From a bacterium (GTDB taxonomy: Bacteria > UBA8248): a DNA stretch of 64,000 nucleotides. Made by a program: the position numbers and the translations under genes. Below the pieces are notes generated by a model. That model did no database searches. It was not told the DNA's origin and saw only the letters and a list, made by a program, of their open reading frames with translations. Below, in pieces: positions 1 through 64,000 of this stretch; the stretch's first letter is position 1; each line of letters opens with the position of its first letter. The DNA is taken from assembly GCA_965207065.1 (NCBI GenBank), contig OZ242260.1, forward strand, positions 3,392,001 to 3,456,000. The letters run 5' to 3'.

Positions 1-1
1 G

Positions 2-955
2 GTGAAGAAACTCACCCCGCAGGCGCGTGCCGAGAAAATTCAGCGCGAGAAGATGCGGGCGCTCTCCGAATTCGACGCTATGCTCAAAAGAGGAGAGTGG
101 GGGGTCGTCTTCCAGAGGCTGCCGGAATGGTCGGCGACGCTCGCGGAATCGCCGTGTATCACTCCCGCGCAACTAGCGAAGAAAGAAGAGGCCGGGGCGG
201 TGAGTAAAAAGTCGGACGAGCGGAAAGCGCCTGGGGGTTTGAATGATGCTGACGCCGCACCACCGGAGGAGGAAGCTTCTAGTAACGCGGAAGATGCCAA
301 AACCGCACCCTGGAAAAAATTGGTCAAGGGTCTCGATGTGCTTTTGGATAAATCTGAAAAAGACGCGGGCGGGACGGAAATCGCGAAACTCGACGGCCTG
401 CGCAAAAGACAGGAAAACCTGCGCAAGCGGTTGGGCGTTTTCGAGGGGCACCTGCGCCGAATGATGCAGGTGTACCCTTTCATCAACCCGAGCATCCTGC
501 GCAGAATCGCCGAGGCGGGAGAGGCGATGAAAGAGGCCACGGCTTCTTTGGCGAAGCGCAGGTCTTCCCGTGCGGTGCCCCCCGAGGAGGAGGCGATACG
601 CAAGCTCGCCGAGGGGCAGAACTCCATGCAGCAGGCCATGCAGCAGATGGCCCAGCGCGGCAACGTGGGTCTGGGCACGCCCAGGGGGTTCGGCGCTTTG
701 GGGCCGGGCAGGGGCGGACAGCGGCCCTGGTGGTCCAGAAATCCGAATTTCCCCCAGCCGCGCGGCTCCAATGATCGGGGAAGGGAGGAGGACGGCAATC
801 TCGGCACGCAGTTCAGCGAGGTGCTCATACCTGATCGGGAGCAATACAAGGTGCCCGCCAAATACAGGGAAGAGATTATGGAAGCCATGAAAGACGGCCT
901 CCCTAAGGGGATGCGCGGCGAGATAGAAGACTATTTTGACAGGTTGACGAAATAA
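2..955 (+). CDS. C-terminal part of a large coiled-coil protein (DUF4175-like), probably truncated by the window start
   Basis: Helical Gln/Met/Ala-rich repeats, Gly-rich tail and terminal 'EIEDYFDRL' motif typical of MoxR/Bat-associated coiled-coil proteins; stop overlaps the next start. Confidence 0.55.
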   Translation: MKKLTPQARAEKIQREKMRALSEFDAMLKRGEWGVVFQRLPEWSATLAESPCITPAQLAKKEEAGAVSKKSDERKAPGGLNDADAAPPEEEASSNAEDAKTAPWKKLVKGLDVLLDKSEKDAGGTEIAKLDGLRKRQENLRKRLGVFEGHLRRMMQVYPFINPSILRRIAEAGEAMKEATASLAKRRSSRAVPPEEEAIRKLAEGQNSMQQAMQQMAQRGNVGLGTPRGFGALGPGRGGQRPWWSRNPNFPQPRGSNDRGREEDGNLGTQFSEVLIPDREQYKVPAKYREEIMEAMKDGLPKGMRGEIEDYFDRLTK

Positions 956-2673
956 TGCCGAAAAAACTCCTCGCAATCTTCATTTGCGCTTTCGGGGTCG
1001 CGGTCTTCACGCCACCCGCATGGGCGCATACCGTCAACCGCGCGGTGCCTCTCTCCCAGGCCGTGGCGCGGCCCGATGGTTACCGCGCGGTGGTGGACGA
1101 GCTGCGTGCGTGGAATCTCACAGCCGCCAGGGAAAAGATCAAAGCGCTCGAGACCAAGGCTCCCGACTTGGCGGAATGGCTGGCGCTCTCGGGGGCTGCG
1201 GATTACCTGGAGGGCAAATATGCCGAGTCGCTCGCCAATCTCAACGCGGCCCTCAAAAAACGCCCGGGGGACAGTGAATGGCTCGAACTGAGGCTTCACG
1301 TGCGCCAGACGCAATCGGCGCTGAAAGGCTTCAAGTCATATAAGACGAAGCATTTCGACATCTGGTACGAACCGGGAGAAGACGCCGTATTACTGCCTTA
1401 CCTGGGCGATGCGCTGGAGAAGGCCTATGTGCGCTATGGCGAGGTATTGGGCGTGCGGCCCGCGCAGCGAATTCGTGTGGAGCTTTTTTCCGACACGGTC
1501 CGCTTTCACCGCTCATCCACGCTTTCGAGGCGCGACATCGAAGAGAAAGGCGCGGTCGGGGTCTGCAAGTTCAACAAGGTGATGTTTCTATCCCCGGGCG
1601 CGCTCCTTCGGGGCTATCGCTGGCTCGATACCGCAGCGCACGAATACGTCCACTACATCATCGTGCTGGCGACGAAGAATCGCGCCCCCATCTGGCTGCA
1701 CGAAGGCATCGCCAAGTATCTGGAAAAAAAATGGCGGAGCCAGGAAGCCGGCTTCCTGCACCCGGGCGAAGAAGCCTTGCTGTACAATGCGAGAAAAGAT
1801 AATGACTACGTTCCGTTCAAGAAAATGGAGCCGAGTCTCATCTACCTCGACACGCCGCAGCAGATACACCTCGCCTACGCGGAAGCGGCTTCAGCCGTGG
1901 ATTTCATCAACCGGAAAATGGGTGAGGGTGCGCTCGTTCGCCTGCTGGCGGGCATACGGGATGCGCCGCCGGCGCAAAGGCCGCAAGGAGCGCCTGCGCT
2001 CGGTGAGGAGAACCCCGGGATGCGTCATCAAAGACGGGCGAGCCTTGTTGAACTCGAATCCACCGGTCCACCCCAGAGTGCTGAGCCCGGGCTTCGCCTC
2101 CTCGCCGGAGTCGACCTGGGCGGGTTCGAGAGGCTCTGGATAGAGGATCTGAAAAAACTCCCCCTTCGAGAGCACGCGGGATCTCAGGTATCCCTGCCGA
2201 AGCTGAAACCGAAAGGGCCGATGGGCGAGCGCTCGATTGACTTGGCCGCGCTCAAGAACGAGGTGGCCAGAAGGCGCATGCGATTGGGCGACAGGCTCTC
2301 GTTCCGCGGAAGGATGCGCGCGGCGCTCATCGAGTATCGCCGCGCCCTTCGTGATGAGCCGAATTCCCAGCCCCTGCTCAACCGCGCTGCCCAGATCGAG
2401 ATACAACTGGGCATGATTCCCCAGGCGGAGCGCCACATTAAAAAAGCGCTGGAGGTGGACCCGGACTATGCGATGACGCACGTGCATCAGGCGCTGGCGA
2501 GCGAGATGGGCGGAAGGCCCGAGCGCGCCCTCATGGCGTGGGAGGAAGTGTTGCAGATCAATCCATTTATTCGAGTGGTTCATGAGCGCCTGCTGGCGCA
2601 TTACGAAAGAACGGGCGAGGCGGAAAAAGCGAAGCGAGAGCGTGAAGCCATACGCCTCATGTCTACCCGTTGA
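955..2673 (+). CDS. Secreted TPR-containing zinc metallopeptidase (peptidase MA-like)
   Basis: Signal peptide (AWA), HEYVH zinc motif followed by PIWLHEGIA, TPR-like repeats at both ends. Confidence 0.8.
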   Translation: MPKKLLAIFICAFGVAVFTPPAWAHTVNRAVPLSQAVARPDGYRAVVDELRAWNLTAAREKIKALETKAPDLAEWLALSGAADYLEGKYAESLANLNAALKKRPGDSEWLELRLHVRQTQSALKGFKSYKTKHFDIWYEPGEDAVLLPYLGDALEKAYVRYGEVLGVRPAQRIRVELFSDTVRFHRSSTLSRRDIEEKGAVGVCKFNKVMFLSPGALLRGYRWLDTAAHEYVHYIIVLATKNRAPIWLHEGIAKYLEKKWRSQEAGFLHPGEEALLYNARKDNDYVPFKKMEPSLIYLDTPQQIHLAYAEAASAVDFINRKMGEGALVRLLAGIRDAPPAQRPQGAPALGEENPGMRHQRRASLVELESTGPPQSAEPGLRLLAGVDLGGFERLWIEDLKKLPLREHAGSQVSLPKLKPKGPMGERSIDLAALKNEVARRRMRLGDRLSFRGRMRAALIEYRRALRDEPNSQPLLNRAAQIEIQLGMIPQAERHIKKALEVDPDYAMTHVHQALASEMGGRPERALMAWEEVLQINPFIRVVHERLLAHYERTGEAEKAKREREAIRLMSTR

Positions 2674-2694
2674 TCCCATCGAGAGGCGATACGA

Positions 2695-3747
2695 ATGGAC
2701 GACGTAACAAGCAGTGTGGGAAACGAAGAGTCGAGCATGAACGAGGTGGATGTGGAAATAGCGCGCGAGATAGGCGTGAAGCGCGACGCCATTCTCGAAC
2801 AGGTGCACAAGATCATCGTCGGCCAGGCGGAGGTCATCGATCTGGTGCTGATAGCCCTGCTCTCGAAAGGCCACTGTCTGCTGGTCGGCGTGCCGGGTCT
2901 GGCGAAAACCCTGCTCATACGCACCCTGGCCCGCGTGTTGCAACTCGACTTCAACCGCATCCAGTTCACGCCCGATTTGATGCCGTCGGACATCACGGGC
3001 ACGGACATACTGGACGACACCATGGAGGGGAGGCGCTCGTTCCGCTTCATTCGCGGACCCATCTTCACGCAGATTCTGCTGGCGGATGAGATCAACCGCA
3101 CTTCACCCAAAACGCAGGCGGCTCTTCTGCAGGCCATGCAGGAGTTGCACGTGACGGCCGGTGGACAGGCGCACTATCTGAACCCGCCGTTTTTCGTCCT
3201 GGCGACCCAGAATCCCGTGGAGCAGGAGGGCACCTACCCGCTGCCCGAAGCGCAATTGGACAGGTTCATGTTCGAGATCGGGGTATCATACCCGAGTCTG
3301 GCGGAGGAGAAGGAAATCGTCGCGCAGACGACCTCGAACTACGACCCCAAGCTCGAAGAGATTATGGACAACGACCAGATACTGGCGTTCCAGGAACTGG
3401 TGCGCCGTGTGCCGGCGGCTCCCTACGTGGTGGAATACGCGGTGTCGCTCGCGCGCGCATCCCGCCCCGACGATGAGAGTGCTCCTGATTTCGTTCGCCA
3501 ATACGTGGAGTGGGGTGCGGGGCCGCGGGCGAGCCAATACCTGATACTGGGAGCGCGGGCGCGGGCGCTGCTCCGGGGACGCTACGCCGCCACCATCGAG
3601 GACGTGCGGGCGCTGTCCGAACCCGTTCTGCGGCACCGGATTCTGGTGAACTTCCGGGGCCAGGCGGAAGGCCACGACTCCGTGTCCCTGATACGGCAAA
3701 TACTCGAAACCATCGCGCCCCCGGCGGAGGCTACCGAAGCCGCGTAA
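2695..3747 (+). CDS. moxR: MoxR family AAA+ ATPase
   Basis: GVPGLAKT Walker [40 protein letters not shown]. Confidence 0.95.
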
Positions 3748-3770
3748 ACGGCTGCTCAAAGGGAATCGGC

Positions 3771-4664
3771 TTGAACACGGATCAGTATTTCGACCCCCTC
3801 GTCATCTCACGATTGTCCAATCTCCAGCTACGCGCCCGTCACGTGGTCGAAGGCCTGATGAGCGGCGTGCACAGAAGCCGCTCGCGGGGATTCAGCGTCG
3901 ATTTCGAGGAACACAGGGCGTACAGCCCGGGTGACGAGCTCCGTCACATCGACTGGAAGGCTTATGGAAAATTCGACCGCTACCTCGTGAAGCAATATGA
4001 GGACGAGACGAACCTCTACGCGCATCTCGTCGTCGACGCCAGCGCCTCGATGGATTTCGGCGACGGGCCCCTGAGCAAGTATGCGTATGCGGCCACGCTC
4101 TCCTCGGCGATGGCGCATTTGCTGCTGGGCCAGTCCGATTCGGTGGGTCTGGTGGTTTCCCATGAATTCGAAGACATGCAGGTTCCGCCCAAATCCATTA
4201 GAAAACACTTGCTGACCCTGTTGGCGGGCCTTCAGGCGGCAACGCCAAGCGGGGGAACCGGTATCGCCCGTTCGATGCTTGCCGTGGCGGAGCGCTTGAA
4301 GCGAAGGGGACTCGTCATCATCGTTTCCGATTTGCTCGATGATCCCGAAGCCGTGGAAAAAGCGCTCAAACTGCTTTGTCTCAAGGGAAACGACGTCATC
4401 GTCTTCCATATTCTCGACAGCGTGGAGCTCGAGTTTCCCTTCGAAGGACTCGCCAGGATGGACGATGTCGAGACTGACAGGAACATTACGGTGGAATGTG
4501 AGGTGGTAAAGAGGCCCTATCTCGGTCTGTTGGAAGAGTTTTTAGAGCAAACGCGCGAGCGGTGTGCGGACCTGGGCGTGGATTATCATCTCGTCTCGAC
4601 GGCCGAGCCGCTGGACAGGGGCCTCATCCGCTTTCTGGCGTGGCGCAGCCGCTCGAGGGTATAG
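3771..4664 (+). CDS. DUF58 domain protein (MoxR partner)
   Basis: G.HRS..RGFSVDFEEHRAYSPGDELRHIDWK and VDASASM motifs; TTG start at 3771 inferred. Confidence 0.9.
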   Translation: MNTDQYFDPLVISRLSNLQLRARHVVEGLMSGVHRSRSRGFSVDFEEHRAYSPGDELRHIDWKAYGKFDRYLVKQYEDETNLYAHLVVDASASMDFGDGPLSKYAYAATLSSAMAHLLLGQSDSVGLVVSHEFEDMQVPPKSIRKHLLTLLAGLQAATPSGGTGIARSMLAVAERLKRRGLVIIVSDLLDDPEAVEKALKLLCLKGNDVIVFHILDSVELEFPFEGLARMDDVETDRNITVECEVVKRPYLGLLEEFLEQTRERCADLGVDYHLVSTAEPLDRGLIRFLAWRSRSRV

Positions 4665-4688
4665 CGGGGCGTTTGAGGAGAAGGAATC

Positions 4689-6821
4689 TTGAGTTTCCAG
4701 TTTTTGCACGGCGCGCTTCTTTGGGGGATGGGCCTCGTTTTTCTGCCCATCCTGATTCACCTGCTGAGGAGGCGCCTCGTCCGCAGGCATCGGCTCCCCA
4801 CTTTCGAGTTCCTGCTCAGAACGCAGCGCCGCATCACGAATCGCAGCAGGCTCAGGAACTGGATACTCCTGTTTCTGCGCTTATGCGCCGTGGGGCTCAT
4901 CATCTTCCTGGCGTCGCGCCCTCTTCTGGAAACCGAAGGCGGCGTGGCGGGTGTCGGATGGTTTCCCGCCCATACCGTCGCCGTAATCGATAATTCGGCG
5001 AGCATGGCGTTTCAGACCGAGAAGGGCAGTCGTTTCGACGTAACCAAACGCGCCGTGAGGCGGATGATCGAGGACATGTCCGATGCGGATCGTATGAGCA
5101 TCACGACGACCGTCGGAGAATCGGCCGCCGCTCCACTCAAGGAATTGAAGCGCAAGGATGCTTTCGCGGCCCTGGAGCAGGTGCACCAGACCGACGGCAA
5201 GGGTGCGCCCGCCCGCGTCGTCCAGCATGCGCTCGAGAACGCATCGCCCAAGGCGGGACGGAGAAACATCGTTGTTTTCAGCGATTTCGCCCGTGGCGAT
5301 TGGGAGTCGTTTCAGATTCGCAACCTCAAGCAATGGAATCCGCACGTGCATCTGCAATTCGTGCGCGTGGCCCCCGAGGCGGGGGTGGAGGATTTAAGCT
5401 TCCGGGACGTCAAGATGAAGCCGTGGCCGCCCAAAGCGGGTTTTTCCTTCACCATCGGTGCGCGTGTCTTCAATCGGGGAGAAGAGAAGAAATCCAAAGT
5501 ACCCGTGAAGTTGTACGTGGGCGAAGAACTGCAGGAAACGATAGAAGTTGACCTCGATCCGAACGGGGCGAGCCCGGTGAGTTTCCGGGTGAACGCGCCT
5601 GAGAAGGGCGTGCTCTATGGGCGACTCGAGTTGCCTGAGGACAACCTCTCGACGACGAACCGGTTCTACTTCGCGGCAGGCATCGGAAAGCGCCTGCGCG
5701 CGCTGGTCATCGACGGGGACCCGAAACGCGGGATCCAGGACAGCGAGACCTTTTTCGTCGTCAACGCCCTGAGCGCGGCTCCTCTGGGCGGAGAATCCCC
5801 GGTACTCACGCACGTCGTGGCGTCTTATGAACTGAATAAAGTAGGTTGGGATGAATACGACTACGTCATCGCCTGCAACCTGGGTCGCTGGCCCGCGCAG
5901 GCAAAGCAACAGCTTAGGAGTTTCGTCGAAAAAGGCGGTGGGCTTTTCTGGGCCACTGGAGAGTTGTCGAGTGAAAAGTCCGCAGGACTCGGCTGGCTGC
6001 CGGGCACGACAAGAGGACCCGTAACGCTGCGCCCGTCCCGAAGCCTCAAGATTGCACAGGGGGAAGGAGCGCATCCGGTTTTTTCTTTCCTGGGGACGAG
6101 CGGCGGGCGGTTTTTCTCCGCTTTGCGCCTGGCCCGGATCACGCCGCTTGAGCCGGCGAGAGGCGGACGGACTTTACTGGAGCTTCCAGACGACACTCCA
6201 GTCCTGGTGGTTGGCTCGGTAGGAGCGGGGCGAGTGCTGGTGTGGGGATCAACCTGCGATCGGGACTGGACGGACCTCGCCGTGCGGCCCGTTTTCGTCC
6301 CCTTCATGAGGGGAGTCTCGGACTTTCTGGGAGGCAGTCGAAAGGGGGTGTCTTCATCCGCAGATGCAGGCGACGCGTTCGAAATCAGGGCGCCCATCCG
6401 GCGGGTCGGTGAGGCGATACAGATACGCGGGCCGGCTCAGGAAGAGCGCGCGATTCAATTTATGGAAAAAACACCGGGTCCCGAATCCGCCCGAGCCGAT
6501 GGGCTCAGGCTGGGCAAGTCGGGAGGCGGCGCCGCAGTCGCTTACTACCGGGGTGCCGACCGCGCAGGATTTTATCGCGTGCTCACGCCCGATGAAAAAC
6601 ATTTCGTGGCCGTGAACGCACCCGCTTCCGAGTCTAAAATCTCCCCCGTGGAGATGAGTACTTTCAAGGAAAAACTCGAGAAACTCGACGTGCGCGATTT
6701 GCCTGCGAACGACTCGGACCCGTTGCGTTCTATTTTAAGCCTCATTGACCTAGGAGTGCTTCTGTTTCTCGCGCTGGGAGGGATATTCGTCGCCGAGGCC
6801 TTCCTGGCGGACAGGACCTGA
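4689..6821 (+). CDS. BatA N-terminal domain / VWA membrane protein
   Basis: N-terminal LPILIHLL double transmembrane segment, DNSASM MIDAS motif, GATase1-like region, C-terminal TM helix. Confidence 0.85.
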   Translation: MSFQFLHGALLWGMGLVFLPILIHLLRRRLVRRHRLPTFEFLLRTQRRITNRSRLRNWILLFLRLCAVGLIIFLASRPLLETEGGVAGVGWFPAHTVAVIDNSASMAFQTEKGSRFDVTKRAVRRMIEDMSDADRMSITTTVGESAAAPLKELKRKDAFAALEQVHQTDGKGAPARVVQHALENASPKAGRRNIVVFSDFARGDWESFQIRNLKQWNPHVHLQFVRVAPEAGVEDLSFRDVKMKPWPPKAGFSFTIGARVFNRGEEKKSKVPVKLYVGEELQETIEVDLDPNGASPVSFRVNAPEKGVLYGRLELPEDNLSTTNRFYFAAGIGKRLRALVIDGDPKRGIQDSETFFVVNALSAAPLGGESPVLTHVVASYELNKVGWDEYDYVIACNLGRWPAQAKQQLRSFVEKGGGLFWATGELSSEKSAGLGWLPGTTRGPVTLRPSRSLKIAQGEGAHPVFSFLGTSGGRFFSALRLARITPLEPARGGRTLLELPDDTPVLVVGSVGAGRVLVWGSTCDRDWTDLAVRPVFVPFMRGVSDFLGGSRKGVSSSADAGDAFEIRAPIRRVGEAIQIRGPAQEERAIQFMEKTPGPESARADGLRLGKSGGGAAVAYYRGADRAGFYRVLTPDEKHFVAVNAPASESKISPVEMSTFKEKLEKLDVRDLPANDSDPLRSILSLIDLGVLLFLALGGIFVAEAFLADRT

Positions 6822-6894
6822 ATACGCGGAAATTTTAAGCGATTTAACTCAGCAGGATTGAATCGTTTCGTCCGTTGGACTTGCGTGGCCCCGT

Positions 6895-6925
6895 GCCGCT
6901 CCACCCCAATACGGGGCGGAGCGGC
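6895..6925. other. GC-rich hairpin downstream of the Bat-like operon (possible terminator or stabiliser)
   Basis: gccgctcc-a-cccc-aatac-gggg-c-ggagcggc stem; no U-tract. Confidence 0.4.
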
Positions 6926-7073
6926 TCGGGCGGACGGGACCACTGGAACTTATCCTTGGAACAACATGATTTTGAAGGCGATACACCGCCTGCCTCTCAA
7001 TACCCTATTTTCACATAAAGATGGGCATGGTATCAAGTGGAAAATGCTATGCGAGCGCAGTAGCCACTTTTTC

Positions 7074-7085
7074 ATAAGCGCTTAT
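7074..7085. promoter_or_regulatory. Palindromic operator candidate (LacI-like core)
   Basis: Perfect palindrome ATAAGCGCTTAT in the AT-rich region upstream of the catabolic cluster. Confidence 0.35.
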
Positions 7086-7154
7086 ATGCTGTTATATTGA
7101 GTAACCTCTCGAAAATGATGGTTAAATTATTGATATTTGGAGATTAACTTCGCT

Positions 7155-7991
7155 ATGAACCTATCCCGGGATGAAATCGTGACTCGTTTGCGTGCCGAGA
7201 GGGACGCTGGACGCTCCGTTTACGACGCGCTTTGCGGAAGCGGTATTACGGCGAAATTCGCGGCGCGCGGCGGAGCGGACCTCGTGACCACCTTCAATCT
7301 CGCCTACTACCGGATGCAGGGGTTAAGCTCGATGGCTGGTTATCTGCCCATCGGAGACGCGAACGCCATCACGCTCGAACTGGGTGAGCGCTCCATCTTG
7401 AGCGTGGTGCGGGATTGCCCCGTCATCGCGGGCCTTCTGGGCGCGGACCCAACGAGGAACATGTCCAGGTTCGTGGACAGAATCGAGGCGGCGGGCTTCC
7501 ACGGGGTGATGAACTGCCCCACCGTCGCCCTCATTGACGGGGATTTCAGAAAAGATTTAGAAGAAACCGGCATGGGTTTCTCAAAAGAAGTGGATGTGCT
7601 GGGATACGCGAGCCGCAAGGGCCTGTTCACCAAAGCCTTCACGACCACGCCGGAAGAAGCCCTCGCCATGGCGGAAGCGGGCGTGGACAACATTATCATC
7701 CACTTCGGGAACAGCTCGGGCGGCTCCATCGGTTCGAAGACGGTGATGCCGCTCGAACAAGCCGCTCAAAGGGCGGTGGCCATCTTCGACGCACTTTTGC
7801 CGAGATATGAAGAGAGAATCTTCACCTGTCATGGAGGCGCGATTGAGACACCTGCCGACTTCGAGAAACTGCTCGACATGGAGAGCCGCTTCGACGGCTA
7901 TGTCGGAGGCTCCTCGGCCGAGCGTTTTCCGGTGGAGGATGCGGTTCCGAAGGCGGCGCAGGGTTTCAAGTCGGTACGGCTTCGTAAATAG
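7155..7991 (+). CDS. Phosphoenolpyruvate hydrolase-like TIM-barrel protein
   Basis: GSGITAKFAARGGADL, GYLPIGDAN, N.PTVALIDG.FR..LEETGMGF..EV, CHGG, GGSSAERFP; adjacent to its usual Tm-1-like partner. Confidence 0.9.
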   Translation: MNLSRDEIVTRLRAERDAGRSVYDALCGSGITAKFAARGGADLVTTFNLAYYRMQGLSSMAGYLPIGDANAITLELGERSILSVVRDCPVIAGLLGADPTRNMSRFVDRIEAAGFHGVMNCPTVALIDGDFRKDLEETGMGFSKEVDVLGYASRKGLFTKAFTTTPEEALAMAEAGVDNIIIHFGNSSGGSIGSKTVMPLEQAAQRAVAIFDALLPRYEERIFTCHGGAIETPADFEKLLDMESRFDGYVGGSSAERFPVEDAVPKAAQGFKSVRLRK

Positions 7992-8050
7992 GCCGAAGCG
8001 CGTCTTGCCAGCGATATTTTTTGAAAACCAATTTGTCAGGTAAGGGGAAT

Positions 8051-9298
8051 ATGTCGATTCCGGGTGTAGCCATATTGGTGACGATGGACAGCAAGGGTGC
8101 GGAGGCGCGCTTTCTGGCGGACTCGCTCGCAGAATCAAATGTAGATTCCGTCCTGGTGGATCTGTCCTGCAGGCCGCACGAGGCGGGCGGCGCGGACGTC
8201 ACTGGAACGGAGGTGGCTGCCGCGGCGGGGCGGAGCTGGGAAGACTTGGCCGGAATGGAGCGAAACGCCGCCTCGGAAATCATGATGGAAGGCGGAAAGC
8301 GGGTTGTGGTCAATAAGTTTCGTGCTGGTGAGATAGGGGGCGCGGTCGGACTCGGCGGGGCGAACGGCACCTCGATGGCCTGCGCCATCATGCGCGCGCT
8401 GCCGCCCCTCGCGCCCAAGGTGATGGTGAGCGTTGTCGCCGCCACGGCGGCCGTGCAGTGGTATGTGGCCGAGAGCGACATCATCATGTTCCCCTCCATC
8501 GGCGATATATCCCTGAACCGCATCACGCGCGGGGTATTGAAAAACGCCGCTCTCGCCCTGGCAGGCATGGTGAAGCGAGAGGACGCATCGGGAGAAAGCG
8601 ATAGCAACGCACCACCCCTCATCGGGGTGTCGTCCTTCGGCGGTACGGCGGCGTGTATCGAGCGTGTAGAGAGAAGGCTTACCGAGGCGGGCTATGAAGT
8701 CATTTTCTTTCATGCTTCCGGCCCCGGCGGGCGCGCGCTGGAGTCCCTCGCCGGTCTGGGCGAGTTGGCCGGTGTGGTGGACGTCACCACGCACGAATTA
8801 ACGGACCTGCTTGTGGACGGCGTTTACAGCGCGGGTGCCGCGAGGCTCGAGGCGGCGGGTGCTGCGGGCATCCCACAGGTCGTAGTGCCGGGCGCGCTCG
8901 ATCACGCGAATTTCTGGACGGGACATGTGCCCGAGAAATATCAAAGCAGGGCGTTTTTCCAGTACAACGCCCAGAACCTCCTCATGCGCACCAACAAGGA
9001 GGAATTCGAGGCGCTCGGCGTCCTGATGGCGGAAAAGCTCAACCGCGCTAGGGGGCCTTTATCCGTACTGATACCCACGCGAGGTTACAGCGAGCATACG
9101 AAACGCAAGGCCCACGACCTGGAAGGACGCGAGGTGGGCGATTGGCGCCAGCCCGAGGTGGACGCCGCCTTTACGGTCTCGCTCCGGGAGCACCTGAAGA
9201 CGGGGGAGATCGTCGCGCTCGATCTGCACATCAACGACCCGTCCTTCGCCGATGCGTGCGCGGACAAGATGATCGAGATGCTTGCGCGGAGCGCATAA
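8051..9298 (+). CDS. Tm-1-like ATP-binding domain protein (UPF0261)
   Basis: TMDSKGAE, GLGGANGT..MRALP..PKVMVS, FHASGPGG, DVTTHEL, PGALD, HINDP.FA. Confidence 0.9.
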   Translation: MSIPGVAILVTMDSKGAEARFLADSLAESNVDSVLVDLSCRPHEAGGADVTGTEVAAAAGRSWEDLAGMERNAASEIMMEGGKRVVVNKFRAGEIGGAVGLGGANGTSMACAIMRALPPLAPKVMVSVVAATAAVQWYVAESDIIMFPSIGDISLNRITRGVLKNAALALAGMVKREDASGESDSNAPPLIGVSSFGGTAACIERVERRLTEAGYEVIFFHASGPGGRALESLAGLGELAGVVDVTTHELTDLLVDGVYSAGAARLEAAGAAGIPQVVVPGALDHANFWTGHVPEKYQSRAFFQYNAQNLLMRTNKEEFEALGVLMAEKLNRARGPLSVLIPTRGYSEHTKRKAHDLEGREVGDWRQPEVDAAFTVSLREHLKTGEIVALDLHINDPSFADACADKMIEMLARSA

Positions 9299-9401
9299 GC
9301 CGGGGCGGTCTCTTGCGGGGAGTCTTTTGCTCTCAAATGTTTTAAGATGCGTCCGTAAATCTTGATTCTTTTCAAATGATAGGCTCGAAAGGACGATTCA
9401 G

Positions 9402-11126
9402 ATGGCGGGAAACATCACGGAAGAACGCCACGAGACCGACGTTTTGATCGTGGGCGGGGGTGCGGCGGGCACGATGGCCGCATTCGAATGCGCACAGGCG
9501 GGCGTGAGCGTTATCCAGGCCACCAAGGGCAGGGCAACCAGCGGCACGACGACCGTGGCGCGGGGCGGATTCGCCGCGGCGATGGCGCCGGGCGACAGCC
9601 CCGAGCTTCATCTGCAGGAAATCCTGAAATACGGCGGTGAACTCATCGACCCCGAACTGGCGAGAACCTGGGTGTACGACATCATCGATGTCGTGCATGA
9701 CCTGCGCGAGTGGGGAGCGGAGTTCATCACCGACGATAACGGCGACCTCGACCTCAAGATGTTCCCGAGCCACACCTATCCCCGCGCCCTGCATCACCAC
9801 GATACCACGGGCAACATGGTCACCAAGGTGCTCTCCAAAAGACTCCGGGGCGACGCCCGCATCGGCCAGCATCCCCATGTGGCCATCGTGGACCTCATCA
9901 CCGAGGAGGGCCGCGTCATCGGCGCTTGGGGGGTGGACTACTCGCGCGGCTGCCTCATGGTCTACGCCGCGCGCGAAGTGATTCTCGCCACTGGAGGCGG
10001 GAGCGGCCTTTTCTACGTGAACGACAACCCGCCGCAGGTGACGGGCGACGGCTACGTTCTTGGCTTTCGGGCGGGCGCTTCTCTCCTCGGCGTCGAGATG
10101 ATCGATTTTCAGGCCATGTGCTGCGCGCCCGAGGAGCTTTTCGGCTTCGCGCCCCATCCCACGGGCTTCATCAACGCGGGCGCCATTTTCCTGAACCAGG
10201 AAGGCGAGGCGTTCCTGAAGCGCTATTTCCCGGACACGGCGGAAAAGAGTACGCGCAGCGAGGTTATCCTCGCCATGGCGAAGGAGATACACGCAGGTAG
10301 AGCGGGCCTGACGGGCGGCATCTACATGGACGCCACCCGGGTACCCATGGAGACGATACAAAGACAAATACCTCATGTGTATAAAACGTGCCTCTCGCGC
10401 GGCATCGACATCACGAAAACGCCGCTCGAAGTGGCCCCGGGCAGCCACACCTGGCTCGGCGGTCTCGAGATCGACGTCGACGGCAGGACGCGCGTGCCGG
10501 GCCTTTGGGCCGCGGGCGAGACGGGGGGCGGCATCCATGGCGGCAACCGCATCGGCGGCTCAGCACTTTCGGCCTCGCTGGTCTACGGGAGGCGGGCCGG
10601 GCAGGCGGTCTCCGTACAGGTGAAAGAGAGCGGTCGGGATGCACAGGCTGTTTCCGGCGGCATTCCTGAAGCGGAGCGAACCTGGCTGCAAACGCTCATC
10701 GACCGGGATGAAGGGCCGCTCCAGAAGGACGTGCGCATGAGCTGCCGGATGCTCGCGCACGAGAAACTCGGCCCCATTCGAGACGCCGAGGGCTGCCGGA
10801 ACGCGCTGGATGAATATGCGCGCATCGAAAACGAGGATATCCCGAACATGCGCCTCGATGACGGCGCGCGCACGTCGGAGAAAACGAAAGGCCAGGAACT
10901 CGAAAGCGCGCTTTCTGTCCGGAACCTGGCGCTTCTGGGGAAACTCCTCGCCACAGCCGCCCTGAACAGAAAAGAGAGCCGGGGGGCGCATTTCAGGCTC
11001 GATTATCCCGAGACGAACGAGGCGGACTGCAGTTTCGTGACGCGCCTCACCCACGGAGCGGGCGGTGATATTTTGTTCGATACAGACCCGCTCAAGACAT
11101 ATACGCCCGCAGCGGCCCGGGAATAG
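9402..11126 (+). CDS. FAD-dependent oxidoreductase of the SdhA/FrdA/NadB superfamily (atypical active site)
   Basis: GGGAAG, ATGG, TGDG, GLWAAGE..GIHGGNRIG, RKESRGAHFRLDYP. Confidence 0.85.
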   Translation: MAGNITEERHETDVLIVGGGAAGTMAAFECAQAGVSVIQATKGRATSGTTTVARGGFAAAMAPGDSPELHLQEILKYGGELIDPELARTWVYDIIDVVHDLREWGAEFITDDNGDLDLKMFPSHTYPRALHHHDTTGNMVTKVLSKRLRGDARIGQHPHVAIVDLITEEGRVIGAWGVDYSRGCLMVYAAREVILATGGGSGLFYVNDNPPQVTGDGYVLGFRAGASLLGVEMIDFQAMCCAPEELFGFAPHPTGFINAGAIFLNQEGEAFLKRYFPDTAEKSTRSEVILAMAKEIHAGRAGLTGGIYMDATRVPMETIQRQIPHVYKTCLSRGIDITKTPLEVAPGSHTWLGGLEIDVDGRTRVPGLWAAGETGGGIHGGNRIGGSALSASLVYGRRAGQAVSVQVKESGRDAQAVSGGIPEAERTWLQTLIDRDEGPLQKDVRMSCRMLAHEKLGPIRDAEGCRNALDEYARIENEDIPNMRLDDGARTSEKTKGQELESALSVRNLALLGKLLATAALNRKESRGAHFRLDYPETNEADCSFVTRLTHGAGGDILFDTDPLKTYTPAAARE

Positions 11127-11153
11127 ACGCGGGTAGAGGAGAGGAACCAGGAT

Positions 11154-12044
11154 ATGGCGCAGGCGAAAGTAGGCGTAGTCGGTTTGGGGAACATGGGGCG
11201 CGGCGTCGCCGGCAATCTGCACAAGGCGAAAATCCCTTTAATGGTCTGGGACGTGGCGCCCGAGGCAAGGGAACCCTGGGAGAGAAAACGGGGTGTGGAG
11301 GTTCTCGAACCGGGCGAGATGGCGGGACAGGCGGGCATCATCTTCTTCGTAGTGCCGGGATCGCCTGAAATCGAAGCGGCGCTCAAGGGAAGGAATGGCG
11401 TTCTGGCGAACGCGAGAAAGAACCTGGTGATCTATGACTTCACGAGTTCGGACCCCGCTGTGAGCCGGAAGATCGCCCGGCGCGCAAAGGCGAAGGATGT
11501 TGACTATCTCGACGCCGGTATGAGCGGGGGTGCGACGGGCGCCGCCGCAGGCACGCTGACGCTCATGATAGGCGGTGATGAAAAAGCTTATCGCCGCACG
11601 AAACGCTTCCTGACTCCCATCGCCGATGACCTCTTCTATCTGGGCGAGAGCGGCGCGGGCCACGCCATGAAGCTCATCCACAACATGGTCTGCCACTCCA
11701 TTTTCATGGCGACTTGCGAGGGCGGAAAACTCGCCGAAAAAGTGGGCCTCAAGGTTGAGGACATGATCGACGTGTTCAATGTATCGAACGCGAGGAGCTA
11801 CGCGAGCCAGTTCCGCTTCCCGAACCACATATTGTCCGAGAAATGGGACGGGAAATCACGCGTCTACAACATGATCAAGGACGTCGGCATGGCCGTGCAG
11901 ATGGGCAAGAAGCACAGGGCGCATACCGAGCACGGAGAAGCCACGCTCTCGTTTCTGGAAAAAGCCGTCAAACGCGGGATGATCGAAAAAGATTTCACGT
12001 TGTTGTATCGTGATTACGAGAAAGTTGCGAAGACGCGCTTGTAG
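11154..12044 (+). CDS. NAD(P)-dependent beta-hydroxyacid dehydrogenase (3-hydroxyisobutyrate dehydrogenase family)
   Basis: GLGNMG, DAGMSGG..GA..GTLTLMIGG, catalytic KLIHN. Confidence 0.9.
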   Translation: MAQAKVGVVGLGNMGRGVAGNLHKAKIPLMVWDVAPEAREPWERKRGVEVLEPGEMAGQAGIIFFVVPGSPEIEAALKGRNGVLANARKNLVIYDFTSSDPAVSRKIARRAKAKDVDYLDAGMSGGATGAAAGTLTLMIGGDEKAYRRTKRFLTPIADDLFYLGESGAGHAMKLIHNMVCHSIFMATCEGGKLAEKVGLKVEDMIDVFNVSNARSYASQFRFPNHILSEKWDGKSRVYNMIKDVGMAVQMGKKHRAHTEHGEATLSFLEKAVKRGMIEKDFTLLYRDYEKVAKTRL

Positions 12045-12069
12045 GTTTGGTTGACACTGGAGCTTTCCC

Positions 12070-12684
12070 ATGAAACTGGTGGTGGGCGTAACGGGTGCTT
12101 CCGGCTCGATATACGGCGTGCGCCTCATGGAGGTGTTGCACGACGCGTATCCCGAAGTGGAGACCCATTTGGTTGTCTCCAAAGCGGGCATCCGCGTTCT
12201 GAGCTATGAAACGGATGTGGATATCGCAAAGCTCTCTTCATGGGCGAGTGTCGTTCATCCCGAAAGTGATATCGGGGCGCGGCCCGCGAGCGGGAGCGCG
12301 GGCTTCGACGCGATGGTAATCGCGCCTTGTTCCCTGAAAACACTGGGCCTGATAGCCACGGGCACGGGCGATAACCTCATCTGCCGCGCAGCGGACGTGA
12401 TGCTCAAGGAGCAGAAAAAACTCGTTCTCCTGCCGCGCGAGATGCCGCTTTCGGCGATTCATCTGGAAAACATGCACAAACTCGCGCTAATGGGCGTATT
12501 CATATTGCCGGCGTCGCCGGGTTTCTATTTCAAGCCCCAGACGATGGAGGATCTGATCGATCACGTGGTGGGCAAGACGCTCACCTGCCTGGGGCTGGAG
12601 CAAAACCTCTTCGAGCGTTGGCGAGGCCAGCACCCGGAGCGGAGGAGCACCGTGACGCGAAATGACGGGGAGATGAGCGGATGA
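12070..12684 (+). CDS. ubiX: Flavin prenyltransferase UbiX
   Basis: GVTGASGSIYG, ASGS, APCS, RAADVMLKE, REMPL..IHLENM, PGFYFKP. Confidence 0.95.
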   Translation: MKLVVGVTGASGSIYGVRLMEVLHDAYPEVETHLVVSKAGIRVLSYETDVDIAKLSSWASVVHPESDIGARPASGSAGFDAMVIAPCSLKTLGLIATGTGDNLICRAADVMLKEQKKLVLLPREMPLSAIHLENMHKLALMGVFILPASPGFYFKPQTMEDLIDHVVGKTLTCLGLEQNLFERWRGQHPERRSTVTRNDGEMSG

Positions 12685-12866
12685 ATGAAAAAGCAGAAGT
12701 TGCCTCACAACTCGTGCGAATGGGGCGGGACGTCTTCGGCCTCGACGATGAAGAGCGAATTGCCGGATATGCCGATGAGGTGGCGGAGATGATGCAGACG
12801 CTATCGTCCGCCTCACTCGAGAAAACGCTGGAGCCTTTCGCTCCACCCGCCAAAGAATCGAAATAA
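12681..12866 (+). CDS. Small protein, possibly a GatC/AtzG-like amidase partner
   Basis: 61 aa, ATGA-coupled to ubiX, helical with a C-terminal EPFAP tail; an amidase is in the same operon. Confidence 0.45.
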   Translation: MNEKAEVASQLVRMGRDVFGLDDEERIAGYADEVAEMMQTLSSASLEKTLEPFAPPAKESK

Positions 12867-12867
12867 A

Positions 12868-14364
12868 TTGCCGCTTGCAAGCGCCGTACTGCCTTCTTTC
12901 TACCAGGATTCCGTAAATCTCATGCGTCTGGCGCGCGAGATCCGCAAAAAACCGGGCGTCTCCGAGATGGCGGCGCTCATGGGCACGCCTGCAAATCACG
13001 AGATTCTGTATCAGGCGGGATTGACCAAGGACAGTCTTGACGCAGGGCCGAACGATCTGGTGCTGGCCGTGGAGGCGGACACCCAGGAACTCGCGTATGA
13101 GGCGATTAAGGAGGCAAAAACCTTTCTCACGCAAGCGAGGGCCGCTGGTGGCGAGGCAAGCGATTTTACGCCTTCGAGCCTTGCGGGAGCGCTCGCCGCT
13201 GCGCCTGATTCCAACCTCGCGATGATCTCCGTGCCCGGCGCCTTTGCCGCGAAAGAAGCCATGGATGCCCTGCGGGGCGGGCTTCATGTGTTCCTGTTCA
13301 GCGACAATGTTTCCGTAGATGACGAGGTGGCGCTCAAGCGAGAGGCCATAGAGCGCGATCTGCTCCTGATGGGCCCCGATTGCGGAACGGCGTACATCGG
13401 GGGCGTGGGGCTCGGTTTCACCAACGTGGTGAAGCCGGGGCGCGTGGGTTGCATCGCCGCCTCGGGCACGGGCCTCCAGGCCGTGGCTTCGCAACTCGAT
13501 GCCCTGGGCGAGGGAATTTCCCACGGAATCGGCGTGGGCGGGCGCGATTTGTCCGCGGAAGTGGGTGGGCTGATGACGCTCCACTCGCTCGATTTCCTAG
13601 CCGATGATCCCGATACAGAAGTCGTAGTCCTCATATCCAAGCCGCCGGACGCTGAGGTGCTTCCTGAAATCGAATCAGCGCTTAAGAACTTTAAGAAGCC
13701 GCACGTCGTCTGTTTTCTGGGTGCGGCTAATCCCGATTGGGCGGAGACTCTGGAGGGTGCAGGCCACGCCGCGGCGGCGATCCTGAAAGGCGAGAGGTAC
13801 CAGCCTGAAAATTTCTTCGCCCAGGCGGGACTGAGGGAGAGAATCGCTTCCTTGAAGCCGGGTGACGCGCTTGATGGCGCGGGCGTGCTGGGGCTTTTCT
13901 CGGGCGGCACGCTCGCCCATGAGAGCCGCCTCATTCTGGAGGATTTGCTCGGCGAAATATCCTGGAACGAGGATGCGGGCTACAGCAGAATTCTCGACCT
14001 GGGCGATGATCGCTACACGGTCGGCAAGCCCCATCCCATGATCGACCCCGAGTCCCGCGCGGAGATGATTGCGGCAACTGCGGAGAATGACCGCGTTGGC
14101 GTCGTCCTGTTCGACCTGATGCTTGGCAGGGCAAGTTCACAGGACCCGGCGGGCCCTCTCGCGCGGGCGATAAAGGAGGCGAGAGGGAAGGGGAGGCGTC
14201 CTGTTTTCGTCGCCTCCGTCGTGGGTACGGCGGATGATCCGCAAGGGCTGGATGCGCAGGTGGGGATTCTCGAAGATGCAGGCGTGGTCGTGCTTCCATC
14301 CAACGCGCAGGCGGCGCGTTTCGCGGCAGCGCTGGTGAAGCCGGAACTGTTCGAGGCTGTGTGA
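12868..14364 (+). CDS. fdrA: FdrA/AllF-like acyl-CoA synthetase-fold protein (main part)
   Basis: YQDSVNLM, MGTPAN, ISVPG, FSDNV, MGPDCGT, ASGTGLQ, GVGGRDLS, DLGDD.YTVGKPHPMIDP. Confidence 0.9.
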   Translation: MPLASAVLPSFYQDSVNLMRLAREIRKKPGVSEMAALMGTPANHEILYQAGLTKDSLDAGPNDLVLAVEADTQELAYEAIKEAKTFLTQARAAGGEASDFTPSSLAGALAAAPDSNLAMISVPGAFAAKEAMDALRGGLHVFLFSDNVSVDDEVALKREAIERDLLLMGPDCGTAYIGGVGLGFTNVVKPGRVGCIAASGTGLQAVASQLDALGEGISHGIGVGGRDLSAEVGGLMTLHSLDFLADDPDTEVVVLISKPPDAEVLPEIESALKNFKKPHVVCFLGAANPDWAETLEGAGHAAAAILKGERYQPENFFAQAGLRERIASLKPGDALDGAGVLGLFSGGTLAHESRLILEDLLGEISWNEDAGYSRILDLGDDRYTVGKPHPMIDPESRAEMIAATAENDRVGVVLFDLMLGRASSQDPAGPLARAIKEARGKGRRPVFVASVVGTADDPQGLDAQVGILEDAGVVVLPSNAQAARFAAALVKPELFEAV

Positions 14365-14367
14365 GCC

Positions 14368-14541
14368 TTGAAAGATTTATGCCGGAAACCGCTTCGGGTC
14401 GTGAATGTCGGGCTTGAGATTTTCGCGGATGAACTGAAAAACCAGAGCGTGGCCGTGACGCATGTGCGTTGGCGGCCGCCGGCGGGTGGGAAGCCCCATC
14501 TGCTCGAATTACTGGAGAAACTCGAAGAACTCGATAAATAA
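14368..14541 (+). CDS. FdrA C-terminal domain peptide (57 aa, not in the ORF track)
   Basis: Manual translation MKDLCRKPLRVVNVGLEIFADELKNQSVAVTHVRWRPPAGGKPHLLELLEKLEELDK matches the FdrA C-terminal V(I)NVGL..F....W.PPAGG motif; in frame with fdrA after its TGA. Confidence 0.8.
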   Translation: MKDLCRKPLRVVNVGLEIFADELKNQSVAVTHVRWRPPAGGKPHLLELLEKLEELDK

Positions 14542-14575
14542 ACCATGCAGGTTACGCGGAACAAGGGAGTGAAAT

Positions 14576-15931
14576 ATGAGTGAACACTGGCGCCTGAGCC
14601 TCTCTGAAGGGCTGAGAAAAATTACCGAAGGCGGCTTGTCCGCATCTGAATGGACGCGCTCCTTGCTGGAGCGGATCGACGCGCTGGAAGAAAAACTCCT
14701 GGCGTGGGCGCACCTGGAGGGGGAGGGCGCGCTCGCATCCGCCAAGGCGGTTGATGAGCGACTCGCGAGCGGTGAGGGGAGTGGGCCGCTTGGGGGCGCC
14801 GCCATCGGCTATAAGGACATCGTGGACGTCGCCGGTCTGCCGCGCGAGGCGAACTCTCCTTTGCTGAAAGGCGAAATCCCGGATTCAGACGCCACCGTCA
14901 CGACGCGCCTGAAAGATGCGGGCGCAATCTGTCTCGGCAAGACGGTCACCACGCAGTTCGCCACGTCCGATCCCTCGCAAACTCGAAATCCATGGAATCT
15001 GAAGCACAGCCCCGGCGGTTCCAGCAGCGGTTCCGCAGCGGCTGTGGCCGCCGGTATGGTCCCGGCAGCGCTTGGAAGCCAGACGGGCGGCTCGACCTTG
15101 CGGCCTGCCGCGTTTTGCGGCGTGGTGGGGCTCAAGCCCAGCTATGGCCGGATACCGAGAAGCGGACTGATTTCGGTGTCGTGGATACTGGATCACGTTG
15201 GCGTCATCACCCGTTGCGCCGAGGATGCGGCGCGCGTGCTCACGGCCATCGCAGGTGCGGATGGCATAGACGCGCAGGCGCCCGACATCGCCGTGCCCGA
15301 TTACGCCGAAGCCTCTGCGCTGGTGAGGCCGAATCGGGCATGTTTCTGGAAGGAAGATCTCCTCCCGCACGCGAGCGAGGAGGTGGCCGGACGCATCGAG
15401 GAATGCGTGGCGAGCTTGAAGGCCAAAGGCGTGGACGTGGAGGAGGCAAGGCTGCCCGTGGATGTGGACGAGATGCACGCGGCGCACCGCATCATCATGC
15501 GCGTGGAGTCAGCCGCCTATCACGACAAGATGTTTCTGGAGAACCAGGACGCCTATGCTTCCCAGATCCGGAAAAACATCTCCACCGGCCTGATGACGCC
15601 AGCTGTTCACTACGTGAACGCCCTGCGCTTTCGCGCGCGCTTCATTCAAAGGATGGAGGATTTTTTCCAAAACTTCGACCTCGTCATTCTGCCTTCCCAT
15701 GTGGAGCGTCCCCCCATCGCCGAGGAATCCACCGGCAACGCCCTGTTCAACGAGCCCTTCACGCAAATCGGGTTCCCGGCCATCTCGCTTCCCGTCGGCC
15801 GGGGAGATGAGAATCTGCCCATCGGGATTCAACTGGGTGGACGCCGCTTTGGCGAGGCCGCGCTTCTCTCCGCCGCCCGCTGGTGCGAGGCGGAACTCGG
15901 CTGGATCGCAGAAATTCCAGAAATCGAATAG
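14576..15931 (+). CDS. Amidase signature family enzyme
   Basis: Catalytic Lys in GYKD, SPGGSSSGSAAAVA, GSQTGGSTLRPAAFCGVVGLKP. Confidence 0.95.
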   Translation: MSEHWRLSLSEGLRKITEGGLSASEWTRSLLERIDALEEKLLAWAHLEGEGALASAKAVDERLASGEGSGPLGGAAIGYKDIVDVAGLPREANSPLLKGEIPDSDATVTTRLKDAGAICLGKTVTTQFATSDPSQTRNPWNLKHSPGGSSSGSAAAVAAGMVPAALGSQTGGSTLRPAAFCGVVGLKPSYGRIPRSGLISVSWILDHVGVITRCAEDAARVLTAIAGADGIDAQAPDIAVPDYAEASALVRPNRACFWKEDLLPHASEEVAGRIEECVASLKAKGVDVEEARLPVDVDEMHAAHRIIMRVESAAYHDKMFLENQDAYASQIRKNISTGLMTPAVHYVNALRFRARFIQRMEDFFQNFDLVILPSHVERPPIAEESTGNALFNEPFTQIGFPAISLPVGRGDENLPIGIQLGGRRFGEAALLSAARWCEAELGWIAEIPEIE

Positions 15932-16130
15932 GGGAGCTGAGCCGTTCTGGTCGCATTCGGGCCGATTTTTCCTTTCATGGCCGTGAGCTTTCTTGCATTT
16001 TGCTCTCCGGTATGGTTTAAGATTTTGTCTTACAGAAATTTTATTTCAAGGGGCGGTTGAGAGGACGAGAAGGCAGGACTATTCCATTTATTTTCCCTCC
16101 GACGCCTCTGCCGACTGTGAACCGGTTTTT

Positions 16131-16619
16131 ATGTTCAAAACGACGAAAATAGGGCACGTTGGATTCTGGACGAAAGATCTGGCCCGGATGGAGGATTTCT
16201 ACACCCGCGTGCTGGGCTTCAAGGTAACGAGCAGAAGCGGCCCGGGCGCGAAAGTACCGGGAGGGGCTTCTGTATTTTTGCGATGCGATGTCACCCATCA
16301 TGAGGTCGTCTTCTTCCAAGCCCCGGAGGAAGCCTCGGGGCTCTATCCCGAATCAGGCAATTCCATGGCGGAGGCCAAGCCGGGGTTTCAGCACCTGGCT
16401 TTCGAACTACCGGACCGGGGAGAGTGGCTCAAGGCGCTTCGGCACCTGAAAGAGTGCGGCGTGAAGATTGAATACGGCCCTCTGGTCCATGGCCCCGAGG
16501 GAGACGGGTTCGAGCAGGGCAGCGGCAACCGCGCCTTTTATTTCTGCGACCCGGATGGAAACTATATCGAGCTCTATTGCGATATCGACGTGTTTCGCGA
16601 AGAAGAGGAGAGTTCCTGA
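16131..16619 (+). CDS. VOC family metalloenzyme
   Basis: IGHVG, HHEV, QHLAF, YFCDPDGNYIEL. Confidence 0.9.
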   Translation: MFKTTKIGHVGFWTKDLARMEDFYTRVLGFKVTSRSGPGAKVPGGASVFLRCDVTHHEVVFFQAPEEASGLYPESGNSMAEAKPGFQHLAFELPDRGEWLKALRHLKECGVKIEYGPLVHGPEGDGFEQGSGNRAFYFCDPDGNYIELYCDIDVFREEEESS

Positions 16620-16696
16620 TTCTCGTTTTTGGGCAAGTATTCCGGGAATCTTTTTTATTTCGTTGCAACACACTATTCACCAAGGAGGAGAAACAG

Positions 16697-17677
16697 ATGA
16701 AGTACCTGAAAAACGCTGTGATTGCAGCAGTCGCGTTCTCGCTGGCTGTCGGCCTGTCGTTCTCAGGCGCCGAAGCCGCCCGCATCAAGACCTCGGTCGC
16801 CGGCGCTGCGCCGGGCGCCGCCGCCTACGTGATCTGGGGTGGTTTAGCTGCATTGGTGTCCAAGGAATCGAAGACCGTGGAGATGAGCAACCTCACCACG
16901 CGCGGCGCGGTGGAAGATATCCGGCTGGTCGAAAACGGCAAAGCCGAGTTTGCTCTGGGCGTGGCCACGCTCGTGGATTTGGCGCTTAAGGGCAAGAAGA
17001 TGTTCAAAAAGCCCTACAAAAATGTGTGTGGTTTTGGACCCGGCACGGTCTCTCAGTTCCACATCGCCGTTCGGAAGGACTCGGGCATCAAGACGGTCGC
17101 CGATCTGAACGGAAAGCGCATGAGTTTCGCGCGCCGGGGCAGCAGCACCCACTTCATGACGCGAACCATCGTGGCGCTCGCCGGCATCAAGGTGCGCGAG
17201 GAGAACCTGAACTGGAACGTGGCGGCCGACGCCATCAAGGACGGCCGTCTGGACGCCTTCACCATTCCGAACCCCGTGCCCTCGCCGGCCGTCCTGAAAC
17301 TGGCGACCTCGCTGCCCATCACCCTCGTTCCTGTGGACGGGAAGGTGGGCGACGGCCTGCTCAAGTCGAACGCGGCTTACTTCAAGACCACTATCGTTAA
17401 AAATGCCTACAACGGCGTCGACAAGCCGGTGCCCACCATCGGCTACGCCGCGTGGACCATCGTGGGCTGCAACGTGCCCGCCGATGTCGTCTATGAAGTC
17501 GCGCGCATCAACTTCTCGAAGAAGGGCCGCGAGTTCCTGCTGAAAGTGCACAAAGGCTGGGCTTCGGGCTTCGTAACGGCCCCGGATCTGAAAGGGATGG
17601 CCGCCATTAACCTGAAGGTGCATCCGGGCGCAGCGCGGTACTGGAAAGAAGTCGGCAACAAGCTGCCGATGAAATAG
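16697..17677 (+). CDS. TAXI family TRAP solute-binding protein
   Basis: Strong RBS AAGGAGG, signal peptide, TRGAVED, SGIKTVADLNGKR, VHPGAARYWKE. Confidence 0.9.
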   Translation: MKYLKNAVIAAVAFSLAVGLSFSGAEAARIKTSVAGAAPGAAAYVIWGGLAALVSKESKTVEMSNLTTRGAVEDIRLVENGKAEFALGVATLVDLALKGKKMFKKPYKNVCGFGPGTVSQFHIAVRKDSGIKTVADLNGKRMSFARRGSSTHFMTRTIVALAGIKVREENLNWNVAADAIKDGRLDAFTIPNPVPSPAVLKLATSLPITLVPVDGKVGDGLLKSNAAYFKTTIVKNAYNGVDKPVPTIGYAAWTIVGCNVPADVVYEVARINFSKKGREFLLKVHKGWASGFVTAPDLKGMAAINLKVHPGAARYWKEVGNKLPMK

Positions 17678-17691
17678 AAATCACGCATCTC

Positions 17692-17722
17692 ACCGGCCGG
17701 GGGAGGCAATCTCCCGGCCGGT
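17692..17722. other. Intercistronic hairpin after the solute-binding gene
   Basis: accggccggg...cccggccggt stem. Confidence 0.5.
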
Positions 17723-17781
17723 ATTTCCAGCGAGGCATTTCTTCTCGTTGATGGAGCCTTGCCGGAAATGAGGCATCGTTC

Positions 17782-19920
17782 TTGGGGGGTCACGTATTGG
17801 GTTTTCGCGGCGTTTTGGACAAAATCGGCAGCCTCCTCGGGGCGGGTCTCTCCACGACGAGGACGCTGAGCGGTAATTCCCTCTGGGCGCTGCGCGTGCT
17901 GGGTTTCATCTTCGCCGTATATTTTCTCTTCGGCGCGGTGAACGGAAGTTTTACGGTCTTCGGCCCCAGAGCATTGAAACTGATGCAACTCGAATTTCCC
18001 TACATCCCGTATTACGGCGAACAGTTCTCTCTTCCCTTATTCATCTGCTTTACATCCGTTCTTACTTTTATGCTGTACCCCTGCAGGGCGAGTTCGCCTA
18101 AAGACAGGCCCTCTGGTTTCGACTTGCTCTGGTGCGTACTCAGCTTCGTCGTGATGTGCGAGTTCATGTATTACTACGACGATCGGGGCGCACGGGCGGG
18201 CATCGTGGAGTGGAACGACGTGGTGTTCGGCTTCGCCGCCGCATGCCTCGTCTGGGAGACATGCCGCCGTGTGCTCGGACTCGTTTTGCCGATAGTCGCC
18301 GTCGTGTTCCTGTTCTACGACTGGGCGGGGCCGATGTTTCCCGGTCTGCTCTCACACAAGGGTGCGGAGTTCGGCTACGTGATGGGCTACCTCTACAGCC
18401 AGTCGGGCATCTACGGGGTCATCACCCGCGTCTACGCGCAAGTTGTGTTCCTCTTCCTGATATTCGGCGCGCTGCTCCAGGCCACGAGGGTGGGGGACGT
18501 GTTCGTCGATCTCGCCTTCGCGCTCGTGGGCCGCTTCAAGGGCGGGGCGGCGAAGGCGTCCGTGGTGTCGAGCGGCCTCGTCGGCTCTATCGTGGGCAGC
18601 GGGGCGGCGAACATCGTCATCACCGGAACGTTTACTATCCCCCTCATGAAGCGCGCGGGATTCAAGGCCACCTACGCCGCGGCGACCGAGGCGGTGGCCA
18701 GCATCGGCGGCCACCTGATGCCGCCCATCATGGCGTCCGCCGCCTTCATCCTCGCCGCGATGACCGAGACGCCCTACTACAAGGTCGCGCTCGTGAGCCT
18801 CGTGCCCGCGCTGCTCTATTATCTCTCCGTATTCATGTCGGTCCACTACTACGCGAGCAAGAACAACTTGCAAGGCCTCACCAAGGATGAGTTGCCCGAT
18901 TTCTGGGGCGTGATGAAAAAAGACGGGATATTGCTCATCCCCATCGTGCTCCTCATCATGCTTCTCATCCTTCAGTTTTCGCCGTTTTTCGCGGGCTTCT
19001 GGGCCATCGTCGCCTCCGTCGTGGTGAGCACGTTCAAGCAGAAATGCTGGTATCTCCTGGGGCTGCAGGCGGCTGTATTCTTCGCCAGCATCATTTACGG
19101 CGGCGACGCGGTGTATTTCTACGTGATTATCGCCTGCTTCCTGTCGTGGCGGCATCAGGAGGCGCGGCGCATCATGTCGGAAATCGGCGATGCGTTCGTC
19201 ACGGGTTCGGTGAATTCGCTCGTCATCGGCGCGACGGCGGGCGTCATGGGCCTGGTGCTTACCGGCGTCACGCATCCCGATCTGGCCCAGAAGATGACGG
19301 CCATCATTCTTTCCTATTCGAACAACATGCTCTGGCTGGCGGTGGCTCTGGTGGCGCTCGCCAGCTACATCCTGGGCATGGGTATGACGATCACGGCAAG
19401 CTACATCCTCATCGCCATACTGGCCGGGCCCGCGCTGATGGACTTCGGCCTCTCGATGTTCGCCGCGCACATGATCATCCTCTGGCTGAGTCAGGACGCG
19501 GCCCTGACGCCGCCCTTCGCTCTCGGAGCCTTCGTGGCGGCGGGCGTAGCGCAGTGCGACCCCATGCGGACGGGCTTCATTTCGCTCAAGCTGGCGAAGC
19601 CGCTCTACGTCGTGCCGCTACTGATGGCCTACACACCGATCCTGATCAACGGGCCCTGGGATCAGGTTATTCTGGTCTGGGTGAGCGCTGCCCTTGGCTT
19701 CATATGCACCTCTGCGGCTCTGGAAGGCTATTTCCTGCGCATCCTGACGGTGTTCGACCGCCTTCTCATGGGAGCGGCCGGTATAGCCCTGTTCTGGAAC
19801 GGCATGTGGTACAAGACGACGGGGCTTGCGCTGCTGATCGTCTCGGTCGTCATGCAGCTCATGCGGCCAAAGGATTTCGTGACCCCCGTGCCATTTGAGG
19901 CGGAGTCGACCGAGGGTTAG
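17782..19920 (+). CDS. TRAP fused 4TM/12TM permease
   Basis: GGAAKASVVSS, GTFTIPLMKR, EAVASIGG.LMPPIM, LGMGM, LTPP; start codon uncertain. Confidence 0.92.
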   Translation: MGGHVLGFRGVLDKIGSLLGAGLSTTRTLSGNSLWALRVLGFIFAVYFLFGAVNGSFTVFGPRALKLMQLEFPYIPYYGEQFSLPLFICFTSVLTFMLYPCRASSPKDRPSGFDLLWCVLSFVVMCEFMYYYDDRGARAGIVEWNDVVFGFAAACLVWETCRRVLGLVLPIVAVVFLFYDWAGPMFPGLLSHKGAEFGYVMGYLYSQSGIYGVITRVYAQVVFLFLIFGALLQATRVGDVFVDLAFALVGRFKGGAAKASVVSSGLVGSIVGSGAANIVITGTFTIPLMKRAGFKATYAAATEAVASIGGHLMPPIMASAAFILAAMTETPYYKVALVSLVPALLYYLSVFMSVHYYASKNNLQGLTKDELPDFWGVMKKDGILLIPIVLLIMLLILQFSPFFAGFWAIVASVVVSTFKQKCWYLLGLQAAVFFASIIYGGDAVYFYVIIACFLSWRHQEARRIMSEIGDAFVTGSVNSLVIGATAGVMGLVLTGVTHPDLAQKMTAIILSYSNNMLWLAVALVALASYILGMGMTITASYILIAILAGPALMDFGLSMFAAHMIILWLSQDAALTPPFALGAFVAAGVAQCDPMRTGFISLKLAKPLYVVPLLMAYTPILINGPWDQVILVWVSAALGFICTSAALEGYFLRILTVFDRLLMGAAGIALFWNGMWYKTTGLALLIVSVVMQLMRPKDFVTPVPFEAESTEG

Positions 19921-19972
19921 CTCTTGGGGTTGTGGGAAAAGCTCCTTCTCGCTTGGAATTGACCACCGCTTC

Positions 19973-20000
19973 GTAGTGACAGGTCGAGACCTGACCTTAC
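19973..20000. repeat. GTAG-type REP-like palindrome
   Basis: GTAG-TGA-CAGGTC-GA-GACCTG-ACC-TTAC. Confidence 0.55.
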
Positions 20001-20028
20001 GGCCCCCACCTTTCAGAACGCTAACCAA

Positions 20029-20191
20029 CACTCCCCCCTTGAGGGGGAGTCGAAGAGCTGAGGGCGCAAGCTCGAAAGCGATTCGGTGGGGGGTATAATT
20101 CGGAATGGCGATAAAACGCGTTATACCCCCCACCGATTCAGCCTTCGCAAAAACTGCTCGACTTCATCGACTCCCCCTCAAGGGGGGAGTG
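20029..20191. repeat. REPIN/MITE-like nested inverted-repeat element
   Basis: Perfect 25-bp outer IR (20029-20053 / 20167-20191), each arm itself a hairpin; perfect 16-bp inner IR (20083-20098 / 20121-20136). Confidence 0.8.
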
Positions 20192-20279
20192 AACTTCAAA
20201 AGCGTTCGCGTAACCCAAAAACGTTTCTCGGGATTTTTACACCAACCCCCAATATGTCGCCTGAGAAAATCTTTACCGG

Positions 20280-21029
20280 CTAAGCCAGGAAGAATCCCCC
20301 GTTCACGTCGATTGTGACGCCGGTGACGTGACGCGCATCCTCGGATGCGAGGAAGGCGACGACGCCCGCGATATCATCAGGGCTGCCGATGCGTCCCAGG
20401 GGCGTGGCGCCTTCGGTTCTTTGCCTTTGTGAGTCGCTCATTTGTTCGAGGATGCGATCGGTGCCGATGACGCCGGGCGCAATCGCGTTCACGTTGATGT
20501 TGTGGGGGCCGAACTCACGCGCCAGGTGGCGCGTCAGACCGATGACGGCTGCCTTGGCGCTCGAATAATGCGGTCCCTGGAGCACGCTGGCAGAGCGTCC
20601 CGCGACGGAGGAGAAATTGACGATTCTGCCGCTCCTTCTCTCCTGCATGTGGGGCAGCACCGCCCAGCAGGCGCGGTAGGTGGTCTTGACGTTCATGTCG
20701 AACATCTTGTCGAAGGCCTCTTCGTCGATCTCCAGTGCCGAGAGAGGCAGACCCGCTCCGACGCAGTTCACGAGGCCGTCGATGGATCCGTGCGTTGAAA
20801 TGGTCTCCTGGAAGACTCGTTTCACATCTTCTGAGTTCAATGCGTCATAGGCCACTGAACTCGCGTCGCCTCCGTCGTCCTCTTTGATGAGTTTGACGGT
20901 TTCCTCGCGAGATTCGGCGATGTCCATGCAGACGACGTGCGCACCCTCGCGCGCAAGCCTGAGCGCGCTCGCCCGTCCGATGCCTCCGCCCGCACCCGTG
21001 ATGATGATGGTCTTGTTCTCGAAACGCAT
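20280..21029 (-). CDS. Short-chain dehydrogenase/reductase
   Basis: TGAGGGIG, YSSAK, NAIAPG; RBS AAGGAGG before the ATG at 21029. Confidence 0.92.
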   Translation of the reverse strand: MRFENKTIIITGAGGGIGRASALRLAREGAHVVCMDIAESREETVKLIKEDDGGDASSVAYDALNSEDVKRVFQETISTHGSIDGLVNCVGAGLPLSALEIDEEAFDKMFDMNVKTTYRACWAVLPHMQERRSGRIVNFSSVAGRSASVLQGPHYSSAKAAVIGLTRHLAREFGPHNINVNAIAPGVIGTDRILEQMSDSQRQRTEGATPLGRIGSPDDIAGVVAFLASEDARHVTGVTIDVNGGFFLA

Positions 21030-21221
21030 GAGTTTCCTCCTTTGGATAATGCCGCATCCTAGCCCAGGTCGGAAAAATTGTCGCCCAAGACTGGAGCGCT
21101 TCTCAGACCCTGAAGAAGATGCTAATTTGATGGTTCCGCTCAATAGACGAAATCGCCCGAGAGGGGAGGTGGACTGGTAATGTGCGCTCAAGTTCGGAAA
21201 GAAGATGAAGGATAGGGTGAA

Positions 21222-22259
21222 ATGAAATTCTCGATTTTTTACGTGATATGCCCCGAGGGGGACGAATCGGAAGCCGACGCCTACCAGAAGGTGATGGAGC
21301 AGTGCCAGGCGGCGGATGAACTCGGCTACCATTGCGCCTGGTTCGCAGAACACCATTTCTCAAAGGTGGGCATGTGCCCGGATCCCCTGCTCTGGTGTGC
21401 TGCGCTGGCGCAGAAGACGAAGAACATCCGCCTGGGAACGGCGATTTCCATCTTGCCCTTCCATAACCCGGTGCGCCTGGCCGAGCAGGCGGCGGTGGTC
21501 GATCTGCTGAGCGGCGGACGGCTCGAACTCGGCGTGGGCCGGGGTTCCCAGCCCAAGGAGTTCAAGACGTTCGGCGTAAAGCCGTCTGAGAGCAGAAAGC
21601 GGCTCGTCGAGGGAATGGAGATAATCTCGAGGCTACTGGCAGGCGAGCAGGTGACCTTCGAGGGCGAGTTCTATCAGTGTAAGAACGTTGAAATTTTCCC
21701 CAAACCCGTACAGAAGCCGAGGCCGCCGATCTGGCTGGCCGGCACGAGCCCCGAGACCTACACATACGCAGGGGAGAACGGCTTCAAGATCATGGCCTCG
21801 GCCGGCTTCAAGGGTCCCCAGGTCTACCGCGAGAAGATGAAGCTCTTTGAGGAAGCCGTGGCGGCGAGAGGGGGAGACCTCTCCGAGGTCGACTACACCA
21901 TGACGCATCGCTTCTACGTCTGTGAAGAAGGCGAGCAGACCGATTATCTCGAAAACTTCGAGCGGGGCCTTTCTTCTTATCTCGAATACCGCGCCAGGGT
22001 GAACGAGGTGGAGTTCACCGACGAGGAGGGCAGACACCTCCAGCGTAACTGGAGCTACAAGCTCGACGTTCGCGAATTCCTGAACGGCGGCGGCGTCATC
22101 GGTTCGGTGGAAGAAAACATTCAGGAGCTTTATCGTTTGAGGGATGATTTCGGTCTGAACCACGTGATTCTCGGCGTTTACGGCGACGGGATGAAGCACG
22201 AGGAGTCTCTCAAACTTCTGGAAAGATTCGCCAATGAGGTCGCGCCCGCGATGGCCTGA
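21222..22259 (+). CDS. LLM class flavin-dependent oxidoreductase (luciferase-like)
   Basis: WFAEHHF, IRLGT, PVRLAEQ..VDLLSGGRLELGVGRG, PKPVQKPRPPIW. Confidence 0.92.
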   Translation: MKFSIFYVICPEGDESEADAYQKVMEQCQAADELGYHCAWFAEHHFSKVGMCPDPLLWCAALAQKTKNIRLGTAISILPFHNPVRLAEQAAVVDLLSGGRLELGVGRGSQPKEFKTFGVKPSESRKRLVEGMEIISRLLAGEQVTFEGEFYQCKNVEIFPKPVQKPRPPIWLAGTSPETYTYAGENGFKIMASAGFKGPQVYREKMKLFEEAVAARGGDLSEVDYTMTHRFYVCEEGEQTDYLENFERGLSSYLEYRARVNEVEFTDEEGRHLQRNWSYKLDVREFLNGGGVIGSVEENIQELYRLRDDFGLNHVILGVYGDGMKHEESLKLLERFANEVAPAMA

Positions 22260-22318
22260 CGCGCCGCTCACCCGGCGCGGCCCACGCCTTCGCGCGCAAG
22301 GCTGGGGAGGGTATCCGC

Positions 22319-22744
22319 ATGTCATACGTGTTCGATTGGGACGACGGCGAAAAGATCGAGATGGAAGATATTGAATTGCCCCGGGGCTGGCGCATCCTCA
22401 TCGACCCCCGGAACACGAACTCCCGGATGCTCAGCATGGGGAATCAGGACATCCCCGTCGGCGGCGGAATCCCCGTCCATCTTCATGAAAAAGAAGAAGA
22501 AATCCTGTTCTTCCACGAAGGCGAGGCCGAAGTGGAGGTGGACGGCGAGGTCTACCAGGTCAAGGCGGGCATGACCGCTTTTCTGCCCGTGGGCGTGACG
22601 CATGGCTTGAAAAACACCGGCGACGTTCCCCTGAAACTCCTGTGGATGTTCTCACCGCCGGGGTATGAAGAGATTTTCCGCCACATGGCGGACATCGACA
22701 CGGACCACGGCAAGTACGAAGAACTGCATCCGAGGCAGGTGTAG
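22319..22744 (+). CDS. Cupin domain protein
   Basis: PVHLH...EE and P.GVTHGLKNTG cupin motifs. Confidence 0.9.
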   Translation: MSYVFDWDDGEKIEMEDIELPRGWRILIDPRNTNSRMLSMGNQDIPVGGGIPVHLHEKEEEILFFHEGEAEVEVDGEVYQVKAGMTAFLPVGVTHGLKNTGDVPLKLLWMFSPPGYEEIFRHMADIDTDHGKYEELHPRQV

Positions 22745-22801
22745 GCCGACTCAGACGTGACAGGAGTTTGATGCGTATGAGGTGTGCGCCTTGCTCTCCC
22801 G

Positions 22802-23167
22802 TTATTTCTTCAAATCAATCTTCTTGATCCAGTAATACTGCGAGAGCGTCCTCAGGCCCGAGGGCGTGACGGAGACGAGTTCGGCCGTGGAGCCTTTGAC
22901 GCCGCGCATGCTGCCCAGGTTCTGGTAGATGCGGATGTGGAACTCCTCGGGCGGGAATTTCGCCGTGACGAGCAGGGCGAGTCTTTCGGGACCCGTTGCC
23001 AGTTGCGCCTTGAGCGCGGGCGTGAGGCGCGAGGGGGCCGTCGCGTAGCCGTATCCGTAATAGAGGGCGAACAGAAGCGCCGCGGCCGCCAGGAAGCGCA
23101 CGGTGGGGTGCTGCGTCCAGCGGCGCTCGCTCAGATCGCTCCTGGGAGTGGTTGCGGAATCGTCCAT
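22802..23167 (-). CDS. Small membrane-anchored hypothetical protein ending the ABC operon
   Basis: One TM helix then a soluble domain (FPPEEFHIRIYQ); 3 bp after the permease stop. Confidence 0.65.
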   Translation of the reverse strand: MDDSATTPRSDLSERRWTQHPTVRFLAAAALLFALYYGYGYATAPSRLTPALKAQLATGPERLALLVTAKFPPEEFHIRIYQNLGSMRGVKGSTAELVSVTPSGLRTLSQYYWIKKIDLKK

Positions 23168-23170
23168 CTT

Positions 23171-24031
23171 TTAGTCCGGCCTCCAGACCATGCCCCACCT
23201 CTGGATGGTCCATCTTTCGAGCGGGATGAGAAGCAGCCTGTCCGTGATCATCCACATGATGGCGATGACGAGCACGCCCAGGAACACTTCTTCAATCTTG
23301 TACTCGGCGGCGGAGACGAAGATCATGAAGCCCAGGCCGCTGTCGCCGCCTATCATCTCGGCTGCGATGAGTGCGCGCCAGCCGAAGCCCATGCTCATGC
23401 GCACCCCGGTGACGATGCTGGGCAGGGCGCCGGGAATATAAACCTGGGTGATGATGGCCCACCGCCCGCCGCCCATCGTCATGACGGAGTTCTCATACAC
23501 CCGAGGCACGCCCCGGACTCCCAGCAGCGTGTTGAAGAAGATGAGCCAGAACACGGTGTTCAGCAGGATGAAGAGCGTCGTGAGCCAGCCGGTTCCGAAC
23601 CAGACGATGGCGAGCGGCACCCAGGCGATGCCGGATATGGCGTTCGCGAACACGCCGATGGGCTCGAGCGCGTGGGCGAAGCGGCGGCTCATGCCCGCCA
23701 GCACGCCCAGGGCGATGCCCGATGGAATGCCGATGACGAGACTCAGGCCCACGCGGCCCAGACTCGAGAGAATGTGATTGGTGAACATGCACTCGTACTG
23801 CATCGAGAGCACCGCGCTCGCCCCTGCACAACCATCTGAAAGCGTGTAAATCGCCTCCCAGATGGTGCCGATGGGCGGGATGAAGACAGGCGGGAGCCAT
23901 TCCATCGAGGTGTTCATCTGCCAGAAGGCCAGCAGCACGACGAAGGGGATGCTCCCCAGCATGATTCTCCGCAGCCGCTGGCGGCCGAAGCGTTTTTGAA
24001 TGCCGATGGCGGCCGTCTGGAGTACACTCAT
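23171..24031 (-). CDS. ABC transporter permease (SsuC/TauC type)
   Basis: IAWVPLAI.WFG, IPGALPSI, WRALIAAEM, GLGFMI; ATGA overlap with the upstream permease. Confidence 0.9.
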   Translation of the reverse strand: MSVLQTAAIGIQKRFGRQRLRRIMLGSIPFVVLLAFWQMNTSMEWLPPVFIPPIGTIWEAIYTLSDGCAGASAVLSMQYECMFTNHILSSLGRVGLSLVIGIPSGIALGVLAGMSRRFAHALEPIGVFANAISGIAWVPLAIVWFGTGWLTTLFILLNTVFWLIFFNTLLGVRGVPRVYENSVMTMGGGRWAIITQVYIPGALPSIVTGVRMSMGFGWRALIAAEMIGGDSGLGFMIFVSAAEYKIEEVFLGVLVIAIMWMITDRLLLIPLERWTIQRWGMVWRPD

Positions 24032-24852
24032 CGTTGAACGAGCCCCCACCTTTGAATGGTGTCCGCCTCGATGGGACGCAGGGCGAAGCGGTCGATCATG
24101 ATCCAGATGACGCCGATCATCACCATGCCGAGGATGACCTGGGCGGTGAGGTCCGCATCCTGCGCGGTGAAGATCATCCACCCCAAGCCTCGCCTTCCGG
24201 CGAGCATCTCGCCCGCGATGACGGCCCGCCATGCGTAGCCGATGCCCAGCCGGGCACCTGTGGCGATGTGGGGCATGGCGCTTGGTATCAGTACGTCCTT
24301 TACGATTCTCAGGCGCGAAGCCCCGAGTGTTCTCAGGGCGTTCACCAGAATCATCGGGGTGCTGCGAACGCCCGTCAGGACGTTGAAGGCTATCGGGAAA
24401 AAGCAGGTGTATAGAATGACGACGAACACCGTCTTCTCGCTGTTGCCCCACCAGACGACGATGATGGGCAGGATGGCGATGCCCGATATGGACTGAAAGA
24501 AGTTCATGATGGGGTAGAACATGTCCGAGACGGTGCGGTTCAGCCCCAGGGCGATGCCGAACGGGATGCCGAGCAACAGGCCGATGGCGCTGCCGATGAC
24601 GAGCCGCCAGAGCGTCTGGCCGATGTAGTTGGGCAATAAACCCTTCCAGATGACGTCGGTAGAAGACAGGACGACCGAAAGGGGTGAGGGGAGGTAGCGG
24701 CTCGGGTTGGGGATGTTCTCGGAGATGACGCTCCACAAGACGAGAATCCCCGCGATGAGGAGCACGAGTTCAATGCCGCCTCCCTTGATGAAACTCATCC
24801 ATCGCCTCGAACGTGCTTTTCCTCTTGGAGCCGTCTCGCTACTCCTCGTCAT
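24028..24852 (-). CDS. ABC transporter permease (SsuC/TauC type)
   Basis: LRTLGAS, IPSAMPHI, WRAVIAGEM, GLGWMI; start inferred. Confidence 0.9.
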   Translation of the reverse strand: MTRSSETAPRGKARSRRWMSFIKGGGIELVLLIAGILVLWSVISENIPNPSRYLPSPLSVVLSSTDVIWKGLLPNYIGQTLWRLVIGSAIGLLLGIPFGIALGLNRTVSDMFYPIMNFFQSISGIAILPIIVVWWGNSEKTVFVVILYTCFFPIAFNVLTGVRSTPMILVNALRTLGASRLRIVKDVLIPSAMPHIATGARLGIGYAWRAVIAGEMLAGRRGLGWMIFTAQDADLTAQVILGMVMIGVIWIMIDRFALRPIEADTIQRWGLVQR

Positions 24853-25627
24853 CGAACACCTCCTCGCGCACGAGGCGTAGGATTTCATCGCGCGGGTCGG
24901 TGTAGGTTTTCTCGGAGAGCAGGTCCTTCCAGATGCGATTCTCGCGCGGAACGTTAATCTTGACGGTGGCCTTGAGCTTGCCCGGACGGCGGGAGAAGAT
25001 GAAGCACCTGTCACCCAGGAACGCGGCCTCATCCACGTTGTGCGTGATGAAGAGAATGGTCTTGCGCGTCGCGATGGCGATGCGGTTCAGCTCTTCCTGC
25101 AGGGTGATTCTCGTCTGCGCGTCCACGGCGGCGAAGGGCTCGTCCATCAGCATCACCACCGGGTTCGCGCACAGCGTCCGCGCGAGGGCGCAGCGTTGTT
25201 TCATGCCGCCCGAGAGCTCGTGCGGATAGCGATCCTCAAAGCCCGAGAGGCCGACCAGGTCGACGAACTCCTGCACCCTTTGCTCCCGCTCGCTCCTGGC
25301 GATGCCCTGAATCTCCAGGCCGTGGCCGATGTTTCTCGCCACGGTGCGCCAGGGGAGAATGGCGTGTTCCTGAAACACCACCCCCCTGTCCGGGCCCGGC
25401 CCCTGCACCTCCCTGCCGTCCACCTGTACGCTGCCCTCGGTGTGGGGGAGAAGCCCCGCGAGGATGTTCAAGAGCGTGGTCTTGCCGCAGCCGCTCGGGC
25501 CGACGACGGCGGAGAATTCGCCGTCCTCCACCGAGAGGCTCACCTGATCGAGCGCGTGAACGTCCTCTCCCGTGTATTCGTCCGGATAGTGGTGCGATAG
25601 TCTGTCGACGACCAGTTTCGCAGGCAT
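24839..25627 (-). CDS. ABC transporter ATP-binding protein (nitrate/sulfonate type)
   Basis: GPSGCGKT, LSGGMKQR, LMDEPF, ITH. Confidence 0.95.
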   Translation of the reverse strand: MPAKLVVDRLSHHYPDEYTGEDVHALDQVSLSVEDGEFSAVVGPSGCGKTTLLNILAGLLPHTEGSVQVDGREVQGPGPDRGVVFQEHAILPWRTVARNIGHGLEIQGIARSEREQRVQEFVDLVGLSGFEDRYPHELSGGMKQRCALARTLCANPVVMLMDEPFAAVDAQTRITLQEELNRIAIATRKTILFITHNVDEAAFLGDRCFIFSRRPGKLKATVKINVPRENRIWKDLLSEKTYTDPRDEILRLVREEVFDDEE

Positions 25628-25652
25628 TCGTATCCTTTCCTCTCAGAGCGCA

Positions 25653-25686
25653 ATCCGCGCCCCGGCGGGTGGCGCGGGGCGCGGAT
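25653..25686. other. Intercistronic hairpin after the solute-binding gene
   Basis: 12-bp perfect stem atccgcgccccg/cggggcgcggat. Confidence 0.55.
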
Positions 25687-25701
25687 GTCAGACGGCGTCG
25701 A

Positions 25702-26718
25702 CTATTTGAGGTCCTTGAACCACTCGGGATGTTCCTTCATGGTCCGGTTGATGAACTGGAAGTCGAAGTATTTCTTGGGGTCGTAGGGGCGCTTCATCTT
25801 CTTCTGGGCGATGAGCTGTTTCACCGAGAATTTGAAGGCCTTGAGCGTGTTCTCGCCCAGACGCGTGTCATACGTCCACCACTTGATGGTGCGCTTGATG
25901 AGGGCGGCGTCCATACCGCGCACGTAGCGCGCGCCGATTTTCGAAATCTCGTCGATGTTCTTGGGGTCGCGCACATAAGCGGCCGCCTCGGACATGCCGT
26001 TCACGAACGCCTGGGTCGCCTTCTTGTCCTTGTAGACGCGCTCGGGCACGCCGTGCATGCCCGCGCAGAAGCATACGTAGTCGCCGCCGCGCGACACGAT
26101 GGAGGAACCCTTCACCTTGTCGACCATGCGGGTGAGGTAGGGCTCCCAAGCCACCATGGCGTCCACGCCGCCCGAATCGAACAGCGAGACGAGGCTCGGC
26201 GGACGCACGTTGATTCGGCGCACGCCGCCCACGCCGATGCCGTTTCTCTCGAGCAGGGTGCGGAGATAGAGGTCGCCGGTGGAGCCGAAGGTCGCGCCGA
26301 TTTTCTTGCCTTTCAAGTCCTTGATGCTCTTGACGCCCGTTCCGGGGCGCACGGCGATGCCCACCATCTCATCCGTGGTGGATTTCTTGTAGGAGCCGCC
26401 GACGTAGCCCACGACGCCGCGCACCTTGATGCCGCGCTCCAGCGCCGCCGGCAGGTTGGTGAAAGCGGCGGGCGCGAAGTCGATCTGACCGGCCTTGAGC
26501 GATTTGGTGAGCTGGGCGCCCGTGTTGCGCACGACGACTTTCCCGTCGAGCCCGTTCTTGGCGAAGAAACCCTTGTCGACGCCGACGAAGACTATCATGC
26601 CGCCGGTGTTGCTGGCCGCGCCGAGCTTGAGCGTGGGCGCCGCCGAGGCGAGTCCCGCCGCCGAGAGCGCATAGACGAGCGCGACGGCCAGAATGATGCG
26701 AACAGAATAGCTTTTCAT
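25702..26718 (-). CDS. ABC substrate-binding protein (SsuA/NMT1 type)
   Basis: RBS GGAGG, signal peptide, DKGFF, DLKGKKIG, WEPY. Confidence 0.9.
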   Translation of the reverse strand: MKSYSVRIILAVALVYALSAAGLASAAPTLKLGAASNTGGMIVFVGVDKGFFAKNGLDGKVVVRNTGAQLTKSLKAGQIDFAPAAFTNLPAALERGIKVRGVVGYVGGSYKKSTTDEMVGIAVRPGTGVKSIKDLKGKKIGATFGSTGDLYLRTLLERNGIGVGGVRRINVRPPSLVSLFDSGGVDAMVAWEPYLTRMVDKVKGSSIVSRGGDYVCFCAGMHGVPERVYKDKKATQAFVNGMSEAAAYVRDPKNIDEISKIGARYVRGMDAALIKRTIKWWTYDTRLGENTLKAFKFSVKQLIAQKKMKRPYDPKKYFDFQFINRTMKEHPEWFKDLK

Positions 26719-26782
26719 GATAAGCCTCCAAGAGTCCATGATGATAGAAAATGGCCATCTAAAAGATGTCGTGGCCGTGATA

Positions 26783-26798
26783 GTTTTATGATGGTAAC
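26783..26798 (-). promoter_or_regulatory. GlnR-box-like site upstream of the ABC importer
   Basis: Minus strand GTTAC-CATCAT-AAAAC (GTnAC-N6-GAAAC with one mismatch). Confidence 0.4.
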
Positions 26799-26861
26799 TT
26801 GAGTCGATCATTTTATTGTTTTGAGATGCAAGCGCCATGCGCGTATCCGCTTTCGTCTGCC

Positions 26862-27698
26862 CTATTGCGCCTGCACGATGGGTGTATCCTCCCGGTTCCC
26901 CCATTCCTTCCAGGAACTCATGTAGTTTTTCACCTTGGGATAATCCAGGAGCCTGAGAGCGAAGTAACCGTGCGCCGCACGGTAGCCCGTCTGTCAGTAG
27001 GCTGTAACTTCTTTCTCGGGCGTGACCCCGATGGCCTCGAATTGGGCGCGAAGCTCATCCGCGGGCTTCATCTCGCCATCGGGCGTCAGGTGCTGGAGCC
27101 ACTCCTGCCAGACCGCGCCAGGGATGATTCCGTCCCGTTTGGCCCTCTTGCCCCGTCCTTCCCACTCCTCAATCGAGCGGGTGTCGAGGAGCATGTGGTT
27201 GTCGTCCTCGATGGCCGCCAGTACGTCCTCACGCGTGGCGAGGCGGTGCGGCTCGAACGCCATCTGGAAAGAAGCGGCTTTGGGCACCTCGGCGTCGCGC
27301 GTCGTCTCGAAGCCCGCCCGCTCCCATGCGCCGTAGCCGCCGTCCAGCACGTGGACGTCCTTGTGGCCGAAAAGCTCCAGCATCCAGAAGCCGCGCACGC
27401 TCGTGTTGCCGACGAAATCGTCGTAGAAGACGATGGTGTTCTCGAACGATACCCCCCGGTTTCCCAGCAGGAACGCCCACATGGAGAAAAAATTCTTAAG
27501 CGGCGCCTCGCCCGAGTCGTCGCTGTTCACGCCGTAGACGTCGAAATGCCGCGCGCCGGGGATATGGCCCATCGTGTAGCGCTCGCCGGGGCGCGTGTCG
27601 ATGATTCTTAAATTCGGGTCGTCCATGCGCTCTTTTAGTTGTTGGGCCGACCAGAGCAGGTCGGGATTCGCATAGGCTTTCGGGTTATCGCTCGACAT
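26862..27698 (-). CDS. Tandem-domain rhodanese/sulfurtransferase, probable selenoprotein (Sec at TGA 26996-26994)
   Basis: GHIPGA and GIIPGA motifs; the ORF stops at EVTAY*, but readthrough gives [43 protein letters not shown], completing the rhodanese fold with the UGA at the catalytic Cys position. Confidence 0.88.
26967..26983 (-). promoter_or_regulatory. SECIS-like hairpin
   Basis: ACCGUGC-GGC-GCACGGU stem-loop starting 10 nt after the UGA. Confidence 0.65.
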
Positions 27699-27714
27699 GG
27701 TGTTCTCCTTCGGA

Positions 27715-28461
27715 CTAATCCGTCCAGAAGCCGCCGTTCACGTCCACAGCTTCGCCGTTGATGTGGGCTGCTTCCTCGCTTGAGAGGAACAAGACGGTGT
27801 GCCAAACGTCTTCCGGCGTGGTGAGCCTGCCCATGGGATGGGCGTTCGCGGCGTTCACGAGCATCTCGGGCGGTGACTGGAAGTGAAGGCCCGTATCCGC
27901 GGGTCCCGGCTGTATGGTGTTTATCGTCACGCCCGTTTTGGCGAGTTCGCGCGCGAGGTTGAACGTCATGGCGAGCAGGCCCGCCTTGGCGGCGGAGTAG
28001 GTGAGGTTCGGGCCGATGCCACCCATCTTCCCAGCGATGGACGCGAAGCTGACGATGCGCCCCGTTCCCGAGGCCTTGAGCGCCTCGATGGTCTCCTGGA
28101 TGCAGAAATAGGGAGCCAGCAGGTTCACGTTCAGGACGACGTTCCAGTCCTCTTCTTCGAGTTCCAATGGCGGGCGAATCGGCATGTAGCCGGCCACGTT
28201 CGCCAGCACGTCGCAGCCGCCCAGCCATTCGAGAGCCGCGCGCATGGTGGTGCGGATGGCGTCCACGTCGGCCAGATCGCAGGGGAGCTTGAAGAGCTGA
28301 TCGGATGGGCCTTCGATCGCGTCGAAAGCCGCGCCTTCCCTGTCGGTGGCGAAAACCCTGGCGCCGGCCTCGATGTATCCCTGCAGAATACGGCTTCCCA
28401 TCGCGCCCGCCGCGCCCGTGAGGATGACCTTGCGGCCCTGAAAATCAAAACGAATGGGCAT
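27715..28461 (-). CDS. Short-chain dehydrogenase/reductase
   Basis: TGAAGAMG, NVAG, YSAAK, NTIQPG. Confidence 0.9.
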   Translation of the reverse strand: MPIRFDFQGRKVILTGAAGAMGSRILQGYIEAGARVFATDREGAAFDAIEGPSDQLFKLPCDLADVDAIRTTMRAALEWLGGCDVLANVAGYMPIRPPLELEEEDWNVVLNVNLLAPYFCIQETIEALKASGTGRIVSFASIAGKMGGIGPNLTYSAAKAGLLAMTFNLARELAKTGVTINTIQPGPADTGLHFQSPPEMLVNAANAHPMGRLTTPEDVWHTVLFLSSEEAAHINGEAVDVNGGFWTD

Positions 28462-28811
28462 ATTGCGTTACTCCAGTCCTGGTGTTTGGGGATGAACGGA
28501 ATGTCCGTCTTGAACTTCTCGTAACGGCGGATGATACACCACAAAACGGAGAGGAGAAAGTGGAAGGCCGCCATTTCCTGTAATGCCGAAAGGGGCGCTC
28601 ATGCACCGATTTTTTGGGGTTTTATTTTGCTCCTTGAGTTGTTATGATAGTTTCATCGAATGCAAGCGAAACACCATCGAATTCTATCGGGTCCCGAAGG
28701 GATTGCGATGTGCTCGAAGCAGCATACCTATCCAATTATCATGTAAAGGATTGAGAATATAAAAACGCCCTGCGGTATGCGTTTCGATGCCGCGAACGAG
28801 TGGAGGTTGTG

Positions 28812-31097
28812 ATGGCTGAACTCTCATACATCGGAAAAAGCGTGCCTCGCGTCGACGGGCCGGAAAAGGTGACGGGCCGGGCCATGTTCACCCTGGACCT
28901 TCAGTTGCCCAAGATGCTCCACGGGAGGCTGCTGGGGAGTCCCCTGCCGCACGCGCGAATCAAGAACATCGATACCAGCCGCGCCGAGAGACTTCCCGGC
29001 GTCAAACTCGTGATGACGGCCAAGGACATCCCGGAGGGGGTGGAGTGGGGCGTCGTACCCGTTTGCTACGATCAGCGTCCCCTCGCCTCGGACAAGGTGC
29101 GTCACGTGGGCGATTCGGTGGCGGCCGTCATCGCGATATCTGAAGATATCGCGAAAGAAGCGCTCGATTTGATCGACGTCGACTACGAGGATCTTCCCGC
29201 CGTCTTCGATCCGCGCGAGGCGATGCAAGAGGGCGCCCCTGTCATCCATGACAGGTACCCGGACAACATCGCTTTCACCAAGCACATGGAATTCGGCGAC
29301 GTGGACCGCATGTTCGACGAAGCGCACCATGTGAGCGAGTTGGCCACTTCCTCCTCACGCCAGATGCACGGCTCTTTGGAGGCGCACGTCTCCATCGCCG
29401 AGTGGTCGCAGAAGGGCGACGTAACCGTCTACAACTCCTCGCAATGCCCGAGTCTTTCGAGCCAGTATTTCTCGAAACTGCTGAAGATTCCGGAAGCCCA
29501 GATTCGTGTTGTCACAAATTACGTGGGCGGGGGTTTCGGCGGAAAGGCGACGAGCAAGTTCAACATCGATTTCCTCTCCATCATCGCGGCGAAAAAGCTG
29601 AACCTCCCCGTGAAATTCTACTACACGCGGGAAGAGGAGTTTCTCCTCGGCACCCACCGGACGAAGCAGTTCCACGTCTGGCGCATCGCCACCGACAAGG
29701 ACGGCATGCTGCTCGCGCGCGACACCCAGATGGTGGTGGAAAACGGCGGCTATTCGGATTACAGCCCGGCTGTCGGCGGCATCACGGCGCACATGGGCGG
29801 GAGCATCTACAACTACAAGGCCTATCGCCACCACGCCGACGTCGTCTGCACGAACGTGCCGCCCGGCGGCGCGATGCGCGGAATCGGCAACGCCGGCTAT
29901 GCGTTCGGTTCGGAACTCGCCATGGAGAAACACGCCGAAGAAATCGGCATGGACCCGGCGGAGTTTCGCATCAAGAATTTCGTGAGGAAGGGCGACACCA
30001 CCATCATCGGGGCCAAGATTACCAGTTGCGGCGTTTCCGAATGTGTGGAAGAGGCGGTCAAGCGCGTGCCCTGGCGCGAGAAACAGCCGAGCAGCAACGG
30101 GAAAAAGCGCGGCTTCGGGCTGGCGGCGGCGGTCCATTTCACCGGCGCGCGCGCGATGGGGCCGGAGACGGCGGGCGCGTTCATCAAGATGAACAAGGAC
30201 GGCACCGTGCAGTTGCTCTCGGGCACCATCGAGATGGGCAACGGCTCGGACACCACGCTCGCGCAGATTTGCGCCGAAGCAATTGGCATACGCGTGGAGG
30301 ACGTGCGGATCATCAACGGCGATACCGCGGTGAATCCCTACGGATGGGGCGTGCGCGGAAGCCGCACGACGACCATCGACGGCGAGGCCACGCGCCTGGC
30401 GTCGGTCCAGGCGAAGAACATGCTCTTCAAGGGCGCGGCGGAACTGCTCGAGTGCGACCCGAACGACCTCGACGCGCGCGATGGTAAAATTTACGTCTCC
30501 AGCTCGCCCGAGCGGCAGGTGACCCACAGCGAAGCCTACATGAAGTTATATGAAAAAGAGGGCAGTGAGGCCGTCTACACGGCGTCTTCTTACGACTCGC
30601 CGAGCGAGACGCCCGACCCCGTGACGGGTTACGGTAACTGGTCCGCGGCCTACGCCTATGGCGCCAAGGTGGCGGAGGTGGAAGTGGACACCGAAACCGG
30701 CGCGTTCGAGGTGTTGCGCGTCATCAGCACGAACGACTGCGGAACCATCGTGAACCCGGCCGGCGCGCAGGGCCAGTTGGACGGCGGCGCGGTCATGGGC
30801 GTGGGCTACGCCATGATGGAGGATTTCGAGTGCGAAGACGGCCAGCCGGTGAACGCGAACTGGCTCGACTATAAACTGCCTACGACACAGGATGTGCCCG
30901 AGCTCGAATCCGTGCTCATCGAGACGGAAAATCCCTCGGGGCCTTTTGGCGCGAAAGGGTTGGGCGAGATGGCGCAACTGGGCACCTCGGCAGCAATCGG
31001 CAACGCGATCTATGACGCTGTGGGCGTGCGGATCACGTCGCTGCCGATTACGCCGGAAAAGGTGCTGGCCGCGTTGAACGAGAAAAACGGCGAATAA
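28812..31097 (+). CDS. Xanthine dehydrogenase family molybdopterin-binding subunit
   Basis: RVDGPEKVTG, VGGGFGGK, GAMRGIG, EMGNGSDT, GAKGLGE. Confidence 0.93.
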   Translation: MAELSYIGKSVPRVDGPEKVTGRAMFTLDLQLPKMLHGRLLGSPLPHARIKNIDTSRAERLPGVKLVMTAKDIPEGVEWGVVPVCYDQRPLASDKVRHVGDSVAAVIAISEDIAKEALDLIDVDYEDLPAVFDPREAMQEGAPVIHDRYPDNIAFTKHMEFGDVDRMFDEAHHVSELATSSSRQMHGSLEAHVSIAEWSQKGDVTVYNSSQCPSLSSQYFSKLLKIPEAQIRVVTNYVGGGFGGKATSKFNIDFLSIIAAKKLNLPVKFYYTREEEFLLGTHRTKQFHVWRIATDKDGMLLARDTQMVVENGGYSDYSPAVGGITAHMGGSIYNYKAYRHHADVVCTNVPPGGAMRGIGNAGYAFGSELAMEKHAEEIGMDPAEFRIKNFVRKGDTTIIGAKITSCGVSECVEEAVKRVPWREKQPSSNGKKRGFGLAAAVHFTGARAMGPETAGAFIKMNKDGTVQLLSGTIEMGNGSDTTLAQICAEAIGIRVEDVRIINGDTAVNPYGWGVRGSRTTTIDGEATRLASVQAKNMLFKGAAELLECDPNDLDARDGKIYVSSSPERQVTHSEAYMKLYEKEGSEAVYTASSYDSPSETPDPVTGYGNWSAAYAYGAKVAEVEVDTETGAFEVLRVISTNDCGTIVNPAGAQGQLDGGAVMGVGYAMMEDFECEDGQPVNANWLDYKLPTTQDVPELESVLIETENPSGPFGAKGLGEMAQLGTSAAIGNAIYDAVGVRITSLPITPEKVLAALNEKNGE

Positions 31098-31116
31098 CGA
31101 GGAGAGGGGAGAAAAA

Positions 31117-31983
31117 ATGGCTTTTCGGCATTTACCCGCGAACAGCGCGGAGGAAACGCTCGCCGCCATGAAGGAGCATGGCGACGACGGGAAAGTGTTC
31201 GCCGGCGGCGTCGCCCTCTCGATTCTCATGAAATCGGGCGTGTACGAACCAGACGTGTTGATCGACATCGCTGGAGCGAACGATCTGGATTTCATCGAAG
31301 AGGCTGAAAACGGCGGCGTCCGAATCGGGGCGAAGACGGTGCACCGCAAGATCGAGACTTCCCCCCTCGTAAAGGAGCGTTTCCCGCTGCTCGCGGAAAT
31401 TTTTCACAACGTGGCTACGATACGCATCCGGAACCAGGGGACCGTAGGCGGCAACCTGTGCTTTGCGGAACCGGCCTCGGATCCGCCTGGCGCCTTTCTG
31501 GCCCTCGAGGCTCGGATGAACACCAGGAAGGCAGACGGGACGGAACGCATGATTCCCGCAACGGAGTTCTGGACGGGATACTACGAATGCGCCCTGGATG
31601 AGGACGAGTTGCTGTGCTCCATCGAGGTCGAACCATTGCCCGATGGTTTCCGGACGGCGTGTACGCGCTTCACCACGCGCTCGAAAGAGGACAAGCCCTG
31701 CGTATCCGTTTCCACCGCGGTGCTTACCGGAGAAGACGGCAAGACGGCAAAAGAGGTGAGAATCGGTCTGGGCGGCGTGGAAGCCGTATTCAGACGCCTC
31801 ACAGCGGTGGAAGATGGCCTGCAGGGCAAGGAACTCAACCAGGAGAACATCGACGCCGTGCTCGCTGAGGCGCTCGATGACCTCGACCCTTTGACCGACA
31901 TCCGCGCGAGCGGCGACTACAGACGGCAGGTGACGCCCGTCCTGGTCCGCAGAACCATCCTGAAGGCGTTAGGCGCGTCCTGA
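31117..31983 (+). CDS. Xanthine dehydrogenase family FAD-binding subunit
   Basis: FAGG, IRNQGTVGGNL...PASD, DIRASGDYR. Confidence 0.92.
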   Translation: MAFRHLPANSAEETLAAMKEHGDDGKVFAGGVALSILMKSGVYEPDVLIDIAGANDLDFIEEAENGGVRIGAKTVHRKIETSPLVKERFPLLAEIFHNVATIRIRNQGTVGGNLCFAEPASDPPGAFLALEARMNTRKADGTERMIPATEFWTGYYECALDEDELLCSIEVEPLPDGFRTACTRFTTRSKEDKPCVSVSTAVLTGEDGKTAKEVRIGLGGVEAVFRRLTAVEDGLQGKELNQENIDAVLAEALDDLDPLTDIRASGDYRRQVTPVLVRRTILKALGAS

Positions 31984-32025
31984 CTTTCCGGCTTCGTTCT
32001 TTTTTCTTGTATTTTCGGAGTCCAT

Positions 32026-32041
32026 GTAACACCATGGAAAC
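32026..32041 (+). promoter_or_regulatory. GlnR-box-like site upstream of the porin
   Basis: GTAAC-ACCATG-GAAAC, exact match to GTnAC-N6-GAAAC. Confidence 0.5.
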
Positions 32042-32234
32042 GTAGTAGGTGTACATACGATATTCTGAAGAGCAGGAAGTGGGAATTCATATGCTTTAGC
32101 GAGGATGAGCGAGACATCCGACAGATTGTTCGCTCTGCAGGGGAGACATAAATCTGGAAGAGGTCGTTGTTCATGCAACCACCTCTTCATATGCAGCGTA
32201 CTTTTTGCCGAACTTCTCACGGGGGGACAGAGAT

Positions 32235-33548
32235 ATGAAGAGAAAACGGACGAATCGTTTCGGCCTGGCGCTTCTTGGATGCGTAACAGCCTTGGCGTTG
32301 TTCGTCGCACCGGCTGCCGGAGGCGAGATAGACGATCTCAAGGCGCAGATCAAGGCGCTTATGAACCGTCTCGAAGCGCTCGAAGCACGAGAAAAGAAAA
32401 TGAAGGCCGATATGATGGCCGCGCAGGAAGCCGCCCAGAAAAAGGCCGTGGCTACCGGCGATTTCCCGGGTTCCTGGAAGATGCCGGGGAGCAACACATC
32501 GGTTTCCTTCAGCGGCTACGTCAAGCTCGATGCGATCTACGACCTCGACCAGGATCTGGGCGATTCCTTTTTCGGCTATGACTGGGGAGGCGGCGCGAGC
32601 GGCATCCTCCTGGAGGGCGATGACAGCGGTCAGCGCAAAACCTCCCTGCACGCCAGGCAGACGCGCCTGCGCTTCGACAGCCTGACGCCGACGAGCAGGG
32701 GCAACCTCAAGACGAGAATCGAGACAGATTTCTATGGCGGCGGCAACGCACTTCGTCTGCGTCATGCCTACGCCACTTTGGGCGGAGTGCTGGCGGGCCA
32801 GACCTGGACGACATTGATGGATGAAAATACCTACGCCGATACGATTGATTTTGAAGGACCCGTGGGCGTGGTCGCCACGCGTAGGCCCCAGGTGCGCTAT
32901 AGCCAGGCGATGGGGAAGAACCTTACTGCCCAGGTCGCGCTCGAGGATCCAGACGCCCCGACTATACTGATGGCCGGCGGAAGCACGTCCTCTCAAGAGC
33001 GGATTCCGAACTTTGTGGCGGCTCTGCGAATGAAAACGGGTTGGGGCGCCATTAACGTGTCGGGATTGGTGGGGCAGGTTCTTTACGAACAAGGCGCAGT
33101 TGAAGAAAGCCTCACTATCAGTGCCCTCCATCTCGGCGCGAACTTCGGTCTGGGCAAGAACACCCGCCTGTGGGGTACGTTCAACGTCGGCCAAGGCGGG
33201 TTGGACAAATCCATGCTGGGATCACCCGGCGCCGCCATCCTGAGCGCGAACAATGAACTGGAAGCGCTCGATTCCATGGGCGGTTTCGTCGGCGTCACGC
33301 ACAACTGGAGCAGTTCCGTGAGTTCGGGCCTGTATTATGGTTGGGTGGAGAACGATTTCGAAGATGCCGCCAAAGCGGTGTACCCGGACCTCAGCCAGTC
33401 GCTCCAAACGGTGCACGCCAACATCTGGTGGTCGCCTGCGCCCAAGATGCGGGCGGGCGTGGAGATCATACAAGGCAGGCGCGAAACCAACGGCGGTGAG
33501 GATGGTGACGCGACGCGCCTGCAGTTGGGCTTTCAGTATAGTTTCTAA
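32235..33548 (+). CDS. DcaP family trimeric outer-membrane porin
   Basis: Signal peptide, coiled coil, GYVKLD, RQTR, LRLRHAY..GQTWT, terminal YSF. Confidence 0.88.
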   Translation: MKRKRTNRFGLALLGCVTALALFVAPAAGGEIDDLKAQIKALMNRLEALEAREKKMKADMMAAQEAAQKKAVATGDFPGSWKMPGSNTSVSFSGYVKLDAIYDLDQDLGDSFFGYDWGGGASGILLEGDDSGQRKTSLHARQTRLRFDSLTPTSRGNLKTRIETDFYGGGNALRLRHAYATLGGVLAGQTWTTLMDENTYADTIDFEGPVGVVATRRPQVRYSQAMGKNLTAQVALEDPDAPTILMAGGSTSSQERIPNFVAALRMKTGWGAINVSGLVGQVLYEQGAVEESLTISALHLGANFGLGKNTRLWGTFNVGQGGLDKSMLGSPGAAILSANNELEALDSMGGFVGVTHNWSSSVSSGLYYGWVENDFEDAAKAVYPDLSQSLQTVHANIWWSPAPKMRAGVEIIQGRRETNGGEDGDATRLQLGFQYSF

Positions 33549-33599
33549 GGGCTCGTCCGAGAATCATAGAGTCCCGGTTTGAATTGAAGGGCCTTTCAT

Positions 33600-33637
33600 A
33601 GCCCCGTCACCCTGTACAGGTGGCGGGGCTTTATTTT
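33600..33637 (+). terminator. Rho-independent terminator
   Basis: agccccgtcacc/ggtggcggggct stem followed by ttatttt. Confidence 0.75.
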
Positions 33638-33719
33638 GTCCGCGCTCGGCTAAATGCGCCTGTTTTGCGAAATGACGGCGGAATACTCTCCAAGCGTTTT
33701 ACACCCGGGTACCCTGTTT

Positions 33720-34376
33720 CTAGCTTCCTCTTTTTGCTGCCAGATAATCCGACTCAAGTTTGAGGATCGCGTCGACGATGCTTTGGGCGAATTCCCTGCG
33801 GTATACCCGTCCCCTTCCTTGCGCCGGAGGGATGACCTCGCCCACGCGAATGACGAGCCAGGGGTCGAGGATTCCCCTCGGGCTGATGAGCGTATTCGAC
33901 CCTGCGATATAGACCGGAAGAACGGGCGCGCGGCTCATGGCGGCGAGGGTGGCGACGCCTTCTTTCACTTCCACCTCGACCGTCGAATTCACGATGCCGC
34001 CTTCGGGAAAAATCACCACCACGCCGTTTAAGCCCAGCAGTGTGCGCGCCATCCGGAAGGTGCTGGCGCGCGCGGTTCCCTCCCTGTCTACGGGAAAGGC
34101 GCCGTGGTAGGTGATGAGCTTCGCGAACAGGGGGTTGCGGAACAATTCCCGCTTGGCCATGTGGTACACCCGCCTCGGCAGGAAGGAGGCGAGGATCATG
34201 GGGTCGAGGTAGCTTCTGTGATTCGAGGCGACGATCAGCGGGCCGTCGAGTGGCACGTTCTGCATGCCCTGGACGTCGACTCCGCCGTAGGCGAGCCTGA
34301 GACCCGCCTGGAATATCTTTTTGAGCCAGGTCGGCTGGCCGCTCGATGGCAGGGTGGTTGGAAGTTGCGCGTTCAT
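33720..34376 (-). CDS. plsC: 1-acyl-sn-glycerol-3-phosphate acyltransferase family protein
   Basis: NHRSYLD and FPEG motifs. Confidence 0.85.
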   Translation of the reverse strand: MNAQLPTTLPSSGQPTWLKKIFQAGLRLAYGGVDVQGMQNVPLDGPLIVASNHRSYLDPMILASFLPRRVYHMAKRELFRNPLFAKLITYHGAFPVDREGTARASTFRMARTLLGLNGVVVIFPEGGIVNSTVEVEVKEGVATLAAMSRAPVLPVYIAGSNTLISPRGILDPWLVIRVGEVIPPAQGRGRVYRREFAQSIVDAILKLESDYLAAKRGS

Positions 34377-34512
34377 TTTTGTGGTTCCGTTATTCTGATG
34401 CCGGATTCTCCCTTCAATGAAAAACGAGCTTCGCAATGATGAAGCACTCGTTCCATTTCATTCATCATATGAAAATCTTCGCACTCTCTGCAAAGTATTC
34501 GGGATGCCCGCT

Positions 34513-36276
34513 CTAGTCGGAATCGTGCCTGTGGTGTTCCTGTTCGCGCCAGACCTTGCCGAAAGCGTGGATCACGTCCTCGGCGGTGATGATTCCTAGG
34601 AGCTCGGTCGGGTCCTCGCGGCTCACCACGGGCAGGCGCGAGATGCGCCTGTCGCCGAGTTTGGCCATCACGGAATCGAGCGATTGGTCCGGATGCGCGT
34701 GCATAATGTATTTCTTCTTCGCAATCTCGCTCAGGGGTTTTTGCAGGATGCCCGCGGCCTGCGCCTGGCTGAAATCGTAGTTGCTCGCCATGCCGGAGAG
34801 CTTCCCGCTCGGGTCCAGGACAGGATATCCGGTAATGGCGCTTCCCCTTGTTATCTCGATGGCATCCTGGATCGTGATGTCCTCGGGCAGTGTGACGACG
34901 TTGCCGATCATTGCGTCCGATACATGAATCTCGTGCAGGAGATGTTCGGTCTCATAGTCCGGCAGCGCGACCCCGTCCTGTGAGGAGAGCGCGCTGTAAA
35001 TGGGCTCGGGGTGCCAGTATCGCGCCAGGGCGAGCGATATGGCGTTGGCCACCATGAGCGCGAGGATGATGTGGTAGTCCTGCGTGAGCTCGAAGATGAT
35101 GAGCACCGACGTCAGGGGCGCGCGAATAACAGCCGCAAATGCCGCCCCCATGCCCACCAGGGCGTATCCGCCCGGATGGGCCACGAAGCCCGGGAAGGCG
35201 AGTTCGGCGAGAGACGCCACGGCGCCCCCCGCCATCGCGCCCATGAACAGCGTAGGCGCGAAGATGCCGCCCAGAGAGCCGGTCCCGTAAGAAACCGCGG
35301 TGGCGATGAGCTTCAAGACGAGCAGGCACAGGAGAAAGGGCAGCGTGTAGCTGTGCGTGAGCGCTTTGCTCACGGCGGGATAGCCCACGGCGAACACCTC
35401 GGGGAACCAGATGCCGACCACGCCCACGAACAAGCCGCCGAGACCCGTGGCGATAACCCCCCGGAACCCGCGGAGGCGCTTCCATCTCGATCGCAAGTAG
35501 ATCAATCCCTTGATGAACGCCACGCCCACGAGCGCGCAGACGACGCCTACGAAGGCGTAGAGGAACAGTTCGAGAGAGCTGTCCAGAGCATATGCGGGTA
35601 CTGAGAACACGGGTTCGTTTCCGAGCATGGCGCGCGAGACGACCGAGGCGGAGACCGCGGCGAACACGATGGAGCCGAGCACACGGGCGTTCAGATCGCC
35701 CACCAGTTCTTCGAGCGTGAAGGTGACGGCGGCGATCGGCGTGTTGAACGCGGCGGCCAGGGCGGCGGCGCAGCCCACGGGGACGAGCGCCTGCACACGG
35801 CGTCTTTTCAGGGAAAACGTCTCGCCTATCCAGCTCGCCGCGCCCGAGCATATCTGCACGGTGGGGCCTTCGCGGCCCAGGCTCGAGCCCGAGCCGATGT
35901 TGAGGACCCCGATGAGGAACTTGCCTATCCACACGCGCTTGTCGATGTGGCCGTTGTGGGCGACGTAGGCGATTTTCGTCTGGGGTATGCCACTGCCCCT
36001 TGCTTCGGGCGCGAAGTACTGGAGAAAGAGCGCGGAGAGAAAGGCGCCCCCGGCGGGTATGAGCGCCACCCAGTACCAGGCCCTGTGAATCTCTGAAAGG
36101 TCATGGGAGCCGAAAAAAAGATAATGCGCCCAGCCCAGCGCGACGTGAAAGCACACGGCGACGAAGCCGGCCAACGCTCCCACGATGATGGTCGTGAAAT
36201 AGAAGATGCCGTCGTCTGAGAAATCGAAATGGAGCAGCCAGCCGAGAAGGCGTATGCGGAAGTTTTTCCAGCTCAC
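34513..36276 (-). CDS. ClC chloride channel/antiporter with a CBS pair
   Basis: GSGIP, GREGP, FTLEE, GIFAP; C-terminal CBS domains. Confidence 0.93.
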   Translation of the reverse strand: MSWKNFRIRLLGWLLHFDFSDDGIFYFTTIIVGALAGFVAVCFHVALGWAHYLFFGSHDLSEIHRAWYWVALIPAGGAFLSALFLQYFAPEARGSGIPQTKIAYVAHNGHIDKRVWIGKFLIGVLNIGSGSSLGREGPTVQICSGAASWIGETFSLKRRRVQALVPVGCAAALAAAFNTPIAAVTFTLEELVGDLNARVLGSIVFAAVSASVVSRAMLGNEPVFSVPAYALDSSLELFLYAFVGVVCALVGVAFIKGLIYLRSRWKRLRGFRGVIATGLGGLFVGVVGIWFPEVFAVGYPAVSKALTHSYTLPFLLCLLVLKLIATAVSYGTGSLGGIFAPTLFMGAMAGGAVASLAELAFPGFVAHPGGYALVGMGAAFAAVIRAPLTSVLIIFELTQDYHIILALMVANAISLALARYWHPEPIYSALSSQDGVALPDYETEHLLHEIHVSDAMIGNVVTLPEDITIQDAIEITRGSAITGYPVLDPSGKLSGMASNYDFSQAQAAGILQKPLSEIAKKKYIMHAHPDQSLDSVMAKLGDRRISRLPVVSREDPTELLGIITAEDVIHAFGKVWREQEHHRHDSD

Positions 36277-36315
36277 GACGTCTTACTCATGGTGAAACAT
36301 TCCCGGGGCGGTGGT

Positions 36316-36918
36316 TCAGCGTGTGATAGCCCCTGTCGGATGCGGGCCGACCGGCGGATGCGGGGCAGGGTCGATTCCCTCCCGGTGAAGCCTGTCTTCA
36401 TACCATTCCTTCTCGATGCCGTTGACCTCGTCCATCCGGGCCAGGTCGCAGAAGATTTCAATCCGGTGGCCGTCGGGGTCGCAAAAGTACATGGCCCGGT
36501 TCTCTCCCCATGTGCCGTCGCCCTCGGGATGGGTGGGGCTGTGGACCACGGGGCCGCGCACGATTTTGACCCCGCATTCCTCGAGCCAGTCTTTCCAGGC
36601 GAAGAACTCGGAGCGGTCTTTTACCCGAAATGCGAAATGATGCAACCCCAGGTCCATGACCGGGCCCTGATCGTCGGTTCTCATATCCTTGAGCGCGGGC
36701 TGATCGCCGGTGTGGTATACTAGGTTCAAATCGTGATGAAACGCGCTGCAGCGCAGGAAGCAAAGACCCGCGTTGATGGTTGGGTGCTCTTCGGGGTCGT
36801 GACGTTCCGAGAGCGTGAAGCCGAGAATCCCGGTGTAGAACTCGAGGGATTCCTCGATGTCGGACACCTTGACGGCGACGTGCTGTAGTTCTTCAAATGA
36901 GGCTTCCGGTCGGGGCAT
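36316..36918 (-). CDS. VOC family metalloenzyme
   Basis: LQHVA, FHHDL, LHHFAF, YFCDPDGHRIEI; RBS AAGGAG before the ATG at 36918. Confidence 0.88.
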   Translation of the reverse strand: MPRPEASFEELQHVAVKVSDIEESLEFYTGILGFTLSERHDPEEHPTINAGLCFLRCSAFHHDLNLVYHTGDQPALKDMRTDDQGPVMDLGLHHFAFRVKDRSEFFAWKDWLEECGVKIVRGPVVHSPTHPEGDGTWGENRAMYFCDPDGHRIEIFCDLARMDEVNGIEKEWYEDRLHREGIDPAPHPPVGPHPTGAITR

Positions 36919-37009
36919 CTTGCAACTCTCCTTGTCTTCGGCTATCCAGGGCGCATGACTTCGCGCCGGGTGTGAATATAACGCAACTCTTCCGTAGGAG
37001 AAACGCAAG

Positions 37010-37768
37010 TTGAGCCGTTTGGATGGAAAAAGGGCGCTCGTGACGGGCGCATCGCGCGGAATCGGCGAATGCGTGGCGCTTCGCTTCGCAGCCGAAGGCG
37101 CGAGCCTGTATCTGGCGGCGGACGGAACGCAGGACGAGCTCGAAAACGTCGCGCGCGAGTGCGAAGCCGCCGGAGGGGCGGCAGCCTTCGGGGTTTTTGA
37201 TTTGAGAGAGGAGGGCGCGGCCGAGCGCATGGTGGAGTACGCGGCGGACGCGCTGGGCGGCGTCGACGTTCTGGTGAACAACGCAGGGATTCGCGCGAGC
37301 CAGCCCTTCGGCACGTTCACGTATGAAGATTTCAGCCGCGTGGTCGCCGTGAACCTGCGGGCTCCTTTTTTCGCGAGCCAGGCCGCCTTGCCGCTCATGC
37401 GCGAGGCGGGGGGCGGGAGAATCATCCACATCGCGAGCCAGTTGGGCTCCGTAGCGGCGCTCAATACCGCGCTCTACAGCGCGACAAAGGCGGCGCTGAT
37501 CCAGCTCACCCGCTCCATGGCGCTCGAACTCGCCGGCGAGAACATTCTGGTGAACGCTGTCAGCCCCGGACCTACGGCGACGGAGTACTTGAAGAAACAC
37601 GCCTACAAGACGCCCGAGGAACGCGCCCAGCGCCTGGGAACGGTGCCGATGGGGCGCTTCGGCGAGCCGGATGAAATAGCGAGCGCCGTATTGTTTCTCG
37701 CCTCTGGAGATGCTTCCTTCGTGCACGGGCACAACCTCGTGGTGGACGGCGGCTATATCATTCATTGA
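37010..37768 (+). CDS. Short-chain dehydrogenase/reductase
   Basis: TGASRGIG, NNAG, YSATK, NAVSPG. Confidence 0.93.
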   Translation: MSRLDGKRALVTGASRGIGECVALRFAAEGASLYLAADGTQDELENVARECEAAGGAAAFGVFDLREEGAAERMVEYAADALGGVDVLVNNAGIRASQPFGTFTYEDFSRVVAVNLRAPFFASQAALPLMREAGGGRIIHIASQLGSVAALNTALYSATKAALIQLTRSMALELAGENILVNAVSPGPTATEYLKKHAYKTPEERAQRLGTVPMGRFGEPDEIASAVLFLASGDASFVHGHNLVVDGGYIIH

Positions 37769-37865
37769 TGATGTGAAGACCTGAGAAAATTTTCGTATTC
37801 GACACCGGCGGAACGAAGGGCATTTTCTGGCCGCCGCATTCAAAAGGAGCTTGAGAGCCGTGAGC

Positions 37866-38744
37866 ATGAAAGTGGGAGTCGTGGGTTTGGGCGTCATGGG
37901 GGGTGCATTTTCGGGCCACATGCTGGACGCCGGCATGGAAGTGGCGGGCTTCGACCCGGTGGACGCGATGTACGGGAAATTCGAGGGCAAGAACCTGCGC
38001 CGGGCATCATCACCCGCGGACGCCGCAAGCGGCGCCGACCTGGTGATGACTTCACTCCCGAACTACAAGGTCGTGGAAGAGGCGGTAACGGGCGAGGGGG
38101 GCATTCTGGAAGGAATCTCCTCCGGCGGGATCATCGCCGATATGAGCACGGTTCCGCCCAAGTTCTCGAAAGAAATGGCGGAATTAGCGGGTGAAAAGGG
38201 CGTGAGTTGGCTCGATTGCCCGGTGAGCGGTGTGGGCAAGCAGGCCGCCGTGAAGGATCTGGTGGTGATGTCGGCAGGTCCGAGGGACGCATATGAGAAG
38301 GCGAAACCGGCATTTGACGCCATCGGCAAGAAGACGGTTTTCGTGAGTGAGCAAAACGGGCTCGCCGCCCAGCTCAAGCTGGTGGTGAATCTCGTGCTCT
38401 TCATCAACATGGCGGGGGCGTGCGAGGGCCTCACGCTCGGCCTCAAGGCGGGAATCCCCAAAGACGTCATGCTGGAAACGCTTTGCTCGGGCGCCGCGGG
38501 ATCGAACGTGCTCGACGTGCGCGGCAAGGACATGCTGGCCGGCAATTTTCCCGAATCCGGCCCGATATGGATAGTGCTGAAGGACCTCGAATGCGCCATC
38601 GACTCCGCAAAGGACCTCGACGTGCCCGTGCCGCTCGGCGGGCTGCTGGAGCACTTCTTCATGGCCCAGCGGAGCAAGGGCAGGCAGCATGAGGACGGAA
38701 GCTCGATCTTCCGCATTTACCAGGAATTGGCGAATATCGCCTGA
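37866..38744 (+). CDS. NAD(P)-dependent beta-hydroxyacid dehydrogenase
   Basis: GLGVMG, DCPVSG, KLVVN. Confidence 0.9.
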   Translation: MKVGVVGLGVMGGAFSGHMLDAGMEVAGFDPVDAMYGKFEGKNLRRASSPADAASGADLVMTSLPNYKVVEEAVTGEGGILEGISSGGIIADMSTVPPKFSKEMAELAGEKGVSWLDCPVSGVGKQAAVKDLVVMSAGPRDAYEKAKPAFDAIGKKTVFVSEQNGLAAQLKLVVNLVLFINMAGACEGLTLGLKAGIPKDVMLETLCSGAAGSNVLDVRGKDMLAGNFPESGPIWIVLKDLECAIDSAKDLDVPVPLGGLLEHFFMAQRSKGRQHEDGSSIFRIYQELANIA

Positions 38745-38940
38745 TGTGCAAGAAGAAGGAAGCTGCTTTGCGGGCTGATTCACCGCAGCGCCCAATTGGC
38801 GTGCGGCTGGCTGGTTCTCGCCCCGTAATGGGGCAGAAGTTGATCTATATTATGAATTAACTATCTCTGATAACTAGTTGAAATATAATTATTCTATACG
38901 GCAAGAAAAATGCAGGACCTCTCCTTCGCAACCGCGATTC

Positions 38941-39186
38941 CTAGCCTGTAACGGATGAGCGGATGATCTGGCGCAATTCCTCGTCATTCAGCCCGGCGAT
39001 TTGCTCGAATGTGATGAGGGCCGTTGTGCCCGGGTCTCCCCGCTCTCCCCACCAGAGCCTGAAGCTCTTCTCCTGGTAGCTGTAACGGATGTCCGCGTCG
39101 ACGCCTTCGATCTCCCCGGCCAGAATGCCGCTGATGCGCTCGGCCATGATGCGGCTGTATTTTCTTTGCGTTTCGATGTCTTCCAC
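38941..39186 (-). CDS. Small hypothetical protein (about 81 aa)
   Basis: Protein-like composition; GGAG RBS before the GTG at 39186 (alternative ATG at 39252). Confidence 0.55.
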   Translation of the reverse strand: MEDIETQRKYSRIMAERISGILAGEIEGVDADIRYSYQEKSFRLWWGERGDPGTTALITFEQIAGLNDEELRQIIRSSVTG

Positions 39187-39325
39187 GAAAGCGTCTCCCC
39201 ATCCTTTTCTGTGAAATTCAGGGAGGCGATACGCCGGATGGCTTCTTCTCATCCCTCGAATCGCCGCTTTTTCTCGTCTTTCATAACGCTCCTGCTCATA
39301 GCAGAAGATGAGGCGTAATGAAAGC

Positions 39326-40087
39326 CTACAGGTGATACGTCATCCCCTCTTCAAGCACCTGAATTCTCGGATCGCCCAGCGCCTTGATTTCCGCCTTTGT
39401 CTCATCGCCGTACTGGGCCTTGATGTGAAAGATGTAAACGGGAACCTCGGGCGGCATTTTCCCTATTTCCGCATGGAGCATGGCGGGGGTCAAGTGCCTG
39501 GACATACGCGCTAGCTCCTCCATCTTGTTCGGAAAAGACACCTCGGTGATGATGGCGCGCAGATCGTCCACTTCGGCGGCTCCCCGCCAGATGGCCTCGG
39601 TGGGCCCCGTATCGCTGGTGTAAAGGAGCGCGCATTCAGAATCCTCAAGTATGAAGCCGAAAGTCGTCCCCTTGTGATTGACCGCGTAAGGAGTAAACCG
39701 GATTCCGCCCAAGGAGCGTGTTTCCTTCTCCTCGATGGAGGAGAAATCGAGTATCGGCGTATCTTCGTGGCGTATTTCGCAAAAATCCGGCCAGACGGCG
39801 TTGTTGAAAATGGATTTCTGAATCACTTCCAGAACGTCTCGCGCGCCGATGATTTTCAGTGAGTCTTCCCGAAGGCCGAAGATGTTGTCGGCGAGGTAGG
39901 GCAGTTCCGCGATATGGTCCAGATGCGCATGGGACACCACGACGCCAGTGAGCTTGGCCTGCTCCTCGATACTCAGGCCAGAAGCGGCCGAACCACCATC
40001 CAGCAGCAACTCATCGTTGATGAGAAAAGAGGTCAACTGACATCCGGGGGCTTTGCCGCCCGCGCAGCCCAACACACGGAATTGGAT
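39326..40087 (-). CDS. Class II cyclic-nucleotide phosphodiesterase / MBL-fold hydrolase
   Basis: RVLGC.GG, SHAHLDH, FN..VWPDF, DTGPT, EVSFP, HLTP; start probably ATC 40087 (otherwise GTG 40075). Confidence 0.85.
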   Translation of the reverse strand: MQFRVLGCAGGKAPGCQLTSFLINDELLLDGGSAASGLSIEEQAKLTGVVVSHAHLDHIAELPYLADNIFGLREDSLKIIGARDVLEVIQKSIFNNAVWPDFCEIRHEDTPILDFSSIEEKETRSLGGIRFTPYAVNHKGTTFGFILEDSECALLYTSDTGPTEAIWRGAAEVDDLRAIITEVSFPNKMEELARMSRHLTPAMLHAEIGKMPPEVPVYIFHIKAQYGDETKAEIKALGDPRIQVLEEGMTYHL

Positions 40088-40185
40088 GGCTTGTCCTCCG
40101 CCTGAAGCCTCATGAAGGTGAGGAATCTTTCGCTCACCGCCTGATTATAGGCACAGCAGAAACTTCTTGGGAAGGTATCTTTTTT

Positions 40186-40911
40186 TTAGACTTTTTCCCA
40201 TTTGCCGCTCTTGGAGCGCCTGCGTTTTCCGAAATCATCCATCTGAGCGACGGTGGTGGCGGGGAATATGGGGCCGTCCGTACAAACGCGCCAGCCCGAG
40301 CAGGTGCATTGGCCGCACAGGCCGACAGCGCACTTCATGTACCGCTCAACCGCGAAATACGTCCGCTCGGCGGGGAGTTTCGGCAGGCACGCGGCCATCA
40401 TGCGTTCAGGGCCGCAGACAGCGTAACTGTCCGCCTCGACAGGCAGGAGTTCGGTCACCAGGCCCTTGTGTCCCAGGGCGCCGTCTTCGGTGGCGACGTG
40501 GACGGGGCCGAGTTCCCTGAATTCCTCATAAAAGAGAATCTCATCCGCCGTGCGGCCGCCGAGGACGAAGGAGGGCGCTTCCGAGGCGAGGGCGAGGAGC
40601 CTCAGTTCCGCGATTCCCACGCCGCCGCCGATCAAGGCGGGCTTTTTAAGCGGCGGGTAGCCTTGCCCCAAAGGGCCGCGGAGCCCTATCTCATCACCCG
40701 GCTTCACGGCGGCCAGTTTTTCGGTGAACGCGCCCGCTTTCTTCACCGTGACGGCGTTGGGGTAGGAGAGGGTGAAGGGTTTTTCGCCCAGGCGCGGCAG
40801 CCAGACCATCATGAACTGGCCCGGCCGGGATTCTATTTCCTCGTCAAAGAAAATCGTGTGCGTCCACTCGCTTTCCCGGCGGTTCTCCACGACCTTGAAC
40901 ACGCTACGCAT
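40186..40911 (-). CDS. pyrK: Dihydroorotate dehydrogenase electron transfer subunit
   Basis: PGQF, RGPLG, GGGVGIA, CGPE.MM, MKCAVGLCGQC...C.DGP. Confidence 0.92.
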   Translation of the reverse strand: MRSVFKVVENRRESEWTHTIFFDEEIESRPGQFMMVWLPRLGEKPFTLSYPNAVTVKKAGAFTEKLAAVKPGDEIGLRGPLGQGYPPLKKPALIGGGVGIAELRLLALASEAPSFVLGGRTADEILFYEEFRELGPVHVATEDGALGHKGLVTELLPVEADSYAVCGPERMMAACLPKLPAERTYFAVERYMKCAVGLCGQCTCSGWRVCTDGPIFPATTVAQMDDFGKRRRSKSGKWEKV

Positions 40912-41839
40912 CGGAGCCGCCTCCATCCGCCGGACGGTGGGCCGCGCCGATGAGCGCGGACATGGGTTCGCCGCCTAGATATTCCTGAATCCCCTCCCAG
41001 ATATCCCGGGTGAGGGCGGCCGCCTCATGCGTGCTCTTTCTCATGAAGGCGGTGCCTATCCCTAAGACGCTCGCTCCCGCGAGAATGTATTCCACGGCAT
41101 CCTCCCAGGTTTCGATGCCTCCGTATGCGACGATGGGACAGCCAAAGCGCGCGTAGGCTTCATACGTCATGCGCAGGTTGATGGGTTTGAGGGCTGGGCC
41201 GCTGATGCCGCCCGTCGTGCCTGCGAGGATCGCCGCCCGGCTCTGGATGTCCACCGCCAGGCCCGGCCCCAGTGTGTTGCCGCAGCCCAGAGCGTCCGCG
41301 CCCGCGCTCATGCAGGATTCCGCCACGGCGAGATAGTCGCTGTTGGGCGAGAGCTTGGCAATGACGGGCTTGTCCGTCTCGTCTCGAACGCGCTCGATGA
41401 CCTCGGCGGAGAGGGCGGGGTTCTGGCCGATGCTCTCCATGATGGTCTGCTCGCCCGGCTCCTTGTTGGGACAGCCCAGGTTCACTTCGATGGCGTCGCC
41501 GAACCTCGACATCCGGCGCGTAACGCCGGCGAACTCACGTGAATCTCCTCCATAGACGGAGACGATGAGCTTCGCGTTCTTGAGCTTTATCTCTTCCAGG
41601 TCGCGCTCCCAGTCCTCGGCGCTTTGCGTCGGCAGGGCGAGGGAGTTGAGCACCGCGCCTTCCGGGGGGTATACGACCACGGGGTTCTCGTTGCCCGGCT
41701 TCTCCCGGGGGCCGACCGATTTCGTGACGTAGCCGCCCAGGCACGCGCCCGCGCTCTCGAAGGCGGCGAAGACTTCGGGGTAGCTCAGGATGCCGCTGGC
41801 GTTGATCAGGGGTGGTTCGATCTCGGGGAGCGGAATCAC
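40904..41839 (-). CDS. pyrD: Dihydroorotate dehydrogenase type 1B catalytic subunit
   Basis: NASG, TKS, NLGCPN, KLSPN, NT, GGISG. Confidence 0.9.
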   Translation of the reverse strand: MIPLPEIEPPLINASGILSYPEVFAAFESAGACLGGYVTKSVGPREKPGNENPVVVYPPEGAVLNSLALPTQSAEDWERDLEEIKLKNAKLIVSVYGGDSREFAGVTRRMSRFGDAIEVNLGCPNKEPGEQTIMESIGQNPALSAEVIERVRDETDKPVIAKLSPNSDYLAVAESCMSAGADALGCGNTLGPGLAVDIQSRAAILAGTTGGISGPALKPINLRMTYEAYARFGCPIVAYGGIETWEDAVEYILAGASVLGIGTAFMRKSTHEAAALTRDIWEGIQEYLGGEPMSALIGAAHRPADGGGSDA

Positions 41840-42091
41840 GGTCTGCTGCCTCAGCCGGGGTGGAATGTGCGGGCGGACGGACTCGACGGATGGAGTATAG
41901 TGGGAATGGGCCGCTCACGCCAACTTGCAACGAGAAAATCCGGGTGGCGGGGCTTTGTGATCCAGCGGATTATTGCAAATTGCCCGAAATGGTGGTCTAA
42001 ATGACCTTGTTCGCCCTTTGGTATAGATGGAGATGGAAAGGGCAGTATTACTTTATGGCGAGGCACTGCCTTGCGCTGAGAGGAAAACCCT

Positions 42092-42871
42092 GTGGTCGCC
42101 ATCTTGATTGCCTGCTATCTCGTGGCTGCGCTGACGCACCTGTACCTGCTCTGCACGGGCAGGTCTACAGGGGTTGTCTACGGGATCGGTGCGCTGCTCG
42201 TGGGATTTGCGCTTCACACCCTCATGCTCGGGGTGAGTTTCGCCTCCGGCACACCCGAGGGATGGAGCGCGTGGCTGAGCGGCATGGCGTGGATAATCAT
42301 CCTGATGTACCTGATCGTCTTTGCGCGCTACCGGGACATCGCCCTGGGTGGTTTCGCCGTGCCTGCGGCTTTCATTCTCGAGGGATACGCAGCCGCTTTC
42401 CCCGGCGTGTGGGGCGCAGGCTCGATCGCCGTGCAGGGCTATCTGCTCAAGGGCCACGCCGTGCTCGCGCTGCTGAGCTGGGCCGCGTTCTTTCTGCTCT
42501 TCGCCTCGGCGCTGATGTATCTCGTGCAATCCCAGCAACTAAAATCCCGAAGACCCAGCGCCTGGCTGCATCGCCTGCCCTCGCTCGATATTCTGGACGA
42601 CCTGAACCACAAGATTCTCTACTTCGGTTTCGCGTTCCTCACGGCGAGCCTGCTGCTCGGCTCGATGTGGGCGAAATCGCGCCACGGCGCCTACTGGAGC
42701 CTCGACCCGGTGCGGACCTGGCCGCTGATACTCATCTGGGGCGCGTACGGCCTCCTGCTCATCTGTCGCCTCACGAGAAGCTGGAAGGGAAAGCGCTCCG
42801 CCGTTTTCTCGATGGTGGCCTTCTTCGCCGCGCTCCTCGCGCTGGTCGTCCATTTCCAGGGAGCGGGCTAG
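42092..42871 (+). CDS. ccsA: Cytochrome c biogenesis CcsA-like membrane protein
   Basis: Multiple TM helices, RLPSL..LD, G.MWA.....YWSLDP (WWD-like) motif; precedes hemA. Confidence 0.85.
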   Translation: MVAILIACYLVAALTHLYLLCTGRSTGVVYGIGALLVGFALHTLMLGVSFASGTPEGWSAWLSGMAWIIILMYLIVFARYRDIALGGFAVPAAFILEGYAAAFPGVWGAGSIAVQGYLLKGHAVLALLSWAAFFLLFASALMYLVQSQQLKSRRPSAWLHRLPSLDILDDLNHKILYFGFAFLTASLLLGSMWAKSRHGAYWSLDPVRTWPLILIWGAYGLLLICRLTRSWKGKRSAVFSMVAFFAALLALVVHFQGAG

Positions 42872-42874
42872 AAG

Positions 42875-44185
42875 ATGTCTATCATTCTCGCAGGCGTGAG
42901 CCACCACAACACGCCGCTCAGCATACGCGAGCGCCTCTATTTCCCGGAAGGGGATATGGGCAAGTGGCTCGACCGGCTGGCGGACTATCGCGGCTTGGAT
43001 GAACGGCTCATCCTCTCGACATGCAACCGGGTGGAAGTCTACACCGCGGCCGAGGATTACGAGCAGGGCCTCGATGCGATTCAGCGTTTTTTCCTGGAAT
43101 CGCGTGACATCGGCGCAGATGAACTGAACGCACACCTCTACGTTCACCGAGAGGACGAAGCCACCCGGCATCTGTTCACCGTGGCGTCGAGCCTCGATTC
43201 CATGGTGGTGGGCGAGCCGCAGATTCTGGGGCAGGTAAAAGAGGCTTACCGGGTTGCTCAGTCCTCAGGCCACGCCGGAAAGGCGCTTACGAACCTCTTC
43301 TCCCGCGCGTTTCGCGTGGCAAAGAAAATCCGCGAGCAAACGCCGATAGGCGAGTCGCCCGTGTCGGTGAGTTCCGTGGCCGTGGATCTGGCGAGAAGAA
43401 TTTTCGGCTCTCTCTCAGGCAAGAACGTGCTCTTGCTGGGCGCGGGCGAGATGGGCGAAGCGGCGGCGAGGCATCTCAAAACGAGCGGGGCCGACACCCT
43501 TCACGTGGCGAACAGGACGTTCGCGCGCGCCCAGGAGTTGGCCTCCAAACTCGGGGGACTTGCGTTAAGTTTCGACAAACTGGAGCAGGCGCTCATCAAC
43601 GCCGACGTCGTCATCGCCTCGACGGCTTCGCAGGGCTTCGTTCTGGACAAACCGACCGTGGCCGCCGCATTGGAGCAACGCCGCGACGCGCCGGTTTTCC
43701 TCATCGACATCGCAGTACCCAGAAACATTGCGCCCGACGTGAACGACCTCGAAGACGCATATCTCTATGACGTGGACGATCTCCAGTCTGTAGCGGCGGA
43801 CAACCTCCGGGGCCGCGAGGAAATTGCCCGCGACGCGCGCGTGATCCTGGAAACAGAAGTGGAGACCTATCTCGCCCGCCAGCAGGCGGAGGAACTCAGG
43901 CATACCTTTGCGGCCATACGCTTCTTCGCGGAATCGATGCGCCAGGAGGAAGTCGAGAAAACTGTTCAAAGACTGCCCGAACTCGGCGATGGCGGTCGCG
44001 AGGCGCTCAACGCCATGACGAAAGCGCTGGTCAACAAACTCCTCCACCATCCCTTCGCCGTACTTCGCCAGATGTCGGAAAAAGACGTGGAGGGGATTTC
44101 GGTCGAATCCGTCCAGAAGCTCTTCGGCGTGGAACCCGAGGGCGATCAAGGTCCGCCTGCCCCCCCGCCGGACGAATCGGACTGA
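42875..44185 (+). CDS. hemA: Glutamyl-tRNA reductase
   Basis: STCNRVE, SLDSMVVGEPQILGQVK, GAGEMG, DIAVPR. Confidence 0.97.
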   Translation: MSIILAGVSHHNTPLSIRERLYFPEGDMGKWLDRLADYRGLDERLILSTCNRVEVYTAAEDYEQGLDAIQRFFLESRDIGADELNAHLYVHREDEATRHLFTVASSLDSMVVGEPQILGQVKEAYRVAQSSGHAGKALTNLFSRAFRVAKKIREQTPIGESPVSVSSVAVDLARRIFGSLSGKNVLLLGAGEMGEAAARHLKTSGADTLHVANRTFARAQELASKLGGLALSFDKLEQALINADVVIASTASQGFVLDKPTVAAALEQRRDAPVFLIDIAVPRNIAPDVNDLEDAYLYDVDDLQSVAADNLRGREEIARDARVILETEVETYLARQQAEELRHTFAAIRFFAESMRQEEVEKTVQRLPELGDGGREALNAMTKALVNKLLHHPFAVLRQMSEKDVEGISVESVQKLFGVEPEGDQGPPAPPPDESD

Positions 44186-44188
44186 GCA

Positions 44189-45109
44189 ATGAATGACACC
44201 CTGCGCCTCGGCACCCGGGGCAGCGCGCTGGCGCGCGCGCAGACGGCTCTGGTGGCCGCACAGTTGAAGGAACTGAATCCGGGCCTCGTTGTGGAAGAAG
44301 TGATCGTCCGCACGAGAGGAGACGCCATGCTCGGCTCCCCCATTCATGAGCTGGGCGGCAAGGGTCTTTTCGTAAAAGAGATCGAAGACGCTCTTCTTCA
44401 AGGCGAAATCGACGCCGCCGTACACAGCCTGAAAGACCTTCCGAGCGAACTGCCTGTGGGTCTCATCCTCGCCTCGATTCCCGAACGGGAAGAACCCTGG
44501 GACGCCCTGGTCTCGCGGGGCGGAGAATCGGTGCGGGGTCTGGCGCCGGGCAGCAGAGTCGGCACGAGCAGTTTAAGGAGAATCGCGCAGATCAGGCGAT
44601 ACCGGCGCGATCTGGAAATCGTGGAACTACGCGGAAACGTGGATACAAGGCTTGAAAAAGTGGCGGCGGGCGATGTGGATGCCGCGGTTCTCGCGCTGGC
44701 GGGGCTCAAGCGTCTGGGACTCGAGGAGCGGGCAACCGAGTCGCTCGCGCCCGAACTCATGCTGCCCGCTGCTGGGCAGGGCGCGCTCGCCATCGAGACG
44801 AGGGAGGGTGATGTAGCCACGCGCCGCCTCGTTGAGGGGCTGGAGCACACGGAGACAAAACGGGCCGTGATGGCAGAGCGCGTCGTGATGGCGCGCCTGG
44901 AGGGCGGCTGCCAGTTACCTCTCGCCGTCTTCGCGGAGAACCGAAAAAGCGGGTTTTGTATCAAAGCCCGCCTGGCGAGCGTCGACGGGGAGCGCATGGT
45001 GGAAAATGAACGAACGGGCGCATCCGATGACGCTAGGAGAATGGCGGATGAGGTGGCCGAGGACGTTCTCGCCCATGGCGGCGCGGAGATTCTGAGGGAT
45101 GCGCGATGA
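44189..45109 (+). CDS. hemC: Hydroxymethylbilane synthase
   Basis: GTRGSALA, GKGLFVKE, VHSLKD, GTSSLRR, RGNVDTRL, GGCQ. Confidence 0.97.
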   Translation: MNDTLRLGTRGSALARAQTALVAAQLKELNPGLVVEEVIVRTRGDAMLGSPIHELGGKGLFVKEIEDALLQGEIDAAVHSLKDLPSELPVGLILASIPEREEPWDALVSRGGESVRGLAPGSRVGTSSLRRIAQIRRYRRDLEIVELRGNVDTRLEKVAAGDVDAAVLALAGLKRLGLEERATESLAPELMLPAAGQGALAIETREGDVATRRLVEGLEHTETKRAVMAERVVMARLEGGCQLPLAVFAENRKSGFCIKARLASVDGERMVENERTGASDDARRMADEVAEDVLAHGGAEILRDAR

Positions 45110-45966
45110 GCGCCGCCGAAAACGAGGACCTGGCCGCACTGCCCCTCGCGGGCAAGACAATCCTCGTAACGCGCCCCGAAGAGGGGGCTTCGCGCATGGG
45201 CGAGATGCTGGCGGATTCTGGGGCCTGCGTACGCGTCGCGCCGATGATACGGATCACGGAGCCTGAGGGTTGGGTTGCGGTCGATGCGGCGGTTCGCGAG
45301 TTGGACAAGTATCAGTGGATGATCTTCACGAGTGCGAACGGGCCGAAATATCTGGCGAAAAGATTTATCGCTCTCGGCGTCGCTCCCGAGGTGGTCCCAG
45401 CGGACACATCGATTCTGACCATCGGGCCTGCCACGGCCGCAGCGGTGAAGAAACATCTGGGAAGGACGCCCGATAAGGTAGCCGAAAAGTACATGGCGGA
45501 AGGCGTCGTCGATCTCTTCAAAGGCGAGGATATGGCCGGGAAGCGCGTCTTGCTGGCCCGGGCGAAAGAGGGGAGAGACGCCATCCCAAAAACACTCACG
45601 GAAATGGGGGCTATTGTGGATGACGTGGCCGTCTACCGGACGACGCCCCTGGGTCGCGAAGCGCTGCGCGAGGTATGGGGTGAGCTTGAAGGCGGAAAAA
45701 TTGATATGCTTACGTTCACGAGTTCCTCAGCGCTCGATGGCTTCATGAGGGCGGCGGGGGAGGAGACGGCGAAAGGATGGATGTCGCGCGCGCGCGTTGC
45801 CTCCATCGGACCTGTGACCACCGCCACGGCGCGCCAGTGGGGGGTCGAGCCGGACGTGGAGGCCGCCGATTCGACGATTCCCGGCATGACGCGAGCCATC
45901 GTCTGTTATTACCGGGAACTGGAGACGGCGAACGATACGCCGAAAATGGAGGATGAAATTGCATGA
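45106..45966 (+). CDS. hemD: Uroporphyrinogen-III synthase
   Basis: LVTRP, FTSANG, IGPAT, FTSSS, IGPVT. Confidence 0.93.
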
Positions 45967-47000
45967 TGCCTGACGACAATCTGATTCTTTCGGCCCTCGG
46001 GGACGTGGTAACAAACCGGACGAGACGCACGCGGGAGACGGCCGCCATGCGGCGCATGGTGCGCGAGACGAGACTTTCCGCCGATAACCTCATCTATCCG
46101 ATGTTCGTGGTCGAGGGCGAGGACATCAAACAGGAAATTTCCTCCATGCCCGGCCAGTACCAGCTCTCCGTCGACAGGCTGGTGGCCGATTGTGAGGAAA
46201 TCGCCGCTCTCGACATCCCCGGCGTCATTCTGTTCGGCATTCCGGAGCACAAGGACGACATCGCGAGTGGGGCTTATGCGGAAGAAGGCATAATCCAGAA
46301 CGCGGTGCGCGCGCTCAAGGAGGCATACCCCGACTTGTGTGTCATCACGGACGTTTGTCTTTGCGAGTACATGGACCACGGCCATTGCGGGGTCATCGAG
46401 GGCGAGAAGGTGCTGAACGACCCGACGCTCGAACTCCTCGACCAGACGGCGATGAGCCACGCGGAGGCGGGAGCGGACATCATTGCGCCGTCTGACATGA
46501 TGGACGGGCGGGTCGGTTCGATACGCGCGGCGCTGGACGCAAGCGGATTCGCCCAGACGCCCATCATGGCCTATTCGTCTAAATTCGCTAGCGCCTTCTA
46601 CGGGCCCTTCCGCGAGGCGGCGGAGAGCGCGCCCGCCTTCGGCGACAGGAGTTCCTACCAGATGGACCCGGCGAATGCGCGTGAGGCCATGCGCGAGATA
46701 GCTTTCGACATCGAGGAGGGGGCGGACATCGTGATGGTGAAGCCGGCACTCGTGTATCTCGACGTCATCGCCAGGGCGCGCGAGATAACGGACCTGCCCG
46801 TCGCGGCTTATAACGTCTCGGGTGAATTCGCCATGCTGGCGGCGGCGTGCCGCAACGGTTGGCTGGACCCCGAGCGCGCGTTCATGGAAACCCTCACCTC
46901 GATCCGCCGCGCGGGGGCGGACATCATCCTCACCTACTTCGCCAAAGACGCCGCCAGAAGACTCCGGGGGGACAAGGCGACACCGCTTTCGTGGATGTAG
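45963..47000 (+). CDS. hemB: Porphobilinogen synthase (Zn-binding type)
   Basis: [40 protein letters not shown]. Confidence 0.97.
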
Positions 47001-47023
47001 GGGGTTTCCGAGAAGTCGAGAAT

Positions 47024-47088
47024 TTGACAAGCCGTGCGATGGAGTATATCTTTGATATTTGAACGAATGGTTCAATAGATATATCAAA
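47024..47088 (+). promoter_or_regulatory. Sigma70-type promoter with an overlapping inverted repeat
   Basis: TTGACA-N17-TATCTT (47024-47052), then TTTGATAT-TTGAAC-gaatg-GTTCAA-tagat-ATATCAAA (47051-47088). Confidence 0.6.
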
Positions 47089-47160
47089 ACTTATGAGTGG
47101 ATGCTGGACTGTTGCATTCCGCCTTGGCGTGCTCGCTTCACAGACAGAAATGGTGACGCA

Positions 47161-47364
47161 ATGGGCAAGAAAAAGAAAAATACGGAACAAAAAGTGATTG
47201 TGTACCGCTCGGGGATTTTGAATCACGCTGACGCGGATAGATTCGATAAGGCGTGTGAGAGATACCTCAAGAAAGTCACGAAATCCAAAAAAACCGCGAG
47301 GGAGGCTCTTGTCAGGTTGGGGACCCACACGCCCACCGGACGAATCGCAAAACGATACAGGTAG
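47161..47364 (+). CDS. Small basic hypothetical protein (67 aa), candidate antitoxin/partner
   Basis: ATG at 47161; SKKTAREALVRLGTHTPTGRIAKRY tail; stop lies 3 bp before the next gene. Confidence 0.65.
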   Translation: MGKKKKNTEQKVIVYRSGILNHADADRFDKACERYLKKVTKSKKTAREALVRLGTHTPTGRIAKRYR

Positions 47365-47367
47365 AAA

Positions 47368-47955
47368 TTGCACCGTCTGGCGACGACTTTCGTACTCGGG
47401 TATCACGGGTGCGACGAGTCCGTGGCCGAATGGCTTCTCGGCGGAGAACCATTTCAAAAAAGCAAGAACGATTATGACTGGCTCGGTCCCGGAATCTATT
47501 TCTGGGAAGCCAACCCGCTCCGTGGTCTTGAATACGCGACTGACCTGCAGAGCACTACCTGGGGTTCCGATATCACGACTCCTGCAGTTGTTGGTGCGAT
47601 TATCGATCTAGGGCACTGTCTTGATCTGATGAACTCGGCTGGTATCAGGCAAATTCAGGCCGCATACGTAACATACATTGCAAATTGCGAAGCTGCCGGG
47701 TATGAACCCTTAAAAAACTCACCGGATGTACACCACCTTCAGCGACCGTTAGATTGCGCGGTATTTGCGCAGTTGCATGCAATTCGAAAAGACAACATGG
47801 AACAACCTATAGACACCGTGCGCGGGGTCTTTGAGGAAGGCGAGCCGGTATATGAGGGAGCTGGTTTCCGGGCGAAATCCCATATCCAGATTTGCGTCTG
47901 CAACACCTCCTGCATCAAGGGCGTGTTCCGGGTGCCGCAAGAGCAACTGATTTAG
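47368..47955 (+). CDS. Hypothetical protein with ADP-ribosyltransferase-like motifs
   Basis: GYHGC, DWLGPGIYFWE and C-terminal HIQICV resemble H-Y-E/Q clade ART strands; visibly AT-richer than flanking genes. Confidence 0.55.
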   Translation: MHRLATTFVLGYHGCDESVAEWLLGGEPFQKSKNDYDWLGPGIYFWEANPLRGLEYATDLQSTTWGSDITTPAVVGAIIDLGHCLDLMNSAGIRQIQAAYVTYIANCEAAGYEPLKNSPDVHHLQRPLDCAVFAQLHAIRKDNMEQPIDTVRGVFEEGEPVYEGAGFRAKSHIQICVCNTSCIKGVFRVPQEQLI

Positions 47956-48034
47956 CGGAGACATTTCCTCCATACCAGGAGCTGTTGAAAAAGCTCTGCA
48001 AAGGGGTAGTTGGTCCTCGTATCGAGAGTGCTCA

Positions 48035-48064
48035 TCGTCATTCCGGCGAAAGCCGGAATGACGA
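48035..48064. repeat. REP-like hairpin (GTCATTCC type)
   Basis: Perfect 13-bp stem tcgtcattccggc-GAAA-gccggaatgacga. Confidence 0.7.
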
Positions 48065-48141
48065 GCAAAACCGTGCCATTTCGCAGTTGGCCGTTCTTGT
48101 GAAAGGGCTAAGGTCGCAGCCCGATAGACAATCCTTGGAAA

Positions 48142-48223
48142 TGTAGGGACAACCCCTCCTCGGGGTTGTCCTGCCCCCTGTGGTCGTCCCTCCTCAGGAC
48201 AGGCACGGGGGCCTGTCCCTACA
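48142..48223. repeat. Inverted pair of GTAG-type REPs (REPIN-like)
   Basis: TGTAG-GGACAACCCC..GGGGTTGTCC and inverted GGACAGGC..GCCTGTCC-CTACA. Confidence 0.7.
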
Positions 48224-48345
48224 AAACCTCAACTTGCAGGGATACCATGCGGACTTTTTCAACAACCCTCACAAGGGGGAGTGATGTCTACTCTCTCCCC
48301 GGTTGGCTCGATAGGATGAATTGCAATTTAGGTTTTTATTAACAA

Positions 48346-48404
48346 CCGATATCACGGCCTCTGTGATTGTCGGGGCGATCATCGACTTGGGATTTTGTCT
48401 TGAT
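48346..48404 (+). pseudogene. Fragment of a diverged homologue of the ART-like gene
   Basis: DITASVIVGAIIDLGFCLD versus DITTPAVVGAIIDLGHCLD at 47567-47625 (14/19 aa identical). Confidence 0.7.
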
Positions 48405-48656
48405 TCGACTCTCCATTACTCCTTCTTTCGTCTCTCCTTGAAGCATAAAAAACTTGTAACCACACAGCATGATTTACTTGCAAGTGCACTGATGAAACGT
48501 GATAGCCCCCATCTGGAGGTGTCATGTTCATCTCACCGCCCCAAACCCCTTCCCCCTTGCGCATCGCTTCGCCTTGGCGTTATGGTGAGAACATAAAATG
48601 GCAGGATAAAAATGGAAAAATTTTCCTTACAACGCTGAATCAGGAGGAATCGGGGA

Positions 48657-49847
48657 ATGTCGGATAAGGATATCGTTTTTCTGGGCGGAGCGCGGACGCC
48701 CTTCGGCGCGTTTCTGGGCACCTTGAAGGAGAAGTCGGCCACCGAGCTGGGCGCGCTGGCGGCGAAAGAGGCGATGACGCGCTCGGGCGTGACGCCCGAG
48801 GACATCGACCACACCGTGGTGGGCAACGTCATCCAGTCGAACTCGGACGGCGTCTACATCGGCAGGCACGTGGCCCTTGCGGCGGGCGTTCCGCTGGAGC
48901 GGCCCGGCTATTGCGTGAACCGCATGTGCGCCTCGGGCTTCCAGGCCGTGGTGAGCGGCGCCAAGGAAATTATGACCGAAGACGCCGACGTGGTGCTCGC
49001 CGTGGGGGCGGAGAACATGAGCCTCACGCCGCACGTCATCAGAAACTCGAGAACCGGCATGAAGCTCTTCCAGGCCCCGATGGAGGACGGCCTCTACACG
49101 GCGCTCACCGACACGATGGCGAACGTGCCGATGGGCATCACGGCGGAGAATCTGGCCGATAAATACGACCTGCACCGGGAAGGAGTGGATGAGTTCGCAG
49201 CCCTAAGCCAAGCGCGCGCGCACGACGCGTGGGAGAGCGGACGGCTGGCGGAGGAATGCTTCGCGGTCGAGGTGAAAGAGCGCAGAAAGACCATCACGTT
49301 CGACCGCGACGAGCATCCCCGGGCGGATTCGAACGAGGAATCGCTCGCGCGGCTCAGGCCCGCGTTCAAGGAAGACGGCGTGGTGACGGCGGGCAACGCG
49401 AGCGGCATCAACGACGGGGCGGCGGCGCTGGTCATATCTTCGAGAGCGGCGGCCGAACGCCTTGATCGTAAACCCATCGGAAAACTCGTCTCCTGGGGCG
49501 TTTCAGGCTGTGATCCGAAGATCATGGGCATCGGCCCTGCGGAGAGCAGCCGCATCGCACTCAAAAAGGCGGGACTCCAGCTCGACGACATGGACTTGAT
49601 CGAGATAAACGAGGCTTTCTCGGCCCAGTATCTGGCGGTGGAAAAGGAATTGGGACTCGACCGCGAGAAGACGAACGTGAACGGCGGCGCCATCGCCATC
49701 GGCCACCCCGTGGGCGCGAGCGGCGCAAGGCTCACCCTCACGATACTGCACGAGCTGAGACGCCGGGGCGGGAAGTACGGTCTCGCGGGCGCGTGCATCG
49801 GTGGCGGCATGGGTCTTTCGGTGATCGTAGAGGCGTATGGGGAGTAG
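48657..49847 (+). CDS. Acetyl-CoA acyltransferase (thiolase)
   Basis: NRMCASG, TAGNASGINDGA, EINEAF, GHPVGASG, CIGGGMG. Confidence 0.96.
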   Translation: MSDKDIVFLGGARTPFGAFLGTLKEKSATELGALAAKEAMTRSGVTPEDIDHTVVGNVIQSNSDGVYIGRHVALAAGVPLERPGYCVNRMCASGFQAVVSGAKEIMTEDADVVLAVGAENMSLTPHVIRNSRTGMKLFQAPMEDGLYTALTDTMANVPMGITAENLADKYDLHREGVDEFAALSQARAHDAWESGRLAEECFAVEVKERRKTITFDRDEHPRADSNEESLARLRPAFKEDGVVTAGNASGINDGAAALVISSRAAAERLDRKPIGKLVSWGVSGCDPKIMGIGPAESSRIALKKAGLQLDDMDLIEINEAFSAQYLAVEKELGLDREKTNVNGGAIAIGHPVGASGARLTLTILHELRRRGGKYGLAGACIGGGMGLSVIVEAYGE

Positions 49848-50064
49848 AGTTGCCCGACACGGATCGTTACAGCGCGCGGCGGAAATGGACAGCAGAGTTT
49901 CAGGGGAGGAAAACGCCGGTTTGGTCCGAGTCGTTGCAGTTGCAACGGGTAGTGTTTTAAGGCGGATCAATTCAGTAAATATCGATAAAATCAGGTAAAT
50001 TCACGAGGGTTTTCCGAAAATTGCATATGCTCTCACTGGACTCAAGAGATAAGGCGGTAAGATA

Positions 50065-50847
50065 TTGAATTATAATAACTTGATATACGAAACGGACGGC
50101 CCGGTAGCCACGTGCACGTTCAATCGACCCAAGGCGTTAAATGCTTTGAATACAGAGACGTTGGATGAGCTTGCTCACCTGGTATCTTCTTTCAGTGGAG
50201 ATAACGATCTGAAAGTATTGATATTAACGGGTTCGGGCGATCGGGCATTCATCGCCGGCGCGGACATCAAAGGCATGGTGGGGCGCACGCCCCTCAGCGC
50301 GCGGTGGTTCTCGGAGCATGGAACGAAAATCCTGAGATCGCTCGAAACCATTGGAAAACCAACGATTGCGGCGGTGAACGGATACGCGCTTGGCGGCGGC
50401 TGCGAGGTGGCGATGGCGTGCTCGATCCGGATCGCGTCGCCGAACGCGCTCTTCGGACAGCCGGAGATCAACCTGGGCATCATTCCCGGCTACGGCGGCA
50501 CCCAGCGCCTCCCCCGCCTCGTCGGCACGGGCCGCGCGCTGGAAATCCTCATGACGGGCGACCCGGTAAATGCCGAAGAAGCCCACCGTATCGGTCTGGT
50601 GAACAAGGTATGCGAGCCAGACGCCCTGATGGATGAGGCGAAAGCCCTGGCGCAGAAACTGGCGTCCAAGAGCAAACCCGCTATCGAGTTGATTTTACAG
50701 GCTGTACACGGCGGCCTGGAGGGTGGCCTCGAGGAGGGTTTGACGCTCGAAACAGAGAAATTCGGTCTGGTGAACAGCACGGAAGATTCACAGGAAGGCC
50801 TAGGCGCGTTCATCGAGAAACGAGCCGCAAAATTCCAGGATCGCTGA
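50065..50847 (+). CDS. Enoyl-CoA hydratase (crotonase)
   Basis: NRPKALNAL, AGADI, GGGCE, GQPEI.LG..PG.GGTQRL. Confidence 0.95.
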   Translation: MNYNNLIYETDGPVATCTFNRPKALNALNTETLDELAHLVSSFSGDNDLKVLILTGSGDRAFIAGADIKGMVGRTPLSARWFSEHGTKILRSLETIGKPTIAAVNGYALGGGCEVAMACSIRIASPNALFGQPEINLGIIPGYGGTQRLPRLVGTGRALEILMTGDPVNAEEAHRIGLVNKVCEPDALMDEAKALAQKLASKSKPAIELILQAVHGGLEGGLEEGLTLETEKFGLVNSTEDSQEGLGAFIEKRAAKFQDR

Positions 50848-51329
50848 TGCCCGGCTCCAAGGCTGATTCCAGGAAACGAAGCAAGTCGAAAAATGGCAAC
50901 GGCAGTCGCCGCATCTGGAAGACGCCCGAGCAGAGACGCCTCGAAAGGGACGCCCCGCAAGTCATTCCGATGTACAAGACGGAAAAAGAACGCCGCCTCG
51001 ATGAAATCCAGAAATGGATGGACGAAAATCTGCCACCCCCCGAAACGCCCGAGTGGGAGGCGCTATGCACCGGTTGCGGGAAGTGTTGTTACGACAAGGT
51101 GTGGGAAGGCGACAGACTGCTCTTGCTGACGAGCGCGTGTCCGCAGCTCGACCACGAGACGAACCGCTGCCGCGTATATGCCGAGCGTTTCGATATTGAG
51201 CCGCTGTGCCTGCCGATCGGGCCTGAAATCATCGAAATGGGGGGGCTTCCCGAGGATTGTCCCTACGTCGAGAATTATCCGGGCTATCGTGGTCCCAAAG
51301 TCGTCGACAAGAGCCTGGACGAGATGTAG
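50847..51329 (+). CDS. CxxCxxCC cysteine-cluster protein (YcgN/YkgJ-like)
   Basis: WEALCTGCGKCC...C..LD....C..Y..R......C...LP.DCPY. Confidence 0.8.
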   Translation: MPGSKADSRKRSKSKNGNGSRRIWKTPEQRRLERDAPQVIPMYKTEKERRLDEIQKWMDENLPPPETPEWEALCTGCGKCCYDKVWEGDRLLLLTSACPQLDHETNRCRVYAERFDIEPLCLPIGPEIIEMGGLPEDCPYVENYPGYRGPKVVDKSLDEM

Positions 51330-51679
51330 CGAGCCCCCGATGGCTCGTTGTTTCCAAGACCGCGTACTCTCTACATATCCTGGTTAACTCTATCATTACA
51401 ATGCAAATCCACGCCGTTTCGTGTCTTTCGCGGCGCCTGAAGCTATCCTCTAAGATGCATTCCATGCCATAATCGGCCCTTCATATTCTGCCTGTTGGGA
51501 AATTCCTTGAACCGAACCCTAGCGTCCAATTCCGAATCCTCCCAGGCCATTTTCATCGTCATCGTCGTTCGTTTCTTCGAAAACAGGAAGTGTTTGCGGC
51601 GAATTAGCGAAGATGTGTGCGCATCCCAGGTCTTATGGTGTATGAATGAGAGATAAGTTGCTCATAAAAGGTCGATTTC

Positions 51680-52567
51680 TTGCTTGATGCCATTCATCCC
51701 AACATTTTAGCGCTCTGCTGCGCCGCGCTCATCGCCTTCGCCCGCGTATCGCAGCGCTATGCGATTCCGCGCATGAAAATGCACACGGCAAATCTGGTCA
51801 TGGCATGCGTGACGACCACTCTCGGGTGGTTTTTCTTCTGGGTGGAGGGCTCCCTCGACCAGATGCCTTATCAGGGCGTTTTCTGGTTCATGGCCATGGG
51901 GTTTTTCGGGAGTTTCCTGGGCAGGTACATCAATTTCGTCGCGATCCGCTTTACGGGGCTTGCCCGTGCGGCGGTGATGAGCCAGACAGTCCTGGTCTGG
52001 TCGTCTGTTCTTGCCGTTTTCATATTAGGCGAGAGTATGTCGCTCCAGAAAGCGGGTGGCATTCTGGGCGTCATGTGCGGGGCGAGCCTGCTTGTCTACA
52101 ACCCCAAAGGGGATAGCGGTCGCAGAATTCCGATTCATTACTATGCGATCCCCATTGCGTCCGCTCTAATGTACGCATTCGCGCATCTGGTGGGGAAATT
52201 CGCGTTCGAGTGGATTTCCTCATCCGCTTTCGGTATGGCGGTCGCCAACACGACCTCGCTCACGCTCCTTTTGGGATTGGCGCCCTTCGTACATAGCCAG
52301 AGCGACCCGCGCGAAAGTGGCGACAACAAAGGGTTGTTCGTCCTTCTCCTTGGGGCCGTACTGCAGGGATTCGGAATTTTCTTTTTCTGGTCCTCGGTGA
52401 AGCTCGGCGAGATTACCCGCGTCATCCCGTTAACCCGCCTGTCCGTCTTGTTGATCATCTTTCTGTCCTGGCTGTTGTTCCGGCAGCAGGAAAACGTGAC
52501 GTGGCGCGTCATCCTCGGCGCATTGATTGCCCTTGCGGGCGCTTTCTTTACCGTGACGGGAAGATAA
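51680..52567 (+). CDS. DMT/EamA family transporter
   Basis: About 10 TM helices in two EamA repeats. Confidence 0.85.
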   Translation: MLDAIHPNILALCCAALIAFARVSQRYAIPRMKMHTANLVMACVTTTLGWFFFWVEGSLDQMPYQGVFWFMAMGFFGSFLGRYINFVAIRFTGLARAAVMSQTVLVWSSVLAVFILGESMSLQKAGGILGVMCGASLLVYNPKGDSGRRIPIHYYAIPIASALMYAFAHLVGKFAFEWISSSAFGMAVANTTSLTLLLGLAPFVHSQSDPRESGDNKGLFVLLLGAVLQGFGIFFFWSSVKLGEITRVIPLTRLSVLLIIFLSWLLFRQQENVTWRVILGALIALAGAFFTVTGR

Positions 52568-52570
52568 GCG

Positions 52571-53452
52571 TTGGTCGATTCCATACATCCCAATATTTTG
52601 GCGCTCATCGCCGCTTGTTTCATCGCCTCCGCGCGCACGCTGTATCGCGCCGGCGTGGCGCGCCTGAGCCCGATTGTGATGAACGTCTTCATGCTCGCCG
52701 TGCAGGTGTGCTTCGGAACGACGTTCTATTTTCTGGAAGGCGGCGTGGCGGATTGGCCGCTCGGGGGACTGCTGTGGTTCGCCGCCATGGGCATATCCGG
52801 CTCCTTCGTCGGACGTTACCTCAGCCTCGTCGGCATGAAATTGGTGGGTCTGGCACGTTCTTCCATTGTCACCCAGACCAGCCTCGTGTGGGCGTCTCTG
52901 TTTGCGGTGGTTTTTGCGGGCGAGCGGATGACGTGGCTCATTGCGCTCGGGACGCTGATCATCTTGGCGGGGTCGATTCTGCTGGTCTATGAAAAGGGCG
53001 AGGTTCAAAGGCGCATTCCCTTGTTTTATTACCTTATCCCTTTGGGAACGGCCGTTTTGTTCGCGATGACGCACGTCTTCGGCAAGTTCGGACTGCAAAT
53101 CATAAAGTCCGCTTCCCTGGGCATGACGGCCGGCAGTGTGACGGCGTTTTGCCTCGCGATGCTTGTCCTGCCATTATCCGTGGAGGGGAGGGCGCCCAGA
53201 TCCTGGGACAAAAAAGGGCTTTTGGCCGTTTTGGGCGGCGCATGTTTGAACGCCATGGCAGCCTTTTTCTTCTGGTCGTCCATAAAAACGGGGGAGATTG
53301 TTCAGATCATTCCCCTGAATCGCCTCTCGGTTCTGCTCATCATTTTTCTGTCATGGGTGTTTTTCAGAAAACAGGAGGCGGTGAACCTGCGCGTCGTCAT
53401 CGGTGGTCTCTTGTCCGTCATTGGCGCCGCCGGAGTCGTTTTGGGCAAATAG
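52571..53452 (+). CDS. DMT/EamA family transporter (tandem paralogue)
   Basis: About 10 TM helices; shares IHPNILAL and RLSVLLIIFLSW.FR.QE.V with the upstream gene. Confidence 0.85.
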   Translation: MVDSIHPNILALIAACFIASARTLYRAGVARLSPIVMNVFMLAVQVCFGTTFYFLEGGVADWPLGGLLWFAAMGISGSFVGRYLSLVGMKLVGLARSSIVTQTSLVWASLFAVVFAGERMTWLIALGTLIILAGSILLVYEKGEVQRRIPLFYYLIPLGTAVLFAMTHVFGKFGLQIIKSASLGMTAGSVTAFCLAMLVLPLSVEGRAPRSWDKKGLLAVLGGACLNAMAAFFFWSSIKTGEIVQIIPLNRLSVLLIIFLSWVFFRKQEAVNLRVVIGGLLSVIGAAGVVLGK

Positions 53453-53593
53453 ATTTTCTTAATGCGAAACGATGCGCGCAAGGGAGTACTCTCCCCCTCG
53501 TTTCTCGCTCTTAATGCTGATAAGGTATTTTTGATGTTGATAAGGTGAGGTTACGGAACGGTTTACTGTATTCGCGTGGGTAAGAGGAATACC

Positions 53594-54583
53594 ATGGTGG
53601 AAGTCGGCATCATCGTCGCGTTGACGCTCAAAGGCACGTACATCGGGGACTACGACAAGTTAAGGGAAATTGCCCAGGAGTCGGAAAAAATCGGCATCCA
53701 TTCTCTCTGGCATTGCGATCATTTCGTTACGCTAGATCCCGCTTCCTACGGGAGCCAGACGGGCTTCGGTTCGACGGAAGAGAAAGAACAATCAGCCGAT
53801 ACCGCGATTCTGGAGCCTTGGACAACCCTCGCCGCCCTTGCTCGCGACACCGAATCCCTGCGCCTGGGCACGCTGGTGACGTGTGTGGGATACCGCCCGC
53901 CGGCGATGCTGGCGAAGACGGCGGCCACGGTCGACGTCATCAGCAAGGGCCGGGTGGATTTCGGCATTGGCGCAGGCTGGATTGAAAACGAATATCATTC
54001 TTTCGGGTATCCCTATCCGAATGCCGCCGTGCGAATCGAGCAACTGGAAGAAGCCATTCAGCTGATACGCACGATGTGGACGGAGCCCGCCCCCTATTTC
54101 GAAGGCGGGTATTTTCAGATGCAAAACGGGGTTTGCGACCCGCCTCCGGTGCAAAAGCCGCATCCGCCGATCTGGACTGGAGGCGAGGGCCCAAAACTAC
54201 TAGGTGTTTCGGCCCGTCAGGCGGATGGCTACAACTGCCGGTGGTGGACGCCAGAGCAGTTTCTGGAGAAAAGACCAGAGATCGAGGCTGATTGCAAGAA
54301 GGCGGGAAGAGACCCCGACGCGATAAGGGCATCTCTCATGGTGATGGTGATTCCCGAAAAAGACCGGGCGGTGGCCAGGGCGGCCCGTGAGAGGCTGAGC
54401 GTGATCCCGGAATCGGGGTGCGTCTATGGAACGCCGGATGATTGCGTGGCGCGCCTCAAGGAATATCTGAAAGCGGGCGTGGATCACATCCTGGTCACTA
54501 TCCCGGATTTGGATTTGAACCCTCACAGATTGACCCTTTTGGGCCAAGAAATAATACCCGCACTTCAAGCGGGTGGAGGATAA
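53594..54583 (+). CDS. LLM class oxidoreductase (probably F420-dependent type)
   Basis: W.CDHF, LEPWTTLAALA..T..LRLGTLV, GIGAGW.E.E, PPPVQKPHPPIWTGG.G. Confidence 0.88.
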   Translation: MVEVGIIVALTLKGTYIGDYDKLREIAQESEKIGIHSLWHCDHFVTLDPASYGSQTGFGSTEEKEQSADTAILEPWTTLAALARDTESLRLGTLVTCVGYRPPAMLAKTAATVDVISKGRVDFGIGAGWIENEYHSFGYPYPNAAVRIEQLEEAIQLIRTMWTEPAPYFEGGYFQMQNGVCDPPPVQKPHPPIWTGGEGPKLLGVSARQADGYNCRWWTPEQFLEKRPEIEADCKKAGRDPDAIRASLMVMVIPEKDRAVARAARERLSVIPESGCVYGTPDDCVARLKEYLKAGVDHILVTIPDLDLNPHRLTLLGQEIIPALQAGGG

Positions 54584-54588
54584 CGGCG

Positions 54589-55734
54589 TTGCCTTTGATG
54601 ACGCACACGGAATTAACGCAAGAAGAATCGGCCCTCCAGGCAGAGGCCCGGGAATTCGCCCAAAAGCGACTTGCACACGGCGCGTTGGATCGTGACCTGG
54701 CGGGTACTTTCTCCTGCGAGTTATACGAAGAGGCGGCCATGGCGGGATTCATCGGCGTCAAGATACCTGAAAGCCTGGGTGGACGCGGCCTCGGATTATT
54801 TGACGAATGCCTCGTCATGGAGGAACTGGCGGGTGGCGACCCGAGTTTCGCGCTGACTATCAGCATCTCGGCTGGCTTGTGCGGCGGCCATTTACTGCAT
54901 CATGGGTCGGTTGCGCAGAAAAATAGCCATATTCCTCACCTCACAAAAGGGAAGATCGGCGCATGGGCGATTACCGAGCGGATCGCGGGCAGTCATGCGG
55001 CGGCTCTCGAGTGCGAGGCAAAGCAGCATGGGGATGCGTATATCATCAACGGCGCGAAAATGTTCGTCACGCAGGGTATGGGTTTTGACAGCCTGGTCAT
55101 CTTTGCGCGCACTTTGGCGGGAAAAGACGGAATCAGCGCGTTTTTAATTGAAAAGGGCGATAGGGGGTGCAGAAGCGTCCCACTTGCACAGACTCTCGGG
55201 ATGCGCTCGGCAGGCACGGCGGAAATATTTTTTCAAAACTGCGAAATTCCGGTGGAGCGTCTCATCGGAGAAGAAGGGGATGGGCTGAGGCAGGCGATGC
55301 AGGTCCTGAACGATGGAAGGGTCGTGCTGAGTGCGATGTGCGTCGGCATAGCGCAGGCGTCACTAGAAGCCGCGGCATCTCATGCCAAGAAGCGCGAAGC
55401 ATTCGGCAAGCCGGTCTCTGATTTCGGCGGTCTGCGGGGCATGATGGCCGATAGCGCCATAGATATCGCTACTTCTCGCGAGATGGTAGTCGCTGCAGCA
55501 AGAATCCGCGACGCGGGAGGTGACAACAGGGAAGAAGTGGCCTTGGCGAAACTTTTCGCGTCAGAAGCCTGTCTTCGCGTATGCGACAGAGGAATACAGA
55601 TTCACGGCGGGTATGGCTACATCGCAGAAACGCCTGCGGGGATGTTCTGGCGCGACGCCCGGGTGTTCACCCTCGGAGAAGGCACGAGCGAGGTGCATCG
55701 CAATCTCGTTTGCCGGCATCTGTTCGATTCCTGA
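54589..55734 (+). CDS. Acyl-CoA dehydrogenase
   Basis: AITE..AGS, INGAKMFVT, GMRS, REAFGK, QIHGGYGY, GEGTSE; start TTG 54589 or ATG 54598. Confidence 0.93.
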   Translation: MPLMTHTELTQEESALQAEAREFAQKRLAHGALDRDLAGTFSCELYEEAAMAGFIGVKIPESLGGRGLGLFDECLVMEELAGGDPSFALTISISAGLCGGHLLHHGSVAQKNSHIPHLTKGKIGAWAITERIAGSHAAALECEAKQHGDAYIINGAKMFVTQGMGFDSLVIFARTLAGKDGISAFLIEKGDRGCRSVPLAQTLGMRSAGTAEIFFQNCEIPVERLIGEEGDGLRQAMQVLNDGRVVLSAMCVGIAQASLEAAASHAKKREAFGKPVSDFGGLRGMMADSAIDIATSREMVVAAARIRDAGGDNREEVALAKLFASEACLRVCDRGIQIHGGYGYIAETPAGMFWRDARVFTLGEGTSEVHRNLVCRHLFDS

Positions 55735-55799
55735 AAGCCGAATCCTTGCTTAGATTCTACTTGATAATGCTCCCACAACCTATTGATAAATAAAACAAT

Positions 55800-56756
55800 A
55801 TGAATGAAAGAAATAAAATACAAATCCCCCAGATTCTGGACGGCATGGTTCGTCCCGCCGCCAGGCTCATCACGCTGGTGGAAGACAACGACCCGCGTGC
55901 GAAGCCCATTTTGCAGGAGCTGTATTTGAAAGGCGGGAAAAGCCTGGTCATCGGCATCACCGGCCCCCCCGGAGCGGGCAAGAGCACGCTTTCCGATCAG
56001 CTGATCGCCCATTATCGCGATCAGGAGAAAAGGGTGTGCGTCATCGCCGTGGACCCGACGAGTCCGTTCACGGGCGGCGCCATTCTGGGCGATCGCATCC
56101 GGATGGGCAGGCACAACACGGACCCGAAAGTCTTTATCCGCAGCATGGCGACACGCGGCCATCTGGGCGGACTTGCCCGCGCGACGGGAGACGCGCTCTG
56201 CGTCATGGACGCCATGGGCTGGGATGTGGTGATCGTCGAGACCGTAGGCGTTGGACAGGGTGAGGTGAACATCATGCAGTGCGCGGACGTGGTCGTTTTG
56301 CTCCAGACGCCCGGCGGCGGGGATCATATTCAGGCGGCGAAGGCGGGAATACTGGAAATCGGCGATATTTTCGTGGTGAACAAGGCGAAGCGAGACGGCG
56401 CGGACCGCACGGTGAAGGAAATCGAGGAGATGCTGGACTTCAAGTTTCATCCCGGCGAGGCGAGTTCCTGGAGGCCCCCCGTTCTGAAGACAGAAGCGCT
56501 CACGGGCGAGGGAACGGAGGAGTTGGTCGCTCAAGTCGAGGCGCGCATGGCCTTTTTGCAAGAACATCCAGATGAGGCCGGGCGTCTGGGACGAGAGCGC
56601 GCCCGCATCACACTCGCGGAAGTGATGAAAGAACTCGCTGTGGAGCGCATGGGAGACGGCGTGCAAGGCGGGCGGGAACTGGATGAACTTCTGGACGCCA
56701 TCGCCGCGCGAAGAGTGGACCCCTACAGCGCAGCCGAGAAGATTCTGGGCGCATGA
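55800..56756 (+). CDS. meaB: Methylmalonyl-CoA mutase-associated GTPase MeaB
   Basis: GPPGAGKS, VDPTSPFTGGAILGDRIRM, ETVGVGQ, VNKA. Confidence 0.95.
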   Translation: MNERNKIQIPQILDGMVRPAARLITLVEDNDPRAKPILQELYLKGGKSLVIGITGPPGAGKSTLSDQLIAHYRDQEKRVCVIAVDPTSPFTGGAILGDRIRMGRHNTDPKVFIRSMATRGHLGGLARATGDALCVMDAMGWDVVIVETVGVGQGEVNIMQCADVVVLLQTPGGGDHIQAAKAGILEIGDIFVVNKAKRDGADRTVKEIEEMLDFKFHPGEASSWRPPVLKTEALTGEGTEELVAQVEARMAFLQEHPDEAGRLGRERARITLAEVMKELAVERMGDGVQGGRELDELLDAIAARRVDPYSAAEKILGA

Positions 56757-56766
56757 GGAGAATGCC

Positions 56767-57096
56767 ATGAAAGATGGGCGGGCGTTCCGGATCGTGTTGA
56801 GCACGGCGGGTTCCGAGGAAGAGGGCGCGTTGCTTGCGAAATCATTGGTCGAGCGTAAGCTGTGCGCCTGCGTCAATCTTGTGAGGGGAGTTCGGAGCTT
56901 TTATCGGTGGGAAGGGGCGGTTCAGGATGATGCGGAAGTCCTGCTCATCATAAAGACCACACAGGAAAAATTGCAGTCTCTCTCCGATCTTCTGGCGGAA
57001 ATCCACAGCTACGACGTGCCGGAGGTGCTGGCCATTGAGGTTGATCAGGGGAGTGCGTCCTACCTCGAATGGCTGGCGGAGAGTTGCGCCGATTAG
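56767..57096 (+). CDS. cutA: Divalent-cation tolerance protein CutA
   Basis: LCACVN, S.YRWEG, HSYDVPE. Confidence 0.93.
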   Translation: MKDGRAFRIVLSTAGSEEEGALLAKSLVERKLCACVNLVRGVRSFYRWEGAVQDDAEVLLIIKTTQEKLQSLSDLLAEIHSYDVPEVLAIEVDQGSASYLEWLAESCAD

Positions 57097-57141
57097 AAGG
57101 CTTCATTCCCTCTCACATTTTCCTGAGCGGGAAAGCTGTAT

Positions 57142-58488
57142 TCAAAGAATCGAGAGATATTTGTTGAGTTCGAAATCCGAGACGTGGGCGCGGTAGGGCG
57201 CCCATTCGAGTTTTTTGTTCTCGATGAATTTCTCGAATAACTGGTTTCCGAATACGCTTCTCAGGAAATCGCTCTGCTCGGCCAGCACCGTGGCCTCCCG
57301 AAGGTTTCCGGGCAGGCTTTTGATGCCTTGCTCCCGACGTTTTTTCTCACTCATTTCAAATACGTTTTCTTCCACGGCCGGCACGGGCGGCAGACCCTCT
57401 TCGATTCCCGCCATTCCGGCCGCCAGCATGCAGGCGAACGCCAGATAGGGATTGCACGCCGAGTCCGGCGAGCGCAACTCGATTCGCGTATCGGATTCCA
57501 TGCCCTTGCGCGTACTGGGGATGCGGATCAGATCGCTGCGGCTCTTGTGCGCCCAAGAGACGTAGGCGGGCGCCTCGAAACCGGGGACGAGGCGCTTGTA
57601 GCTGTTCACCCACTGGTTGAGAACGAGCGTCATCTCGGGGACGTATTTCAGGAGCCCGGAGATGAACGCCTGGCAAGTGTCCGAGAGGCCGCCGGGCTTA
57701 TCCGGGTCGTGGAACGCGTTCTCCGAACCCTGGAACAGGGAGAGATGGGTGTGCATTCCGTTTCCGTTTTCCTCGGATAAAGGTTTGGGCATGAAAGTAG
57801 CGTAGACGCCGTGCCGCATGGCGACTTCCTTGACGACGAGCCGGTAGGTCATCGCGTTGTCCGCCATGGTGAGCGCATCACCGTAGCGCAAATCGATTTC
57901 GTGCTGGCTGGGCCCGACCTCATGGTGGCTGTATTCGACGCCGATTCCCATTTTTTCGAGATTGAGTACCGTCTCGCGTCTTAGATCACTTGCGATATCC
58001 AGGGGAGTGAGATCGAAATATCCGCCCCGGTCGAGCGTTTCAATCGGCTGTTCATGAGATTTGAAGTAGTAGTGCTCATACTCCACGCCCGCGTAAAACG
58101 TGAATCCCTTTTGCGCCGCACTCTGGAGGGTACGCCTGAGCACGAAACGCGGGTCGCTCTCATAGGGGTTGCCGTCCGGGTCCTTGATGTCGCAGAACAT
58201 TCTCGCGACGGCGCCGCCATCCTGTGGACGCCAGGGCAGCACGCAGAACGTCGTGGGGTCGGGGTGGGCGAACATGTCGCTCTCTTCGATGCGCGCGAAG
58301 CCCTCAATGGCGGCTCCATCGAAAAGATGGCCCTCGTAGAGCGCGTTTTCCAGTTCTTCGATGGTGATGGCGAAACTCTTCAGGAAGCCCAGGATGTCGG
58401 TGAACCACATGCGGATGAAGCGCACGCCGAGTTCGCGGGCTTGGTTGATTACGAATTCGCGATCTTTATCATCGAATGCGTCAGACAT
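57142..58488 (-). CDS. glnA: Glutamine synthetase type I
   Basis: FTDILG, HHEVGPSQHEI, ATFMPKP...NGNGMH, NSYKRLVPGFEAP, RIELR.PD...NPYL. Confidence 0.96.
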   Translation of the reverse strand: MSDAFDDKDREFVINQARELGVRFIRMWFTDILGFLKSFAITIEELENALYEGHLFDGAAIEGFARIEESDMFAHPDPTTFCVLPWRPQDGGAVARMFCDIKDPDGNPYESDPRFVLRRTLQSAAQKGFTFYAGVEYEHYYFKSHEQPIETLDRGGYFDLTPLDIASDLRRETVLNLEKMGIGVEYSHHEVGPSQHEIDLRYGDALTMADNAMTYRLVVKEVAMRHGVYATFMPKPLSEENGNGMHTHLSLFQGSENAFHDPDKPGGLSDTCQAFISGLLKYVPEMTLVLNQWVNSYKRLVPGFEAPAYVSWAHKSRSDLIRIPSTRKGMESDTRIELRSPDSACNPYLAFACMLAAGMAGIEEGLPPVPAVEENVFEMSEKKRREQGIKSLPGNLREATVLAEQSDFLRSVFGNQLFEKFIENKKLEWAPYRAHVSDFELNKYLSIL

Positions 58489-58535
58489 TATGAACTCCAG
58501 ATGAGCCGGTATTTCCCGGCAAAGCAATTCAGCCT

Positions 58536-58562
58536 ATATCCAGTATGTTTCGTGCCGGTTTC
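58536..58562 (-). promoter_or_regulatory. GlnR-box-like 11-bp-phased direct repeats upstream of glnA
   Basis: Minus strand GAAAC-CGGCAC-GAAAC-ATACTG-GATAT. Confidence 0.5.
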
Positions 58563-58608
58563 GAATCGCCGGTTATTATCGAAACGACAATGCGAAAAAA
58601 AACAGGCG

Positions 58609-59283
58609 TCACGACGATTCTCCAATAAACTTGTATCCGACCCCTCGCACCGTGGAAATAAACGAATATCCCCTGACCTCGATTTTCGCGCGGATACGGC
58701 GAATGTGAACGTCGACCGTCCGCGGGCCTCCGAGGTAGTCGATCCCCCAGACGAGGTTCAGAAGCTGCTCTCTGTCGAAGACGCGCTCGGGATTGTTGAT
58801 CAAGTGCTTTAATAGCTCGAATTCACGGTAGGTCAGGTCAATCAACTCGCCATCGAGCCTGATCTCGTAGCGGCTCTCATCCAGCGTCAAACCCTTGCTC
58901 TTGAGCGTGCGTGCACCTTCGGATTTTTGCCCCGAGCGATGGCACAGATTGCGGACGCGATACAGAAGCTCCTCTTCCCGGACGGGTTTCACAAGAATGT
59001 CGTCGGCCTCGGTGGGCGTGCGAATCACGGTGAGGCGGTCCGGTTCGAGTAGCAGGAGGATCGGCAGCGTGGTCCAGTTCCGCATTTCCTCGACTTTAGG
59101 CAGCGCAGGTGCGTCATCGAGCAAGATGAGGGCCAGGCCCCGGGCGCGCACTTCCTGTAAAGCCGTGGTTTCATCCTGCACCATTTTGCAGAAATGGCCC
59201 TCACGCCTCAGGGCGCGCCCGAGTGCGTCCGCGAATCCGTTGTCTGCCGTATAAATCAGTAGGTTAGCCAATTCCGATCTCAA
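58609..59283 (-). CDS. Orphan OmpR-family regulator with atypical receiver, GlnR-like
   Basis: wHTH DLTYREFELL..VWGIDYLGGPRTVDVHIRRIRAK; degenerate receiver; directly upstream of glnA; no kinase nearby. Confidence 0.8.
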   Translation of the reverse strand: MRSELANLLIYTADNGFADALGRALRREGHFCKMVQDETTALQEVRARGLALILLDDAPALPKVEEMRNWTTLPILLLLEPDRLTVIRTPTEADDILVKPVREEELLYRVRNLCHRSGQKSEGARTLKSKGLTLDESRYEIRLDGELIDLTYREFELLKHLINNPERVFDREQLLNLVWGIDYLGGPRTVDVHIRRIRAKIEVRGYSFISTVRGVGYKFIGESS

Positions 59284-59350
59284 TTCCCGGGTGATGAATC
59301 GATAAAAGCGTATTCATACCAACAGAAATGCGTAAAGAAAAGAAGTGGTT

Positions 59351-60616
59351 TTATATGCGCGTGATCTTGTTCGTCATGTCGATCAGGCTGTCAAGGTTGT
59401 GGGCCGCCAGAAATTCATCGCAATAGGGGAGGGCCGTTCTCATTCCCCTGTCGATCGGACGGTAGCCCGGGCTGCCCAGCAAGGGATTGAGCCAGAAGAG
59501 CTTATAGCAGATTTTCTTGAGGCGGTTCATTTCCTCCGCCAGCGTATCCGTATCGCCCCGGTCCCAGCCGTCCGATATGATGATGACGATGGTGCGGCTG
59601 TTCAGGATGGTTCTTCCGAATTCATAGTTGAAAGTCTTGAGACAGTTGCCAATCTGCGTGCCGCCGCTCCAGTCGTGCACCTCCATGGAGAGTCGTTTGA
59701 GAGCGGTGTTCACGTCCTTGTGGCGCAGATACGGCGTAGCGTCAGAAAGGCGCGTGCTGAAGACGAACGTGCGCAGCGACTTGATCTCGTTCTGCAAACT
59801 GTAGAGAAACTGAATCAGAAACTGGCTGTAGCTGTCCATCGACCCCGATACGTCGCAAATGAGTACGATCTGGGTTTTTTGTATCTTTCGTCTGCGTCGG
59901 AAAAGTTTCAGCACCTCGCCGCCCGAGCGGACGCTTCTCTTCACGCTTCGCCTCATGTCGATTTCGGGAGAGCGCATGTCTGGGCGCTTGCGGCGGCTGA
60001 TTTTAGTGGCGAGCTTGGGAACGAGTTTCGCAATGAGGCGCCTGAGTTCGGCTACCTGGTCCATGTTCAGCGCGGAGAAATCCTTGTCAGAAATGACTTC
60101 GGCGGGGCTGTATGAGGGTATGCCCTCGTCGTCATCTCCCTGCTCGCCGGGTTCGGCGGCGCTTTCCACGTCGTCTTCCGACGGGAGGCCCGGGTTTTCC
60201 TGCCCTTCGCCCTCGGCGTCCGATTCACCTTCTTCCGAAGAACCGCCCCCTTCGCTGGCCTGTCCTTCGCCTTCTTCTTCGAATTGCGTGTCGACCTGCA
60301 CCGATTCGTCGCCCGAGTAGGGATTTCCTTCCTCATCGAACCAGTATTGCCGGAATACGGCGTCGAATATCATACTCTCATCCTGACTGGAGATGAGATT
60401 CGACTTGCTGGCGACGTAGATGTTGTCGAGATTCGTGGCTTCGAGCGAATCGAAGCAGCGGAACACGTCGATGATGCGGCCGGAGGTTATCTTGAGACCC
60501 GCACGCCTGAGGATTCGGCAAAAGCCGATCATCTCGCCTTTGAGACCCCGGCCCTTTACGCGAATTTTGCGCTTGGGCAGAGTGCCTTGCACGATTGGAC
60601 GAATAGAGGTTGCCAT
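59351..60616 (-). CDS. coxE: CoxE-like VWA protein
   Basis: CDVSGSM..YS, FVFSTRL, WSGGTQIG, ISDGWD, WLNPL. Confidence 0.88.
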   Translation of the reverse strand: MATSIRPIVQGTLPKRKIRVKGRGLKGEMIGFCRILRRAGLKITSGRIIDVFRCFDSLEATNLDNIYVASKSNLISSQDESMIFDAVFRQYWFDEEGNPYSGDESVQVDTQFEEEGEGQASEGGGSSEEGESDAEGEGQENPGLPSEDDVESAAEPGEQGDDDEGIPSYSPAEVISDKDFSALNMDQVAELRRLIAKLVPKLATKISRRKRPDMRSPEIDMRRSVKRSVRSGGEVLKLFRRRRKIQKTQIVLICDVSGSMDSYSQFLIQFLYSLQNEIKSLRTFVFSTRLSDATPYLRHKDVNTALKRLSMEVHDWSGGTQIGNCLKTFNYEFGRTILNSRTIVIIISDGWDRGDTDTLAEEMNRLKKICYKLFWLNPLLGSPGYRPIDRGMRTALPYCDEFLAAHNLDSLIDMTNKITRI

Positions 60617-60629
60617 GAAGTTGTCCGGA

Positions 60630-61580
60630 TCAGGCGTCGGGCGCGAGTTGCGCAGTCGCTACCATGCTGTCGAGACCATCGCTCTCCACCCGCTTGATGT
60701 CATCCTGATATTTCAGTATGCAGCCGATGGTCTCCCGCACGGCGTCGGCGTCTAACTCATTGCGGTGCAGTGCGAGTAGCGCCTGCGCCCAGTCGAGGGA
60801 TTCGGCCACGCCGGGGCGTTTGTAGAAATCCATCTGCCTCGCCTGAGTCATGAAGCGCGAGATTTGCTCCGCCAGCCGATCGCTGATTCCGGGCACCTTC
60901 GTCGTGATGATCTCCACTTCTTTCTCGAAGGAGGGGTAGTCGACCCACAGGTACAGGCAACGGCGTTTGAGGGCATCGTGAATTTCGCGCGTCCGGTTGC
61001 TGGTGAGCACCACCAGTGGCTTGCTGGCCGCCTTTACGGTCCCCATTTCGGGAATCGTGATCTGGTAGTCTGAGAGGATTTCCAGCAGAAATGCTTCGAA
61101 CTCTTCGTCCGAGCGATCGATTTCGTCGATGAGGAGGACCACCGGCTTCTCTTTCGAGTGCAAAAGCGCGCGAAGAAGGGGCCGTTCTATCAGGTACTGC
61201 TCGCTGAAGATGTCTTTTTCAATCGACTTCGCGTCCGAATCCCTGCCTTCCTCCATCTTGATGTGGAGGAGTTGTTTCGCATAGTTCCACTCATAAAGAG
61301 CCGAGTTCGCGTCGAGACCCTCGTAGCATTGCAGGCGGATGAGTTCGGTATCCATCGCGCTGGCGAGCACCTTGGCGAGTTCTGTTTTGCCTACGCCTGC
61401 TTCTCCTTCGAGGAAGAGGGGCTTTTCGAGCTTCGTTGCCAGGAAGAGGGTGGTCGCCAGGGTACGGTCGGAGATATAGTCGAGTTTTCTGAACGACTCC
61501 TGAACGTCATCGACGTTCGCGAATCCCTCTTCAGAACCCTTTTTCTTTTTGGTCGAGTTTGATGAGGCAGTCACGCTCAT
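60630..61580 (-). CDS. coxD: CoxD-like MoxR AAA+ ATPase
   Basis: LEGEAGVGKT, RLQCYEGLD, LIDEIDR.DEEFEAFLLE, DALKRRC. Confidence 0.9.
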   Translation of the reverse strand: MSVTASSNSTKKKKGSEEGFANVDDVQESFRKLDYISDRTLATTLFLATKLEKPLFLEGEAGVGKTELAKVLASAMDTELIRLQCYEGLDANSALYEWNYAKQLLHIKMEEGRDSDAKSIEKDIFSEQYLIERPLLRALLHSKEKPVVLLIDEIDRSDEEFEAFLLEILSDYQITIPEMGTVKAASKPLVVLTSNRTREIHDALKRRCLYLWVDYPSFEKEVEIITTKVPGISDRLAEQISRFMTQARQMDFYKRPGVAESLDWAQALLALHRNELDADAVRETIGCILKYQDDIKRVESDGLDSMVATAQLAPDA

Positions 61581-62125
61581 TTACCTTTTCCTTTCTTCGA
61601 GGAAAGTTCTTCAGCCGAGGCCTCGATAGCGTCGATAATCTTCACGTAGCCGGTGCAGCGACAAAGATTACCCGCAATGCCGGCCTTGATTTCTTGTCGG
61701 CTGGGATTCGGGGTGTTGTCGAGCAACTCCTTCGCGGCAACTATCATTCCAGGCGTGCAGAAACCACACTGAATGGCGCCGTGCTCGATGAATTTTTCTT
61801 GAATGGGATGGAGGTTGTCCACCGTGCCGATGCCCTTGACGGTGGTGATCTCACGCCCTTCCGCCTGGACGCCGAGCGCGCAGCACGCGTTCATCGCCAG
61901 ACCATCCAGAAGAATCGTGCACGCGCCGCAATCGCCCGCCTCGCAGCCGTTTTTCACCTCGGTGAATCCCAAGTCGCGCAGCAGATACAGCAAAGTGGTG
62001 TGCGCGGGCGCTTCGGTGCTGACTTCCTGGCCGTTCACCGTGAACGAAATGGGCAGTTTCTTGGGCGGCACGTATGCGGGTGCGCTCGATTTTTTGGTTC
62101 GTTTCGATTTGCTCGCTGTAGCCAT
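61577..62125 (-). CDS. coxS: Molybdenum hydroxylase [2Fe-2S] small subunit (CoxS-like)
   Basis: GCEAGDCGAC, QCGFCTPG, GNLCRCTGY. Confidence 0.9.
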   Translation of the reverse strand: MATASKSKRTKKSSAPAYVPPKKLPISFTVNGQEVSTEAPAHTTLLYLLRDLGFTEVKNGCEAGDCGACTILLDGLAMNACCALGVQAEGREITTVKGIGTVDNLHPIQEKFIEHGAIQCGFCTPGMIVAAKELLDNTPNPSRQEIKAGIAGNLCRCTGYVKIIDAIEASAEELSSKKGKGK

Positions 62126-62170
62126 CTTCAGGTGTTCTCCAATGAAATTCTCAAGAGACGATGAAGTCTT

Positions 62171-63037
62171 CTATTCGTTGTCCTGTGAAATATCCAGCGC
62201 CTGGCAGATGAGACGACGCGGCAGAACCTCGCACATCAGCTTGCGGTATTCCGCCGATGCGCGAATGTCGTCGATTGGCGTCGCCACGGCGGCGCAGGCT
62301 TCCGCGGCTTTCTGGGCCAGTTCGAGATTCACCACGTTGCCTTCGAGAATTTTCTCGGCTTCATAGCAGCGTATCGGAGCCGCCGTCACGGAGCCCAGCG
62401 AAATACCCGCTTCTTCCACTTTCTTGCGCCTCACCTTCAACACGACCGCCACGCCCACCACGGTGATGGCCATGGCGTTCCTGCGAGCGAGTTTGTAATA
62501 ACCCCATTTGTGGTTTCTGCCGGGGGAGGGGAAGGTCACGGCGGTGATCAACTCATTGGACCGGATTGCCGTCTGGCGGTATCCGGTGAGGAATTTATCG
62601 AGGTCGACCGTCCGCCTTCCTTTTTCGCTGGCGAGTCTCACCTTCGCCTTCAGAGCGAGGAGGGGAGGAACGGCGTCGGCAGCGGGGCCGCCGTCGACGA
62701 TGTTGCCGGCCACCGTGGCGCGGTTGCGGATGATCGGGCCTGCGAATTTCTCCGACATCGCCGCCAGGATGGGCGCTTCCTTGAGGATGGTCTTGTTGGT
62801 CAACAAGTCCGTCATGGTCGCGAGGGCGCCCAGCTTAATCTGGCCCTTCGATGAGGAAATCCCCTGTAGCGCAGAGACTCTCATCAGGTCGATGACGACT
62901 TTCGCCGGGCCGTCGTGCTGGTGCCTGAGATCGGGCAGGAAATTGGTGCCTCCGGCGATGTACTTTGTGCTTCTGCCTTTTGCCGCTTTTAGGGTGGCCG
63001 ATATGGTCGTCGGCGCCACGAAGTCAAAACCACGCAT
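62171..63037 (-). CDS. coxM: Molybdenum hydroxylase FAD-binding subunit (CoxM-like)
   Basis: AGGTN, IRNRATVAGNI...PAAD, DIRASAEYR. Confidence 0.88.
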   Translation of the reverse strand: MRGFDFVAPTTISATLKAAKGRSTKYIAGGTNFLPDLRHQHDGPAKVVIDLMRVSALQGISSSKGQIKLGALATMTDLLTNKTILKEAPILAAMSEKFAGPIIRNRATVAGNIVDGGPAADAVPPLLALKAKVRLASEKGRRTVDLDKFLTGYRQTAIRSNELITAVTFPSPGRNHKWGYYKLARRNAMAITVVGVAVVLKVRRKKVEEAGISLGSVTAAPIRCYEAEKILEGNVVNLELAQKAAEACAAVATPIDDIRASAEYRKLMCEVLPRRLICQALDISQDNE

Positions 63038-63336
63038 AGACGGAAACTCTCCTCAAATCTACTGAAATAGAATCAACCAATGCCTGCAATGAAAACTGAA
63101 AACGAAGCCGAATCATAATCGACAGAAGGGGACAAGGAAAACGCTCAAAGCGACATCGCCGGCCTGCGTCCCCCGATGAACTGGCCGAACAAATCATTAT
63201 CACTCTCATACGGGCGAGCATACACTACCAACTGCCGCTCTTTCTCGTCAAGCGAAACAGCCCTTGCGGGTCAATTTGCGCAAAGCGTAAGATTCGCTGT
63301 AAAAGTAGCATTTTTCAACAGTTGAAGGTAGTCGGC

Positions 63337-64000
63337 ATGAACGAGGTGAGTGAAGTCGTGAAGAGCGCAAGCGCGAAACCCTTGCGCCTCGCCCTGGCGA
63401 ATCTGGGCTGCAAGCTCAACCACGCCGAGGGCGAAGCCATGAAGCACCTCTCCGCGGGGGCTGGTTTCGAGTTGGTTCCGTTCGGAGAGGAAGCGGACGT
63501 CTACGTGGTCAACAGTTGCACGGTCACGGCCGAAGCCGACCGCGAGGGCAGGCGACTGGCCCGAAAGGCGCGGCGGACGGGCGGCCCGGACGCCCGGGTC
63601 GTCATCGCGGGATGCTCCGCCCAGGCGAACGCGGAGAAAATGCTGATCCCGGAAGTCGACCTCCTGCTCGGAAACAGGGAAAAGCTAAAACTCCCCGATG
63701 AACTGGCGATACCGCTCCTTGGAGATGAGAAGCCCGAAATGCGGGTTTCTCCCATCGAGGAGAGCCTCGATATCGAGAGCGTCGTCCTGCCGCAGTTCGG
63801 CAGCCGGACGCGGGCGTACCTCAAGGTGCAGGACGGGTGCAACTTTTCCTGCACGTTTTGCGCGACCACCATCGCGCGCGGGGCAAGCCGTTCGCTGGAC
63901 GTGGAATCGTGCGCGTCGCATGCCGATACGCTCCTCTTTGGTGGTCATGAGGAACTTGTGCTCACCGGAATTCACCTCGGCGCATACGGCAGGGACATCA
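63337..64000 (+). CDS. mtaB: tRNA methylthiotransferase MtaB (runs off the window end; not in the ORF track)
   Basis: Manual translation: LGCKLN, VVNSCTVT, GC.AQ, RTRAYLKVQDGCNFSCTFC....RG..RS, LTGIHLG.YG. Confidence 0.9.
   Translation, partial: MNEVSEVVKSASAKPLRLALANLGCKLNHAEGEAMKHLSAGAGFELVPFGEEADVYVVNSCTVTAEADREGRRLARKARRTGGPDARVVIAGCSAQANAEKMLIPEVDLLLGNREKLKLPDELAIPLLGDEKPEMRVSPIEESLDIESVVLPQFGSRTRAYLKVQDGCNFSCTFCATTIARGASRSLDVESCASHADTLLFGGHEELVLTGIHLGAYGRDI

Follow-up and report, generated by a model that had tools for sequence, protein, structure and literature searches.

The stretch of DNA analysed here (the window, 64,000 nucleotides of a bacterial genome) carries on its minus strand a gene for a tandem rhodanese, the frame of which contains an in-frame UGA (Table 1). 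Under translation table 11 the open reading frame (26994..27698, minus strand) encodes 234 amino acids, ending with EVTAY and the TGA. Past this codon, UGA-235, another 43 codons are open in the same frame up to a TAG at 26864-26862 (minus strand) so that, counted from the ATG at 27698-27696, the read-through product has 278 residues, with no cysteine in the whole translated sequence. The earlier note on this DNA had claimed an open reading frame that ends at EVTAY, a frame continuing to the TAG, a read-through length of 278 residues and a 7-bp stem-loop 10 nt past the UGA; the frame and the stem-loop were both found, and translation gave the same length. The Shine-Dalgarno-like GGAG lies within the 16-nt spacer between the stop codon of the upstream gene and the rhodanese ATG.

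Table 1. Features at the rhodanese locus; positions are those of the window.
Feature	Position	Strand	Basis or remark
Full read-through CDS of the tandem rhodanese (278 residues + TAG)	26862..27698	-	Sequence, ORF list, translation
In-frame UGA, codon 235, predicted selenocysteine codon	26994..26996	-	Replaces catalytic Cys of homologues
SECIS-like hairpin ACCGUGC-GGC-GCACGGU, 7 bp, GGC triloop	26967..26983	-	Sequence and folding
Region with suppressed synonymous variation, codons 234-244 (UGA + 10-nt spacer + hairpin)	26967..26999	-	Codon entropy
Shine-Dalgarno-like GGAG, 6 nt 5' of the ATG	27705..27708	-	Read from sequence
Short-chain dehydrogenase/reductase (SDR), directly upstream, apparent operon partner	27715..28461	-	Pfam adh_short_C2, E 7e-46
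SsuA/NMT1-family ABC substrate-binding protein, downstream	25702..26718	-	Pfam NMT1_2, NMT1
ABC transporter ATPase, SaoA/TauB-like	24839..25627	-	Pfam ABC_tran; NCBIfam SaoA 240.9 bits, below cutoff 360
ABC permease, TauC-like	24028..25032 (listed ORF)	-	Pfam BPD_transp_1; NCBIfam TauC 130.5 bits, below cutoff
Xanthine-dehydrogenase-family molybdoenzyme, divergent	28800..31983	+	Pfam MoCoBD_1, MoCoBD_2, Ald_Xan_dh_C, FAD_binding_5
Molybdoenzyme, large subunit	28800-31097	+	Pfam
Molybdoenzyme, FAD subunit	31117-31983	+	Pfam

The neighbouring genes could be assigned at the level of families, and none of them reaches an NCBIfam equivalog cutoff. The SDR scores 179 bits with a FabG-like model (cutoff 296), the substrate-binding protein 111.5 bits with SsuA_fam (cutoff 163.5), and the molybdoenzyme 619 bits with the 4-hydroxybenzoyl-CoA reductase alpha model and 574 bits with XdhA, both below the respective cutoffs. 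The true start of the permease is probably later than listed, because the listed open reading frame overlaps the ATPase gene. Consensus scans, in which site counts were no higher than in shuffled sequences, placed a promoter-like site 5' of the SDR gene; between the minus-strand genes they gave no terminator-like site.

Pfam Rhodanese (PF00581) matches the protein twice (E 1.1e-34), and of the two Rhodanese matches in the genomic DNA the second contains the TGA. An AlphaFold model calculated from 31 sequences (pLDDT 93.5, pTM 0.92) likewise has two rhodanese domains in one chain and superposes with a TM score of 0.87 on 1uar and 0.84 on 1e0c, at a sequence identity of 30-34%. In full-length alignments with 1uar (E 4.2e-42), 1e0c (E 2.8e-41) and 1urh (E 2.8e-35), residue 235 aligns to the catalytic cysteine of each, within YCRIAERS, HCQTHHRS and SCGSGVTA, respectively. 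It aligns to a cysteine also in 94 of 94 full-length homologues, in agreement with the claim of the earlier note that the UGA takes the place of the catalytic cysteine. UGA-235 opens the six-residue active-site loop of the C-terminal domain, i.e., it takes the position of the nucleophile, which would here be selenocysteine (Sec). The N-terminal domain is without a catalytic cysteine and reads FYDDF, versus AYUQT in the C-terminal domain. As cysteine is absent from the whole protein, residue 235 would be its sole chalcogen nucleophile. No NCBIfam model reached its cutoff in a search with the rhodanese; the best, PRK11493 (3-mercaptopyruvate sulfurtransferase), aligns end-to-end and scores 143.6 bits, where the cutoff is 250. 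This score, together with a loop, UQTGYRA, that is not of the CG[ST]GVT type and is unlike CGSGVTA, means that the gene should not be filed as SseA or 3-mercaptopyruvate sulfurtransferase.

We investigated the conservation of the UGA with a read-through search for orthologues over 61 related genomes. An orthologue with exactly one TGA was found in 28 of them, at 100-73% identity, and no stop interrupts the orthologues of 70%, 67% and 65% identity. The TGA stands at codon 235 in every one of the 28 orthologous loci that were fetched, all from independent assemblies, and both Cys-type loci fetched have TGC in a stretch reading PYCQTGYRSAH. A survey of 51 genomes of the phylum found the TGA form in 32, all from four genera of one family, and the Cys form in three other genera of the same family; in one more genome of the same genus the gene stops at a contig end at residue 198, and in 14 of the 51 no match reached E 1e-90. 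The earlier note had proposed such a comparison and had named reads with TGC or TGT at this codon as evidence against its reading. A sequencing or assembly error that changed a single base of TGC or TGT has in its favour only the one-base distance between these codons and TGA; it is ruled out by 28 independent genome assemblies that all have TGA at this codon, and the occurrence of TGA in 32 of the 51 phylum genomes and the fact that 234-residue gene calls form whole clusters from several sources further reduce this explanation to a vanishing probability.

The position of the UGA forms among other rhodaneses was assessed with the best 120 database homologues, of which 94 are full length with cysteine; 25 others stop precisely at residue 234, and the remaining one is a fragment. 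The cysteine loops of the 94 read CQTGYRS (60), CNTGYRS (23), CQSGGRS (6), CQTGYRA (2), CQGGYRS (2) and CHTGYRS (1). A quick maximum-likelihood tree was calculated from 120 rows, with the 209-aa fragment omitted and the window protein trimmed to 234 residues. All 26 Sec-type rows fall in a single clade (SH-aLRT 100) that is nested among Cys forms as nearest neighbours. This topology fits a single switch from cysteine to a predicted Sec in the clade.

The 43-residue tail encoded past the UGA bears the marks of a functional part of the enzyme. In the model, strand 230-234 runs up to the UGA position, and the tail provides the active-site loop, helix 239-250, strand 256-259 and helix 263-266. It also holds 12 of the 36 columns that are invariant across the family alignment, namely C235, G238, R240, H243, Y245, R249, N258, Y259, W263, E265, W266 and P273. 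The motif Y.GSW.EW, which the earlier note had attributed to tandem rhodaneses, exists as the family consensus (YLGSWxEW in the alignment); the protein in the window departs from it as written and reads YMSSWKEW. In all 28 loci, at identities as low as 73%, the frame runs open through codon 274 and contains no indels. For eight pairs of diverged orthologues, dN/dS was 0.017-0.361 in codons 245-274 and 0.094-0.198 in codons 1-233, with high synonymous divergence both before and after the UGA. The tail is thus under purifying selection equal to that on the rest of the gene, and the low dN/dS and the open, indel-free frame exclude a decaying remnant. These results bear on the possibility that the UGA is a true stop, and the product a truncated rhodanese of 234 residues or a pseudogene, with a tail left over from a Cys-type ancestor. 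Table 11 gives a stop at this codon and the public gene calls all end at residue 234, as this explanation predicts, but a protein ending there would, according to the model, be without the active-site loop, a core helix and a core strand, and the tail, with its invariant residues, is under selection. We therefore consider a true stop very improbable. The outcome that the earlier note had named as refuting its reading, close relatives that all have cysteine while the downstream frame decays here, is not what was found: the TGA is kept in the 28 orthologous loci, and the frame does not decay.

The hairpin downstream of UGA-235 has its stem beginning 10 nt and its loop 17 nt after the UGA, and the minimal hairpin has a dG of -9.7 kcal/mol. 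Its stability within a 71-nt fold is a weak signal (z = -1.58; 12 of 200 shuffled sequences were equally stable). Hairpins of this geometry are rare in the genome: the combination of a perfect stem, 7 bp or longer, and a triloop beginning with GG at 16-18 nt past the TGA occurs at 54 of its 132,631 TGA triplets (0.04%), and 972 (0.73%) pass the loosest hairpin criteria. The stretch from the UGA through the hairpin also shows suppressed synonymous variation. In a test on 114 degenerate codons with an invariant amino acid, mean codon entropy was 0.145 in codons 234-244 and 0.831 elsewhere, and synonymous variation was absent from 7 of 10 codons in this stretch compared with 3 of 104 elsewhere (Mann-Whitney p = 6.6e-6, a value that overstates independence because the compared sequences share kinship). 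The minimum of third-position entropy in the gene, calculated in 10-codon windows, lies at window starts 233-235.

Comparison with the Cys-type genes associates the hairpin with the UGA form. Three of the seven stem pairs are broken in both Cys-type genes, and the substitutions S241A and A244G, which change two residues nearly invariant among Cys forms, create stem pairs in the Sec forms. The variants within the Sec-type stem all weaken it: CGT to CGC in 2 of the 28 loci gives a mid-stem C-A mismatch, and GGT to GGC in 3 of the 28 gives A-C at the stem base. No compensatory changes occur among the 28 Sec-type loci, where covariation is not obtainable because the hairpin is nearly invariant. 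Rfam searches of the window at gathering score, and of 26850-27050 at E up to 10, gave no match. The description of bacterial SECIS elements in the accessible text of PMC1088965, a stem-loop directly 3' of the UGA whose small apical loop includes a G, applies to the sequence, and we infer from these comparisons that the hairpin is the SECIS of the rhodanese.

The genome (4.48 Mb, one contig, 59.5% GC) encodes a complete machinery for Sec insertion. The selA (579 bits) and selB (386 bits) genes are adjacent, and together with selD (334.5 bits) and a tRNA-Sec (75.9 bits; anticodon TCA according to ARAGORN) they score above the curated cutoffs, so that the check for selA, selB, selC and selD suggested in the earlier note found all four. 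The selD gene itself has one in-frame TGA, at the KAGG-U-GSK position, followed by a hairpin GGGUCC-GGA-GGACCU, the GGA triloop of which lies 17 nt past the UGA; loop type and distance are as in the rhodanese. UGA also ends ordinary genes, including the rhodanese itself, whose ordinary terminal stop is UGA in 9 of the 28 orthologous loci, and the code is therefore not globally changed.

These features allowed us to weigh a further explanation, in which a near-cognate or suppressor tRNA inserts a standard amino acid, such as Cys, Trp or Gly, at UGA-235, the hairpin being a generic read-through stimulator or conserved for some other reason. Such a reading draws on the fact that the identity of the inserted residue as Sec is derived from sequence comparison, with a hairpin that has neither covariation nor an Rfam match. 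It is at odds with the complete Sec machinery, with a UGA placed exactly on the catalytic cysteine, which is the pattern of selenoprotein families in the accessible text of PMC1088965, and with the use of UGA as the normal terminal stop in 9 of 28 loci, which speaks against genome-wide recoding. It is at odds also with a hairpin geometry shared with selD and other Sec-family genes of the genome, where agreement on the GG at the loop start is partly built in, since the genome filter described below demands it. We regard insertion of a standard amino acid as improbable, and we infer that the residue inserted at UGA-235 is Sec and no other.

We scanned the genome for TGA codons combined with a hairpin and open frames. 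This loose scan returned 222 sites and was too permissive, so it was used only with a codon-usage filter on top, which left 17 sites. Beyond the rhodanese, 12 of the 16 remaining sites reach Pfam cutoffs with a match spanning or abutting the TGA, in the families CMD (5), GRDB (2), DSBA (2), OsmC (1), DsrE (1) and CoA_trans (1), and another has a CMD match just under the cutoff. Three candidates were rejected: L071 and L079, which lack any Pfam match, resemble antisense translations, and L080 has only a doubtful, sub-threshold zinc-ribbon match. Within the window, 26 TGA sites pass the codon-usage filter, mostly antisense, and only the rhodanese has the hairpin too; the filter alone is not discriminating at 59.5% GC, and the window may hold other selenoprotein genes. 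Elsewhere in the genome we observed a candidate for a second Sec tandem rhodanese as well as a candidate selenoprotein of the CoA-transferase family, which is possibly undescribed.

Taken as a whole, the comparative evidence makes it very probable that this is a selenoprotein gene, encoding a tandem rhodanese with Sec at UGA-235 as the catalytic nucleophile. In the proposed mechanism, the hairpin 10 nt past the UGA, with its GGC triloop at 17 nt, would recruit SelB with Sec-tRNA(Sec); the ribosome would insert Sec and then go on to make the loop U-Q-T-G-Y-R, the core helix, the strand and the SW.EW motif. By analogy with Cys rhodaneses, catalysis would proceed by double displacement, in which the selenolate takes the sulfane sulfur from a donor to form an enzyme Se-S intermediate and the sulfur is then handed to an acceptor. 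As the protein is without cysteine, no internal resolving thiol would be involved.

The gene neighbourhood of the Sec-type loci is partly conserved. The SDR gene lies directly upstream of the rhodanese in all 28, with gaps of roughly 16-55 nt (16 here); in the Cys-type loci it is not adjacent in one and is about 780 nt away in the other. Genes of the transporter, including TauC-like permeases, are found downstream in 17 of the 28 loci (in L029, one of the other loci, a convergent gene pair takes their place), and the N-terminus of the molybdoenzyme lies past the SDR gene in 22 of the 28. The constant SDR and the frequent sulfonate/taurine-type ABC importer weakly suggest a role in organosulfur metabolism. 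It is tempting to go further and to speculate that, instead of being a general sulfurtransferase, the Sec rhodanese is a dedicated selenium-sulfur relay that forms an obligate pair with the upstream SDR. We consider this unlikely; one possibility along these lines is a relay through an Se-S (or Se-Se) intermediate that feeds sulfur or selenium to the molybdoenzyme or to a pathway for imported organosulfonates. Better supported than the relay is the proposal that the switch from cysteine to Sec occurred once in the clade and that the building of the SECIS forced S241A and A244G into the active-site helix. If this holds true, an RNA structure shapes the protein sequence of a catalytic site.

The earlier note had expected standard gene callers to truncate the protein, and this is what we observed: public gene calls end at residue 234 throughout the databases, and one 90%-identity cluster has 152 members, of which the 15 listed are all 234 aa or shorter. 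With this truncation and with no NCBIfam model at cutoff, annotation pipelines leave out the catalytic loop and give the product as an inactive fragment, with consequences for metabolic reconstructions in a marine phylum related to nitrite oxidisers. The source labels of the truncated homologues read Nitrospinota. According to the accessible text of BSepDB, three genomes labelled Nitrospinota, Nitrospinaceae or Nitrospinae, which belong to GTDB phylum UBA8248, carry 48-54 selenoprotein genes each; this text makes no mention of rhodanese.

Sec rhodaneses were described in the earlier note as a known class, and the literature bears this out, with a family on record since 2005. According to the accessible portions of these sources, a 'Rhodanese-related sulfurtransferase' assigned to COG2897 (SseA) was reported as a new Sec family from the Sargasso Sea, with three sequences and one SECIS shown (Zhang et al., 2005, PMC1088965). 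The GOS study lists eight such sequences under cd01449 and one under COG2897 (PMC2398784), and a study of Olavius symbionts lists three under 'Sulfurtransferase COG2897' (PMC1976440). A 2022 review places the family under COG2897 (SseA), and a 2026 review has a 'Rhodanese-like form 4, UxxG' (PMC13188914). Phrase searches of the literature found no experimentally studied Sec rhodanese, and the accessible portions of the published texts contained nothing on the clade, its SDR partner or the hairpin; the clade may already be present in the supplements of the papers on the Sec family. The record since 2005 limits the novelty of this gene. Judged by its sequence, it is a further, wrongly truncated case of a computationally known Sec family and no new category. 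It provides a cleanly documented case for a family that, as far as the accessible sources go, is otherwise known from computational lists. With one apparent Cys-to-Sec switch, close Cys-type sisters, a cysteine-free enzyme and a conserved SDR partner, it may be a convenient system for asking what selenium gives a sulfurtransferase.

Compared with known systems, the rhodanese is most like the published COG2897/cd01449 Sec family. Its PF00581 domain carries U-Q-T-G at the Sec position, which fits the UxxG motif of form 4, and according to the accessible text of the cited sources the two have in common UxxG, the two domains of the SseA type, a marine source, a hairpin with G in its loop and many Cys homologues; the identity with this family rests on domain, motif and architecture, and the published entries are computational predictions. 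NF041203, the 'rhodanese-related (seleno)protein' (LYCAU type; form 3), also has a rhodanese fold, but it is a single-domain model of 126 positions with a CxU motif, and with a match of 34.4 bits against a cutoff of 115 the rhodanese described here is not a member. E. coli SseA (1urh; PRK11493) shares the same architecture over its full length, with the loop CGSGVTA as opposed to UQTGYRA. The closest solved structures are the tandem-domain rhodaneses RhdA of A. vinelandii (1e0c) and that of T. thermophilus (1uar), both of which use cysteine, and the RhdA loop, CQTHHRS, resembles the U/CQTGYR(A/S) found here.

The protein read through the UGA of the tandem rhodanese gene in the window contains no cysteine residue, which would leave Sec-235 as the sole redox-active chalcogen in the protein. 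At all 28 orthologous loci with TGA at codon 235 (the Sec-type loci), the rhodanese gene is joined in an apparent operon with a short-chain dehydrogenase/reductase (SDR) gene, and at 22 of these the genes for the large and FAD subunits of a xanthine-dehydrogenase-family molybdoenzyme lie divergent from the SDR gene. A neighbouring gene for a [2Fe-2S] small subunit could not be recognised beside the FAD-subunit gene in the window, and an open reading frame at window positions 32105-32581 gave no Pfam match at E 1e-5.

In the related genome G004 the Sec rhodanese gene occurs a second time, again with the TGA. This copy is 93% identical over residues 66-277, and its first 77 residues match as a separate, overlapping piece. 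Such an arrangement points to a frameshift, to duplication of the gene or to contamination; the contamination figure of G004 is 9%. Elsewhere in the genome under study, beyond the window, another tandem rhodanese gene (L083) likewise has TGA in frame where the catalytic residue is encoded (TGA at C1:2642287, residue context LVLY-U-RLSHRAS), with a stem-loop 3' of the UGA. The L083 paralogue, with one TGA, also occurs in four relatives (G001, G009, G016 and G020), and a Cys-type tandem rhodanese is present in the own genome as well.

Coordinates of the rhodanese genes, their neighbours and further features (G000:C1, the single contig of the own genome)
Feature	Location	Strand	Pfam match
Sec rhodanese	window 26862-27698	-	
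SDR gene	window 27715-28461	-	
Molybdoenzyme, large and FAD subunits	window 28800-31983	+	
Second Sec rhodanese copy, G004	G004:C3:37089-37920		
L083, tandem rhodanese	G000:C1:2641570-2642418	+	Rhodanese, E 1e-30
Cys-type tandem rhodanese	G000:C1:1242738-1243610		
L078, CoA-transferase-family gene	G000:C1:3021186-3022058	-	PF01144, E 7.4e-21
Recurrent sequences, example sites	C1:2090670, 2391068, 1680428, 1623740, 1827005; and C1:34179, 905655, 1153930, 2326473		

At codon 118 of its stop-to-stop frame, the CoA-transferase-family gene L078, also outside the window, has an in-frame TGA (LTEHA-U-ASVLAGLRAA), with a hairpin located 3' of it. An in-frame TGA is found in the orthologues of 21 of the 40 relatives searched, at identities down to 65%; five of these 21 rows contain further stops, which we take to fall within the untranslated 5' part of the query. 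Paralogues of L078 have no stop, and the one in the own genome (46% identical) has Cys at the position aligned to the TGA. A term search of the main text of a 2026 selenoproteome review (PMC13188914) did not find the CoA-transferase family named, and of the 6 papers in which selenocysteine, CoA-transferase and selenoprotein all occur, none shows any of these terms in its title or abstract. L078 possibly represents an undescribed selenoprotein family.

The scan for TGA codons followed by a stem-loop also returned two short sequences repeatedly across the own genome, a G-rich TGACAAGGGGGGG... motif and a 50-nt stretch identical at four sites; both resemble dispersed repeats or the ends of insertion sequences.

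In addition to selD and the two rhodaneses, the own genome has a large selenoproteome (loci L067-L082), of which our list is non-exhaustive because the hairpin filter is crude. Among the filtered sites are five CMD/AhpD-like genes in which the UGA has a CxxU-type context; in four of these a GGUC tetraloop lies 21 nt after the UGA. Two GrdB-like genes, two DsbA-like genes, an OsmC-like gene and a DsrE-like gene are also among them. A selenoproteome of this kind fits the BSepDB counts, which give 48-54 selenoprotein genes per genome bearing the same phylum label.
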